A DNA stretch of 64,000 nt from Adineta vaga. Taxonomy: Eukaryota > Animalia > Rotifera. The notes beneath the pieces were generated by a model. The model had not been told where the DNA came from. It did no database searches and saw nothing but the letters and a program-made list of their open reading frames with translations. Positions 1 through 64,000 of the stretch are shown here, one piece after another. Every line of letters begins with the position of its first letter. The stretch's first letter is position 1. The stretch is from assembly GCA_021613535.1 (NCBI GenBank), contig CP075494.1:3410001-3474000 (forward strand), given 5' to 3'. The position numbers and the translations under genes were made by a program.

Positions 1-742
1 ATTTTTTCATTAAATTTCATGATCGGCGTGATTTTCGTTGTCTGATCTTATATACATTTTTCACCTTATTTCTTCTATTATATCGGCGTACTGAATATAA
101 ATGTATATTTTTTTTACTTATTCATTATAGAATATTTGATTTGTTCTAAAACATTTAAAAATAAATGAAACTTCATTATGAATTAGTCTTTGTTTAGAAC
201 ACGAAAAATAAACCGTACTTTATTCCATTGTATTATACAATCCGATGAATAGCAATCTTTTATTAAACACAGAGACGTTCTACTGATTTTCAAAATCAGA
301 TAATGAAAGCACGCAAAAAACAGAGCGTACAGTGTGGGGTACAGGTGAAGGTGGATCAGACAAAAATGCGCGCTCTTATCCATCCTCGCTCTTGTTCTCT
401 ACTGCGGTCACACAGTGTCTCGCATTTACAATGAAATCATTAAAAAACTGAACACATACGTCTAACTCATGAAATGTTTTACCATACTGAATTATATGAT
501 GTGGTAAGCAAACAAGTATTTATGGTTATTACGTATTGCTTTTCTCAAGTTAATTCTTTTGAAATTTATTGTTGCTGTCAAAACAAAGAAAAAGAAAGAA
601 TTTTTTATCAGCAATAGGAGTAAATATTTGCAATAAAAGCTTCTCAATACACGTTCGATGTTGAATTAAAGAACAGAAGACAATGTAAGTTTTTTATTTC
701 ACTCTGTGTCGAAATCCATTCTTAAATTGTTATTCATGATAC

Positions 743-870
743 CAGAGATGGGCACGGTCGGATCAGTTTTTAGCTGTAGCGGTTCGGTTCAGTTTAACGA
801 GACATTTTACTAATTTCTCTCGGTTTCGGTTCGGATTGGTTTTATGCATTTCGGTTTCGGTTCGGTTGAA
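743..870. repeat. Probable terminus of a non-autonomous DNA transposon (hAT-like CAGAGATGGGCACGG end) with TTCGG/CGGTT subterminal repeats
   Basis: Sequence starts CAGAGATGGGCACGGTCGG and is followed by several CGGTTCGGTT/CGGTTTCGGTTCGG units. No matching opposite end was found. Confidence 0.35.
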
Positions 871-1523
871 TTTCAACTTAAACTGATTCATCGCAGACAA
901 CTGTCGACATCGACCTACGTGCAACTAGAATCGTATTCCCTGCTATTTTTTGCTAGATCTGTAGCCTAAAACAAAATGAAGGTTTAGGATAAGAATAAGA
1001 TGAATGTATGTTAGAATATATAAAATAAAGTATGTGTTTATCTTAAATTGGTGTAAATCACAAAATAACGTTAACATTTTTATGAGTATCATGTTAAACA
1101 AAAGCCGTACCGCCAAAACTAACAAATTTTCATTACAGATTAGAAATTCGTCCACAGAAACTTGGAAGTTTATACTGTGCGTCTTTATATAAATGTGTCT
1201 CGATATGGAATATATCGAGAGAGCAATACCGTACTTAACTTTCTAAAAAAAACTTTTTAAATTTTAAAAAGCGTTGCGAATACTTTCTAAAACTTCCTAT
1301 GATTTTTCGAAACTGCTTGAAATTCCCACCACATTTTGAAGTATTCTTAATATTTGTCGAAAGTTTTAAAGAATTCGTATCACATTGAGAAAAAGGCGCA
1401 AATTATGTGATTGATTAATAAAGTCATCCATGGGCCACGGTAGCGGCGTAACCAGGATTTTGACGGTGGAGAGGCGGTGGGGGCTCAACCACCTAAATCG
1501 GTCTTCTAAGATGGGCTCATAGT

Positions 1524-1598
1524 ATGAGGCTGTGGATGAGGATGTGATTATGCATAACAAAATAACACTGACACACACACTCATCCACACCCACCCTC
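1524..1598. repeat. Hairpin element with telomere-like arms (copy 1)
   Basis: TGAGGCTGTGGATGAGGATGTG ... CAAAATAACACTGACACACACACTCATCCACACCCACCCTC. It shares the internal CAAAATAACA..GACAC core with the copy at 6053-6169. Confidence 0.55.
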
Positions 1599-4500
1599 TT
1601 CATTATATGCTGAATCATCATCGATAAGAAGGACTGAATAAGGAAATTGATCAATATTGTTATGTTCTTCATCATTCAAATGAATGTTGATTTGAACCGA
1701 TTCATTGTATAATTTTCCTAAGATTGATGTTGATGAATGCGATGGTTTATCTCCTTTTTCCATGAAATGTGGATAGGTAGTAGGACGAAGTTCACGTGTT
1801 AAATTTTCAGCATGAACACCGCTCTTAGCAAAGTCAACCGCTACACTAAACAAATGAATTTTTGGAAAAGTCAAGATATCAGTTTAGCAAATATTATGTA
1901 CCTATGCATTTTGGCAAGCTGAATGCATCTCTCATTTTCCGCTCCGTCTGGAAGTTGATCAGCTAGTGCTAGATGACTATTAGCAATAAAGCCAAGACTT
2001 ATAAACAGAGAAAGAACGGACTCGAAATGAAATCAAAGTAATATTTTTTACTAACTTATCAGCTTTCATATATTCAGCAAAGAAATCACAAACATCTTCA
2101 ATAGTATAACAATTAGTTCGACTAAATTGAGCTTGCTTCTTTGCTTTAACAACTTGGTCTTCATAGTCGAGTGGGTCCCTATTCTTTTCGAATATTAATC
2201 GAGGATCTGAACTGATCCAAAACGTATATCCATCAAGATCGCCTCCACTATCTCACTAGCATGGGATTGCGGTCCTTGGCATGGAAACACAATGACATTC
2301 TTCAGACCATGTAAACAAGGAATATCAACTGCTTCCAAACGACGAATGTCACCTAAAATATTCACATTCGAAGAAAAATAACATCATCGAGTGAATTTCT
2401 TTACCCGGATGAAAGCACGGATTTCGAGTGACAATCACTGCACCTTGAAGAATACGACTATGAGCGGACTTTCCTCCAGTCTGTTCTATTTGTACAAAAA
2501 CTTCTCCATATCGAAGAACTTTACTTTCATCGACCACACCTAATAAACAACAACCATCTCGTACGAATATTCTTGCTCTTGTTCTCAATTGTTTCAATTG
2601 ATGAGCTTGAAAACAGAGTAACATTTGACGAACAAATGGTTCGGTTTTTAAACCAAATCGTCTCAAATATTCGATCATAAAATGATGCGTTCCATTACCA
2701 CCATTCTCTCCATTCATTTCTTCCAGAGTATCTTCTGCACTTGCAACAGATTTTGTCACTGCAAGAACTTTGTCGAGCATTTGTCTCTGTAATAAAAGGA
2801 ATACATGATCATGGATACCGAGCGACGAGAGTAAGAGAATGATCTGACGATTGAGAAATGCAGGCGCATTATGTGACGCACGAACAATATCTAGTGATAA
2901 ATTGAATGAATCGAATTTATCCATGGAATTTCGGAAATAAACTAGAACATCTTTTTCTTTAATCTCTGATGCAACATCAATAGAAACCATTCCTAAAGAA
3001 AACAAACTGTTACTATATTGGTATGAACAAAACATATATCTAACCCTTGAAACCACCACAGCGTATTTGAAATGCTGATGCAACATATGGAAGATTCATT
3101 TTTGCGGACAGATCTTCAGCCAGCTTCTTCGTTATAATCCCAATACCATCTGTATACAGTTTTCCATCAGGTGTTTTTATATCGGATATTAATTTAAAAT
3201 GTTCCTTTTGAAATTCGCTTCCTTTTATCGTCGTTGAAAAGGATTGTCCTAGCTAAAACAACGAAAATGGAAAAATTTAGAAATTTTATTGAGTCGTATG
3301 TATTATTGTTTACCCGTGCAGCGTATTTGGCGACAGGTCGAGCGTTCTCAAAGTTGCCCATCCACGAACGAATAGAATTGGTTGTATTGTGGTCTGGAGA
3401 TCGAGAATGAAACATCCAACAAAAGGATCGCGTAATTGTGAAGAGGAAAATGCTAGAAATGAATACTGACGACCACAGAATACAACTCCGCATGTAAGTA
3501 TTGCTTTGACTCGTTCATACAATTTTGTCATGCCAATATCGGCATTGAGCAGTTTTGTATAATCTATGCTCAAAGAAACAATACGAACAAAAGAAGACAG
3601 GAAGAAAAGTGTTTTCTTACTTTCGTCTCGAAACGAAACACGAAGAAAACAATCTTGTTCACTTTCGAATTGACGAGTAACACGACATTTTTCTTCTCTA
3701 TATGGACCTTCATAAAGAAAACTAGGTGGAGTTATGTAAATCTTCCGAATAAGAAATGAATCCGCCTTGTTCAATATCAATTCATTTTTTGTTATATAAA
3801 CATTGTCCGAATTGACAACAATCTCATGATAGCGTTTTAATTCTTTGATGGCACGAAGAAGTAGATGACTCAGTAAACCAGGACTGGATGCTGATGATGG
3901 TAATCGACTGAGCATCATTTGTGACATTTTGACAGTAGTCATATTCGATAGATCAGTCGATTCTGATCGTCTTGAAGGAAAAGAAATGCTCGTGTTGACC
4001 GATGTTTGGGCTTCTGGTTTCTCTTCAGTTGAATCTTCATCATCATCATCACCACAAATGGAAAGCCATGCTGCAGCAAATTCAATGATTTTGTCTAACA
4101 AATAAAGAGAAGACGATGAGAGCAGATACGATGCACGCTGTCTTACCTATGCAAGCAGTGAATGTTTTTAAAGAGCATTTGGCGAGAATTTTGTCTAGCA
4201 AATGTTCATCGACCACTAGATCATGAACGGTAATAATGTGTTTTGATATCAACTTCATTAATTCGAATTTCGTTTCAAATGAATAATTCGGCCAACGGTT
4301 ATTAAGAAAATTTTGAATACTTGTTCGATGTTGTTGAACATATTTCAATCGTTGGGTCTTTTGTTGAGGATTGATAAAATGAACAATATTGTTTTCAGAC
4401 AAAGGCTGTCGACAGAGACTGTAACGTCGAAGAACTTCAAATAGCCGGCAATATAAATTTTGACTTGGATCAAGCTGAAAGAGCCACGCATTTGCATGGC

Positions 4501-5781
4501 CCATATATGGATTTCCAGGTAAGCGAGTTTCTCGTGAAAATAGTTGACCTGAACCAACTCCAGATTTTTCGACATGAATGATCATTGGCGGTCGTTTGAC
4601 TTCAATGAGAATATAAAGAGTAGAATTGATTTTTGATAATGTTGAAGTATCTTTTTCTGTTAAAACAGGTGAAATCTTGTCACCTTTCAAACTAAAAATC
4701 ATGGTTAAGCGTAACATTAAGACCTTTCATCTAAATTTCATCTCACTCTCGAAAATGCCATTCGAATCTAAGACTTCGTTTTGTTTCATTTCGGCTTTTC
4801 AAATCAATGAGACGTGAAATAACGAAAGCTATTTTCTTTAAGCCTTGATCAATTTCAAATTCCGCTGTGTAACGAATATCATCATCGAGTAACTGTTGAA
4901 CAATACAACCAAGATTACTATTCGATTCGTCAAGACCGACGATATTTCGCATTGCAGCAGGAGTGAGAAGAATTCCATAGAGAACTTTTGGTAAAACAGA
5001 CTAAATATCAATTAAAACATATAACCATGTTCAAAGAATTCAGTAAGAACTTACTGGACAGTAGATTGGAAAAGTAACCACACAAGAGGTTCCATCTTTC
5101 ATGACGGCGGTATCTCGTTTATCTCGAGTTATTGAAGGATCTCGTTCATCAAGTTCAATATTCAGGGGGAATGTTTGATAGTTAAATTTTCCTGGATGCG
5201 TTTTACTATCGTAAATGATATTTTGAGCTGCCTCTTCAGTTTTACAAGCGATGAAAACAATTCCAGGCTTTCGATTGGGTTTGTAACAAACATGAACCGT
5301 TGCTATATCATGATAGCCAAGAGATGAAAACAATCGTGTAATTGTTTATTATTACTTCCAGGAGCTACATTTGTTAGAAAGAGACGATTTTTTAGTATTT
5401 GTGTGCCAGATGAAGTGAGTTCTGATAGCGTCAGTGAAAGATAGTACGAAGAGGAAGATTTACATGTATCATGGATAAAAGCTGGCCCCTGCAAATATTC
5501 TTCAATAAAATCACCAAAGACGCCCTGACGCGAAGGTATCGGCTGTGAAAAATGATTCCTGGCTAATTCGATATCTGTATTATTGACTGATCTTGAGAGT
5601 GTCGAATGCTCGGTAGAATATAGTAAAAAGTCACCAAAATCACATCGAATATTTCTGTATCATCATAGACTTCATCGCAGTCCGTATCGAATCCATCATA
5701 ATTACCTTCTTCATAATTACCATCGTCGGTCTCTTCGTCATCATAATCATAATCACCATCAGCATCACATGAATAGGACAT
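1599..5781 (-). pseudogene. Eukaryotic RNAi-type RNA-dependent RNA polymerase (RdRP) with N-terminal RRM-like region; multi-exon, frameshifted, 3'-truncated
   Basis: RdRP motifs run across spliced exons: FLAFSSSQLR, KYAAR|LGQSFS, TDGIG, SAFQIRCGGFKG, LNRQIILLL, GVVDE, RNPCFHPG|DIR, SGGDLDG(Y), SVAVDFAKSG, YPHFMEK..S.SILGKLY. There are 1-nt frameshifts near 5328, 3422 and 2250, and the catalytic DLDGD reads DLDGY at 2226-2240. Confidence 0.9.
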
Positions 5782-6052
5782 ATTCGGAATAATGAATGAT
5801 TGAAAGTGAATCAACTTTTTCCCAATGACGTTTATAGAAGAAAAAATACTTCCTTGCTGAAAAATTTATAGAACAATAAAAGCATGGCTGAAGAAAAGAG
5901 AACTCAGATTATGTTCTTTTCGCTCTCTGCATTTTTAAGGCTTGTATTTAAATGATCAGTATTTTATATTGAATGATCAGTAGAAATTGTACTTTGATCA
6001 GTAAAATTTGAATTTTCATCAGTATACTGTTTCATGTTGAGTAACTGTTATA

Positions 6053-6169
6053 TCTTGAGGCTGAGGCTGCGGATGTGGGTGAGAGTTTGTAGCAGAGTAT
6101 GCGTGGGCACAAAATAACAGGACACCCACACCCGCACCCTCATACTCACCCACACCTGCACCCTCAAAT
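6053..6169. repeat. Hairpin element with telomere-like arms (copy 2)
   Basis: TCTTGAGGCTGAGGCTGCGGATGTGGGTGAG ... CACCCACACCCGCACCCTCATACTCACCCACACCTGCACCCTCAA. Confidence 0.65.
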
Positions 6170-7825
6170 AATTTATCATCTGATAATTTAGAGCAATCAA
6201 ACATTCGACAAGAAGATAATTCAGGTATTGAGGGTTATTTTGTGTCACTTTGTGTAAAGTTAAACGAACGAAGACGTGAAAATTCTAAAAATGAAAATCT
6301 TGAAAGGAATAAATGAACTGGATAACATGTATTGTCATTTGAGAAATGTAATGAATAAAATTGATTTTTCATGGTTTCATCAATTGACAATTTCGATCAA
6401 AACCTCACTATAATTCACGTGTCCCAGAAAAGCTGTATCTTTTGACACAAAAACATAAGGGAAAATACGCGGAACCGTGCTTAAAACTTTTCAAAATAAA
6501 CGTATCCACTAAACATTTTTTCATTATTGTGAACATTAAATTTACATTTTTTGCAAATTGAAAGGTTAGTTGAAACACGATTCAACAGCATGTTTTCACC
6601 TAACATGAATAGTTCGACCGAGCACAATAAAATACAGGAAAACGTATTTGAATCGTTTTCTTAAGAATCAATGCATGAGAGCCACGACATATCGTGCTCA
6701 ATTGACATCTCATATTTCAATGAAATTTTGCCACTATGTAGGCCTCGGTGAGCTACGAAAACGCTAGAAATTTCAGCTCGTGAAACCCTTCTGTTATTGA
6801 GATATTTACGTTTTATGGAACAACTTCTCACATTATTCATAAAAAGTATACATATGTGTACGTGTGTTTGACAAAACTACTGTAATAATCGAAGCCAGTT
6901 TATATATAGTAAATACCAGCATTCGGTCCTATATTCGTTCCAATAGGAAAATCCTCGAAAATAGAGGGTGTAAATAAAATTTCACCACACGATCTTAATG
7001 AAAACCATCTTCTTCATCAAAGAATAATCCGTTTCTATCGCTTTCTTTGATTAGAATTCATTTATTTGGTTTTGGAGACGACTTGTAATATCGAAATAAT
7101 CTTGAAAAAATTCGATGTTTCAATTCGACTGTGCGTTAGTTTGATAGGAGGCGTATATCTACTTGATTGACAGTGGCAGAAAACCATTTTATCAATATGT
7201 GTTAGTTCACTTGAAATAAGCGACTGTTATTTAGAAAATATCGGATTTATATAAGCGTGAGGAAAGAAGGGATTTCCAAAACATGAAACCCACAATCTTA
7301 GAGAGAACATATGATTGCATGACGTCGTGTATATATGTATGAACATAACGAAAGAAGATATAAAGTAACGTCATGATATAACAAGTTTTCATAGATATAA
7401 AATAACAGAAAATGCTTTTTTATATACATGTTCGAATAGTATTCAAACACATTCTGAATTTTACTCAATACAAAGCTATTTTTTATTCATACATACTTCG
7501 AGAAAGTTCTTCAACATTCAGCAGAACTTTTAATCAAAATTTAACATACACGATTGATCGGTTTTTTTGAAAACAAATCCAACCAATAAAGCTATTTCGA
7601 TCGTGTGTTTTTTTTTCAATTTTAGTAAAGAAATCTGTTGCACGGCGTGACGCATGTCATTTTATCAGTATGCGCAACAGAAAGAGATAAAAACTGGGAA
7701 AAAATACGAAGGAAAGAATTTATTATAGTCTGTAACTTCTCTGAAAACATATTTTTTTCTTTCAAAATGTGCGTCTGTGTATAAACCCAAACTGACTTTT
7801 TCCCATTCTACTGTTAATATGTTTA

Positions 7826-10800
7826 ATGCTTCAAAATATTCTAACATTAATTTCATTATTAGATTTTCAAAACAATAAAATGACATCAAATAATTCATCG
7901 ATTAAATGGAGTGTTCAAATTAGCCCTCTACCTTCATCGATAAGTCGTGAAAAACTCGCTCAAGAACTTCATTTACCACAGAAATTGTATATTTCTATTC
8001 CAAAAAATAATTCTTGTGCATGGATTAATAATTTTATCGATGAAGATGACGCAAAAGAATTTGTACGACAATGGTCCGGTGCCACAATTCAAGGTCAAAA
8101 AATCAAATGTACTGCTACGTCACGTTCAAACGACCAAGCTGAGTCTTTTCAAAAAGTTCAAAAACAATATACATCTAAGATTGAACCATTAACAAATCAA
8201 CCATGTGATTCCAGATCATCATCGACAGAACCAAAACTAACAAAAGAGAACTTAAATCGACTTACAATACCGACATCTCTCATGTCTACTAACACCAACC
8301 AATTTTTAAATAATAATGAAGAAAAAAGTGGAAATATATTCAAAACTCAAAGTAAACCAATATTACGATTTGGAGAAACAAAGACAAAAAGTGAATATCG
8401 TGATGAACGATATAGAAATAATGAGTTAACCGGTAATTTAGCTCACGCAAATAAGCGTACGACAAACCTTATAAAAAAGTTCGAAGAAAACTTATTGAAA
8501 CAAGATTTATATCGTATGAGAAGCGATTCTTCTTCATCAACAAGTTCGATTAGCTCGACACAATCTACGAATACCAATACGAGACGATGTCGTAATGGTA
8601 TCAAATGTTTTAATGCTGATTGTACTTTTGATCATCCCGATGGTTGGAAACCATGCATAGATGGAGAAAAATGTGAAGATTTTGAATGCACAGCTAATCA
8701 TCCTTTTGAACAAAAAGGAAAATGTCGTAGTGGTGGTAATTGTAAGAATTCAGATTGCAAATTTTTACATCCAAAAACACGTGCTGCAATATGTCAGTTC
8801 CGTGGTAAATGTAAACTATGGTCTTGCCAAAAACTACATCCAAAAACTCGAGCTCGGCGATGTCCTAATAAAGAAAAATGTACAAATCTCGATTGTTTAT
8901 GCATACATCCATCAGAACGTAGTGAATCATTGTGTTCAGTTGGGGCTGAATGTCGTGAAATATCCTGCAAACTCAATCATCCAAATGAACGACCACCTAG
9001 ATGTGATCAACCAGATATATGTCCAAATTTTAATTGTATCCGTCTGCATCAACCAGAATGGAATCCGTGTGAAAAAGGAGATGATTGTGAAGATAAACAA
9101 TGTTCGAAGATTCATTCACCGGAGCGTAATTTAAATCTCGAACAAAAAAACAAGAAAAATCAAAAATCAAGAAAAACAAACTTGAAATCACTGGAACAAC
9201 GAATTATAGATCGTGAAAAGGCTTCGTTACCAATTTTAGCTTGTCGAAATGATTTTTGTCAACGTCTTGAACTTGAACATGTTTTAATTGTAACTGCTGA
9301 AACTGGTAGTGGTAAAAGTACTCAGTTACCTCAATATGCTGCTGAACATTTTGGTTCACTTGTTGTTTGTACTCAACCACGTGTTGTTGCTGCTCTTTCA
9401 TTAGCACGTCGTGTTGCTGATGAATATGATGGAAAATCAGTTGGCGATTCTGTTGGTTATCAGGTTGGTCATGGTAATCGAGTTAACGGATCCGATATTA
9501 TGTTTATGACTGATGCAGCATTAATTCGAGAAAGTCAACGTGATCCTGAATTAAAGCATATTCGAGTTTTGATTATCGATGAAGCACATGAACGTTCATT
9601 AAATACAGATATTGTTATTGGAATTTCAAAGCTTTTGCTTGCAAAACGTCCAGATGATTTCTATGTTATTATTGCTTCAGCAACAATTGATCCAACTCGT
9701 TTTCTTCAGTTTTTTGATCGTTCTTCGTATACACCTTTGAAAGTCGAAGGTCGAGTATTTGAAGTAACCAAAGCTGAAAGACCTCCACCACCCAATTGTA
9801 CTGATCAAAAATTAATTATATCACATGTAGTTCCTTCTATTATTGAATTATATCCACAACATGAAGGACATATACTTGTTTTTCTTCCTGGTCAAAGTGA
9901 AATTGAACGAGCATTGAAAATATTTAAATCTAAACTTCCTGATGATTGTGTTGCACTTCCATTATATGGTTCACAATCACCCGAAGATCAAGAAAAAGTT
10001 ATTAAATTTAATGAAATAGGTAAACGAATGGTTGTTTTCTGTACCAATGTTGCTGAAACATCATTAACAATTCCAAATGTTCGATTAGTTATTGATTCTG
10101 GTTTAGCAAAAGAAGCTCGTTATGATATTAAACGTCGTTTAACTGTTATTGAAACTGTACGGATTTCATGTTCATCTGCTGATCAACGTAAAGGTCGAGC
10201 TGGACGAACAGCACGTGGTCATTGTGTTCGTTTATATGAGGATAAAGAATTAAAACGACAAAATATTGAACCAGAAATTTTACGATCATCACTTGATCTT
10301 GTTCTTTTACAATTAATTCGTTTAAATTTCGATCCAAAAACGTTCCAATTTATGGATCAACCACCTTCAAATATAATTTACAATTCACTTGATCTTCTTA
10401 CAAAACTTCAATGTATAAATGAACAAAAAATAACAAAACGTGGTGAATTATTTACTGAACTTAGTCTTGATCCTCGACTAAGTTCGTTTATCGTCGATGT
10501 TTACTTGGAATATAAAACATTATTAGAACTTGTCGTTGCTATTGTTGCAATTCTTTCAGCACCTGGAACAATTTTTTTTATGGGTGGAAATAAAGAAGAA
10601 GCAAGAACACGTATGGCACTTCAAGCACATAGCCATAAAAGTGATTTAATGCATTTATATTCAGTTTACAATGCTTGGAAAAATGCAAGTGGAAATGAAT
10701 TACATGGCAAATGTTCAAAATGTACAAAATTTATTAAATATTGTGTGTGTCGAATAAAATACAGTAATGAAAATAATTTAAATAATAAAATTTTACAACA

Positions 10801-13800
10801 TATTTATACATCATGTTTATCAATTATAAAACAAATTCGTAATGCACGTTGGATTCAACCACGTAATGAAATGTCTGAAGATACAAATAAAATACTTGGT
10901 ATTCATTTGACGAAACTTTTCCCTGAACAATGTGGTTATTTACTTGTTCCACAAATGCCAACTGAAGGTGTTCGATTAGTTGCAACAGATATCCGTGCAA
11001 ATATTACAAATACAAGTGTATTTATGCAAAAACTTAATAAAGATTCAGATCGAGAACTTTATCAATATTTTGTTGCAATGACAATAACTCAATTACCATC
11101 AGGAAATTATATTATTGAACGACTTCATCCAATACCGCGATCAAATGTTATGATACAATCTTCAATACAAAATTTAGATACATATGATGGTATTGGTTCA
11201 GAATTTGCGCATCTTCTTCGTGAAAAATTAAAAGTTTATCAATCAGAACCATGGGCAAAATGGATTGTTTATCAATATGATCGAACACAATGTCGATTTA
11301 TGATTTCAGGTCTTGAAACAACGAAATCAGCAGTTTTACCTATTGTTCAACGTTGTCGAGATGAAACTAGAAAAAAACTTTCGGAAACTTATGATTTATT
11401 AGAATGTGGACCAATAAAAGCAAATTTTCAAAGTGGTTTAGTTTGTACACATATTAATAAAATGTCTAATATATTGAAAATGAATCTTCAAAATGTTCCT
11501 TGCCAAACATTGAATGAATTAAAAGATTGGATAAACAAGATGACGGGAATTGAATGGAATGAAATCAAAGAACATGGATTTTATACACCAAAAGTTGATA
11601 CAGGAAACAATACGAATAATAAACATGTTTATGTTGTTTTTAAAAATGAAGATACGTATCGACGTGCAATTAGTAAAATTTCTCCATTTTATTTAATTGA
11701 ACAAGAAGGAAGATCTCGAGACAATGAAAGGGAAAGTTGGGGTCGTGAACTTATTATTGAAGTTCCATCAAATATTACTGCTAATGATATTATTAAACAA
11801 TATGGTAGTGATATTATCATGAAATGTGTTTCATTAAATGAGAGAAATCGAAAAGAATCATCTCTTAAATTAGATAGTTTACCTATAAATATTGATGAAA
11901 CATATCTTCGCCAATGTCTTCAGACAGCTAATGCTCCATCACCAAAAAATGTTTATGTTGGACGTACGAAAAATGATTTAACTGGATGGGCAAAAGTTAC
12001 TTTTCATGATGAAGAGCAACGTAATCGAGCTGCAGCTGAATATGATGTACAATTATGTCAAACATCATTTCCAATAACAATTCAGGGTAATAAAGGTCCA
12101 AAGCAAAAATATATTCAAACTAAAGTAATGAAAAATGATGAACCAGAATTGATTGAGAATCTTCCAAAAAATTTATTTCGTCTTACTGTTGTCAGTCGTG
12201 AAGCTGCTCTGATAATATTCACCTCAACGACAAATGCAGATTGGACTATTGATGGAACAGCAACAATAACTATTCTTCGAACAGATTTATATCCAAATTT
12301 TCAACAAACACTCAATGGTATTTGTGAAAAGTTCGAAGTAAAAGTTAAATGCAAAGATATACGAAAAAGTTTCGGCAAATGTTGTACATTTAGTCATGGA
12401 AGTCCACAAAAAACAAGTTTAGCTGCATCAATGCTATCACAAAATTTTGCTCCCATTAATATTAAATTAAATACCGAACGACAAAAACAATTATTTCGTG
12501 AATTAGAAGAAATTGGTCAAATACAAAAATGGGCACAAGAATTATCATTACAGATAAATTCAAATAAATTTTTTACAAATATTGAGATTCGTGGTCCACA
12601 AACCTCTCAAGGACAATTCATGAGACGAATTGCTGATTATTCGGATGGTTTTGATCAACGTTTTCGTGAACATGAACTCAGTGCAATAATAGCAACATTT
12701 TTTGGTCAACAAAAAGCAGCATCTATTAAATTACAACAAATTGCTTCGAAATGGGCATCAAAATCATGTTTAGTTTCATTTAATTCAAAACTAGCGACGA
12801 TCAGAATTATTGGCAAAGCAAATGTTCTATTAAAAAATTTAAATTTATGTGAAAATGAAGTTCTTCAACTTTTAGATGAGATTACTGCGAATACAGATGA
12901 TATTGAAAGTGATGATGAAGAAGAAAATGAAGACGACGAAGAAGAAGAGATGAATAGTTTGCGAACAGAACGTCGATGTGTTTTTTGTAAACAAGTATCT
13001 TCAATTTCCACAAGTTTATTTCGCATATGTGGACATGCTTATTGTCGATGTACTGCACAATCACTTGCGTCAACACCATCATTTCCATTACGATGTAAAG
13101 ATTGTCAAACAAATATTCATATTCGTGATATTGAAATGATTTTTAATAATAATCAACAATCATTAATACATTTATTAAAAAGTTCCATTCAGGATTATTT
13201 AACAAAAAATGCACAACAAGATGATCGTGTTTTTTGTCCAAATGATGAATGTGAAGGATTAATTAAATTAAGTCATAATTATCAAACTTGTTTAACATGT
13301 GGACAAAATGTTTGTCCAAAATGTCAAACTATTGATGATGAAATTCATCTTAATAAAACATGTATTCAATTTAGACAAGAAAAGAAACGTCAAGGAGAAT
13401 TTTTACCACAACTTTTCCTTGCTGCAAGAAAATTTGTTGAAGAATATTGGCCATTGGATCAATCAGTACAACCAATTGGTCGTATTGATGAAAATCCTTA
13501 TTTAGAAAAACAATATAAATCATTAATAAGATTTTATAAAGGAAATGAAGTTTTAGGTCATTCATTTCCACCAGATTTATCCAAAGGTTTTTTTGCTTAT
13601 CATGGTTGTCCTTTTCAAGCTATTGATGCAATTAGTCAAACCGGTTTTGATCCGAAACGTCGATCAGGTCAAGCATATGGTCGTGGAGAATATTTTGGAG
13701 TTACAGCTTTAATTTCTGATAGTTATTCACAAAAAGGAGGAAATCAAAATGGTTTCAGTCAAATGTTTATTGCGTTTATTCTTCGATGTACTCAAATTAC

Positions 13801-14449
13801 AACAAAAGAAAATTTTTGTTATGTAGTAGATAATCCAGTTGATTGGACATATGCGTTTAACTTACCAGTATTGACTGTTACTTATGGGCCTCAAGCTAGA
13901 AATCAAATATCACCTTTTCCGCGTGATATTTCAACCTATGTTGATAATGAACCATCCTGGAATGCACCTTTTCGTTGGTATTGGCGACAAGACAATGGAA
14001 ATTTTGAACCATATAATGATACAATTAATGAAATACTTGAAAAATTTTATGAACATTGGAAATTTAATCGTGGACGATCGGAAGTAGTCACTCCACCATT
14101 GACACGTTATATTGATGATATTCCTCAAACTTATCAAATTGATTTTCTAAAAAATCGACAAATGAATACAAGAACATCCTATCAACGCCTTATCGATCGT
14201 CGGCCATTACAAAAACCAGCAGATAACTTAAATTGGTTTTATTGCAATGAACATGGTAATTGGATACGTTATGAAGTGCTCGTACAAAATCAAATTGAAC
14301 AAGCATTTCAATCATATCGATCAGGTCAAGGATCATCAATAGTGAATATTCATTTCCCTGGACGTCCAGAAATGTACGAGATTAATTTTCTAAGAGGTCA
14401 ACAAACAAATAAAAATAGTGATGCCGTGAAAAATATCAAGCGTGAATAG
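7826..14449 (+). CDS. Giant multidomain DEAH-box RNA helicase: RRM-like / 8x C-x5-C-x4-C-x3-H zinc fingers / DEAH helicase + HA2 / RRM-like / RING-IBR / PARP-like ART / 2x WWE
   Basis: Uninterrupted 2207-codon ORF; an alternative start is the ATG at 7880. Eight CCCH fingers at 8588-9115. Helicase motifs AETGSGKST, TQPRVVAA, DEAH, SAT, FLPG, TNVAETSLTI, QRKGRAGR at ~9295-10206. RING CVFC..CGHAYCRC..CKDC at ~12977-13104. IBR CPNDEC..CLTC..CPKC..H..C at ~13235-13363. PARP-like YHGC, YGRGEYF, SDSY at ~13595-13730. Two W(Y/F)W/Y..GNF/W..Y..I..LE..Y..YQIDF..Q.N WWE repeats at ~13970-14446. Confidence 0.93.
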   Translation: MLQNILTLISLLDFQNNKMTSNNSSIKWSVQISPLPSSISREKLAQELHLPQKLYISIPKNNSCAWINNFIDEDDAKEFVRQWSGATIQGQKIKCTATSRSNDQAESFQKVQKQYTSKIEPLTNQPCDSRSSSTEPKLTKENLNRLTIPTSLMSTNTNQFLNNNEEKSGNIFKTQSKPILRFGETKTKSEYRDERYRNNELTGNLAHANKRTTNLIKKFEENLLKQDLYRMRSDSSSSTSSISSTQSTNTNTRRCRNGIKCFNADCTFDHPDGWKPCIDGEKCEDFECTANHPFEQKGKCRSGGNCKNSDCKFLHPKTRAAICQFRGKCKLWSCQKLHPKTRARRCPNKEKCTNLDCLCIHPSERSESLCSVGAECREISCKLNHPNERPPRCDQPDICPNFNCIRLHQPEWNPCEKGDDCEDKQCSKIHSPERNLNLEQKNKKNQKSRKTNLKSLEQRIIDREKASLPILACRNDFCQRLELEHVLIVTAETGSGKSTQLPQYAAEHFGSLVVCTQPRVVAALSLARRVADEYDGKSVGDSVGYQVGHGNRVNGSDIMFMTDAALIRESQRDPELKHIRVLIIDEAHERSLNTDIVIGISKLLLAKRPDDFYVIIASATIDPTRFLQFFDRSSYTPLKVEGRVFEVTKAERPPPPNCTDQKLIISHVVPSIIELYPQHEGHILVFLPGQSEIERALKIFKSKLPDDCVALPLYGSQSPEDQEKVIKFNEIGKRMVVFCTNVAETSLTIPNVRLVIDSGLAKEARYDIKRRLTVIETVRISCSSADQRKGRAGRTARGHCVRLYEDKELKRQNIEPEILRSSLDLVLLQLIRLNFDPKTFQFMDQPPSNIIYNSLDLLTKLQCINEQKITKRGELFTELSLDPRLSSFIVDVYLEYKTLLELVVAIVAILSAPGTIFFMGGNKEEARTRMALQAHSHKSDLMHLYSVYNAWKNASGNELHGKCSKCTKFIKYCVCRIKYSNENNLNNKILQHIYTSCLSIIKQIRNARWIQPRNEMSEDTNKILGIHLTKLFPEQCGYLLVPQMPTEGVRLVATDIRANITNTSVFMQKLNKDSDRELYQYFVAMTITQLPSGNYIIERLHPIPRSNVMIQSSIQNLDTYDGIGSEFAHLLREKLKVYQSEPWAKWIVYQYDRTQCRFMISGLETTKSAVLPIVQRCRDETRKKLSETYDLLECGPIKANFQSGLVCTHINKMSNILKMNLQNVPCQTLNELKDWINKMTGIEWNEIKEHGFYTPKVDTGNNTNNKHVYVVFKNEDTYRRAISKISPFYLIEQEGRSRDNERESWGRELIIEVPSNITANDIIKQYGSDIIMKCVSLNERNRKESSLKLDSLPINIDETYLRQCLQTANAPSPKNVYVGRTKNDLTGWAKVTFHDEEQRNRAAAEYDVQLCQTSFPITIQGNKGPKQKYIQTKVMKNDEPELIENLPKNLFRLTVVSREAALIIFTSTTNADWTIDGTATITILRTDLYPNFQQTLNGICEKFEVKVKCKDIRKSFGKCCTFSHGSPQKTSLAASMLSQNFAPINIKLNTERQKQLFRELEEIGQIQKWAQELSLQINSNKFFTNIEIRGPQTSQGQFMRRIADYSDGFDQRFREHELSAIIATFFGQQKAASIKLQQIASKWASKSCLVSFNSKLATIRIIGKANVLLKNLNLCENEVLQLLDEITANTDDIESDDEEENEDDEEEEMNSLRTERRCVFCKQVSSISTSLFRICGHAYCRCTAQSLASTPSFPLRCKDCQTNIHIRDIEMIFNNNQQSLIHLLKSSIQDYLTKNAQQDDRVFCPNDECEGLIKLSHNYQTCLTCGQNVCPKCQTIDDEIHLNKTCIQFRQEKKRQGEFLPQLFLAARKFVEEYWPLDQSVQPIGRIDENPYLEKQYKSLIRFYKGNEVLGHSFPPDLSKGFFAYHGCPFQAIDAISQTGFDPKRRSGQAYGRGEYFGVTALISDSYSQKGGNQNGFSQMFIAFILRCTQITTKENFCYVVDNPVDWTYAFNLPVLTVTYGPQARNQISPFPRDISTYVDNEPSWNAPFRWYWRQDNGNFEPYNDTINEILEKFYEHWKFNRGRSEVVTPPLTRYIDDIPQTYQIDFLKNRQMNTRTSYQRLIDRRPLQKPADNLNWFYCNEHGNWIRYEVLVQNQIEQAFQSYRSGQGSSIVNIHFPGRPEMYEINFLRGQQTNKNSDAVKNIKRE

Positions 14450-14678
14450 ATTTTTTGTAACAACTGAAATTCATTAAAAACAAAAAACAAATATATATCA
14501 TCAAGCTCATTTTCACTCATGAAAAAGATCTTTCATTGATTTTTTTTGGTAGCAAAGCTTCATTGTATAAAACAACACTGTAACATAAAGTCAACGGAAA
14601 GTATTGTAATGATACATAAGCTGGAAGAGAAAAAGAAGCTAGATTATATGTGACATGTTTTAAATCAGCAAATACATT

Positions 14679-14950
14679 GACTCGATTTCATATCGCATAT
14701 AAGAAGGAGCAAAGAATTTACTGGTTGACTTGAATCGGTATATTCATCGACTCGATTTAATATTGTATATCAGAACGAGTAAAAGAATTTGCTGGATACA
14801 TGAATCAGTTTAAAGATTGACTAGATATTATATTATATATAAGAATGCGATCAATATATAACTGGATAGAACGAAAGAACGATACAGCATATAGATTGAA
14901 TCGACTTCTTATTTTGTATAAGAACGAGTTAAACGAAGTAGCTGAATAGT
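14679..14950. repeat. Degenerate ~70-bp tandem repeat (about 4 units), probably the LINE 3' UTR
   Basis: Units beginning GACTCGATTT/GACTAGAT/GAATCGACTT at 14679, 14749, 14819 and ~14898. Each contains a variant of ATAAGAACGAG..AAGAATTT.CTGGA. Confidence 0.65.
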
Positions 14951-15053
14951 ATATTTGATTGCGATATATCGTTTTTTACATCGATTCGACTGACACAAGA
15001 ATAGTCTATTCTCTCGATGTTACTATTATATGTAATGGTTGGTGATTTCTTTT

Positions 15054-17594
15054 TTAAATTTTGTCTAAGATGCATTGTAGATGATTCTTCAGTGTAATGT
15101 CGTTGTTTGTTGTTGCCTTTTGAAGTGTATGTTTAAGTAGTCCTATTGCATAATCTTTGATTTTTGGAATGTTGTTGATCTTGTGGATATACTTGACAGA
15201 TGTATATATGGGTATTCCGAGTCCAGCTCTAATTGCTTTATTCTGCATGATTTGTAAACGGTCCCATACTTTTTGATCAGCAGTAAGGAGAATAGGATGT
15301 CCATAAATGATAACTGTGCGTACAATTGATTTGAAAATATTTATCATCGTCTTGTTGTTGGGTTCATATGCTGTTCTCGAAAGATATCGAAGTAGACCGA
15401 TCCGAGGAGCAATCTTGCTTTCGATATGTTCGAGATGTGCTCGCCATTTTAATCTTGTATCTATAATTACACCCAAGTAACGTGTGGAATCCAGTGGTTT
15501 GATGATGGTGTCTTCAACTTTAACTTTCACTGGATTCTTGTACTGTTCTCTTGTATGTATGTTGAAGTGTATCAGCTCTGTCTTAGTTGGTTGAAGTTTT
15601 AATTTCCATGACTTGCACCAACTTTCGAATGCATCTATGGATTGTTGTAATCTGGTGTTAAGATTTGTTAAGGTGTTACCAGATGTCCATAGTGCAGTGT
15701 CGTCAGCGAACAACCCATGTTCTGTATGAGTTGGTATTCCATTCATCGAATCTGCCGTATACATGATATAAAGTAATGGTGATAACGGAGATCCTTATGG
15801 TGTACTGCTCTTCAGATTAAATGGACGTGATAATATATTTCCGCTTTCAATTGCAGCCGTTCTATTACTCAAAAATGAGATCGAATAGTTGATGATGAAA
15901 CAGGGAAGACGTAGATCATTAAGCTTGTATATCAAACCATCGTGCCATACAGAATCAAATGCTGCTTTGACATCGAAAAGAATGACAGCTGAGTGACGTC
16001 GTCGACGTGGTCGTCTAAGTTGTCCTGCAGCGTATCTTTCTAATCGCACGATGTTGTATATAGTGCTTTTACCTGGTCTAAATCCGGCTTGATGTTGTGG
16101 TAAGATGTTTCGTCGTTCAAGCTCGAGCATCAAACGTTGTTTGTCCTTCTTGAGCTTTAATAGAAGAATAATATTAGCCTTTTTCCACATTGCTGGAATA
16201 TAACCTTGTTTCAAAATTGCATTAAACAGATTTGTTAGATGCTGTACACGTAATTTTGAATGATTCTTCAAACATCGGTTGTGAATGTTGTCTGAACCAG
16301 TGGAGCTATTTCTAAGTTGTCTTATATGATTTATGACTTCTTTTTCTTTGATTTGCTTCCACTTTGGTGTGTTCGAATAGATTATAGTTTTACTTTTGAC
16401 TTTGTTTGCTTGGCGTGTTACTTGATCATGAAGTGGCAACGTATCCGCAGTGTGAGAGTAGACTTCATTTTCAAAGTAATCTGGAAATAAGTCTGCTTTC
16501 TCCTTGTCTGATGTTGCAGTTATATTGTTGTATTTCATGATGTTGGCATAGGTTTGCTTGATCCTTTTATTGTGGAACTTACGTACCGTCAGCCAAACTT
16601 TGTCTGAATATATTTTCTTACGACATAAAGATGACATTAACTTGTTAAAATTGTTTCTTCTGTCATTTCTAAGTGAATTTGTAAGTTAGACTTTGGAAAT
16701 GTAATATTGATGTTTATCTGTCTTGTTTCCTGTCTTCTTCCATTTTCGATATGCTTGATGTTTTTGTTTTATCAGGCTTATCGATGATTCACTTGGTGTA
16801 TACGTTCGGATCATCTGCTTTGTTTGTGGAACAGCTTCTTTTGTTGCTTTCAATATACTATTGGTAATAAATGACGTATATTCTTCTATGTCACCTGCTT
16901 TGAAATTGAATGAAATTCTTGAGGATGGCGGTTTCGGTTCAGCTCCACCAGGAATATCAAATGTTAGTGGCTTATGACCGTTCAATGCACCGATTGTTGG
17001 ATGAGTTTCGACGTTTGATATGAATGAAAGAAGTGGTTGACTTGTTAGAATCCAATCTAGTTTAACTTCATAATCATTTTTTTCGAAAGTTGGACTATCA
17101 TCGTCGACACAATCAATAAGACCATCTTTAAATAATTCTTGCAGCTGTCTTCCTCTAGCATTAGCTTGTTGTGATCCCATATTATATAATGTTGCATTAA
17201 GATCACCCATGATAATGCAGTTGTTGTTAATGTTATAAAGTTCGTGGAATAAGTTGATATCGATCTTTGCTTTTGGTGGTACGTAAATGGAGGATATTAG
17301 TATTGATTTGAATGATTTAGTTCGAATCTCTACTGCTATCGCTTCATTCTTGCAGGTTGTTTTGTTCAGTACTTCTTGACACTTGATATGTTGTTTCACT
17401 GCTAGTAATACTCCACCCCCAGCTTGTCCTATTCGATCATTTCTGAAGATGTTATAACCAAAAAGAGTGAATGGTCTTTCGCTCTTTAGATTAGTTTCAT
17501 TAACAAAGATAATATCGTATTTGGAGAATCTGTCTAGGAGTTCATCTTTGTGTTTGGTAATTGAGTTAATGTTGATATGGCATAAACTAAGCAT
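15054..17594 (-). pseudogene. LINE ORF2 endonuclease-reverse transcriptase, disrupted
   Basis: APE motifs NINS, NET, SIYVPP, MGDLNA, LDWI. RT motifs QAGFR, DVKAAFDSVWH, P*GSPLSPLLY, LFADD, YLGV. The three ORF pieces are in one frame, separated by TAA stops at 16686 and 15795. The usual YRPISLL segment is missing. Confidence 0.9.
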
Positions 17595-19002
17595 CGTTGT
17601 TACTTGTTTTAAGTGTTTTGCTGTCGTTTATAGATGCATCAGGAGAGTTGTTGGGAGGAAGATTTCTCTTATTTGCGTTGGATCCTTCTTTTTTATTTTG
17701 TGCGTCTTTTGATGTAGTAGAAGTTGATGGCATAGTAGGTTTATTTGAAGTGACATTCTCTGTGGTGGACGATTTGTTAGCTTCATTCTGTTGTTTTTTT
17801 GGTTTTGGTTTGATGATCTTAACTGCTTGACTTTGTTCGTTGGAATCAGAGTCTGAATCAGTTAATATATATTTTTCTTCATTATTACGATCGAGGAGTC
17901 CGAATGATTTTTCGATCTTCTTGATCTTCTGATGTAGTGCTTTGAATAGTCGATTGGTAGTTTTTTCGATGATGGTTTCCATTTTGCTGGTAAGAGCATT
18001 AATGATATCGTCGAATAAATTGTCCGTTAATAGTTGTTTTTGTGTTTGGTTGAATTGTGATAGAGGTGGGAAGTTATGTGTGTTGTAGATTGATGGTGCT
18101 TGTGTTACTTGTTTGCTTGTTGTTGCATATTGGTTAACCATGTTTTGCATCTTCTTTTCTTGTTCTCTATAATGTGAACATTCTTTGGAAGTAGCAATAT
18201 GATTACCTTTACAGTTGTAGCACTTGACTGCATCATCTGTAACAGTACATTTGTCGTTGCTATGATTTTCACCACATCGACTACATACTTGTTGCTTGGT
18301 TTTGCAGTATTTGGCTACATGGTTGTATTTTAAGCAAATGTAACATTGCACCGGTTTGGAATTTTGTGTTGCTGGTTCTGCTGTGAAGTGCATGCAATCC
18401 ACTTGTAAACCAGTTTGCACAAAGATATTTCGATTTGTTGCATCGCTAAATGATATCTTGACTGTTCGTGTTGGAGTCTTACCATCTTTGCTTGTTAATC
18501 GAATAACTTCTGTTACTTCAAGACCAACGTTCTTTAGTGCTTCAGTTATTCGATCGTTTGGTAATTCTAGATCGACTCTTTTTACGAACGCGATCTTTTC
18601 TGTGTCCTTGATTCTTTGAATTGATCGTGGAACATATACCGTCGCTGATGGTTGACCGTTTGTCGATAGTATTTCTGTAGAATCGTTTAATATTATGTAA
18701 AACGATTTGGGATCACTTGCATATAATGTGAATATTCCATTTCGTCCAAGTTGGATGTCATGGATATTGACTTCAGCAAGATGTTGCTTCAATATATCAT
18801 TTAGCTGCAACTTGTTTAAGTTAACACCCTCTAGAATAAGAGGGGCGATACTAAATTTTGGTTGGCTTGATTTTAAAGCATATGGTCCTGCTTTGCCATC
18901 TTGTGTTGTTCGTTGTGTGGTGGTGGTGGTTCTTTGTTGGTTGTCGACGCTATGGTAGCGTCTATTCTGGCCAGCGCCACCCCTTCCTCCTCTAGGAGGC
19001 AT
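17587..19002 (-). CDS. LINE ORF1 gag-like nucleic-acid-binding protein
   Basis: Intact 471-aa ORF. Triple CCHC knuckle QCYICLKYNHVAKYC / CSRCGENHSNDKC / CYNCKGNHIATSKEC, with an RGG-rich N-terminus. Confidence 0.88.
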   Translation of the reverse strand: MPPRGGRGGAGQNRRYHSVDNQQRTTTTTQRTTQDGKAGPYALKSSQPKFSIAPLILEGVNLNKLQLNDILKQHLAEVNIHDIQLGRNGIFTLYASDPKSFYIILNDSTEILSTNGQPSATVYVPRSIQRIKDTEKIAFVKRVDLELPNDRITEALKNVGLEVTEVIRLTSKDGKTPTRTVKISFSDATNRNIFVQTGLQVDCMHFTAEPATQNSKPVQCYICLKYNHVAKYCKTKQQVCSRCGENHSNDKCTVTDDAVKCYNCKGNHIATSKECSHYREQEKKMQNMVNQYATTSKQVTQAPSIYNTHNFPPLSQFNQTQKQLLTDNLFDDIINALTSKMETIIEKTTNRLFKALHQKIKKIEKSFGLLDRNNEEKYILTDSDSDSNEQSQAVKIIKPKPKKQQNEANKSSTTENVTSNKPTMPSTSTTSKDAQNKKEGSNANKRNLPPNNSPDASINDSKTLKTSNNDA

Positions 19003-19280
19003 TTAAATCAGTACCAGTAGTTGATACCTGGATGTAAATTGTTTTTGCTTTCTTGTTTTGGTTGGTGATGTACAGAGGATCTAGATGAAATACTAGTTTT
19101 TCAAGTTCTAGGACTTTGTAGCTGGGCGAAAGAAAAATATAGAAAGACGAGAGATACAATATATATGTTTATTCAACTTGGACGAATGCGACTGATCGCG
19201 ACCAAGTCAATTAGACGAATGATTGCTGATTATTCAAATGCATATATTTATTATGGCAAAGCAAATGAAATCTTTAAAAA

Positions 19281-19377
19281 AGGGTGTGGGTGTGGGTGTA
19301 GGTGTGGGTGGGTGCGGTTGAGGCTGTGGAAGGGTGCAAGTCAGTGTCTTTATCCACCCACACCCACACCCTCAAGA
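19281..19377. repeat. Hairpin element with telomere-like arms (copy 3)
   Basis: AGGGTGTGGGTGTGGGTGTAGGTGTGGGTG ... CACCCACACCCACACCCTCAAGA. Confidence 0.7.
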
Positions 19378-20272
19378 TATCATCTAAATAACCCTTTTCG
19401 AATACATAAACAGAATCTTTCACTATTGAATTTGATTGTAGTAGAAATGCAACCTTAATCAATAGAAAGAATAGTTCTAGTTCTTCTGAATATGTTGGTA
19501 CTAGAAACGTTTTGTACCTGTATTAGTCCTCTTTTATGGATATTTTGAGATAGAAGAAATGAATAATGAAAGCTTAGCTTACTAGTCAATGTTTTGGTGC
19601 ATACAATTTTTCATAATATAAACGAATTTTTTTGGCTTTCTTTAATGCAGAATCATTTTCATCGTTTGAATGCCATTCATAAGCAGTTTTCTTTTCAGGA
19701 TAATTAATGTAACATTTATTATTTATTATAGAATTTCGTTCACTTTCAGTGTTTGATATTGACGAACTTGTGTCCATCAAATTTCTATCGTTGTTAATTC
19801 CTACACGGATTTTTTTTCTTTCATTGGTTTTTATATAGTTCTCATCACACATATGACATATTTGCACTGTTTTTATTGATCATGTATTGCTGTAAGAGAA
19901 GCAAATGAAAACAAAATCTGTAAAATAAAGTAATATTAAAAGTTAACTGATAACATATCAGAAGAAATTTGTCAATTCACAGTTATTCAAACAATGAAAA
20001 TATATTTATTTTGACTTATTTTATTAATGTGACGATTTTTTTATAGAGAGAGATTTATTATTGTTGGTATATGATAAGGAAAAAGTACGAATGAGACAAA
20101 CGACCAATATAATATTTGAAATAAGCATAAAAAGATACGAACAAAACATGAAAATGAGAATAAAAGATTGAGGATGTAAATGGTATGATTATCGTAATTT
20201 CTATCAAATATTATCATTTAAATAATTATTCTTTTCTTTCGTTGTACAACGACACTTCAATATAATTACTAC

Positions 20273-21316
20273 ATGGCTCTTCAATGTTTAAATGGTGGTC
20301 GATTGATCTTTAATCAGACTTCAAATAAAAGTTATTGTGAATGTAATTCGTGTTATGAAGGTATACAATGCGAAGAAAAAGACTTGACGAATAGTAAAAT
20401 AGAATTTAATCTTGACAAAGATCGTCTAATTGTATATTCAATTTACTTATGTTTATCACTTGTAAACAATTTACTTAGTCTTACTATATTTCAAGGTAGT
20501 AAACGTATACGTCGTACTAATATTGGCATCTATCTCATCATATATTCGTGTATATCTCTGATTGGAAGTATACTACTTGTAGTTGGTCAATCTGTACAAT
20601 ATTTTAAACCACATCCTTTTGCAAATAATGAAGAATTGTCTGAAGTATTCTATTGTTTTCTAGAGAAAAGTGGATATCAAATAACAGCACTTTTATGTCT
20701 TTGGCTAAGTGCTTTAGTTGCATTGGAACGTAGTCTCATTATCTCTTTTAATTTTAAAATGAATGCGACACGACGACGATCAATTGTTATATTAGTACCG
20801 TTTTTCTGTTTTACTGCTATAATCGGTATATTATTTCTATTCTATCGATGTGTAGCAACAACACCGGATACAGAACCATATCAACGTCTAACCTCAGGGT
20901 GGATTTATACAGCTGCTGGTCTTGGAGGCTTGATATACTTTCTAGCAACTATATTCATTTTGATTAGTTTTTCCTCACATGTATATCATTATGGTACTGG
21001 TGGGAAATCAAAAAAGAAAATATTTTTTATATTATTGAAAAAACATTTGTTTATATTTATTCCATCAATTGTCTATGTTCTTTGCGTCGTTCCATACCAA
21101 ATATGGTTTATGTTTCGAAGTCCTCGACAAGCGTATTTTGGGTGTGGTATTTCTACTGCAGAATACTATTATAAAATCATTCTACAAACATTACCAAATA
21201 TACCAACGATTGTCACCTGGTGCATTTTTGTATATCCATCAAATGTACATATGACTGAATTTTATACAAACACATGGATAGGAAAAAGATTGGCTATGTG
21301 TCGAATATGGATGTAA
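20273..21316 (+). CDS. Rhodopsin-like 7TM receptor with N-terminal EGF-like domain
   Basis: N-terminal CLNGG..YCEC..CYEG.QCE. It is followed by about seven hydrophobic segments with NN in TM1, an ALERS (DRY-like) motif after TM3 and a terminal FVYPS. Confidence 0.75.
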   Translation: MALQCLNGGRLIFNQTSNKSYCECNSCYEGIQCEEKDLTNSKIEFNLDKDRLIVYSIYLCLSLVNNLLSLTIFQGSKRIRRTNIGIYLIIYSCISLIGSILLVVGQSVQYFKPHPFANNEELSEVFYCFLEKSGYQITALLCLWLSALVALERSLIISFNFKMNATRRRSIVILVPFFCFTAIIGILFLFYRCVATTPDTEPYQRLTSGWIYTAAGLGGLIYFLATIFILISFSSHVYHYGTGGKSKKKIFFILLKKHLFIFIPSIVYVLCVVPYQIWFMFRSPRQAYFGCGISTAEYYYKIILQTLPNIPTIVTWCIFVYPSNVHMTEFYTNTWIGKRLAMCRIWM

Positions 21317-21762
21317 GTAAGGATGTAGATGAAGGTATCTCTCCTGCATACTGTATTGTATTAACTAGTACACATATTTTCCTCTTTGATTTTTATTGAC
21401 GTATATGTTATTTGTTTTTAACAAAGAGGTTGAAGTTTTTTTTCCTGTTATAAAACACTTATGCAAAGACATTTTCAATGATGTATTCTTTGTTATTCTA
21501 CTATATTTTGTAAAAGCTTATTATTTTCGTGTAACTAGTTTTATTTTTTCTGGATGATTCTTTTTTTGTTGATTTGAATAAACAGTATGGAAATAAATCT
21601 CCTGTCTTTCAATATAACACAAAATATTAAAGATTTCTATTGGAGAAAAATGACTTAATGTACAAGTATAATGAAAAAGTCATGACACTTGGAAGAAATT
21701 ATCACAAACATAATGATTACATACTGTTAGTTTTGATGAAGACTCATATCTTATCAATTCAC

Positions 21763-21920
21763 CGCTCTCGCCGCTACTACATTCTTACCGGTCCACCGGT
21801 TTCAGCAGTCCACTGATCTCACCGGTCCTCCGCTCACCAGTCCAGCCGTAATCTCTGTGGACCGGTGGACCGTTCATCCCGGTGGACCGATAAACGGTCA
21901 TCGTCACCGTTGCAAGTCTA
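21763..21920. repeat. GC-rich palindromic MITE fragment (hAT-like TAGACTTGCAACGG end on - strand)
   Basis: Multiple ACCGGTCC(A) units face GGACCGGT units. The element ends CCGTTGCAAGTCTA exactly where the MULE coding relic stops. Confidence 0.5.
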
Positions 21921-22730
21921 CTTTAAAAGTTGTTGGTATGTTGATTTTTTCGATCGGGTAAGAGACCATACGCACAAGAAAAATCTATAGACATAAAAAA
22001 ATATATTTTACTGAAAATTGAAAATATCACTCATACTGCAATCAAATCTTAAGCCGTGTATAATGAAAACCTGATCGAACATGAGTGGTGTCGATAAAAA
22101 CGTTCCATCCATAAAGATAATCGAACTATCAAATAATACTTCAAGTTGTTTTGGACTACCAATAACAGCATTCTTTTTTTGCGACACATCAGAACGTCAC
22201 AAAAGAAAACTTTTCTCCATCAGATGTAAACTGGTGCGAATCAGGGATGTCGAATGAAGAACACGTTGGAAGAACTGGTGTGCGTTTTCGTCGTGTTCGA
22301 TTTAATGCAAAATCTAGAAGACATAATAAAAAGTATATAAAGTGTGTAAAAATGCAATATTACTTATATTGGATACTACCGGTACATTTGCAAGAGTTTC
22401 TGATGAGAAAATGAGCTTTAACCATCTCTTCATCGTAAATCTTTGAAATCGGTGTTGTTTCATTGATAACACGTTCTTTAAGAACTTCTCGGAAATGTTT
22501 TACTTCAATTTCTTCTGGTTCAACAAGATGGTTGTGTTTACCATTTGATTACATGAATTTATAATTGAGATCAGTATGAATACTTGAATTACAATTCTGG
22601 GTTTTACAAATCCAATAAATCTTCAGTGACGTTTGTTTGTTGAATTTATAAATAAAACCTTCCTTTACTAACATACGTTTAACCTTGTTAGAAGAAATAA
22701 AAGACATGGTACTATCAGCATGAGACATCA
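21921..22730 (-). pseudogene. FLYWCH-MULE (Mutator-like) transposase relic
   Basis: LVKEGFIY..KIYWICK..C..(stop)..HNH FLYWCH/WRKY-like finger, then RRKRTPVLP, FMDGTF..P..FDQVFIIH and YGLLPDRK..TYQQL. It contains stops and frameshifts and is truncated. Confidence 0.8.
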
Positions 22731-22799
22731 TACAACGAAGATTTGGTGAAGAAGATAGAAAATGATATGCATAAATATCTGAAATTAACTGACGTATAT

Positions 22800-25700
22800 C
22801 AGCTTGTACACGTAACGCGTCACCTCGGCGGCGTAAATTCGAAATCAACATATTGAGAAATCATTGTCACCATGTTGTAGAGAATAGCCGAAAACATATA
22901 GGAACCGATTTTTTAGTATAAACTATTGCAGAAAAACTTGAACAGTAGGTGGCGCCAAAGATGTCACTAACAGATGGTGAAAACCAATATGCACAGTCTA
23001 GTGTTTAATTGTATCCGTATGCTGAAACAACTTTATGGATACAAAATGGTTTAACATCAGAACATTCTACGCTGACCAAAGCAACTTTTCGTAAAACAAC
23101 GAGTTTCTAATAGTTTGTTCTGTGCGCCCTTATTGTCCTACAAAAGTTCGGCTTTTTTCGCGTCATCGCGTTACGAAAAAAGATGTATTCTTTTTTTTCC
23201 CCGTAAGACCTATATGTCTTTTTTTTAAAAACAGGATGCGCAAAGCTAACTTTTTGTGGGCTATAAAAGGCACATATTTTTATTCAAAAATTATTTTATA
23301 TAAAAAATAATATCGCGTAACGCGATGACGATTTTTCAATTTCTTGTTTTTTTCTACTTGACGAAAAACTGTTTTCGAAGAGTAGTTTGTGACCTAAAGG
23401 TTCAGAATTTGTGTGCTGTTATATTTAGCAAATGCTGATTACTAAATCGACATTAAAATAAGACTGATTGGTTTAAATGAATAATACAAAATTTAAAAAA
23501 AAACACCAATCCAATCAAATCATTACCCTGGTCAAAACGAATTATATTCAATTCTAAGTCTAATTCGAACTTTTACTATATAAAGAAGTATTGAAAATTG
23601 TTTTGAAAAATTTATTATCACTCTTTTCATTTGTTACTTATAAAATGGCTAAATCAAATGCTGAAAGACAAAAGCTCTATCGTATGAATTTATTACAAAA
23701 TAAATCAAAATTCGAAGAAATGAAACGTAAATCTCGTATTCGAGATAATTCAAGACGTCAAAATTTGAAAGGTATTTTGTTAGATCAGTTACGAGATCGG
23801 CAGAAAAATGCGTCAAAAAGATATCGTGATAAAAAAAGAATTAGAAATTCAAATTGCCAACAACGTTCATTTAAATCTCGTCAGTCATTAGGAAAAGCAC
23901 TTAAACGTGCAGTTAATTCATTACCAAAAGATGCTAACAAACGTGTAGCAGTCGTACACCATCTTGCACAAGATCTTAATATTATTCCAAAAACAACTGA
24001 TCAACATACACGTCCACAACGTTCACTATCAAATGAATTAAAAGAATTAGTTATTAAATTTTATTATCGAGATGATATTAGTTATCAATTACCTGGTAAA
24101 CGTGATTGTATTACAGTTACAAATAATGATGGTGAATTAATGACATTACAAAAACGAATTTTATTATATAATATACGTGAAACATATCAATTATTTTTTC
24201 ATGAGTATCCAAATATCAATGAAACGTTATCATTAAGTTCATTTAATGACTTACGTCCAGTCAATATATTAATACATTCTTACATGCCACATCGTAGTTG
24301 CTTGTGTATTTACCACGAAAATGTAAATTTGCTGATAAAATCATTATCAAAACATATTAGTTGTGCCGGTTTAAATTCACTTCAAGAATTTACATCAATG
24401 CTTGTTTGTAATGAACAAGAAGAAAGATGCATGTTTAGCCATTGTCATGTTTGTTTACATAATTTCGATGATAAAATTATGAAAAATGTAATTAGTCCAA
24501 TGAAACGTATTCAATGGTTTCAATGGGTGTTACGAGATGGAAAAACAAGAAAAAGTGAATTTAGTGGTACAGTTCATGAATGTTTATTAATTTTAAAGGA
24601 AAAAATTCAACCATTCTTAAATCATATATTTATTAAACGACAACAAGCTGCATTTTTTGAACAAATGAAAATTATTTCCAGTGATGAAATTATTTCTATA
24701 CAGGTTGATTATAGTGAAAACTTTCGTTTAATTGCACAAGATGCAGTTCAAAATTCTTATTATGGTCAAGATGCTGTATCATTATTCACAACTTATGTTT
24801 GGTATCCAGGTGGTGGTGAGTCTTTCGTATATGTTTCCAACAATTTAACTCATGATAAATACTGTATTAATGCCTCAATTGATGATTTACTTGAACGATT
24901 AACTCAACGATTTCAACGTCTAAAACATATTCATCTTTTCTCTGATGGTTCTGGACAATAATTCAAACAAAAGTTTTTATTTAGAAATATATGTCGTTTG
25001 TCACAGAAATATAAAGTAAGTAATGATATTGATTATTTATCAATCTTAGCAATAATCAATCATTAATATCTAGGTTGATTTAAGTTGGCATTTCTTTGCG
25101 ACCTCCCACGGTAAGGGTGTTGTGGATGCCGTGGGAGGAACATCAAAACGTCTGGTACACCGTGCAATCTTAGGTGGTGAAAGATGCACGTCGGCTGCAG
25201 ATTTTGTGAAAATTAGTCAATCGAAAACAACTACAATTAATGTTATGGAACTTACACAAGAATGTATCGATAAATCAAAAGTTGAACTTGAACAACTTTT
25301 TAAATCAACTAAAAGCGTTCCAGAAACCAAACAAATCCATTCAATAAAAGCTCTTCAAGATAATTCTATTGAATATGGATACTATTCAAACAGTTTGATT
25401 AAAAAAAATTTTCGATTTTCCGTTTAAAACAAAACATTGTATATATTTATAGATTTTGTTGTGATTTAACTATTCATTTCTCATCTAAACAGACTAAAAT
25501 TGTCGTTAAAATTGGTTGTAAATGTTTCTATTGGTGTGAAGTTTTATTTCTTTACATTTTTACTGTACTGTCTCTCATTTAGAAATTATTTTATTCAACA
25601 GTTGAAAAATTAATTTGCATATCTACCTGTTTGTTACTTCTTATACTATTTATGTTATTTTTTCTGTTGCATTTATCATTAAACAACAAGCTAAAGATGT

Positions 25701-26199
25701 TTTTCTTGTTAATAATAAAACTTCATCGTGTAACTTTTATAAAAATATATACTGAATAAAATAAAATACAAAGACAAATTCTCTTAAAAAATCACGCGTC
25801 ATCGCGTAACAGAGACGTCATCGCGTTACGTTGATCTAAATGATACAGCTAGAAAAGGAGAGAATTTTTCGAAATGTTTTATCATCCATTAGATACGTTA
25901 AAGTATTGACTACAAACTTACTGTTGATCATTTTTATATGTGAAGTACACATTCGCAGAAAAATAAGACGCAAATAGGCAACCTTATGTCGAGAGTACTT
26001 TTCTCGTCATCGTGTTAAGCCCCTTCTTTTCTCGTTTATTCTCAAACGATTCATTCAAGAAAGTTGATATTTTTAGTGGATGTGAGGGTGATGTAGATAC
26101 ACGTTTTAACAAAAAAACGAATAGCCTAGTTAATGCTATTCTGAAAAGAAATAATAGAAATTCGGCCAAAACGTCATCGCGTTACATTTGTACAAGCTG
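22800..26199 (+). mobile_element. Cut-and-paste DNA transposon, Sola-like (DDD transposase), 3400 bp
   Basis: Terminal inverted repeats CAGCTTGTACA(C)GTAACGCG / CGCGTTAC(ATT)TGTACAAGCTG, flanked by ATAT on both sides (22796-22799, 26200-26203). The subterminal motif CGTCATCGCGTTAC or a close variant recurs at ~23161, 23318 (inverted), 25797, 25817, 26005 and 26172. The Sola assignment is tentative. Confidence 0.75.
23645..25427 (+). pseudogene. Transposase of the Sola-like element, single nonsense codon
   Basis: C-x-C-x2-H-E-N motif (CLCIYHEN). Putative DDD triad VDYSENF / SDGSGQ*FKQK / WHFFATSHGKGVVDAVGG. TAA at 24959-24961, and an intron at ~25016-25072. Confidence 0.75.
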
Positions 26200-26419
26200 A
26201 TATATAGGCGATCAAAAGACAATGTGTTGTTTGTGCTCTTTGTTTTTATCTGTCCTTTATACTTCTATTATTCTAGAATATTCGTTTCTAGAACGGCGAA
26301 TATAGAAATAAGTGTTATATAATTCACGAGCCCTGGATAGAAAATACGAACGAAAGAAAAATCGATTTTACTTTTCCACATTTTATATGTTCGACGTTTC
26401 CCACGAGAAATTTTTTTTA

Positions 26420-26960
26420 TTAAAACCGCTGATATCAGCGTTTTTTTAATGACACCGCGGTGTGATTTTATTAACCGGTGTTAGTGCCGGTTTTTTAGGA
26501 CAGCGGGCTCATATATTGCGGTTATAAGCGGTTTTACATACCGCGGTGTAGAAGTCAAGAACCGCGGTTTCATCGTACTGCAGATTTTAGCGCTTTTTAA
26601 AAATCGCGGTGTGGATGCCAATAACCGCGTTTTGATTAGAATGCGATTTACTAATTTACGAAAGCGGTTTATCAATCAAAAACTCAATGTGTAGTGACTT
26701 AGAGGATGTCGTGCCCTGCTTTTTCGTAACTTTTTGCATAAATTTTTTTGTGTGGCTCTATCATTGAAAAATGAAAGAAGTCTAATGGGACTTGTAAAGT
26801 TCTCACATCGTCCCTCGAAGGGCAACTTCTCTTGGTGGAGGGTGACTAGGTCGCCACAGCCGGATTTTATGTGCATTCGGTTGTTTATGAAAAGTGGTGT
26901 TTTGATGCGGTATCTAAAAATGCGGTTTTTGTCGGTTTTCTTGAGCAGCGGTATTCAGAC
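26420..26960. repeat. CCGCGG/GCGGT-rich degenerate repeat tract, probable terminal region of the MULE relic
   Basis: Dense ACCGCGGT, GCGGTT and AACCG motifs in otherwise AT-rich DNA. It lies on the far side of the Sola-like insertion from the MULE start codon. Confidence 0.4.
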
Positions 26961-27092
26961 CGTTAATGAAGATAAGAAATGTATAATGCAGTAAGGATTC
27001 TTTATTATTTATTAGAATAAGTTGGTTACTCTTGCACCAAAACGAAAATTAGAAATGAATAAATCGAAAGGGGATTAATGATGATAGAATTG

Positions 27093-30000
27093 TTATTCAT
27101 TGGATTCATTCTTGAATGAGTTATTGAGCTAGAAGAAAATAATTAATGTAAAGATAAGAAATTTAAAAAACAAATAACAATAAACTTACATTTACTGTGA
27201 GAAGAGCTTTTTGTATAGCACTACGTATTTGTCGATTGTATTGTGGATTGACAACAGAAACAAATTCGACGAGTAAATTATCACGACTAAACGTACTTAA
27301 ACTTGTAACTTTAACATGTTTTAATCCATTTCTTTCATATTTTTTTATTTCGCTCTTTAAACTTCGTTTGAAGCGTTGAACAAATTTTTTGGCAGCAAGT
27401 TTAGATAGACGTTCAACTGTAACATCTTCGACAATAAATGAAGAAAATATATAACGTAGTGCACATTGTCTACATTGACCATCATAAGCATTGCTATTGA
27501 GAGTAACATCTGATGTACTTGTAACAATCTAAATTCATAATTGATTTTATGTATTTTACTTTTTTTTGTGAGATTTCTGTAAAATATTATTAATGATCAA
27601 ATTCAAGATTTTACTTCTCTTTATCTTATATTGAACAAGTGCAGTAAAACATATACATGTCTAACAAGGTATCGCAAGACAGTGATAACAGCTTAACGAT
27701 ACTGATATACGACAAGTTCTACAGACATTATCTATAAAAAGTGTAATTAATGTCTTCTTAATGTTAACGAATATTATTAGTAAGTTGTGCACATTTTCTC
27801 AATCTACTCAGGTGTTGAACAAATGACTACTCTGAGTGTCAACACAGCAATCTTTAGATTTTTGAGTGGACTAGATCAATTTTTGATGAAAATCTTTTTC
27901 AATACGTACTCGTTTGATTCCATTGCGAGAAGGTTTTCTGCCAGACGGACGATAGCGATATGATTTTCTAGGACGAGAGAAAGGTCGTTGATCATCATCT
28001 GAATCACCGGATTGATCATCGTTGTCATCATTATCTTTTTTCGGCTTTCCTAAAATAAATCTTTTATTTAAGATGAACGAGATACAGAAAAAAAAGATAT
28101 ATAATCAGTATTTTTCTTTCTTCAAACGATTCATTTGTAGTTGATTCCTGTAAACACATTTTCGATGACTATCTTATACTGTAGCGATCAATCTTATCTG
28201 GATGTTTTATAATCGTTCAGTTTCAAGTTTTTACCAACAGTAATTCTTCCTTTAGACAGTGATAATTTACATACTAAATCCGCTCCAAAGCATTTCTTTG
28301 TGAGAAAAAGTAAAATAAAATAAGACAGTCCAACTGGTCAACTGGTGTCTGTTCTATCTCTGTCTTACTGATATTTAGTGTGAAAACGAGCTACAAATTC
28401 ATTGTTTTATTATTCCGAATGCCTCGACAAATGATGATTCGATTCAAAATTGAAATGTCTATTCTTTGAATCGATATTTTCACTCCTCTCATTTGATTGT
28501 GCGCAACTGTCACCTATTTTACAATTGTTTTTCTTTCTCTAGTAAACTATTTAGGAATTCTTGTTCTCTTACCTGTAATTTGTTTACGAACGTAATAATT
28601 CTGCTTACCTTTACATCCGCAATTTTTCTTTTTACCATCCCCTTTATTGTCATCCCCGCTTGACGATTCACTCGATTTTTCATCATCTGTTTCTCCAGTT
28701 GAGCCATTATCTGGTTGAGTAGTGACTGGTGCTGAAGTCGCAGCAGACGCTGTAGTTGCTTGCTGAGTAGTGACGGGTGTGCTTGAGATAGTGCTGGCCA
28801 CTGCTGCACTTGTTGGTTGTGTAGTTTTCACAGATGTTTCGATTGGTTCGGTTGGCGAAGAGCTGCTGCCTTGCGTACCTAAATAACGATAACTTCGAAC
28901 TCGATGATTTATCTCATGTCGGAAGACCACTAAACGTGTATATGAATGTCTTAAAGAAGCTTATCAAAGAAGATCTAGTATGGACTATAAGGTGTTTAAC
29001 AGAATGACTTACCAGCTCTCATACAACAGTGAAAAGATGGAGCTTGAATATCTCCTGAATTGTCACCAAACATCAACTTTTACACTGTGCTAACACTTGT
29101 ATAGAATTAAGGACATATGATAGCAAGTACTAATGGCTCTACAATTCTATTGATCCGTGTAAAACATATTTGTCAATAACTTCTAGTGACAGAAAAAATC
29201 CAGCTCTCCATGCGTGTCAATCGCTTAGTTCCCGCTCAACTAGTATCTTCATGACAATATCAGTGCTAGGATTTTGAATTAACGGATAAGAGGCTATTGT
29301 GAAGTAGAACTGTTAAAATCACAGTACCTGTACAAACTACCGCATTCGTGCTTGGTTCATGGGAACATATTGCATTCTCATTACATCCACCATTGTCCAC
29401 TTTGCAGCTGTCTGTAGAAAAACGGAAAAAGAGAACGAAAAATAATTAATCACGTTGTGACAAAGCTTTTTCTAAGCCAGTACCTTGACACACTAACGCC
29501 GTTGCCGATCTCGAAGCTGTGAAGCCTGTGTTGCATGTACATTTCACTGCATTAGTGTTGGAATCATGCGAGCACACAGCATTTTTATCGCAACCGCCAT
29601 TGTTCACCTCGCAGCTATCTGAAGAGAAAAACAAAAAGAAAAGAATGAATCACCTCATGTTTAAGTGGCTACTAATTATAAGACAGTACCTGTACACACT
29701 AATGATGTTCCCGATCCTGAACTTGTGAATCCTGCTTTGCATGTACAAACAACTGCATTTGTTCCTGAAGCATGTGAACAGATAGCATTAACATTACATC
29801 CACCGTTCTGAATACCACAGGCATCTGAGTGAAGGAAGAAAAAGGAAAAGGACAAAAGTTTAATTGTCGTCAGGCTCTTCGATTACACAGTACCTGTGCA
29901 TATGACCAATGCGCCTGATCCTGAAGATATGTAACCTGTCTTACAAGTACATACAATTGCATTGGTATCAGAATCATGTGAACAGTCAGCATTTGTATCA

Positions 30001-33000
30001 CATCCGCCGTTGTTAAATTTACAGGCGTCTGAAAAAGAATCGAAAAGAGAAAAGAATGAAATCAGAAAGTAAGAGTTAAGTAGTTATCGGACAGTACCTT
30101 TACAGGTTAATAATGTTCCTAGACCTGAACCTATAAATCCAGCCTTGCACGTACACACTACTGCATTGGTACTAGAATCACGCGAGCACACAGCATTTTG
30201 ATCACATCCACCATTGTTCACCTTGCAGCTATCTGAAGAAGAAAAGTCGAACAGAAAATAAAGTCGTCAATAACTAAACAAGCTCCATTCTTATGACCAT
30301 ACCTATGCATACAACCGATGTATCAGATCCTGAATTTACAAATCCTGGCTTGCATGTACATGTCACTGCATTAGTCTTTTCGTCATGCGAACATATAGCA
30401 TTGCTATTACATCCACCGTTGTCGACCTTGCAGGCATCTGAAAAAAGTGATGACGAAGAAGTAAGTACTATGGTGCTACTGGATGAATTTGTTGTAGATG
30501 TTACCTGTACATACTAACGATGATCCCGATCCTGAGCCAGTGAATCCTGTTTTGCATGTGCATGTTACTGCACTACTGTCAGAATCATAGGAACAATCAG
30601 CATTTTTATCACAACCACCATTGTTCACATTGCAGGTGTCTGTAAAGACGAAAAGATTATGAAGAAATGAAGAAGCTAATGATATATGTATGAATATTTA
30701 AATGATATTACCTTTACATACTAATGAGTTTCCATCTTGGAGACCTGTGAAACCGGCCTTGCATTTACAAACGACTGCATTTGTGGTCGAATCATGCGTA
30801 CATTGGGCATTCTTATCACATCCACCATTGTTCGTGTTGCAACTATCTGAATAAGAAAATACGTTGACAAAAGTTCGACACCTAAGGGTTTACGCGAAAC
30901 TATTCGTATCTGACTAGAAGCTTATTAACGAGTATTGTGATCATAAATAGAGGTGGATGATACTGGAAAAATTGAAGAATTTCTTGTCAAGTAAGAGAAG
31001 GCAACATATGCCAATATTTTAATTAGAAAATCAAAATAAGTTTATCGCAGTTCACTCCTCCAAGAGTGAGAAGAATTGACTACCAGTAACGCTGACGGAT
31101 TCGTTTGCTTAAAAGCGGAATAGAGTACACCGCTCGTCTTTTATAAGTAAAGCCTAATGAATAGCGTCGATTGACTAGATATATTGAATATATAATTGAC
31201 CGCCTTTTGTCAAATAAAAATCGTGGCGAAAGGATGTATCTTTCTTTCTATTATTGTCTTGCTAGTTATTACATCAACTGATTTAGCACTTGAATAATCG
31301 ATTCTACCTCAATCATCTTCATGCTTCCACATATATAATGGATTCGCGTGAGATTTTTTCCGTTTTTTTTAAAGTTGCCGAGAACGGTAGAGAAAAGGAG
31401 TACGAATATCTTTCGAACTACAAGAAAACTCTGGATATGAATGCTGATCTTCAATTAGAACTAAACATATCTCCTAGAGAACCGCGACGTACAACAATGC
31501 TCTCTCGAATCCCTACATCGCAACATTGCGTCGGTCACTGATAGACTTTTCATTTATCGGATAACAGGCTATTGCGAAGTAGAACTGTTAAAAACACAGT
31601 ACCTGTACAAACTAACGATGTTCCAAGACCAGAACCTGTAAATCCAGTCTTGCACGTACAAACCACTGCATTCGTGCTTGGTTCATTCGAACATATTGCA
31701 TTCTTATTACATCCACCATTGTTCACGTTGCAGCTGTCTGTAGAAAAATGGAAAAAAACAAGGAAAGGTAATTAATCATGTTGTGATAACTATTGCTAAG
31801 CTAGTACCTTGACATACTAACGCCGTTCCAGATCCTGAACCTGTGAATCCTGTCTTGCATGTACATTTCACTGCATTAGTGTTGGAATCACGTGAACACA
31901 CAGCATTTTTATTACAACCGCCATTGTTCACAGTGCAAGTATCTACAGAAAAAGAGAACGAAAGGTAATTAATCATGTTGTGACAACTATTTCTAAGTCA
32001 GTACCTTGACACACTAATGATGTTCCCAATCCTGAACCTGTGAATCCTGGCTTGCATGTACATTTCACTGCATTAGTCTTTGAATCATGTGAACACACAG
32101 CATTTTGATCACAGCCACCATTGTTTACCTCGCAGCTATCTGAAGAGAAAAAGAAAGAAAGAAAGGAATAACGGCTACTCAAATAACAACCGATCCTAAG
32201 CCAATACCTTGACACACTAACGCCGTTCCAGATCCTGAACCTGTGAATCCTGCTTTGCATGTACATTCCACTGCATCAGTCTTTGAATCATGTGAACACA
32301 CAGCATTTTGATCACAGCCACCATTGTTTTCTTGGCAGACATCTGGAGTAGGGATAGCTAAACGAAAAAGAGAGATACCATAGACCAAACTAGATAGGAA
32401 TCTCTTGCTATGTTAGTACCTTCGCACACTAATGACGTTCCAGAACCTGAACCGGCATATCCTGGTTTGCAGCTACAATTGACTGCATTTGTATCTGAAT
32501 CATGAAAACACAGAGCATTGTTGTCGCATCCACCGTTTTTCAGGCTGCAGCTATCTAAAGCATACGCAAAGATGGACGAAAATGTACTTAGCAGTTACAC
32601 GAGAGTCGTGAATTAGATAGTACCTTTGCATATCAACGCTGTTCCTGATCCTGAACCTGTGAAGCCTGTCTTGCATGTACATTTCACTGCATTTGTATTG
32701 GAATCATGTGAACAAACAGCATTGATATCACATCCACCATTGTTTACGGTGCAGCTGTCTGAAAAAGCAGAGTCAGAGGGAAAAGGAAGCATTTTATGGC
32801 TATGCAACAATTATTCGTAAAACGGTACCTTCACAAACTAGCGATCTTCCTGAACCTGAGCTTGTGAATCCTGTCTTGCATGTACAAACTACTTCATTTG
32901 TTTTCGAATCATGGGAACAAGCAGCATTCTTATCGCATCCGCCATTGTTCACATTACAACTATCTGAAGAATGAAAAAGAAATATTTAACGACTATACAT

Positions 33001-36000
33001 TAGCTCTTGTGAAAAACAGTACCTGTACACACTGATGATGTTTCCGATCCTGAAGTTGTGAATCCTATCTTGCATGTACATTTCACGGCGTTTGTTTTGG
33101 AATCATGCGAACAGATAGCATTGACGTCGCATCCACCATTGTTTATATTGCAGGTGTCTGATGAATGCAAAATAAGTATTTAATTATGATGCAACAACTG
33201 TTTATAAAATAGTACCTGTGCATACTATTGATTCTCCTGAGCGTGAACTTGTGAATCCTGTCTTGCATGTACAAACCACTGCATTCGTATCTGGAGCATG
33301 AGAACAATCAGCGTTCTTATCACATCCTCCATTGTTCACGGTACAGGCGTCTAAGAAGAAAAAGACGGAGAAAAAGAGAAGTAATAATTACTTCAAAAAC
33401 TTATTTATAGAATATTACCTGTACAGATAAAAGATGCTCCCAAACCTGAACTTATGAATCCAGGTTTACATGTACAATATACGGCGTTTGTATCTGCATT
33501 ATGGGAACAAACAGCGTTGACAGGGCATCCACCATTATTCACTGTGCAGGTATCTGCATAGAAAGACAAAGAGAAAAGAAAAAGGAATAATAGATGTGAA
33601 TTATGTAAAACGTTGGCGATGTGGTAATACCTGTACATGTTAACGATGTTCCCTCACCAGAACTTGTATATCCTGTCTTGCATGTACAAACTACTTCATT
33701 TGTGTTTGAGTCATGCGAACACGCAGCATTGATATTGCATCCGCCATTATTTACGTTACAGCTGTCTGAGAAATGAAAAAGAAGAAGGAATGGAGAAAAA
33801 TAAGGACCACGAGTAATTAAGCGTTAATCTTTTGATATGATAGTACCTGTGCATTGTTGCGATGATTCCGAACCCGATCCTGAATTGATGAATCCCGTGT
33901 TGCATGTACAAACCACTGCATTCGTATCTGGGGCATGAGAACAACGAGCATTAATATCACATCCTCCATTGTTCACTTGACAGCTGTCTAGAAGTAAATT
34001 GAAAGTGGAAAAATTAAGGTTTTATGATAATTCATGATTTGAATTTTTTCATTATTGGAGACGATAAGAAGAGAAGAAAGGCTTATGAAAAATTTGGTTA
34101 GATACTGCCATACAATCATTGGTGAAAATCTTAAGCTTTTGAGAATGAGATAAGAACAGTAATCATAGAGAGCTCGAATAAAACAATCATCTGCATGAGT
34201 TTTGAATAGCTTCTACATAGTTCACAGCAGTCTCTTATTCAATGAATAAATCCATGATCGATCTTTCTAGCTCTTTCAAAAATAGATTTATAAAGAATAA
34301 ATTCGATATTCTACTAAAATAAAAATTGATAACAACAAATTCTTGAACAGCTTCATATAACTCTGCGAGATATCACAGAGACTTGTTGGAAAACTAATAT
34401 ATGATGATTATTCTTGCTCCTGATCCAAACTCATCTTACTTTTTTGAGTCTTCTTACATATCTGTTAAACTTCAAACAACAGTTAACATCTTCCTAAAAT
34501 GTTGTCTGATACATATATGATTTTGTCATCATGCTGAGTATTTCTTCATTCGAATCAATTAAAACAAGATCAGTGCTGAATGCTGATATGTTTTTTTTTT
34601 CATATAGTAAACAATTACCTTTGCATACGATTGGTCCGCCTGTTGACACATCAGAATAACCTTTTCTACATGTGCATATCACTGCGAACGTTGCTGAATT
34701 ATGAGAACAATCTGAGTTCTTATCACATCCACCATTGTTCACCTTGCAAGTATCTAAATAAAATGAAAGTGACCGAAATAATACTCTGTTATCGTAAAGT
34801 TGCTGAAAGTGAATGAAGTTACCTATGCAAACTAAGGGAGAACCATCTGTTGCGGGTGCATATCCGACATTACAGCTACATTTTACGGCATCTGTGCTTG
34901 AATCATACGAACATGCGGCATTCTTATCACATCCACCATTGTTCACCTTGCATTTGTCTGAAAAAGGATAGAAGAAAAACCAATTAGAATACGTATATTA
35001 AGCACTTGAACAAAACTGAATAATCAACGCTGAGCGCCCAGTGATACAACTAGTTTGCGTATTCTATTTGTGTGTTAGAAAATGTATCTCACATAATATG
35101 ATGCAACGGAACCGGCAATAAGAATCAAAATATCAAAATGGAAATAGTAGACTTATGTGATCGAAGTTAATTTTTCTAACTAAAAAATACTTCAGACGTA
35201 CTTGAAGTATGCAGTTCTTTTCTTAGAAAATATACTGCTAGACATACTTCAAGACCAATCTGATTTGTGTACGACAATAAATATGTAAATTTATTTATTA
35301 GATTGCACCGAACGATCAATGAAGATAATACTCTGAAACATATTGAGCAACTCACGCGAAAACCTTACAAAAAGTAGAAGACATGAGTAGTACATCAGCA
35401 GATATTATATCACTAATCTAATCGTATAAGATAATACGATTTCCAAAATTAAGGCAATGTGTAAGATCATAAACAAAGATCTGACAAGAATAGACAACGT
35501 TCTTGGACGAGATTCTCAGACTAATCGGACATAAGATCTCATCGTATCTAACAATATCCTAGGTACGTTTTCTGAGTCGGTAATATACTTAAGTGCAAAC
35601 ACATATGTATGGATAGAATTATAAGAGTGAACGTTTTATGGCATACGTCGAAGAATACCTAGGAAATGAACTTCAACTTACAGATATACAGCAGAGAAGT
35701 TTTGACGATACAAACCGAGAGTATGTGAAGAAAGCAACTAATTATATATTGAACACACGAGGATACGACTCGATGAGGGTATTTGAGATTATATTGTGAA
35801 TTTCACTATATATTCGTTATAGTTATGTAGATATGGTTTATCATATTGAAATGAACTCAAAGTGAAATTTGACGCTATGATTTGAAATATGCATAAAAAC
35901 ACTTTATTCATGGACTCTGTATACTAAGCTTACTGTAAATATCCTCCCGAAGTGAAAGAAACGATGACTTTAAACAATAACTTGTATAAATTTGTGCGAT

Positions 36001-39000
36001 TAAAAGCTAGCCTTTCATATTTACATACAAAGATCTGTAATAAAACTTCTTATATGATTCTCTGCGATTAATGAGATCTTTCCGTCGGGAATAAGTAAAA
36101 AAGTCATTCGTCGAGATTCCAATATGATTCCGACGAAGTACCGAACACACATTTTCAAAAACTTTCTCATGTACTCACCAGAATCAGAAGAACGATCTCT
36201 AGGTAAACACACGCGTAAAGCAATATCATCAATAAGTATATCGTTGCCTACTCCACCAGGAGCATTTGAAATCATCAACAGATTAACGGTGCTGGTTGAA
36301 GCGACGAATGAAATACCATATTTGGTCCATGTTACACTGCTAGCTTCAGGTATGTTGCCTGTTGTGAATTGGGCAAGTAGAGCTTTGTCAGCTGCCGTAC
36401 TTCGAACTTCAAATAATATATTTGGTTGAATACCGGTAATTAACAATGGATTCGCCAAATAAACGGAAAACTCATATCTTTTACCAACAACTAGATTTTG
36501 TATTGTACCATTGAAAAATTGACCAGCATTATAGTCTGCATTTACCAAATACATATATCCACCTTTGTCACCTGTATGATCTCCTGCTACTTCGAGCCAT
36601 GCATCGTATTCGCGACCTCTCTTGATACTATTGAGAAAAGCGAATTGTCCGTCGTTTGGTATCGGTTCGAATTTTTGTTGGTAACTTGTACTAAAACCAA
36701 AGTCGGCAGGTTTTGCTTTCGAATATGCATCAGATCCAGCACCAAATGTGACTGAGAAAACTGGTTTTTCTTGATATGTGGAATCGACATCACACAAGCC
36801 ACTAGATTCTAAACAACACAACGATACAAAGTAAATATTCACGAGACGCCAACAGAAATAAACTTTAACTCACCGATTTCACATGTTGGACCACTGAAAC
36901 CTTCGGGACACGTACACGTATTTTTGCCGGTACATTTTCCTTTGTTTTTACATGCAGGATTGCATACGTTTTCAACTGCACGAGAAGAGAGATAAATATT
37001 GATGAGAAGCAAAATTTACAGAAGTGTGCAACATACTGTTTTCACAAGTTGGACCGCTGAAAGCAACAGGACATGTGCACGTATTTTTACCAGTACACTT
37101 GCCACCATTTTGACATGCGGGAGTACATGCAACGTCGCCTAAAAATGACAGAAAACGTATTATGATGTATTCTGTACAAGGCAAGTGAAACTATTATACG
37201 GTTACATTATCCAAAGTCTGCCAATTCCAATTTAAAGCAACATTCTCGAGATTATGTTTCAACCTCTGCTGTTTTCTCTATTTCTTACATGTGACTTTGG
37301 AGAGGGTAATTCTTCACACCTATGTGGAAACGAGACTCTAGTTTCGATACGATCATGTACAATCGGAATTATACAACACTTCCAAAGCTTCTTCTAGACA
37401 GATCAATGAAGATCATATGCTGAACGATCGAATAGAAAATCATGTATATATACGGGTGTATATGATTTAGTTATATCCAATATCGGGTACCTTTAATGTG
37501 ACTAATAGTTTTTCAAATCTACTCGATTATATAACGAATATTTTCGGACGGTCTCTCCTGTACTGACCTGAGCAACCACGCAATGTAATATCATCAATAA
37601 CAAGATCGTTTCCGATTCCACCAGGAGCATTTGAAATCATCAACAGATTGACGGTGCTTGTTGAGGCGATGAATGATATACCGTATTTTGTCCATGTTAA
37701 AGTCTTGTATTCAGGTATGTCGCCTGTTGATAATTGGGCAAGTAGAGCTTTGTCAGCTGCCGCACTTCGAACTTCGAATAACACATTTGGTTTAATTCCA
37801 CTAATTGCCAAGAGATTGGCCACATAAACGGAGAATTCATATCTTCGGCCAACAACTAGATCTTTGATTGTACCACTGTAAAACTGACCAGTACTATAGT
37901 CTGCATTCACCAAATACATATATCCACCTTTGTCACCTGTATGATCTCCTGTTCCTAAGTGCCATGCAGTACCTTCGCGATCTTTCTGAATGCTATTAAT
38001 GAAAGAGAATTCTCCATCGTTCGCTACAGGAACGAATCGTTGTCGATAAGTTGTACTAAAACCAAAGTCAGAAGGTTTTGCTTTGGAATACTGGTCAGAG
38101 CCAGCGCCAAATGTAATTGAGAAAACTGGCTTCTCTTCGCATGTGTAACGGTCATTCGATAAGCCACTAGATCCTGAGAAACAAAAAAGAGCAGAAAAAG
38201 AACATGAATGTCATCGAAAGGTGAACTAAACTTTTATCTCACCGATTTCACAAGTTGGACCAGTGTAACCATCCGTGCATACACATGTATTTTGAGCACT
38301 ACATTTTCCATTGTTTTGACATGGAGGATTGCATACCTTTTCAGCTGAAGGAGAAGAGTGATAAATATTAACGAGAAGGAAAATTGAAAGAAGTGTGCAA
38401 CATACTGTTTTCACAAGTTGGACCGGTAAAACCAGTGGGACATGTGCATTGATTATTACCAGTACATTTACCATTATTTTGACATTTCGGGGTGCATTGG
38501 ACGTCGGCTAAATGACAGGAGAATTGTTAAGATTAATTAGGTGTAAAAAAAAGCAAGTGAAAGTATTATTCAAGAAGAGTTTTAGATAGCTCGTAACTGA
38601 ATAAGAAACAATATTTTGAAGACAATGTGTGTTCCAGATGCACTCGGTGTATATCTTTCGCGGAATTTTGAAATGAGAGATTCGTGTACCATATGTCGTA
38701 AGAAGGAGATGGAATGGGCGTGAGGTTATCAATCGGAATTTTTCAAAACTTTGTAGACGTGTCCGAGGTAAATCCTGCAAGATTATATGGTCTAGGAGCA
38801 AATAGACAGTCTTCTATATATACGAACTTATAGTTTCCTTCTCTAACTCGTATTTGTACCTCTAATGTGACTAAGACTGTTTCGAATTCTACAAGAATCT
38901 ATTGGAAAGATTTTGCTAAGAGTTACATGTACTAACCTGAACAAGCGCGTAATGCAATGTCATCAATAACAAGATCGTTTCCGATTCCACCAGGAGCATT

Positions 39001-42000
39001 TGAAATCATCAACAGATTGACGGTACTTGTTGAGGCGATGAATGAAATACCGTATTTTGTCCATGTTAAAGTCTTGTATTCAGGTATGTCACCTGTTGAC
39101 AATTGGGCAAGTAGGGCTTTGTCAGCTGCCGTACTTCGAACTTCGAATAACACATTTGGTTTAATCGCTGGAAATGTCATGAGATTGGCCACATAAACGG
39201 AGAATTCATATCTTCGGCCAACAACTAGATCTTTGATTGTACCACTGTAAAACTGACCAGTACTATAGTCTGCATTCACCAAATACATATATCCACCTTT
39301 GTCACCTGTATGATCTCCTGTTCCTAAGTGCCATGCAGTACCCTCGCGATCTTTCTGAAGGCTATTAATGAAAGAGAATTCTCCATCATTCGCTACAGGA
39401 ACGAGTCGTTGTCGATAAGTTGTACTAAAACCAAAGTCAGAAGGTTTTGCTTTGGAATATTGGTCAGAGCCAGCGCCAAATGTAATTGAGAAAACTGGCT
39501 TCTCTTCGCATATGTAACGATCATTCGATAAGCCACCGGATTCTGAGACGAGAAGAAACAAAGACGCAAAATGAACATTAATGACACATCAAAAAGAATA
39601 AACTTTAACTCACGGATTTCACATGTTGAACCACTGAAACCTTCGGGACATATACATTTATTTTGAGCACTACATTTTCCATTGTTTTGACATGGAGGAT
39701 TGCATACCTTTTCAACTGCACGAGAAGAGAGATAAATATTGATGAGAAGCAAAATTGAAAGAAGTGTGCAACATACTGTTTTCACAAGTTGGACCGCTAA
39801 AACCAGTTGGACATGTGCATATATTATTACCAATACATTTACCATTATTTTGACATTTGTTAAAACATTGGATTTCGGCTGAAAAGAGAGTAGAATTTGG
39901 AAGATGAAGTCTGTGAAACAAAGGGAACACTTTATATACTAATTCTTTCCGAAACCTGGGAGTTCCATTGGTAGCAACGCTTTGGAGATTATTTCTTATC
40001 ATATAATATGTGCTCTATTTGCTTCACATGACATTGAAGCGAGAAATTCTTCCGACATATATCAAAGGAAGATCGTAGAAGCTATTCGAGAACAAATGCT
40101 GCACGATCTAATAGAGAATCGTATATAGACACAATCTGTTATTCCCTTGTTATATCTAATGTCTTTACTTTTTATGTGACTAAAATTGCTTTGAGTTTTC
40201 CTCGATTATATTACGTGATTGTGGGAAGTTTTCTCGTATACTAACCTGAACAAGCACGCAATGCAATGTCATCGATAAGAATATCGTTTCCGTCTCCACC
40301 AGGAGCATTTGAAATCATCAACAGATTAACGGTGCTGGTTGAAGCGACGAATGAAATACCATATTTGGTCCATGTTATACTGCTCGCTTCAGGTATGTTG
40401 CCTGTTGTTAATTGGGCAAGTAGAGCTTTGTCAGTTGCCGTACTTCGAACTTCGAATAACACATTTGGTTTAATTCCACTAATTGCCAAAACATTCGCAA
40501 CATAGACGGAGAACTCATATCTTCCGCCAACAACTAGATCTCTTATTGTACCATTGAAAAACTGACCAGCATTATTGTCTGCATTCACCAAATACATATA
40601 TCCACCTTTGTCACCTGTATGATCTCCCGCTACATTGAGCCATGTATCGTATTCGCGACCTTTCTTAATACTACTGATGAAAGAGAATTGTCCATCCCTT
40701 GTAAGTGGTTCGTATCGTTGTTGATAAGTGGTACTAAAACCAAAGTCGGAAGGTTTTGCTTTCGAATATACATCAGAGCCAGCACCAAATGTGACTGAGA
40801 AAACTGGCTTCTCTTCGCATGTGTAACGATCATTCGATAAGCCACCGGATTCTGAGACGAGAAGAAACAAAGACGCAAAATGAACATTAATGACACATCA
40901 AAAAGAATAAACTTTAACTCACGGATTTCACATGTTGGACCACTGAAACCTTCTGGACACGTACACGTATTTTTGCCGGTACATTTTCCATTGTTTTTAC
41001 ATGCAGGATTGCATGTGATACCTTCTGAAACGGCAAGAGAAACCATTAATAAATGTTATGCGTGAATAACATAAAAGGAGAATAGTTACTAGTCTAATAA
41101 GAAAATTCTATTGTTAGATTAAATCAGATTTTGCACGGTTCTTTTGTAACAAACGATTTTTTATAAGATTTCAGAAAAAAATTCCTAACGAAGTCGGTTA
41201 AACTATGGTTACGCGAATCTAGCACAAAATGAGAAGGTATGAACTGTTAAAAACTTTATATAATGTTCTATATGAAAATACTGACTTGTCACTTTGATGT
41301 GAAGAAAGGTCGAATAAAATGTTTCTAATTCATAGAAGAATTATTACTTATTGTAGTAAAAAAGTTGATAAGGGTTCTAATGTAAAAACATATATCCCTA
41401 TTATAAGCTCTATTTGATATGAATTTAGAGTTTTTAGGAAGTATCGATTGAGTTCGATTTGTCAGTTTAGAAGGCTTCTCTTAAAAAAATGATGAACCTG
41501 AGTAAGGGATAAATTGTTTGTCTAAAAGGATTCACATAGAAGCTATTCAAGAATATTTTTCATTATATGAAAAAAAAAACTTCGCGCAACATATAAATCT
41601 AAGATTGTCTTAAGTACAGGGTGTCCCAAAAGTCCTGTCCACTTAAAAAATGTGTTTAACTCCACTATTATACAAGGTTAGTATAATCCTTGTTTTGTTT
41701 TGTTTTAAAGAAGAGAGCGTAGACTTTTTTTTATATAGTACAAAGTTTGTAAATTCCCTTGAAAGGCTATCCTCTCTGGTGACAATATGAAAATTTAGAT
41801 TTTGCTAAAAGTCGAAGACAACCAACAGTTTTCAACAATTTTATCGCTCAGATATCTCGGCCTAAGAAAATAAACAAATTTTGATCTGTTTGCCAAAAAA
41901 TGCACAATGAAAAGCTCTACAAAAACTGCATAAATCAATTCTGTTGATTTGCTATGGTGGCTTTTTCCTTACTCAATATGAGCAACCTATATGGTACAAA

Positions 42001-45000
42001 TATCTGGAGCACTTTTTTTGTTTTGCAAATATCTTGACATAAGAAAAAATTAAAAGCTTAAATTTTGTTGTGAGAGATGCGGCTTCGAAAGCCCTACCTA
42101 AAGTCTATAGCTGCAAACGAAAACGTCTGTCAGGCATTTTTATTCAGCTTTAAAGTAGTAGTACTATGTAGGTTGTTCATATTGTCACCAGAAAGGATAA
42201 CCTTTCAAGAGAGTTGAGACACTTTGTACTATCTAAAAACAATTTCATGCTTTCTTCTTTAAAACAAAAAGAGATTAAACTAAGTTTGTATAGTAGTGGA
42301 GTTAAACACATATTTTAAGTGGGCAGATCTTCTGGGACATTCTGTCTAACTGGCAGTGTAAATATAATCTGTAAATATTCGGAGACATCATATAAAAGAA
42401 ATGTTCGGTCCAACTCTGTTCAAAAGATTACCTTTGCATACCAAGGATAGACCACAACCTGTACTTATATATCCACTTGCACAAGTACATTTCACTGCAT
42501 TTGTGATTGGTTCATGAGAGCAATAAGCATTAGTATTACATCCACCGTTATTGATTTGGCAGAGATCTATTTTTAAAAAAAAGTAAATTGATTCAGATTA
42601 TAATGAACAAATGAACAAACTGATTTTTCGTGCTCACAATCATAGAAACCAATTCAAAATCTGAGACGATTATAGATTAATAGAAATCTTTGAACATAGC
42701 TCATTCTCAAGTTCACTGTTGTTATCATAAAGCAATTTAGTCACAACTCCATAATAATCATTAGAGATGAAGAAGATTCTAGTATTATTCGTTCATATGA
42801 AATTCTAGAACATGCCGTTTTATCTTGCAACTTCCTTTCGATTCCTATTGAACTGGATGAATATGACTAGACTTTCATATGTTTGCAATTGATCATTAAT
42901 TACTGAAAAACACGAACAGTAATGATAAAAATGAAACAGTGATCTGTCTTCATTTTTCGACAATACACGAGAGCTCATTTGTAATAGTAGAACTCAAAGA
43001 ATTAATCTGTCTCTTTTCAAAGCGAAGCGAATACCAATATAAAATCTGGTTGATCCCTCGAAATGATTCAGTATATATGATACATGTTATTTTACAAGAA
43101 CTCCTATCGTACAATACAGTTTCTAAGCATTTGTACATTGTTAAACTCGATAAATTTTTTTTTTATGTGCAGAGTAAATTTCTTACGCTTGATTACCGTT
43201 CATGTGCATCTTTATATCATATTTTCGAAATATCTTAAATCTATAATTTGCTATTATATAATGATATGTAATATAGAATTCTTACTGCATACTATCTAAT
43301 ATTCTAATAAGATTGTATGAATCAATGTTCCGAAGGATCACATTGTACAAAACGTTTTCGTTCTTTTTTCCAATGTTCAGTCGATCTCAACCCTTTCAAG
43401 TTGCTGCACATAGAAGCTGATAAATTTTGAAAAACTTCATCCGAGAAAACTAGAAATCGCCTTAAAAATAGTTTTTATGTCCATTATTCTTCCTAATAAA
43501 CTAATGTTATAGCTGCTAGACAGTTATATCTTAATCTAGTATCGAAGGTCTCAGATATTTTTCAAGTTCTGATTTGTGTTTTGTTATAGGCTAGTTAAAA
43601 CGAAATCTTTACTATCATTTGTAGTTTAAGTAGTTTTATGTGGTAATACCTAAGTTTAGTTTTGAAAGAACTGTTTGTAAACTATGTGCACGGTTCACGT
43701 ACAATGACTGTAGACAAACTACAAGGTTCGAAAAGATACTATTCTAGAAGTATAATAAAATTATTTCAGATAGTGCTATAATGACGAATTTTCTACTATG
43801 ACTAAAATCAATCTCTCCGTGACGGTGTAACGTTTGGTTATATTTGTAATTCATAAGATTCTCGAGATTTTCAGTATTCGATAGGTAAAAACTTTCATAA
43901 ATCTTGTTGACTTATATGAATGAACTCTATTTTGACGAGCTCTGATTTAGTATAAAATTCTACATTAGTGCTATACAAAACGAAAACGCTACGTTCTCGT
44001 TCTGTGGTAGAGAATCTACCTAACTTAACAGAAACTACAATAAAATCCTTTTTTTTATCTATACCCGTCAGTACACAAAAACAGTTATACTAAAACACAA
44101 ATCTACGAATAATTTCCTCTCATGATTCTTTAAAAAAAATATTTCTGCATAACAAAATCTTTCAATGGAACTTTTAATATACTATTTCTCATCAAAAGAC
44201 TGCTTTTTAAAAAGTGTGAAAGCCAACACGAATATATCTTTGATCTTAACTAACTACTTAGCAATTACCGGTGCATTGTACAGCTGAAGCGGAGCCTGTA
44301 TTTCTAAAGCCATTTTTACATGTACATTTGACTGCATAAGTTGCGCATTCATGAGAACAAGCAGCATTAGTATCGCATCCACCATTGTTCACTTTACAGC
44401 TATCTAGAATAGATTTTTTATGAATATTTTCATTGTTTATTTCTGTTAAATGACGACTTCAAATAAATAACATTACCTGTGCAGACTACACTTGTAGAGG
44501 AACCTGTATTTGTATAACCAGTTTTGCAAGTACATGTAACCGTGCCAGTCGTGGAACTTGATGAGCAAACAGAATTTAAAGGGCATCCACCATTATTTAT
44601 GGTGCATTTGGCTAAAAAATATGTAAAACTTTCTTAACTACACGATAAGATGGCATTAGCATCGGTGCATAGAATCATCTCAAGACCAAATTTAGAGATA
44701 ACATGCTAGTCAATCTCTATAACTTAGGATATAAACGAAGGAGTAAACTCATAGATTAATCGATACAATAAAAATCATTCATTCAGAATGAATCATATTA
44801 GAACGAACATGATCGATTTGTTCTTTCCAAACCATCGGTACAACTGTTCCGTGAGAGGTTGAAAAAGAAATGCACTATCGTTTATAGAATTGTATTCTAC
44901 ACATCCCAAGATATAAACATCAATTGTCAGAACAACGGAGAACATTGTATCTTATATCCGCCCACTCTCATAACATAGAGCTGGAAAACAGCACTTTTTA

Positions 45001-45167
45001 CCACGAAATGGAGCCCTTCAGTTCTTGCAAAGGGATACATTCAATTTCTCAAAGATTATTTATACTTGCCTATATTTTTGCTTGTCGGGGAAAGAATTGA
45101 TGGAAGTGCGATTGACAAAGGGTTCTTTCGAACAGTATTTGTGAGTGAAAGATCTGTAAATAAGAAA

Positions 45168-45198
<31 letters not shown>

Positions 45199-45776
45199 AT
45201 ATTTTTTGAAACGATTGACGCGAAAAATTGACAGTAGATCCTCACTCACAACTTCTCAGCAGTATGTATATTATTACAATCTATATCTATGCTATACAGC
45301 AGACGTTTCCCGACACTTTATTGTATAATACCTGAAATAGAACTACTTTTTGTAAAGTAAATCTATGTACAAATGAGTTTCAACGAGAAAAGTAAGAGAT
45401 AGAGATTGACATTTTTTCCTGAGTGCACAACTTCGACAAGGATATCTATAATAAAAATTGGAATAGAAAATGAAGTCTTTCTACACAAAAATCAATAAAT
45501 GACTGTAGATAAATACCTCCAATGTAACTGTATGAAAAGAGAAAGAGATACAGAATAATATTTAATCCAATAGAGCGTCTCAGGCTGTATGAAATAAATT
45601 ATTCATCATCTCTCTGTGAGATACATGTTAGAGAGCTGAAATCTGTTATAGCAGTGGGTAGATCAGAGACTAATATCACATTAAAGAAAAACTGTACAAA
45701 TCGGTTGACAATCGGAAAAGGTATTAAACAAATACAACTAAAAGCTCAGTTCTACTGAAAAATTGTAATTTACTCG

Positions 45777-45807
<31 letters not shown>

Positions 45808-45946
45808 TAATTGTGTTTGGAACAAAGAAAACAAAATGCTATGAGTTATTCATTATCATTTTATACTTACGAGATGTGCATCCATTGAACAAAGCTTGCA
45901 ATGTGAATAGCACCAAAGACCAATGAGTCAAATCAATGGCCAACAT
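27093..45946 (-). CDS. Large secreted mosaic protein: signal peptide, ~25 EGF_3-type and ~7 short EGF modules, 4 bacterial-like beta-sandwich modules, Ser/Thr-rich stalk and basic C-terminal region (multi-exon; could be more than one gene)
   Basis: Signal-peptide exon MLAIDLTHWSLVLFTLQALFNGCTS at 45871-45946 ends in a phase-1 GTAAG donor. The EGF and beta-sandwich exons checked are phase 1-1. There is an S/T-rich exon at ~28560-28879, C-terminal exons at ~27910-28050 and 27191-27528, and a last exon with TAA at 27093. Confidence 0.65.
29328..34959 (-). repeat. Tandem array of 22 single-EGF exons (~135-140 nt exon + ~60-70 nt intron, ~200-nt period)
   Basis: Each exon encodes D.C.vNNGGCd.NA.CSHD..TNAV.CTCK.GFT.SGSG..lvC.G between AG and GT sites. 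Confidence 0.9.
36179..40851 (-). other. Four exons (40246-40851, 38937-39542, 37568-38173, 36179-36808) encoding a ~200-aa Bacteroidetes-like extracellular beta-sandwich domain, alternating with short EGF exons
   Basis: Conserved TFGAG, GDHTGDKGGYMYLVNA, YEFSVY.AN, PN..FEV, TG.IP....TW.KYG..F, SNAPGG.GND..IDDI.LR.C. Exon lengths are 606/606/606/630 nt, all phase 1-1. Confidence 0.8.
41617..42344. mobile_element. Tc1/mariner-type MITE with long TIRs, intronic
   Basis: TA|CAGGGTGTCCCAAAAG...CCACTTAAAA..TGTGTTTAACTCCACTA is mirrored by TAGTGGAGTTAAACACATATTTTAAGTGG...GGGACATTCTG. The inverted match extends to TTGAAAGG.TATCCT.TCTGGTGACAATATGAA. Confidence 0.8.
45165..45199. repeat. (AAAT)n microsatellite
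   Basis: Direct reading. Confidence 0.9.
45777..45802. repeat. (TA)n microsatellite
   Basis: Direct reading. Confidence 0.9.
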
Positions 45947-46795
45947 GATTTTTCAGATTTGTCGATCTTTTCGTAGTAGATTACTATGAATTTAGTACTG
46001 TATTGGCGGAGAGGAAATCGGTGATTTATATAGGAATTTAGTGCGCATTTAACAATAATTAAGAGACAATAAATTAGAAATCTGTTACAATAAATTTCAA
46101 TTATAAACAATGCTACAGATGCTTCATATCTCATATTAAAATAACGTTAATGGTTTTTCATTCAAAATAACGTTTGGGTACTTATAACCCATGTATTTTA
46201 TGGGTTTTTGAATGACGTCGTATATTCAGATTAGTTGCGATGCACCATATTTTGAATTTCAAGTACTTGAGAGGTAACATCACGGGAGTGGCAAATACAA
46301 TAGATAAAATGAAAAGACTCGAAATGACGTAGTCATTTCATTTGTTTGCAAGAATACAATTCATTTCAAAGACATTTATGAAAGATGGCGTTTTTTTTTT
46401 CATTTTCAATAGAGATAAAAACTCATTAAATAATCACAAAAGAAACTCATTTACATACAGAATAGACTAAAAACCATGTAATTGATAAAAAAAATCATAT
46501 ATCTTTATTACGATTTGAGCAAACGAGTAGATTCTTTTTACTGTTAATAGACACATGTTCACACTCCATATATATACGGACAGATATATATTGTTTATTT
46601 GTATATACCTTTTCTGCTCTTGTTCTTTGTTCATACTACCGTATAGAGGATGTTTGAAAAACTTGTTTTCAATTGATAAAACCAGCATATTGGCAATCAA
46701 CATAATCGATTATCTCCATCCTCGTCAAAATCCAGACAAGATCTATAGACTCTATTCATAAGCAAAACGATGTATAGACGGTGAAGAATATATAC

Positions 46796-46867
46796 GCTTC
46801 ACACTGGATTCGAACCAGTGTTGCATTCCCCATACTCTATCTTAGCCATTGTGCTATATGAGAAGTG
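46796..46867 (-). pseudogene. tRNA-derived relic (pseudo-tRNA or SINE head)
   Basis: A-box-like TAGCACAATGG and a perfect T-arm ACTGG-TTCGAAT-CCAGT (B box GGTTCGAATCC). Partial acceptor pairing CTTC/GAAG. No credible anticodon arm. Confidence 0.5.
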
Positions 46868-47339
46868 TTTTTCCTTCTTCTTATAGATCGTTCTTAATTA
46901 CCAATTATCAGCAATGTTTATCAAATAAATATTCAAAAATGACGACATTATATCAGATATGCCTAAATTCATATAATTCACATTAAAATAGAAAATATAG
47001 TTTTCTAAACGATTTGTCGAAGTATAATTTCTATTTTTATTAGTAGAAAAATCTTGTTAACTTTAATAATCGGATGTATTATCAGATTAATGAATTAAAT
47101 GAAGTATCAAGTAAAAAGTAGGTACACGAAGACTAGCATTATAAACAACAACGATGGCATTGATTGATTTTAACAGAAAAATAGGATGTAGATATGGTTC
47201 TCATATATTTATCTATCAATCCCACCTTCACCCACAATCAACGATTACGCGAAAATGCTTTTAAATAAGATAAAAAATCGACATTAACATTTATTTCTTT
47301 TCGTACCATTATATGTAAGAATGAATCAAAGAAAGAAGT

Positions 47340-48570
47340 GAAAAAAATCGACTATTTCTCGACGTTTCGCAGTTACTGATACATCAGCTGCGACTTTGTC
47401 ATGGATTCCATTGGTTACAATTTTAACTAATTCATTATAAGTTTGTTTAGATGGTTTTAAAGGAATTTCTGGAATAAATCTCATTTGTTCTTGTAAAAGT
47501 TCGACTTTTTAATCAGGTATATAACCAGTTAACTTTGTTATTAGATTTCCTGTGCAATTTCGAACATAATTAACAATTGTAAATGGTAGTGATTCGATCA
47601 TGCTAATTCGTAAAGTAACATCAGAAAGTATGATACGACCAGTTAGATGTTATTAATACAGATCCTGGCCATACAATTATATTGATACCTGTCAATGGTT
47701 GTCATTCAATAACATATCTGAATGCACAAAACGACAATTAAAACAGTATAACGATCCAGAAAATTATTTTGGTTCATATTCTTTCCAAATTTCATAAGCT
47801 GAATTCGTCAATAATGTTGTATTAATTGGTTCAACTATTGACATTCCAATCAATTTTGAATGAAAAATTGAATCAAAGGAAGTTAATGATACATGTGAAC
47901 TTGATATCTATATAAATTTTGGATCAAGTACATCGGAATTAAGTATTTCTTGTCGAATTAATCGAGTATAATTTGATTCAGCTCATACAACAACAATTCG
48001 TATTGAACGACGTTTTAATTGTGGTTTTACATTATCTTGAATTTGAAATGTTTTAATATAAGAAATAAGTACATTTGTCACTTGTAAACCATAATTAAGA
48101 AATGTATTTGTGATTGCTTGAGCATCATTTGATCCGAAGGCATCCGATTGACGAATCATTATACAGGATGCCCAATTATATTGAAGAAATAATTTCATAA
48201 TCGCTAACGCAGCAGTATATTATCTGAAGGAACTGTACGATAAAAAGTAAGTTGGATAATTATATATTGATCAGATAAATCAGAATCAGTTGCAGCATAT
48301 GATATCACAGAAATACCGATTATTTCAGTAAAAGGAGTAATAATAATATTAGGTTTACAAGATAAATCTAGATCTATGATATCAAGAATAGTAAATGTTT
48401 TACATGTCCCACTAATAGCATTGGTAATATTTCCACTATAGTTTCAATTGATTGCCATATTCAATATATCCATTGTCGATAGTTATATTATATCGTTGAG
48501 AATAAGTTATTTCAGATATATTTTCTGTATCTTGAAATAATCCTTATAATTGAATATTAGAAGAATTCAT
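47340..48570 (-). pseudogene. Decayed ionotropic glutamate receptor-like gene (ANF/LIVBP N-terminal domain + S1 segment)
   Basis: Fragments ISYAATDSDLSD..YP..YRTVPSD, KLFLQYNWASC.MI.QSDAFG, RISMIESLPFTIV, TGYIPD*, TYNELV..V.NG..D...ADVSVTAKRREIVDF. Many stops and frameshifts. Confidence 0.7.
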
Positions 48571-49957
48571 TGATGATCAACTTGTCATTACATAATTGAA
48601 ACAGAATTCTCTAATGATGAAATAAATCCAAAAATATGCAAATATTATTGTATAATTCTATTTGAAACGATCGTAAGAATAAAATATACTAAAGACTTCT
48701 AATGCATTTATTATTTATATTTATTTGCTTTTGAAAAGAAATAAAAGTAAATAAAACATACACGTATAAAATGCATCAATACTATTAAAATCATAACATA
48801 TTTGACTATTTTGTTTTTGTTTTTATTTTCAAAGATGATGAATATGTATCTTTGAAAAAACTTTTCATTCTATATACTCTTTATGTATATTAATTATTAA
48901 CTCGACTTAAAAGAAAATCATTTTGTATTTGTTTTGGTAAGTTTAGAGCCGAAAGCAATCGATTATAATCCTTGAATAAGAAAAGTTATTATTATTCACT
49001 TGCACAAACTTATTATGTCTAAAACTATGTTCAAATATTTTATTAAGAAAAGAAAAAGAAAAAATATTTTTATCGTATATTTGCAAAAACATTTAATTCG
49101 ATGTTTTTTACAGCTGTAAAATTCGTTTCATCTGTTGTATTATATTCAAGACCAACAACGAATACTATATCAATTGATTTAGTATCACGCTCAGTCCATT
49201 GACAAAATGACCAATTGAAATAATTGTTTGAATTTGATAAATTCGTATTGGAAAGAGGTGATAATACTATGATGAGAATTATAAAACAAAATGTAATATT
49301 TCTTTATTATTTACTTTCTGTGATGGGTGTGAAACGATAGGACCAAGAATTTAGTACATTCAAACTAATATTAATCATGATATTTTTGCTTCTATGAAAT
49401 TGAAATGACAAATAATAATAAAAGTCTTTAGAAAAACAATGTTTATATTGAATTCTAATGTATTAATTGTTTGTATCATAGTTGTTTTATTAATACCTGT
49501 AAAAGAAGAATTTCTTATTTGAATATATTCAGATGTAATATTCGATCCAAATACAATCCTTGTGATGTATCACCATTTATTAAATTATTTTTATTTCTTA
49601 TAAATGTTCCATTTGGACGAAGGGCCGATTTCATCGCTTATCGTTACCCCTCATTTTAACTAATTTTTTATGTGCTTAATTATGATCATAAATCATTCCA
49701 AAGACTTCATCAATGCAAGAGTCATTTATGTCACTTTAAATAACACGAACTCATTTCAACCCACGAAAACTACGTTAAATCAAAAAAGCTCACTTTCAAT
49801 TATTAAAAACTACTTTCACTCTTATTTTTATATGTAAGTTCCACCAAATATTTGATTTTCAATGCATGCTCACTCTCAAGTTGTTAGAAATTTGTAACTG
49901 GTTTGCAGGTCTTTATCAGTTCCTTTTGTTTTTTATGTCGTTATCATCCACAAAAAA

Positions 49958-50012
49958 GAGGGTGTGGGTGAGAGAAGAAGGAACAGGTATACCCTCACCC
50001 ACATCCTCAAGA
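49958..50012. repeat. Hairpin element with telomere-like arms (copy 4)
   Basis: GAGGGTGTGGGTGAG ... CCCTCACCCACATCCTCAAGA. Confidence 0.6.
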
Positions 50013-50054
50013 ACAACCATTTCACTTATACTTTGATATGATAACGCACATTTA

Positions 50055-51173
50055 TTATTTCAAAGTTGATACATAGGATGGAATGATGTGAATATAAATC
50101 AAATAAAACTTTTTAGTAAAATCCAATTCAATGTTTTCAACCTGAAATCGTATACCTGGTTGTAATATGATTTCCTTTTCGTCTTTAAAAGAACTAATTG
50201 TTGACATATCAGCATATAAATCATTCGACGAATGTCGTCGTATTTTCATAATGTATAAAACATTTCGAGCAAAATTTTCTGCAACATCTTTCTCGTATGA
50301 AGTTGAAACAAATGGTAACCATTTGAAATATTTTGAATTATTTCCAACAGCATGTCGATATTCTTCAAGCATTTTCTCGGATATATAATCACCACGAAAA
50401 ACAGTTATAATTTTCGATTGAATATGTCGATGAATTGAAAAAGGTTCGTTGATATGTCGACCGATGTAGTTAAAAACAAGAAAACAATAAGGACCAATCG
50501 TAAGTAATTTTGTCTGATCATTATCTCGTAAAGCAGTATTTACTGTACGATAAATAAAATATGGTTTTGTGTACAACATTGCACAACAATTTTCTAATTC
50601 TTTCATTCTTTTCTTCTCATTCTTACCGATCGTTTTATTTTTAACTTTTTCTAGAGTGTTTATAATGCTCTCTAGAATATGTTTCGGTTCATTTCTTCCT
50701 TCTTCTTGTAAACCTTGTATAAGACATGGAAAAATGAAATTAAATGTGACAGTATGTTTTCCTTTGGTAAATATTAAAAACCATTTTTCAATAAATGGTG
50801 AACCATAATATTTTGTATCAATAGTTGCACTACAATTTGAAACCGACTCTAATGGAAATAAAAATCGTTCACAACGTCGCCATTCATCTTCTTGAATTGA
50901 TGAATCAATAGCATTTTGTCTTAATCGTCGTCCAATTGCATGTTTACAACTTTCATTAGCAATATTTTCTTTGACAAAATAGTTCAAATCAATACGATAA
51001 ATATCTTCGATAAATATTTCATTCGAACCAGATCGAAAGGCTTCTTCAATTATTGATGAAATCGTTTCAGAAAATGGTATCCATTGATTATCTGAACGAT
51101 ATATCCAAATAAATTGATTTTCAGTTGTTGGCATATCCGAAATCTTTCGCATGGATAATAATTTAACCGACAT
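50055..51173 (-). CDS. WWE-domain + R-S-E type (ARTC/toxin-like) NAD:arginine ADP-ribosyltransferase
   Basis: N-terminal FIWIY..QWIPFS..IEEAF..YRIDL (WWE). LYT...Y..VN.ALR, VFRG, FVSTS and DEKEIILQPG.RFQV give the R-STS-ExE triad. No signal peptide. Confidence 0.85.
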   Translation of the reverse strand: MSVKLLSMRKISDMPTTENQFIWIYRSDNQWIPFSETISSIIEEAFRSGSNEIFIEDIYRIDLNYFVKENIANESCKHAIGRRLRQNAIDSSIQEDEWRRCERFLFPLESVSNCSATIDTKYYGSPFIEKWFLIFTKGKHTVTFNFIFPCLIQGLQEEGRNEPKHILESIINTLEKVKNKTIGKNEKKRMKELENCCAMLYTKPYFIYRTVNTALRDNDQTKLLTIGPYCFLVFNYIGRHINEPFSIHRHIQSKIITVFRGDYISEKMLEEYRHAVGNNSKYFKWLPFVSTSYEKDVAENFARNVLYIMKIRRHSSNDLYADMSTISSFKDEKEIILQPGIRFQVENIELDFTKKFYLIYIHIIPSYVSTLK

Positions 51174-51330
51174 AGAATTAATTTTTCAAGTCGAAGATCG
51201 ATCATTTAAAAGTTTTGAAAAAAATAAAACTGGTTTTCATTCTCACTTTTGCGATGACGCAGAAGAAAAAAGCATTTAAAGATAATATTTTTTATCGTTC
51301 TTTTATTGTTTTAATGATTTGTTCTTCGTA

Positions 51331-53149
51331 TCATAATACATAGCGTATATCAGGATGCTAAAAATAAAAGTAAAAAAATATTGAAGTCATGATATTCATA
51401 TAGTAAAATTACTCGATCACACGGTTCTCTCATATTTGCTTCTTGATTATATATTTCATCTGATAATTGTATTCGTCGATGATTTTCTCTTAGTAAATAT
51501 ATTCGTAGGAAAATAGTTAAAATCATACTGATTATTATTAATCCACTACAGATTAAATGACCACGTCGATAGATTGGTTTATCAATATCTCGATAGATCT
51601 ACAAATAGAATAGGTTTTATAACAAACTTTCAGAAGATAAAAGGCAAACATCTTACGAAAGGTGTAATAATGCCACCGATTTGTGCAGTACCAATAACAA
51701 AACTGATTGCTGTAACTCGTTTTGTATGACCACCGATATTATTTGTTAACCAAGAAAGTAATAGTGGAAATGATGAGAGTACTCCACAAAAAGTAATGCT
51801 CATACTGATATAAATTGCTATTTTTCCATGTTTAAACAGCGTAAGAATCAATATAAATCCAATAAGACTAATAAAGAGACAGAATATAATATGATAACCA
51901 TGTTCATTTCGTTGTGATGATGAGTAATTGATCAGTAAACAGCATAGACAAGCTAATATATAACATGGCACTGGTAGTAAATGTGTTTCTGTATGTGAAT
52001 AACCTGCCGTTTTAATCAATGTAGGAAAAAATGTTGTTAAACATAGAATAACAGTTTCATTTCCAATAGCAATTAGGCCATAAATGTAGATTCTCCAATC
52101 AGTAAAAACATATTGAACTTGTCGCCATGAAAGTCGATTATTTAATTCTGGATTACCATCAGCAATGCCAATATCATTTCGTAAAAGATTTGTCAAAAGT
52201 TGTTTCTCTATATTATTCAACCATTGAACAGCATTAGGAACATTATCAAGAAATAGATAAGTAAAAATACCGAGCGGAATAATTGGTAATCCTTCGAGCA
52301 AATATAACCATTGCCAATTTTTTAAACCACCAATACCATTCATTTTTTCCATACCAATAGCCTATGTATCAATGATAGTAACAGATCGTATAATGAAGAA
52401 AACTTACAAGAATACCAGCGAGAGCACGAGAAGTAATAGCTGCACTATATAAAATAGCTATTCGCATAGTTTGCTCTCTTTTGCAATACCAAAGAGAGAA
52501 ATATAAGATGATACCAGAAAAATAACCTGCTTGTACTACACCCTATAGGAATAAATGTTGACATTTCTATTTTAATATGATAGTTGACATACTAGAAGAA
52601 AACGAACAATCAATAGTTGCCAAGTATTAACTACAAAAGCCATAATAACTGTGATGATTCCCCATGCAATCATACTTGATGCTAGATAACGAGTTGGACC
52701 AATAAATCGTAGGAGAAAATTACTTGGTATATCGAAAAGAAACTAAAAATTATGAATAATATTTGAATTTCATGATGTTTCGTTTCTTTTTTTACATGTG
52801 CGATATAAAAGATTGAAATGGCTAAGTTCTGCAATGATTCTGTCATGTTCAGATCGTTTTGCATACCCATCAATTTCGTATGACCTGAATTATTAGTATT
52901 AATATCGAATAATTCAAATGAAAAATACGAACCAATGCTTACTCGATTGATGAAAGAACTAATTTCCAAAAGAATAATAAAAGGAAGTAATCTTTGATCA
53001 AGCTTCCGAATCAGACGACAAATAGCACTCCTATGAAATACATTCTGATCATATTGATCAACAATAGTAATGTTATCGATCGATGCTGAATTTTCGTCTA
53101 GTGCTTGCAGTCGTATTAATACAACCGATCTATTATTTGTCATCGACAT
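51331..53149 (-). CDS. MFS transporter, anion:cation symporter / allantoate-nicotinate permease (DAL5/TNA1-like) family, spliced
   Basis: RKLDQRLLP, FINRVSIG, RFLLG..QAGYFSG...Y.SLWY, WQWLYLLEG.P, WLTNNIGGHTKR, and C-terminal RENHRR...CDR|HPDIRYVL*. About six short introns. Confidence 0.88.
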
Positions 53150-53639
53150 TCGGGATTGATTTTTAGTTATCAGTATTGATATTCGTTCTTTTTTTCTGTT
53201 CTATACCAAGTCAATCAATAAATATTGATGATAAAAAGATGCATTGAATAGAATAAAGACAACGTCAACGATCGATCCATGCTTCCAATTCTTTTTTCTA
53301 AATAAATCAAAGAACAGAGTAAATCTCACTCCGAAGTTATCATTGAAAGATAACAATAAAGTAGATTATTTTACCCTTATTACGAGACAACTACAACAAG
53401 TGAGACTCAAATAAATGATGACTATTCTCTAATATATGCGTAGGAGAATGTGAAGACGAAAAATGTTGCCTGTTGTATTGATATGATCGAGAAATAAAAG
53501 AAAGAAAAAAAAGCGAACACATTCAGTCGAAAAAGATTGAATCGTAATTTTTACTTTTCTACAGAATAAACGGAAAAAAAACAATTTCTTCCCGTGATTT
53601 AAATTAAAGTAAGTTTCAACAAAATTGATTGAGTAGGGA

Positions 53640-54290
53640 ATGAAGTCATTTCATTTTAATCAAACAATCGGTAATATGGATCATGAACTATCAAGCATAG
53701 ATGAAATCAATGTCATCGTATCTGAGCAACATCTGAATGAATCCGATGATATACCATTATTACTTATTCCTCCTGTCTTCTCTAATAATCGCACAAGTTA
53801 TACACGATATTGGCTTGAAATATTGATTAGTTTCTCAATGTTCACTTTGCTTACTATACTTATCATTGTTGGGATAATATTCATTAAAAATTCTAAAACA
53901 TTCTCAATATCAACTAATGAATGCAACCAAAAATCTGCAACAGGTAGATTTTCTTTTATAGGATCATATAATTTGAGAAATAAGAAACACTACCTAATTT
54001 TTCTTCTATAGATAAATCATGTTCATTAAATGGTTTAAAAACAATCGTATTGGACAATCTGAATGATTTTTTTTTGTCTATAAATATATCGCTTTATCGA
54101 GTAGAACTATTATTACATTCTTTTTTTCCTAAGAATATATGCACGATTTTGATCTGAGAAACACATCCATCTACGATTCATCTAGCAACATTGAACTGAT
54201 CGACAATGGTCGCTTTCAAAATGACACATTACATGCATATTGTATATATGCGGCTCACATTTTAATCCAATCACAATAGATATGGATTAT
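53640..54290 (+). CDS. Small single-pass membrane protein of unknown function (possibly degenerate)
   Basis: ORF with one hydrophobic helix (ILISFSMFTLLTILIIVGIIFI) and a likely intron at ~53944-54011. The 3' end is uncertain. Confidence 0.35.
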
Positions 54291-54357
54291 TGAGGGTGTG
54301 GGTGTTAAGATTGAGATAAAAGTATCGAACACATCTTTTTCATACACATCCTGAAGA
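54290..54357. repeat. Hairpin element with telomere-like arms (copy 5, degenerate)
   Basis: TTGAGGGTGTGGGTG ... CATACACATCCTGAAGA. Confidence 0.5.
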
Positions 54358-54404
54358 TTTATTTAAGAAATAACTAAAAATGCATTTTTATCAAAACAAA
54401 TAAC

Positions 54405-56441
54405 TTATTCTTGAAGATTTGGAATTAATAAATCATATGAAATAAATTGTCTTCCATCTTGATGTTTTTGTGTACTTTCTAACCATAAACGAATTTTTAG
54501 ATTATGTGTACCAATTTCTTGTGGATTGGTTTGAACATGTTCATGACAAAATCTTCCATGTGAATGATGATGAATTGGTGCTTTTTGACTTCCTTCACCA
54601 TCTTTGGTTGATGTTGGACCTAAACTAATCGGTAAAACTGAATTCGATTCCTTTTCCATCACATTTATTATTGAAATTTGATCACATTCTTCAAAATAAC
54701 ACCAATTTCTATTTGGACGAAATTTTTTATGAAAAACTTTTCCACCAGTTTCAGGTTTTCGTTCAAAAAAGTCAAGAATTTCTTCTTCTGTTTGATCAAT
54801 TGGATTCCATTTGGTTTTGAAACGATGAGCAACACGTATCGCCATCTTGGATGGTGGCATATTCACAATTGCTGATGAAATCATTTGATACATCAATCGA
54901 TAATCATGCATTGTTGAAAGATGTTGAGATGGATCTGTATGAAAGCGACTAATTCCACAACAATGAACATCACCACTAAAAAATGTAATACGTAATTTTT
55001 TCTCTTTGGAAATCTGTTGAAAACGAAGAAGAGCTTTGTTTCTTTCTTCAATATGATTTTCATGTGTCCATTCATCGAGAAGATCATCATATAATTCAGG
55101 TAGACCGAATATGGAATTTGTTTGTTTAACTATTGGAACATTTCGTACTTTATTGGGAAGATTTTTTAAATGTTCAAATATTGTTTCAGCAATACGAACA
55201 CGAACGAATGAAAATGGAACGGGAAATAAAATAATAGCATGTTTGACATGATCAGATACATTCTCTAATTTCTTATAAATCATTTCCCATGTCATGTCAT
55301 GATGTACTTGTTCAGTATTTCGTTCACTTCGTCCATCGGCAGCAAGAATAACTAAATTCGGTCCACATTGAGCAAATGAATTATATCCTTGATAACCAAA
55401 TAGATAATGTTGACGAGCTTTTTCTAACGTTGTATGATGTTGAAATAAAAGTCTCATCTTTTGTGCTGATAGAAACAAACCCATCATCATTGGACTATCA
55501 TGAATTAACGGTGGGTAAGAGCCTGCACCATCAAATATATCATGATCATCCCATGTCATTAAACTTGGAATTGATGATAAAGCAGTTCGGACTTCATCTC
55601 TTCGATTCCAATTTTCTGCATAGGTATTGAAATGATATTGTTCAACTTGATCTTTTAAATCTTGACGAAAGTCTGTTGTCCATTTTTGATTCCATTCCAT
55701 ATTAACCCATGCACGTAGATAAGGAATATCTTCGAAAATAAAATCAATATAATTCTGATCGCCACCCCATAATAATAAATGAAATGGTTTTTCATTATGT
55801 ATCGATAATAAATGATTCCAAACATTGGAATAAGTTAAATCATTGGCAGTTGCTTCTGTTACAGTTGCATCGAAACCATTACAAGAAAAAAATCCACCAC
55901 GCCATTTTTGATTCCATTGTGCAATATGAAAATATCCATTTGTAATCTTTTCACCCCAGTTAACTTTCCAAGAAATTTTTTCATCATTTTCACCAAATGG
56001 AATTTTAATAAATATATTAATTCGATACGCACATAAATCAAAGATATTTTCATATAAAATCTCCCAATTATAATCAATCGATGTATCACTTTCACTCATA
56101 AATTCAATATGCGGTTGAGAACAGGAAATATGTCGAAAGAATAATGCACTACCGATCCATAACATTCGATCTACATCGGTTGTTATGAATTGAAAAAATG
56201 GCCCTAAAGCCTTTCCAGGTGGTTTCGGTGGACGATTAATCGCAGGAGATTCGGTGGTTGCTTCTTCAGAGGGTGGAAGGTCAGGAATTTTTGATGTCGT
56301 GAATTTTGGTGCAGGATAATCACCCATATATTGTGGATCAATATTAACAGGATTGGATGCGGTTGCAAGATAATCACCATGTTTATCCATTTGTTTTTTT
56401 ATCGTACTATTAGAAAAGATCGTGAATACTGAAAGAATCAC
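54405..56441 (-). CDS. PhoD-like metallophosphatase (calcineurin-like fold)
   Basis: FFSCNGF, LLWGGDQNY.D, TWDDHDIFDG.GSY, DGRSER, DDLLDEW, FSGDVH, MISSAIVN. Intronless; the likely ATG is at 56390. Confidence 0.88.
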   Translation of the reverse strand: MILSVFTIFSNSTIKKQMDKHGDYLATASNPVNIDPQYMGDYPAPKFTTSKIPDLPPSEEATTESPAINRPPKPPGKALGPFFQFITTDVDRMLWIGSALFFRHISCSQPHIEFMSESDTSIDYNWEILYENIFDLCAYRINIFIKIPFGENDEKISWKVNWGEKITNGYFHIAQWNQKWRGGFFSCNGFDATVTEATANDLTYSNVWNHLLSIHNEKPFHLLLWGGDQNYIDFIFEDIPYLRAWVNMEWNQKWTTDFRQDLKDQVEQYHFNTYAENWNRRDEVRTALSSIPSLMTWDDHDIFDGAGSYPPLIHDSPMMMGLFLSAQKMRLLFQHHTTLEKARQHYLFGYQGYNSFAQCGPNLVILAADGRSERNTEQVHHDMTWEMIYKKLENVSDHVKHAIILFPVPFSFVRVRIAETIFEHLKNLPNKVRNVPIVKQTNSIFGLPELYDDLLDEWTHENHIEERNKALLRFQQISKEKKLRITFFSGDVHCCGISRFHTDPSQHLSTMHDYRLMYQMISSAIVNMPPSKMAIRVAHRFKTKWNPIDQTEEEILDFFERKPETGGKVFHKKFRPNRNWCYFEECDQISIINVMEKESNSVLPISLGPTSTKDGEGSQKAPIHHHSHGRFCHEHVQTNPQEIGTHNLKIRLWLESTQKHQDGRQFISYDLLIPNLQE

Positions 56442-57307
56442 GTGGCGAGAGAGGTAAATTCTTTTTCTTTATGAAGAAAAAAACGAACGACGAAAAAACA
56501 CCCGATTTTTTATGTTCTGTCAGTGTATATAGAAGAAAAGATAAAGATGTGTTACAAAGAAAGTAAACGATGTGCTTCATTCTATAGATAAAGAAAGAAA
56601 AGAAAGAACGACAAAAAAATCGTAGTTTATTTAGAAGAAGTGATGTTAAAATAAGAGACATTATCGATGTGTAGGACAAATGACATAAGAGAATGTTCGT
56701 TGCTTCTCGATTTTTATTGATGAAGAGTCGAAAGTAATATTTGTTCTTGTGAAACAAAGTTAAATAACATATTGAATGATTCTATTATTTCTTTTTCCTT
56801 GAAAACAAAATAGCCAAGAAGAACTCTTCTACATCAAGTCAATAGAAAAGTTTTTTGATATTAAACACATGCACAGAATATCGACTGAAGAATACGTACA
56901 TGTTTTTTCTCATCATCTACCCATATCCAGCAGAATGTAGATGAGGTCTTTTATTGTACTAATATATGTAAATTTTCGGTTTGCATAGCCAAGACAATAT
57001 TGTTTGATTGATAATTAGATAAAAGTATTCTAACTTGTAAAAGTGGAAATAAAATTTATTCATTTAGAAATTTACCATAAAAATAAGCTCTACATATTAC
57101 TTTTTCTAATTTTGATACATTGATTGTATCGGACAGAACATGGTTCATCCGCATAATAATATCAGTATTTAGAATATAAATATAGAAATTACTGCTTGAT
57201 TCGAATAATTTTTTCAAAACGGTTTTCCTTCTTTAATGATACAAAAGAAAATAAAAGAATAAAACATCTGTCACACACCAGAACGATTCTAGTATCAACT
57301 ACAGAAT

Positions 57308-58324
57308 ATGTTTCGTCGTATTGGAACAAGACATCATACTGTTCTGAGTTTCTCCATTCTTATTTCTATTATTACAATATTAATAATTCATTTGATAAAA
57401 AGTTCACCGGATGAAAATTTCAAAGAAACAACAAGATCAATCATATTTTCAAATCGATCATTAAATATCGAAGATAAACGAACATCAATTGATGACGTAT
57501 CAATTCTTTGTTTAAATATGGCAGATTATCTTGATAATGAACAAAATTTACCACAATCTCCATTGATTTATTCACCAACATTTAAATCACCACGAATTTT
57601 TCGTTTTCCTTATCGTTATTCTCATTGGAAATCATCATCGATTCTTCCACGTGCATTAACACCTTGTGAACATAATTTAGCAATGCAATTATTAATGTTT
57701 ATTGATCGAATTTGTCGCGAAAATGAAATTATCTATTTTATGAGTGAAGGAACTTTATTAGGTTCTATGAGACATCATGATATTATACCATGGGATGATG
57801 ATATTGATATTATATTATCTTATGAACAACGACAATTATTTGTAGATACAATCATACAATTGAATAGTACATTGATAGGATTATATTTACTGAAAGGGAA
57901 GGTTGAAAAAAAAGATTATTATAAATTATATTATAAGAGTAATCCAAGTGCTGGAGGATACAAATGGAAGTTTCCATTTATTGATATCTTTTTCTATCAA
58001 CAAAATGAAACTCATCTTTGGAATTCAAAATATCCCGATACAATGAGTAAAATAAGAAATGTTTTTCCATTAATATTAAGACCTCTCGGACAACTATGGA
58101 TACCATCAGCAAGAAAACCATTTAAATTTTTTCAATTTGATCCGTTCGAGGATTGTGTCGGTCATTTTTGGGATCATAGAAATGAAACAGGCAAAGAAGA
58201 AATCAGGATGAAATGTGATCAACTTAAAGATGTTTATCCATTTGTTGAACGAATCAATAAAACGGATTCAGTGGAAGTTTTAAAGATTAATAATACGATT
58301 ATTCATACTGTTTCACTTCAATAA
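57308..58324 (+). CDS. LicD/fukutin-family nucleotidyltransferase-fold protein, type II membrane anchor
   Basis: N-terminal TM helix, then GTLLGSMRHHDIIPWDDDIDI, WKFPFIDIF and FPL..RPLG...P. Confidence 0.9.
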   Translation: MFRRIGTRHHTVLSFSILISIITILIIHLIKSSPDENFKETTRSIIFSNRSLNIEDKRTSIDDVSILCLNMADYLDNEQNLPQSPLIYSPTFKSPRIFRFPYRYSHWKSSSILPRALTPCEHNLAMQLLMFIDRICRENEIIYFMSEGTLLGSMRHHDIIPWDDDIDIILSYEQRQLFVDTIIQLNSTLIGLYLLKGKVEKKDYYKLYYKSNPSAGGYKWKFPFIDIFFYQQNETHLWNSKYPDTMSKIRNVFPLILRPLGQLWIPSARKPFKFFQFDPFEDCVGHFWDHRNETGKEEIRMKCDQLKDVYPFVERINKTDSVEVLKINNTIIHTVSLQ

Positions 58325-58960
58325 ATTTTTTTTCTTTCATCTTATTCTATTCTAGTCTCCTGTATATTTTATACTTCAAGTCAAAAAGCAGATCATTTTG
58401 AGAAATAGGATGGAAACTCGTTCGAGTAAATAAAAACATTATATTAGTCACATATGAATGCTTGTTATTTGAATCACAATAAAAAAAACCAGTCATCCAT
58501 TTTCATTTGGAAGACTGATAGAATTCATACCATAATTATCTGCTTTGATTTAATAGTACATAATGTCTAGAATTCTTTCATCTCCTTCACAGGATGTTGA
58601 TGTTATCCATTATTTTTCGACTGTTAGATTGTTCAATTTCCATTTTCCTGTTGTATTAGATTAGTTTCAAAGCAGATTACTGTAGAAACTTCCTGTCTAT
58701 TTCTACCATTATGTTCTGATTTCTCATATTCTCAGTTTTGTACAGTATATAAATGATTTTATATAGATTCAATAACACACTACAGAAGCAGAAACACCGT
58801 ATCTAGATAATTTTCTGACTAATCCGTCGCTTGTATTGTACAGATTTACATATGAGGCACCATTATTTTGCGTATTTATAGATTTTATCGGTTTTCGTGT
58901 GAGTGAGTATAGAAAGACATTGTTTTGGAAACAGTTTTCCTCAACGAATATCTCGTATAT

Positions 58961-60898
58961 TTATTTGAATCTATTTGTACTTACAAGAGTTCTACCTTTC
59001 AAATACATGTCCTTCTCATGATCAGTCCAAGGCATATCATAGGAAGGTAGATTTACATATCGATCCATAGTTAGATGAATCATCGCTCCTGTTCCTGGTG
59101 GAAGTACAACTTCCAACCACTTATGATTAACTGCGATGGTTTCTTCAGTATCTCCGATTTCGTTTAATACATACACCTCGTTGAATCGATGTTCCCCAAA
59201 CGTACCAGCTTGAATAATAAGCGTGCGTTGTAAAAATAAATCCACATTTATTAAATCTAACGTTACTGAATGATTTTTGAGATCTTTAACTAGTGCAGCA
59301 ATGGACTGTGGAAGACCAGGACGTTTCTCTTCAACATCATAAAAACGTACGCGAGCATGCAATAATCCTCCATGAGATATATGCATTGGTCCACCCAGAG
59401 TGAGCTGAACAAGACTTTCCATATATACGGGACACATTTCTTGCCAGATATGAATGGAAGAGAAATCGTCCTGATTGTATTGGTCAGTCCAGTTCAACGG
59501 ATTTCCTGCTTCCGAGCGCATTTTTTTCAATTGATGTTCAATCAATCGATAATTAGCATTCAATATACGTTGTGGATAATCTGGATTAAGACCTCGAATA
59601 TATTGAAACCATGGTAATGTGTTACCAATATAATGCTTCGTATTTTTTCTCGTCTTATTATCTCCACCGGAAAGTGTGGGGATAATTACTTCGTTCCAAT
59701 CATGATCTTTCTCAACACGATCCATGCGCTTCAAATCTTCGTCCGCCATAGAAATAGTCCACAGATAAATCGGATATTCCGGTGTTGGCTTGCGATAATC
59801 TGCCCAGCCTGCATCGAAGCGTTTGTATGGCACCACCCATTGACCCTCTTGTTCTTTGCGCAATGCCCAATTCTTATCAAGTTGGCTTCGTGCAAAATTG
59901 AGCTTGTTCATATCACCTGTTAAAAGTACTGCATTCATACATGCATTTACTAGTGGTTCAATGATCGTGAGGAATCCATGTGGCCAACGCCATCCATAGT
60001 AACCACCCCACCATTTGCCATCGTTGTATTCTCCAATCTTACCGCTCAATCCTACATTATCTGGAATGATACCATCATTTTGTCGAGTCCTCTCATTCCA
60101 GACTTCCAAATAATTTACTACCCAGCTACGATATTTCTCCTCGCCTGAATATAGAAATGCATGAGTTACAAGTCCTGTTGCATTAAGATTCAGCGGCACA
60201 TCACCCCGCGTCATCCGCTCGTTCATTAAACGTATAATATCCGCATATATCGCATCATTTGACCATGCACACTTTCCACTGACAAAATCTACATTTGGAA
60301 TATCTTCATAAGGCGCCAAATAATCATCGAGAATGCCACGATGTGTACTCCAATCTTCAGCTGTAAATTCAAATCGTGGTCCTCGACTACCTGTATTCGG
60401 CGAACGAATCAAGTTAAGTTTAGAGTCATAATTCTGCGCCTCGTCATCCTCTCCGATATACATGCCCGCAAAACGTAATGCTCGCTGACGATCCTTCAAA
60501 GCTGCTGGACCTGCAAGACCAAGAAAGTAAAAATACAAGTAACCTTCACCATGATGCATCCAATCATAGTACGCATCGAATTCTCGATGAATTTGTCCAT
60601 ATTCAGTCCATTGCCATGTAATACCCTCCCAAATTCTACGCGAAATTTCATGCAGTTCATGACTTCCACCTAACATATAGAGTAACGCCAGATTCATGAA
60701 ACCTTCATATGGATCATCCGATCCGTCCATTCCTGGCCAATCTCGACGCCAAATCAAGGTTCCATCCGAACGCGTATAGCGCGCTACAAATTCAAATGCA
60801 GCCTTGTTCAATTGATCGAATAATAATCGCTCCATTAATGCCCATTGTGGAGGAACCATATGATTTTTTAATAAAATCTTGGTAATTGAATGTGACAT
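58961..60898 (-). CDS. Bacterial-like conserved hypothetical protein (645 aa), possibly an (alpha/alpha)-toroid enzyme
   Basis: Intronless ORF, visibly richer in G/C than neighbouring genes. Motifs WPGMDGSDDPYEGF, YDWMHHGEG, IPDNVG..G..GE...GKWWGGYYGW.WPHG and RFYD...RPGLP..IAALV resemble a bacterial hypothetical family as recalled; not searched. Confidence 0.75.
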   Translation of the reverse strand: MSHSITKILLKNHMVPPQWALMERLLFDQLNKAAFEFVARYTRSDGTLIWRRDWPGMDGSDDPYEGFMNLALLYMLGGSHELHEISRRIWEGITWQWTEYGQIHREFDAYYDWMHHGEGYLYFYFLGLAGPAALKDRQRALRFAGMYIGEDDEAQNYDSKLNLIRSPNTGSRGPRFEFTAEDWSTHRGILDDYLAPYEDIPNVDFVSGKCAWSNDAIYADIIRLMNERMTRGDVPLNLNATGLVTHAFLYSGEEKYRSWVVNYLEVWNERTRQNDGIIPDNVGLSGKIGEYNDGKWWGGYYGWRWPHGFLTIIEPLVNACMNAVLLTGDMNKLNFARSQLDKNWALRKEQEGQWVVPYKRFDAGWADYRKPTPEYPIYLWTISMADEDLKRMDRVEKDHDWNEVIIPTLSGGDNKTRKNTKHYIGNTLPWFQYIRGLNPDYPQRILNANYRLIEHQLKKMRSEAGNPLNWTDQYNQDDFSSIHIWQEMCPVYMESLVQLTLGGPMHISHGGLLHARVRFYDVEEKRPGLPQSIAALVKDLKNHSVTLDLINVDLFLQRTLIIQAGTFGEHRFNEVYVLNEIGDTEETIAVNHKWLEVVLPPGTGAMIHLTMDRYVNLPSYDMPWTDHEKDMYLKGRTLVSTNRFK

Positions 60899-61145
60899 AT
60901 CTTTTTCTTATATATTGACTTTCTTTTCGTCTGTGCTGTATGATTACAAAGAAAGAAATAAAAATGTGGCTTTTGGCGGTGTGATACAGCTTGAAAGATA
61001 AAGTCAAGATATAAAAGAAAAAAAAGAAAATAGTCAAGGTATGCGCTGTAGAAGACAGAGAACATTATTAGAAGATACTTTTAACACATCCTACAAGTGA
61101 GGATGTAGTTGCCCTGTTTCTATCGATAGCCACACAAACCAGAGT

Positions 61146-62105
61146 TCATTTTCTCACATTATTAGCTATATGCGAAGGTCCGACGATATTGTGTGGTGGT
61201 CTCTGTAATTTGAATAATTTCTTTATCCATTTTCTCAGTTCAGGAATTACTCCAATACATACCAATGGCATCAAGAGACATACGAGATACAGAAGATCGA
61301 CGACATACTTTGATTGAATTTCAGCAGCTAATTCTGATGCATGTATATGTTCAATCACCGCAATCACTGTGATTGGTACCCATGCGATGAAATATAAAGA
61401 GGCGATGCTAAATAATTGTAGGGTCATGCGTCTCTGCTTTCGCCATGTGATTACTTGTTGTAGACGACGTTTCTGATGGATGACACGTATGATAAGTACA
61501 AGATTGGCTAGAATAATAATCACTATTGGTATACCGTTATGTAATGCCCAATCAAACGTTGCTAACATGCTATCGTTTTTAAGATAACAATTAGCGTAAC
61601 CGCATAATACCAATGAGAAATCCCAATATATTCCATCGCAATAGTAAATGACAACAAGGCTGAAATAGAGAATCGTTGGATAAGCAACGCCGAATAGTAG
61701 AGGAACGTAGTGATATAGAATACGTTTTATTCGAATATGTAATAAATTACCATTTAGTATGAAAATATGACGTTGAACGGAAATAATAGCCATCAAAATT
61801 TCGCTAGAAACATTGAGAGTGTACTCGAAGAATGTCCAAAAAGTACAATAGGCTGCTGATGCTGGACTTACACGACTAAGATGATAGAAATGAATGGTCA
61901 TTGGTAAGACACATGATGCTACTAAGAAATTGACGAGTAACAAGAGGACTAGACCCTGATTCTTCAGAATTTTAAGCTGAAGACGATGTGTAATGAAGAA
62001 TGTAAAGATGAGAAGATAGAGTAGGATCGATGGGATTTGTAGAAAGAGTAATAAATAAAACTTAACACGATGAAGAACAATTTGACTATCATCCGGTATG
62101 TTCAT
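61146..62105 (-). CDS. Rhodopsin-like GPCR
   Basis: Seven hydrophobic segments, a TM3 Cys, ISVQRH (DRY-like), and WRKQRRMTLQL..I..LY...W.P in TM6. Confidence 0.82.
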   Translation of the reverse strand: MNIPDDSQIVLHRVKFYLLLFLQIPSILLYLLIFTFFITHRLQLKILKNQGLVLLLLVNFLVASCVLPMTIHFYHLSRVSPASAAYCTFWTFFEYTLNVSSEILMAIISVQRHIFILNGNLLHIRIKRILYHYVPLLFGVAYPTILYFSLVVIYYCDGIYWDFSLVLCGYANCYLKNDSMLATFDWALHNGIPIVIIILANLVLIIRVIHQKRRLQQVITWRKQRRMTLQLFSIASLYFIAWVPITVIAVIEHIHASELAAEIQSKYVVDLLYLVCLLMPLVCIGVIPELRKWIKKLFKLQRPPHNIVGPSHIANNVRK

Positions 62106-63599
62106 TTTTTACTAACGACAAATGTAATGGAATTAACTGTTAGTCGTCTTTCTTGAAGAAATACAACACTACGGAATAGTATGTTTCTTTTCTTTATTAA
62201 TAACTCTTTAGAAATGAAACGAAGAAAAGAGTTTTATACGCATCAAATCCTCCATGAGAGAATAGAACAAACTATTCAGATAAGACGATCTTTTAATTAA
62301 AAAGTATATATTATTATAGAGCAAGAGAAAATAAATGTTGTAGACATGATTCCAGGCAGAAAAGGCTATATAGTTTTACGCCTTCTATATATCTTACAAA
62401 AAGCATACCTTTTCATTCGTAAACACGCCGGTAAATATAACTTTATTCCGAAAAATGATAGGTCCTTCAATACTTCAAAACCGATCTTTCTCTCAAAAAC
62501 GTATGCAAGAATTTACTATCTTTTTTACGAACGAAATGAACATGTTTTTCTTGTACTAATTTTCTCTGTCTGAGCAATCGAACTATTCAAGATAGCAATA
62601 TTTCACAATGATTGTTGCTCGTTTCGAAGATTTGTAATACGAAAGTAATTGTCTCAATAAAAAAAAAGTCAAATAATAGAGACTTACATAGAATTTCTCA
62701 AAATTTTCAATCCAGCAAAAGAAAAACAAGAAATAAAACGAAAACTCATGAAGCATTATTTATGTCATGTCGAGCATGAGACTTCATGGAAAAAAATGAT
62801 TACATTATCGATTATGACGCATTTTAGATAGAAATAGTGCAATTATATCGAATGCATGAGAATACATGATTAAGAGGTCACATATCGTTTCGTTATAGTT
62901 GAAGAAAGAAATGCCGTAAGTATTATTCATTATGTTTTGTTTATATTTTATTTAATAAAGAACGGTAAAGTAGTACTTAAGAATAAACTAGATTCAATAG
63001 TACAGATATACACTATAAATTCAAAGCGTTTGAGTTCGAACACTGTGAGTGTGTGGGGAGAGGAAACATATTCTCAATGACACTTCTGACAAGATATCCA
63101 TGTTTTAATATCATTCAATAAATGATATAGGAATGAATACTTTGTTGAAAAATCAATCTTTATTATATTTGCTTTTTTCACTTTGATTATTATAAAGCAG
63201 TGTCGACGTTGATAATGATCTGTCAAGATAATAAAAACTAAAGTGCATAGAAAATATGAAAATAGCAAAAACATTACTTTATTCTTCAGTTTCTATTTTT
63301 TAGCGTATGATCGTGATGGTTGTCAAAAATATTAATTTCAGCACATCGAATCAGCCATAAAAGAAACACAGTTAACCAAATAGTAAGCTTTTGAATTTCT
63401 CCTTGTCTGAACGATATATGTAGGATCGTTTGCGTTAACCTCGATGAATATAAACTTTTTATCGAATCGTGTCTTTTCCATAATCTACAATTCATCTTAT
63501 AACAAAACTTTCGTTGGATATGACTATCGTAAAGGTTCAATAAGAACGAAACCACCGAATCCATTTACAGCACGGTATATTGATCTATTATGTTATTGT

Positions 63600-63903
63600 G
63601 AAATTGTTCAAATGCTCCTGTATAGATACTCATTTTTTCGAGATAAGAAAACAATAATTGCGTGTATTATCATATGATTGTATACTAACAATTATTCCAA
63701 TAATTGTTATCAAGACGAAGCAGAAAGATTCACCGACACGAACAACAATAGAATAGCAATCACAAACAACGACACGAACATCGAAGACAACGCTATTATC
63801 AACAACGGCAGCATTATTATTCTCGACAACATCAAGAACGATGACAACTGCGTCAACTTCAATAACAACTTTATCACATACGACGACAACACGAGAAACA
63901 CCG
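63600..63903 (+). pseudogene. Degenerate exon encoding a TM helix plus Thr-rich stalk
   Basis: One frame reads ILTIIPIIVIKTKQKDSPTRTTIE*QSQTTTRTSKTTLLSTTAA...TTTTRETP, with an in-frame TAG and a GT donor near 63904. Confidence 0.4.
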
Positions 63904-64000
63904 GTAGATAAACTTTTATAGAGAAAAATATTTCCATAGTATTCATATGAATTAAAAACAGATTTTCTTATAATCTACTTAATTAAATTAGGTATCTATT

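What the first reader, a model, noticed from the sequence alone, without database searches (positions are those of the whole stretch)
36179..40851. A bacterial-type domain domesticated as a shuffle-ready exon inside an animal EGF-repeat protein
Seen: four copies of a ~200-aa domain, each encoded by exactly one symmetric phase 1-1 exon, are interleaved with EGF exons in a signal-peptide-bearing gene. Recalled knowledge: the signature DHTG...GYM.LVNA...G.F....I..L.....YEF.....N...PN..F.......TG.IP....W..YG..F........L....NAPGG.GND..IDDI....C is typical of Bacteroidetes surface proteins with T9SS/gliding-motility C-terminal domains, probably a carbohydrate-binding-like beta-sandwich. Inference: a horizontally acquired domain gained flanking phase-1 introns and entered metazoan exon shuffling. 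The product would be a chimeric adhesive, lectin or glue-like protein.
Basis: partly seen in the sequence, partly recalled or inferred. Interest (0 to 1): 0.8.

Follow-up and report, generated by a model that had tools for sequence, protein, structure and literature searches.

The report
Bacterial surface-protein domain inside rotifer EGF gene
A bdelloid rotifer (Adineta vaga) gene carries four single-exon copies of a sugar-binding-like domain that is otherwise found only in secreted surface proteins of Bacteroidota bacteria, spliced between ordinary animal EGF exons: a clear case of a horizontally acquired domain built into an animal mosaic protein.

Summary
On the minus strand, four exons (606, 606, 606 and 630 nt) each encode one ~200-aa domain. 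All four have phase-1 splice sites at both ends and alternate with EGF exons. The public Adineta vaga gene model I4U23_022823 (1263 aa) uses exactly these junctions.

- **Relatives:** the domain's only close relatives outside bdelloid rotifers are N-terminal domains of Bacteroidota T9SS type-B (CHU_C) "gliding-motility-associated" proteins. These are 33-50% identical over the full length and occur in at least 523 bacterial genome loci.
- **Distribution:** every named eukaryotic hit is a bdelloid (Adineta, Rotaria, Didymodactylos).
- **Not a MAM domain:** canonical MAM domains exist elsewhere in this genome and are distinct. Pfam MAM scores only 15.5 bits here, against a cut-off of 26.4.
- **Fold:** the predicted fold is a CBM/MAM-like beta-sandwich.
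- **Introns:** the seven A. vaga paralogues whose junction was read all share an acceptor-type junction just upstream of the domain; a matching phase-1 donor is readable in four.
- **Origin of the four copies:** they come from tandem duplication of an EGF-EGF-domain cassette, introns included.

Splicing is shown only for a paralogue, in a poly(A) metatranscriptome contig. The ML tree nests rotifers among the bacteria, but an AU test does not reject the alternative (p = 0.22). Function is untested.

Horizontal gene transfer in bdelloids is well known. This is a new, tidy domain-level example.

The parts
40246..40851 (-). Domain exon D1 (606 nt, phase 1-1)
38937..39542 (-). Domain exon D2 (606 nt, phase 1-1); 94% aa identity to D3
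37568..38173 (-). Domain exon D3 (606 nt, phase 1-1)
36179..36808 (-). Domain exon D4 (630 nt, phase 1-1; short Ser/Asp-rich tail before the donor)
40924..41025 (-). EGF exon preceding D1 (in-frame block of the public model)
39778..39879 (-). EGF exon a of cassette 2
39615..39713 (-). EGF exon b of cassette 2; the 71-nt intron to D2 is identical to the one before D1
38407..38508 (-). EGF exon a of cassette 3
38241..38342 (-). EGF exon b of cassette 3
37038..37136 (-). EGF exon a of cassette 4
36875..36973 (-). EGF exon b of cassette 4
42433..44609 (-). Three upstream EGF_3-type ('C.xNNGGC') exons included in the public model (44478-44609, 44270-44404, 42433-42567)
29269..34997 (-). Downstream array of about 35 EGF_3-type single exons. 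Not in the public model; whether it belongs to the same transcript is unresolved.
27187..27528 (-). Exon 80% identical to the C-terminus of the A. ricciae orthologue P0114. This suggests the ancestral gene ran on to here, through a mucin-like Ser/Thr stretch at 28550-28960.

Best explanation
The window lies on chromosome 5 of the bdelloid rotifer Adineta vaga.

Shown:
- The four exons encode a ~200-aa beta-sandwich domain related to CBM, DUF642 and MAM folds.
- It belongs to a large, unnamed family that otherwise forms the N-terminal domain of Bacteroidota proteins exported by the type IX secretion system. Those proteins have the layout signal peptide - this domain - PKD/Ig repeats - CHU_C type-B sorting tail.

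Inferred history:
- An ancestor of living bdelloids took the domain from a Bacteroidota donor, closest to a Cytophaga aurantiaca-type subgroup.
- The domain became one exon joined behind host cysteine-rich or EGF exons through a phase-1 intron. All seven A. vaga paralogues examined have an acceptor-type junction at this spot, with a matching phase-1 donor readable in four.
- In the Adineta lineage leading to this gene it also gained a 3' phase-1 intron. That made it a symmetric 1-1 module, like the EGF exons around it.
- In A. vaga a three-exon cassette (EGF-EGF-domain, period about 1.31-1.37 kb) was then duplicated in tandem, introns included, with later gene conversion. The A. ricciae orthologue has one copy; A. 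vaga has four.

Inferred, not shown: the product is an extracellular mosaic protein that presents four ligand-binding (probably glycan-binding) modules on EGF spacers, working as an adhesive or recognition protein.
For: - **Species:** hit P0126 is an A. vaga protein on a contig of 13,893,210 bases, the length of G000 contig C6. P0272 is the A. vaga model for this locus.
- **Homology to bacteria:** the alignment is collinear over the full length with invariant TFG.G, DHT, PN..F, W..Y and GND..DDI motifs. At least 523 bacterial loci match at 33-42% identity, nearly all Bacteroidota. The best bacterial identity is 50.5% over 192 aa (P0131). The exhaustive HMMER search gave 4785 cluster representatives at E <= 1e-3; its top 150 are bdelloid-type proteins or proteins with bacterial T9SS hallmarks.
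- **Bacterial architecture:** CHU_C/TIGR04131 tails.
- **Structure:** ESM Atlas nearest neighbours are all Bacteroidota CHU_C proteins, TM 0.79-0.86. The PDB fold class is CBM/HpiC1/MAM.
- **Restricted eukaryotic range:** named eukaryotic hits are only Adineta, Rotaria and Didymodactylos.
- **Trees:** in FastTree on 315 domains, the rotifer-type clade has 147 sequences and no bacteria (support 0.94), and groups with 14 Bacteroidota sequences (support 0.999). In IQ-TREE PMSF on 72 domains, rotifers form one group (89) and rotifers plus those 14 form a clade at 98.
- **Genuinely integrated:** introns with GT-AG sites, about 41% GC exons in a 33% GC window, dN/dS of 0.24-0.43 between copies.
- **Shared 5' junction in paralogues:**
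- **Cassette duplication:**
- **RNA-level splicing of EGF to domain in a paralogue:** the poly(A)-tailed metatranscriptome contig L092 is continuous exactly where A. vaga paralogues have 60-1400 nt introns.
- **Not a canonical MAM domain:**
Against: - Splicing here rests on the public gene model, splice signals, phases and conservation.
- No signal peptide was found, and the 5' end of the public model looks chimeric. The 3' end (a 6-codon mini-exon) is doubtful, since the A. ricciae orthologue continues into EGF, mucin and a conserved C-terminus.
- The trees are unrooted. An AU test does not reject a tree in which the two bacterial groups sit together with rotifers outside them (delta lnL 19.3, p = 0.22).
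- The closest bacterial proteins come from unnamed metagenome contigs, so the donor lineage is only approximate.
- Only the top 150 of 4785 hits could be inspected, and most rotifer-type hits are unnamed metagenome fragments.
- The AF2 alignment included two bacterial rows.
- Ligand binding and localisation are untested.
Confidence: 0.78

Rival explanations
1. The domain is a fast-evolving vertical descendant of the metazoan MAM domain. The bacterial proteins are only distant superfamily members, or acquired it from animals long ago.
For: Pfam MAM is the only Pfam family that touches the domain (E 0.016-0.3). The DHT..G.Y motif is MAM-like. MAM structures appear among the Foldseek hits (4gwm and 8yt7, TM 0.53-0.56).
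Against: The MAM score is 15.5 bits against a cut-off of 26.4. Bacterial members score the same or better against MAM (22.8 bits), so rotifers are not the link to MAM. Bacterial relatives match at E 1e-30 to 1e-53 and up to 50% identity. A. vaga has 86 canonical MAM matches, up to 115 bits, and none lies at these 15 loci. No non-bdelloid animal appears in any search.
Confidence: 0.04
2. The transfer went the other way, or both acquired the domain from a third source: a bdelloid (or other eukaryotic) invention was passed to Bacteroidota.
For: The trees are unrooted and the AU test does not enforce nesting. The rotifer clade is itself very diverse, with about 100 clusters at 50% identity.
Against: The bacterial family is far larger and deeper: thousands of clusters, several classes of Bacteroidota plus a few other phyla, often several divergent copies per protein. 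The rotifer stem is short (0.13) and sits next to one bacterial subgroup. The domain is always an intron-free unit embedded in a typically bacterial T9SS architecture.
Confidence: 0.05
3. The horizontal origin is right, but the 'shuffle-ready exon' reading over-interprets. The four copies are only a recent local tandem duplication, and the locus may be partly non-functional or mis-modelled (several genes or pseudo-exons rather than one EGF-domain protein).
For: Cassette introns are alignable, and one is 100% identical between cassettes 1 and 2. The ends of the public model look artificial. There are no RNA data for this gene. Some family copies elsewhere carry stops.
Against: All 11 cassette exons keep open frames, canonical splice sites and compatible phases. 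dN/dS is 0.24-0.43. The A. ricciae orthologue keeps EGF-EGF-domain-EGF. The family occurs with EGF, DETD-CGG cysteine modules, FN3, TM-anchored EGF tails and as triple tandems. A paralogue mRNA shows the splice.
Confidence: 0.1
4. Bacterial contamination or an assembly artefact.
For: None beyond the bacterial affinity of the domain.
Against: The exons lie in a chromosome-scale contig between spliceosomal introns and EGF exons. There are 15 dispersed copies in the genome, and orthologues exist in at least six other bdelloid assemblies.
Confidence: 0.01

Closest known systems
N-terminal domain of Bacteroidota 'gliding motility-associated C-terminal domain-containing' / T9SS type B sorting proteins (e.g. 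the Cytophaga aurantiaca 1082-aa protein P0145 and the Mucilaginibacter polytrichastri protein P0096)
   Same: The same ~190-aa domain end to end, with the same invariant motifs. Identity is 33-50% and predicted structures superpose at TM 0.8-0.86.
   Different: In bacteria the domain follows a signal peptide directly, has no introns, and is followed by PKD/Ig/SprB repeats and a CHU_C tail. In the rotifer it is a spliced exon flanked by EGF modules, with no T9SS tail. The domain has no Pfam or NCBIfam model of its own, and its function is unknown in bacteria too.
MAM domain (PF00629; meprin, A5/neuropilin, RPTP mu)
   Same: Jelly-roll beta-sandwich with a DHT..G.Y-type motif, extracellular mosaic context, and often phase 1-1 exons in animals (the last point is from general knowledge).
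   Different: It scores below the Pfam threshold (15.5 against 26.4 bits). It has two cysteines, not the four conserved MAM cysteines. It carries an extra N-terminal ~60-aa region shared with the bacterial family. Canonical MAM domains in the same genome are a separate set.
CBM4/CBM22/CBM16-type carbohydrate-binding modules, DUF642 and HpiC1-like cyclases
   Same: These are the best PDB fold matches (E 1e-6 to 5e-5, TM 0.45-0.59). Language-model neighbours are DUF642 and CBM_4_9.
   Different: There is no significant sequence match (the best PDB sequence hit has E 0.12). The ligand site is not identifiable.
Foreign (horizontally acquired) genes of bdelloid rotifers
   Same: Bacterial origin, integration in the chromosome, gain of spliceosomal introns and family expansion. 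These are established features of bdelloid genomes (general knowledge; mentioned in PMC8878817).
   Different: Here only a domain was taken up, not a whole enzyme gene. It was turned into a symmetric-phase module that recombines with animal EGF and other extracellular modules. I found no paper describing this family.

Membership tests
Unnamed Bacteroidota T9SS-cargo N-terminal beta-sandwich domain family | Significant, full-length collinear sequence homology | tested here: met
   E 1e-16 to 1e-53, 33-50% identity over about 186-192 of 201 residues
Unnamed Bacteroidota T9SS-cargo N-terminal beta-sandwich domain family | Shared invariant motifs (TFG.G; DHT..G[YF]; PN..F; W..Y; GND..DDI) | tested here: met
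   20 invariant columns across 12 rotifer and 2 bacterial sequences
Unnamed Bacteroidota T9SS-cargo N-terminal beta-sandwich domain family | Same predicted fold | tested here: met
   TM 0.79-0.86, rmsd about 2 A, over about 190 residues to Bacteroidota CHU_C protein models. The AF2 input alignment included 2 bacterial rows.
Unnamed Bacteroidota T9SS-cargo N-terminal beta-sandwich domain family | Protein context: signal peptide directly upstream, PKD/Ig repeats and a CHU_C sorting tail downstream | tested here: not met
   The rotifer copies are flanked by EGF exons, and no CHU_C tail is present. This is a property of the bacterial proteins, not of the domain.
MAM domain (PF00629) | Pfam gathering score | tested here: not met
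   15.5, 11.3 and 11.5 bits against 26.4
MAM domain (PF00629) | Four conserved cysteines (general knowledge of MAM) | tested here: not met
   D1-D3 have two cysteines, one near each end; D4 has a different pair
CBM_4_9 / DUF642 | Pfam match | tested here: not met
   No hit at E <= 1 for the rotifer domain. The only resemblance is by fold and language-model features.
CBM_4_9 / DUF642 | Carbohydrate binding | not testable with these tools
   Needs a glycan array or ITC with recombinant domain
EGF-like domain (the flanking exons) | Six-cysteine pattern and Pfam thresholds | tested here: met
   Regex hits. EGF_2 54.1 against 22.1, EGF 40 against 21.5, EGF_TEN 86.1 against 65 bits.
Horizontally acquired gene or domain in an animal | Absent from other eukaryotes, present widely in the donor group | tested here: met
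   Named eukaryotic hits are bdelloids only, in three length windows. At least 523 bacterial loci match. Limits: word-based searches, only the top 150 of the exhaustive search seen, and no direct scan of monogonont genomes.
Horizontally acquired gene or domain in an animal | Recipient sequences nested inside donor diversity in a phylogeny | tested here: inconclusive
   ML trees group rotifers with one bacterial subgroup (SH-aLRT 98; FastTree 0.999). The trees are unrooted, and the AU test does not reject the alternative (p = 0.22).
Horizontally acquired gene or domain in an animal | Physically integrated in host DNA (introns, host neighbours) | tested here: met
Horizontally acquired gene or domain in an animal | Expressed and spliced | tested here: inconclusive
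A paralogue mRNA with a poly(A) tail shows EGF|domain splicing. The public gene model agrees.
Class 1-1 exon-shuffling module (Patthy) | One module per exon with phase 1 at both ends | tested here: met
   In most paralogues only the 5' side applies, because the domain exon is terminal.
Class 1-1 exon-shuffling module (Patthy) | Same module found in different domain architectures | tested here: met
   Found with EGF, DETD-CGG cysteine modules, FN3-annotated proteins, EGF plus TM tails, and triple tandems. Whether the module moved by intronic recombination is inferred, not shown.

The most novel reading that the evidence does not exclude
A bacterial T9SS-cargo domain, taken up once by the bdelloid ancestor, became a true class 1-1 shuffling module. 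It spread into many extracellular architectures (EGF, FN3, cysteine-rich, membrane-anchored and mucin-type proteins, about 100 clusters at 50% identity). It now gives bdelloids a lineage-specific family of glycan-recognition or adhesion receptors. This would be an animal extracellular module family of wholly bacterial origin.
Probability: 0.35. Interest if true: 0.7.

Novelty: new member of a known kind. Interest (0 to 1): 0.55.

Why it matters
Bdelloid rotifers are the textbook case of massive gene uptake by an animal, but most documented cases are whole enzyme genes. Here the unit that was kept is a single protein domain. It has been given introns of the phase used by animal extracellular modules, joined to EGF repeats, and then multiplied within one gene and across about 15 loci. 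It shows step by step how foreign DNA can be absorbed into the animal exon-shuffling system.

It also flags a large bacterial domain family (thousands of clusters in Bacteroidota T9SS cargo proteins) that has no Pfam or NCBIfam model and no known function.

Tried and rejected
- **Joined spliced protein:** I did not build or search one. Exons were searched by reference, and the public protein P0272, returned by a search, served as the spliced model.
- **Signal peptide:** a simple hydrophobicity scan of 41-50 kb found none.
- **Pfam on the domain:** only sub-threshold MAM. NCBIfam gave only a partial, sub-threshold NTTRR-F1 hit.
- **PDB sequence search:** only a weak EclA lectin hit, E 0.12.
- **Naming the closest bacterial relatives:** The listing of cluster members gave no taxon names.
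- **First treekit run:** the run on 315 rows did not return. It was replaced by hmmalign plus FastTree.
- **AU test of nesting:** not significant.
- **Literature:** two searches and one paper check found no description of this family.
- **Earlier scan notes:** a search by words returned nothing.
- **Pfam on other exons:** the conserved C-terminal exon and the mucin-like exon gave no family.

Full report
**What is there.** The window is G000:C5:3410001-3474000, in a 100.8-Mb genome of six contigs. One family hit (P0126) is a GenBank protein of Adineta vaga on a contig of 13,893,210 bases, which is the length of contig C6 here. The annotated protein for this locus, P0272, is 'hypothetical protein I4U23_022823 [Adineta vaga]' on a contig the length of C5. 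An earlier scan note had already called this genome a rotifer.

The gene lies on the minus strand. A search of the own genome with copy 1 finds four intact copies in the window, at 40247-40849, 38938-39540, 37569-38171 and 36207-36803. They are 78-81% identical to copy 1. Eleven further copies or fragments lie on four chromosomes.

Reading the sequence shows each copy to be one exon. The acceptors are cag|AA, cag|GA or tag|AA, and the donors are G|GTNAGT. The exons are 606, 606, 606 and 630 nt long, so all four are phase 1 at both ends. Seven six-cysteine EGF exons, also phase 1-1, lie before and between them. Pfam EGF_2, EGF and EGF_TEN pass their cut-offs on the annotated protein. Mapping the public 1263-aa model back onto the window reproduces exactly these exons and junctions.

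The copies differ at dN/dS 0.24-0.43, which indicates coding constraint. I did not build or search a joined spliced sequence myself. Exons were searched by reference, and the public protein returned by a search stood in for the spliced model.

**What was not confirmed.** I could not confirm the signal peptide.
- The public model starts with two exons at 47365-47601. One weakly resembles a glutamate-receptor ligand-binding site, and neither has a signal peptide.
- A simple scan of 41-50 kb found none.
- The model's last exon is a 6-codon stub at 35639-35656.
- The A. ricciae orthologue P0114 (76% identical in the domain) reads EGF-EGF-domain-EGF, then a Pro/Thr mucin-like stretch, then a conserved C-terminus. 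That C-terminus matches window 27187-27528 at 80% identity.

Both ends of the A. vaga model are therefore doubtful. The transcript may run on through the array of about 35 EGF_3-type exons at 29-35 kb.

There are therefore no reads for this gene, and read laying was not used.

**What the domain is.** Pfam gives only a sub-threshold MAM match (15.5 bits against 26.4). The PDB sequence search gives nothing significant.

The word-based protein search returned 94 bdelloid or unnamed metagenome proteins plus a Mucilaginibacter protein (33% identity, E 1e-16) and one other bacterial-looking protein. The rotifer and bacterial sequences align end to end with 20 invariant columns: TFG.G, DHT, G[YF], PN..F, W..Y and GND..DDI.

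At least 523 stretches encode relatives at 33-42% identity, almost all in Bacteroidota (Chitinophagaceae, Sphingobacteriaceae, Cytophagales, some Bacteroidia). There is an occasional Lysobacter, and one bin labelled Sphingomonadales.

In the two bacterial proteins I read in full, the layout is signal peptide, this domain, PKD/Ig/SprB-type repeats, and a T9SS type-B sorting tail (TIGR04131 at 75.6 and 60.4 bits; PF13585 at 78 and 91.6 bits). About 100 further hits carry precomputed PF13585.

The exhaustive HMMER search found 4785 cluster representatives at E <= 1e-3 and 602 at E <= 1e-30. Its top 150 are either bdelloid-type proteins or proteins with bacterial hallmarks: an N-terminal signal peptide, T9SS-type tails in many, and no EGF. 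The most similar bacterial protein, P0131 (916 aa, CHU_C tail), is 50.5% identical to copy 1 over 192 residues. That is as close as the more distant A. vaga paralogues.

**Fold.** AlphaFold2 on the 14-row alignment gave pLDDT 85 and pTM 0.84, an all-beta sandwich. Foldseek against the PDB returns CBMs (porphyran- and alginate-binding modules, CBM4-2, CBM22, CBM16), HpiC1-type cyclases (the DUF642 fold), Cry-toxin domain III and MAM domains of meprin beta and an insect scavenger receptor. All are at E 1e-6 to 5e-5 and TM 0.4-0.6.

Against the ESM Atlas, nine of the ten nearest models shown are Bacteroidota proteins, mostly with T9SS sorting tails (CHU_C or Por_Secre_tail); the tenth has no taxon recorded. 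TM is 0.79-0.86 and rmsd about 2 A. 'Carbohydrate-binding-like beta-sandwich' is therefore a fair description of the fold. Binding itself is untested.

**Is it a diverged animal MAM domain?** No.
- Bacterial members score as well or better against the MAM model (22.8 bits).
- A. vaga has 86 canonical MAM matches, up to 115 bits, and none lies at the 15 loci of this family.
- The domain lacks the MAM cysteine set.

**Distribution and direction of transfer.** Three word-based searches covered proteins of 110-352, 230-731 and 561-1785 aa. Every named eukaryotic hit is a bdelloid: Adineta vaga, A. steineri, A. ricciae, Rotaria socialis, R. sordida, Rotaria sp. and Didymodactylos carnosus. All other named hits are bacterial.

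- **FastTree, 315 domain sequences:** all rotifer-type sequences form one clade of 147 with no bacterial member (support 0.94). That clade groups with 14 Bacteroidota sequences, including the Cytophaga aurantiaca protein, at 0.999. The other ~150 bacterial-type sequences lie outside.
- **IQ-TREE (LG+C20+F+G4 PMSF), 72 sequences:** the same picture. Rotifers form one group (SH-aLRT 89), and rotifers plus the 14 form a clade at 98.
- **Caveats:** the trees are unrooted. An AU test does not reject a tree in which the two main bacterial groups are held together with rotifers outside (delta lnL 19.3, p = 0.22), and that group was defined only after seeing the tree.

The direction of transfer therefore rests mainly on distribution. 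There are thousands of deep bacterial lineages with a typically bacterial secretion architecture, against a single animal order. Presence in Didymodactylos, Rotaria and Adineta points to uptake before the radiation of living bdelloids.

**How it was built into animal genes.** In the seven A. vaga paralogues whose junction I read, the domain exon is preceded by an AG acceptor at the same position, just before the (E/Q)S.GLC start. In four of them (L001-L004) the upstream EGF exon ends ...TG(T/C)GA(A/T)(A/G)T(C/T)C|GT, which makes the intron phase 1. The other three show the acceptor at or near this position (in L006 the motif itself is not evident), but I did not verify a donor or a phase for them. 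In L008 the upstream exon is a different cysteine-rich module. In most paralogues the domain exon is terminal, ending ...GSGFCPS-stop.

The family appears in several contexts:
- after DETD..DCGG cysteine modules;
- after EGF;
- in proteins annotated as fibronectin type III;
- before EGF plus a transmembrane tail;
- as three tandem copies in one open frame.

One metatranscriptome contig (L092, JGI sample 3300056988) ends in a poly(A) tail after an AATAAA signal. It encodes cysteine module, mucin stretch, EGF and domain in one frame. Aligned to A. vaga paralogue loci, it is continuous exactly across the EGF|domain junction, where the genome has introns of 60 to about 1400 nt. This is RNA-level proof of that splice in the family, although not in this gene.

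**The four copies here.** Aligning the four EGFb-intron-domain units shows that introns were copied along with exons. The 71-nt intron is identical in cassettes 1 and 2 and alignable in 3 and 4. Exon similarity is mosaic: D1 resembles D4, and D2 resembles D3 at 94%.

The unit spacing is 1309-1369 nt. The A. ricciae orthologue model has one cassette.

The four copies are therefore a tandem cassette amplification with gene conversion. This was possible without frame disruption because every exon is phase 1-1. They are not four independent shuffling events.

**Function.** This is inference only. The likely product is an extracellular mosaic protein with four CBM/MAM-like modules on EGF spacers, possibly continuing into an EGF array, a mucin-like stalk and a conserved C-terminal domain. 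Ligand (probably glycan) binding for adhesion or recognition is the most likely role. I put this at about 40%.

**Novelty.** Massive horizontal transfer into bdelloids, and intron gain by foreign genes, are established. I found no paper describing this family. Databases call the rotifer proteins 'EGF-like domain-containing' or 'unnamed'. The case is a new member of a known kind. It is notable because only a domain was domesticated and because it took on the exon phase of animal extracellular modules. The bacterial family itself lacks a curated model.

Noticed in passing
window 29269-34997 (minus strand): An array of about 35 single-exon EGF_3-type modules with a 'C.VNNGGCD.NA.CSHDS.TNAV.CTC' pattern (Pfam EGF_3, 35 bits on one exon). 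It lies directly downstream of the fourth domain exon and is not part of the public model of this gene. It is followed by a Ser/Thr mucin-like exon at 28550-28960 and a conserved C-terminal exon at 27187-27528.
   Followed up: partly
window 47365-47601 (minus strand): The first two exons of the public model I4U23_022823 have no signal peptide. One weakly matches the ionotropic glutamate-receptor ligand-binding site (PF10613, E 0.002, below cut-off). The annotated 5' end is probably borrowed from a neighbouring gene or gene fragment.
   Followed up: partly
G000:C4:4856536-4886422: A ~30-kb run of more than 50 canonical MAM-domain matches (up to 115 bits) on one strand. This is either a giant MAM-repeat gene or a gene cluster.
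   Followed up: no
L009:2-1309 (G000:C1, minus strand): An intron-free open frame of 436+ aa with an Orn/Lys/Arg decarboxylase major domain (PF01276, 232 bits) lies 3.7 kb from a family paralogue that carries an in-frame TGA. It is possibly another foreign gene.
   Followed up: partly
G000:C1:11107526-11108092, C3:2958319-2958627, C5:258917-259183: Three family copies with in-frame stops or truncation. They are likely pseudogenes.
   Followed up: no
P0098 and its cluster (27 members, metagenome contigs up to 45 kb): A bdelloid-type protein with three tandem copies of the domain in one uninterrupted open frame, with no EGF and no introns between copies. This is a different way of multiplying the same module.
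   Followed up: partly
L003/L004 upstream exons; P0034, P0037, P0110, P0112: A recurrent ~35-aa cysteine module 'C.D..KNQDETD.DCGG..CP.C' precedes the EGF and domain exons in many family members. It was not identified with any Pfam family here.
   Followed up: no
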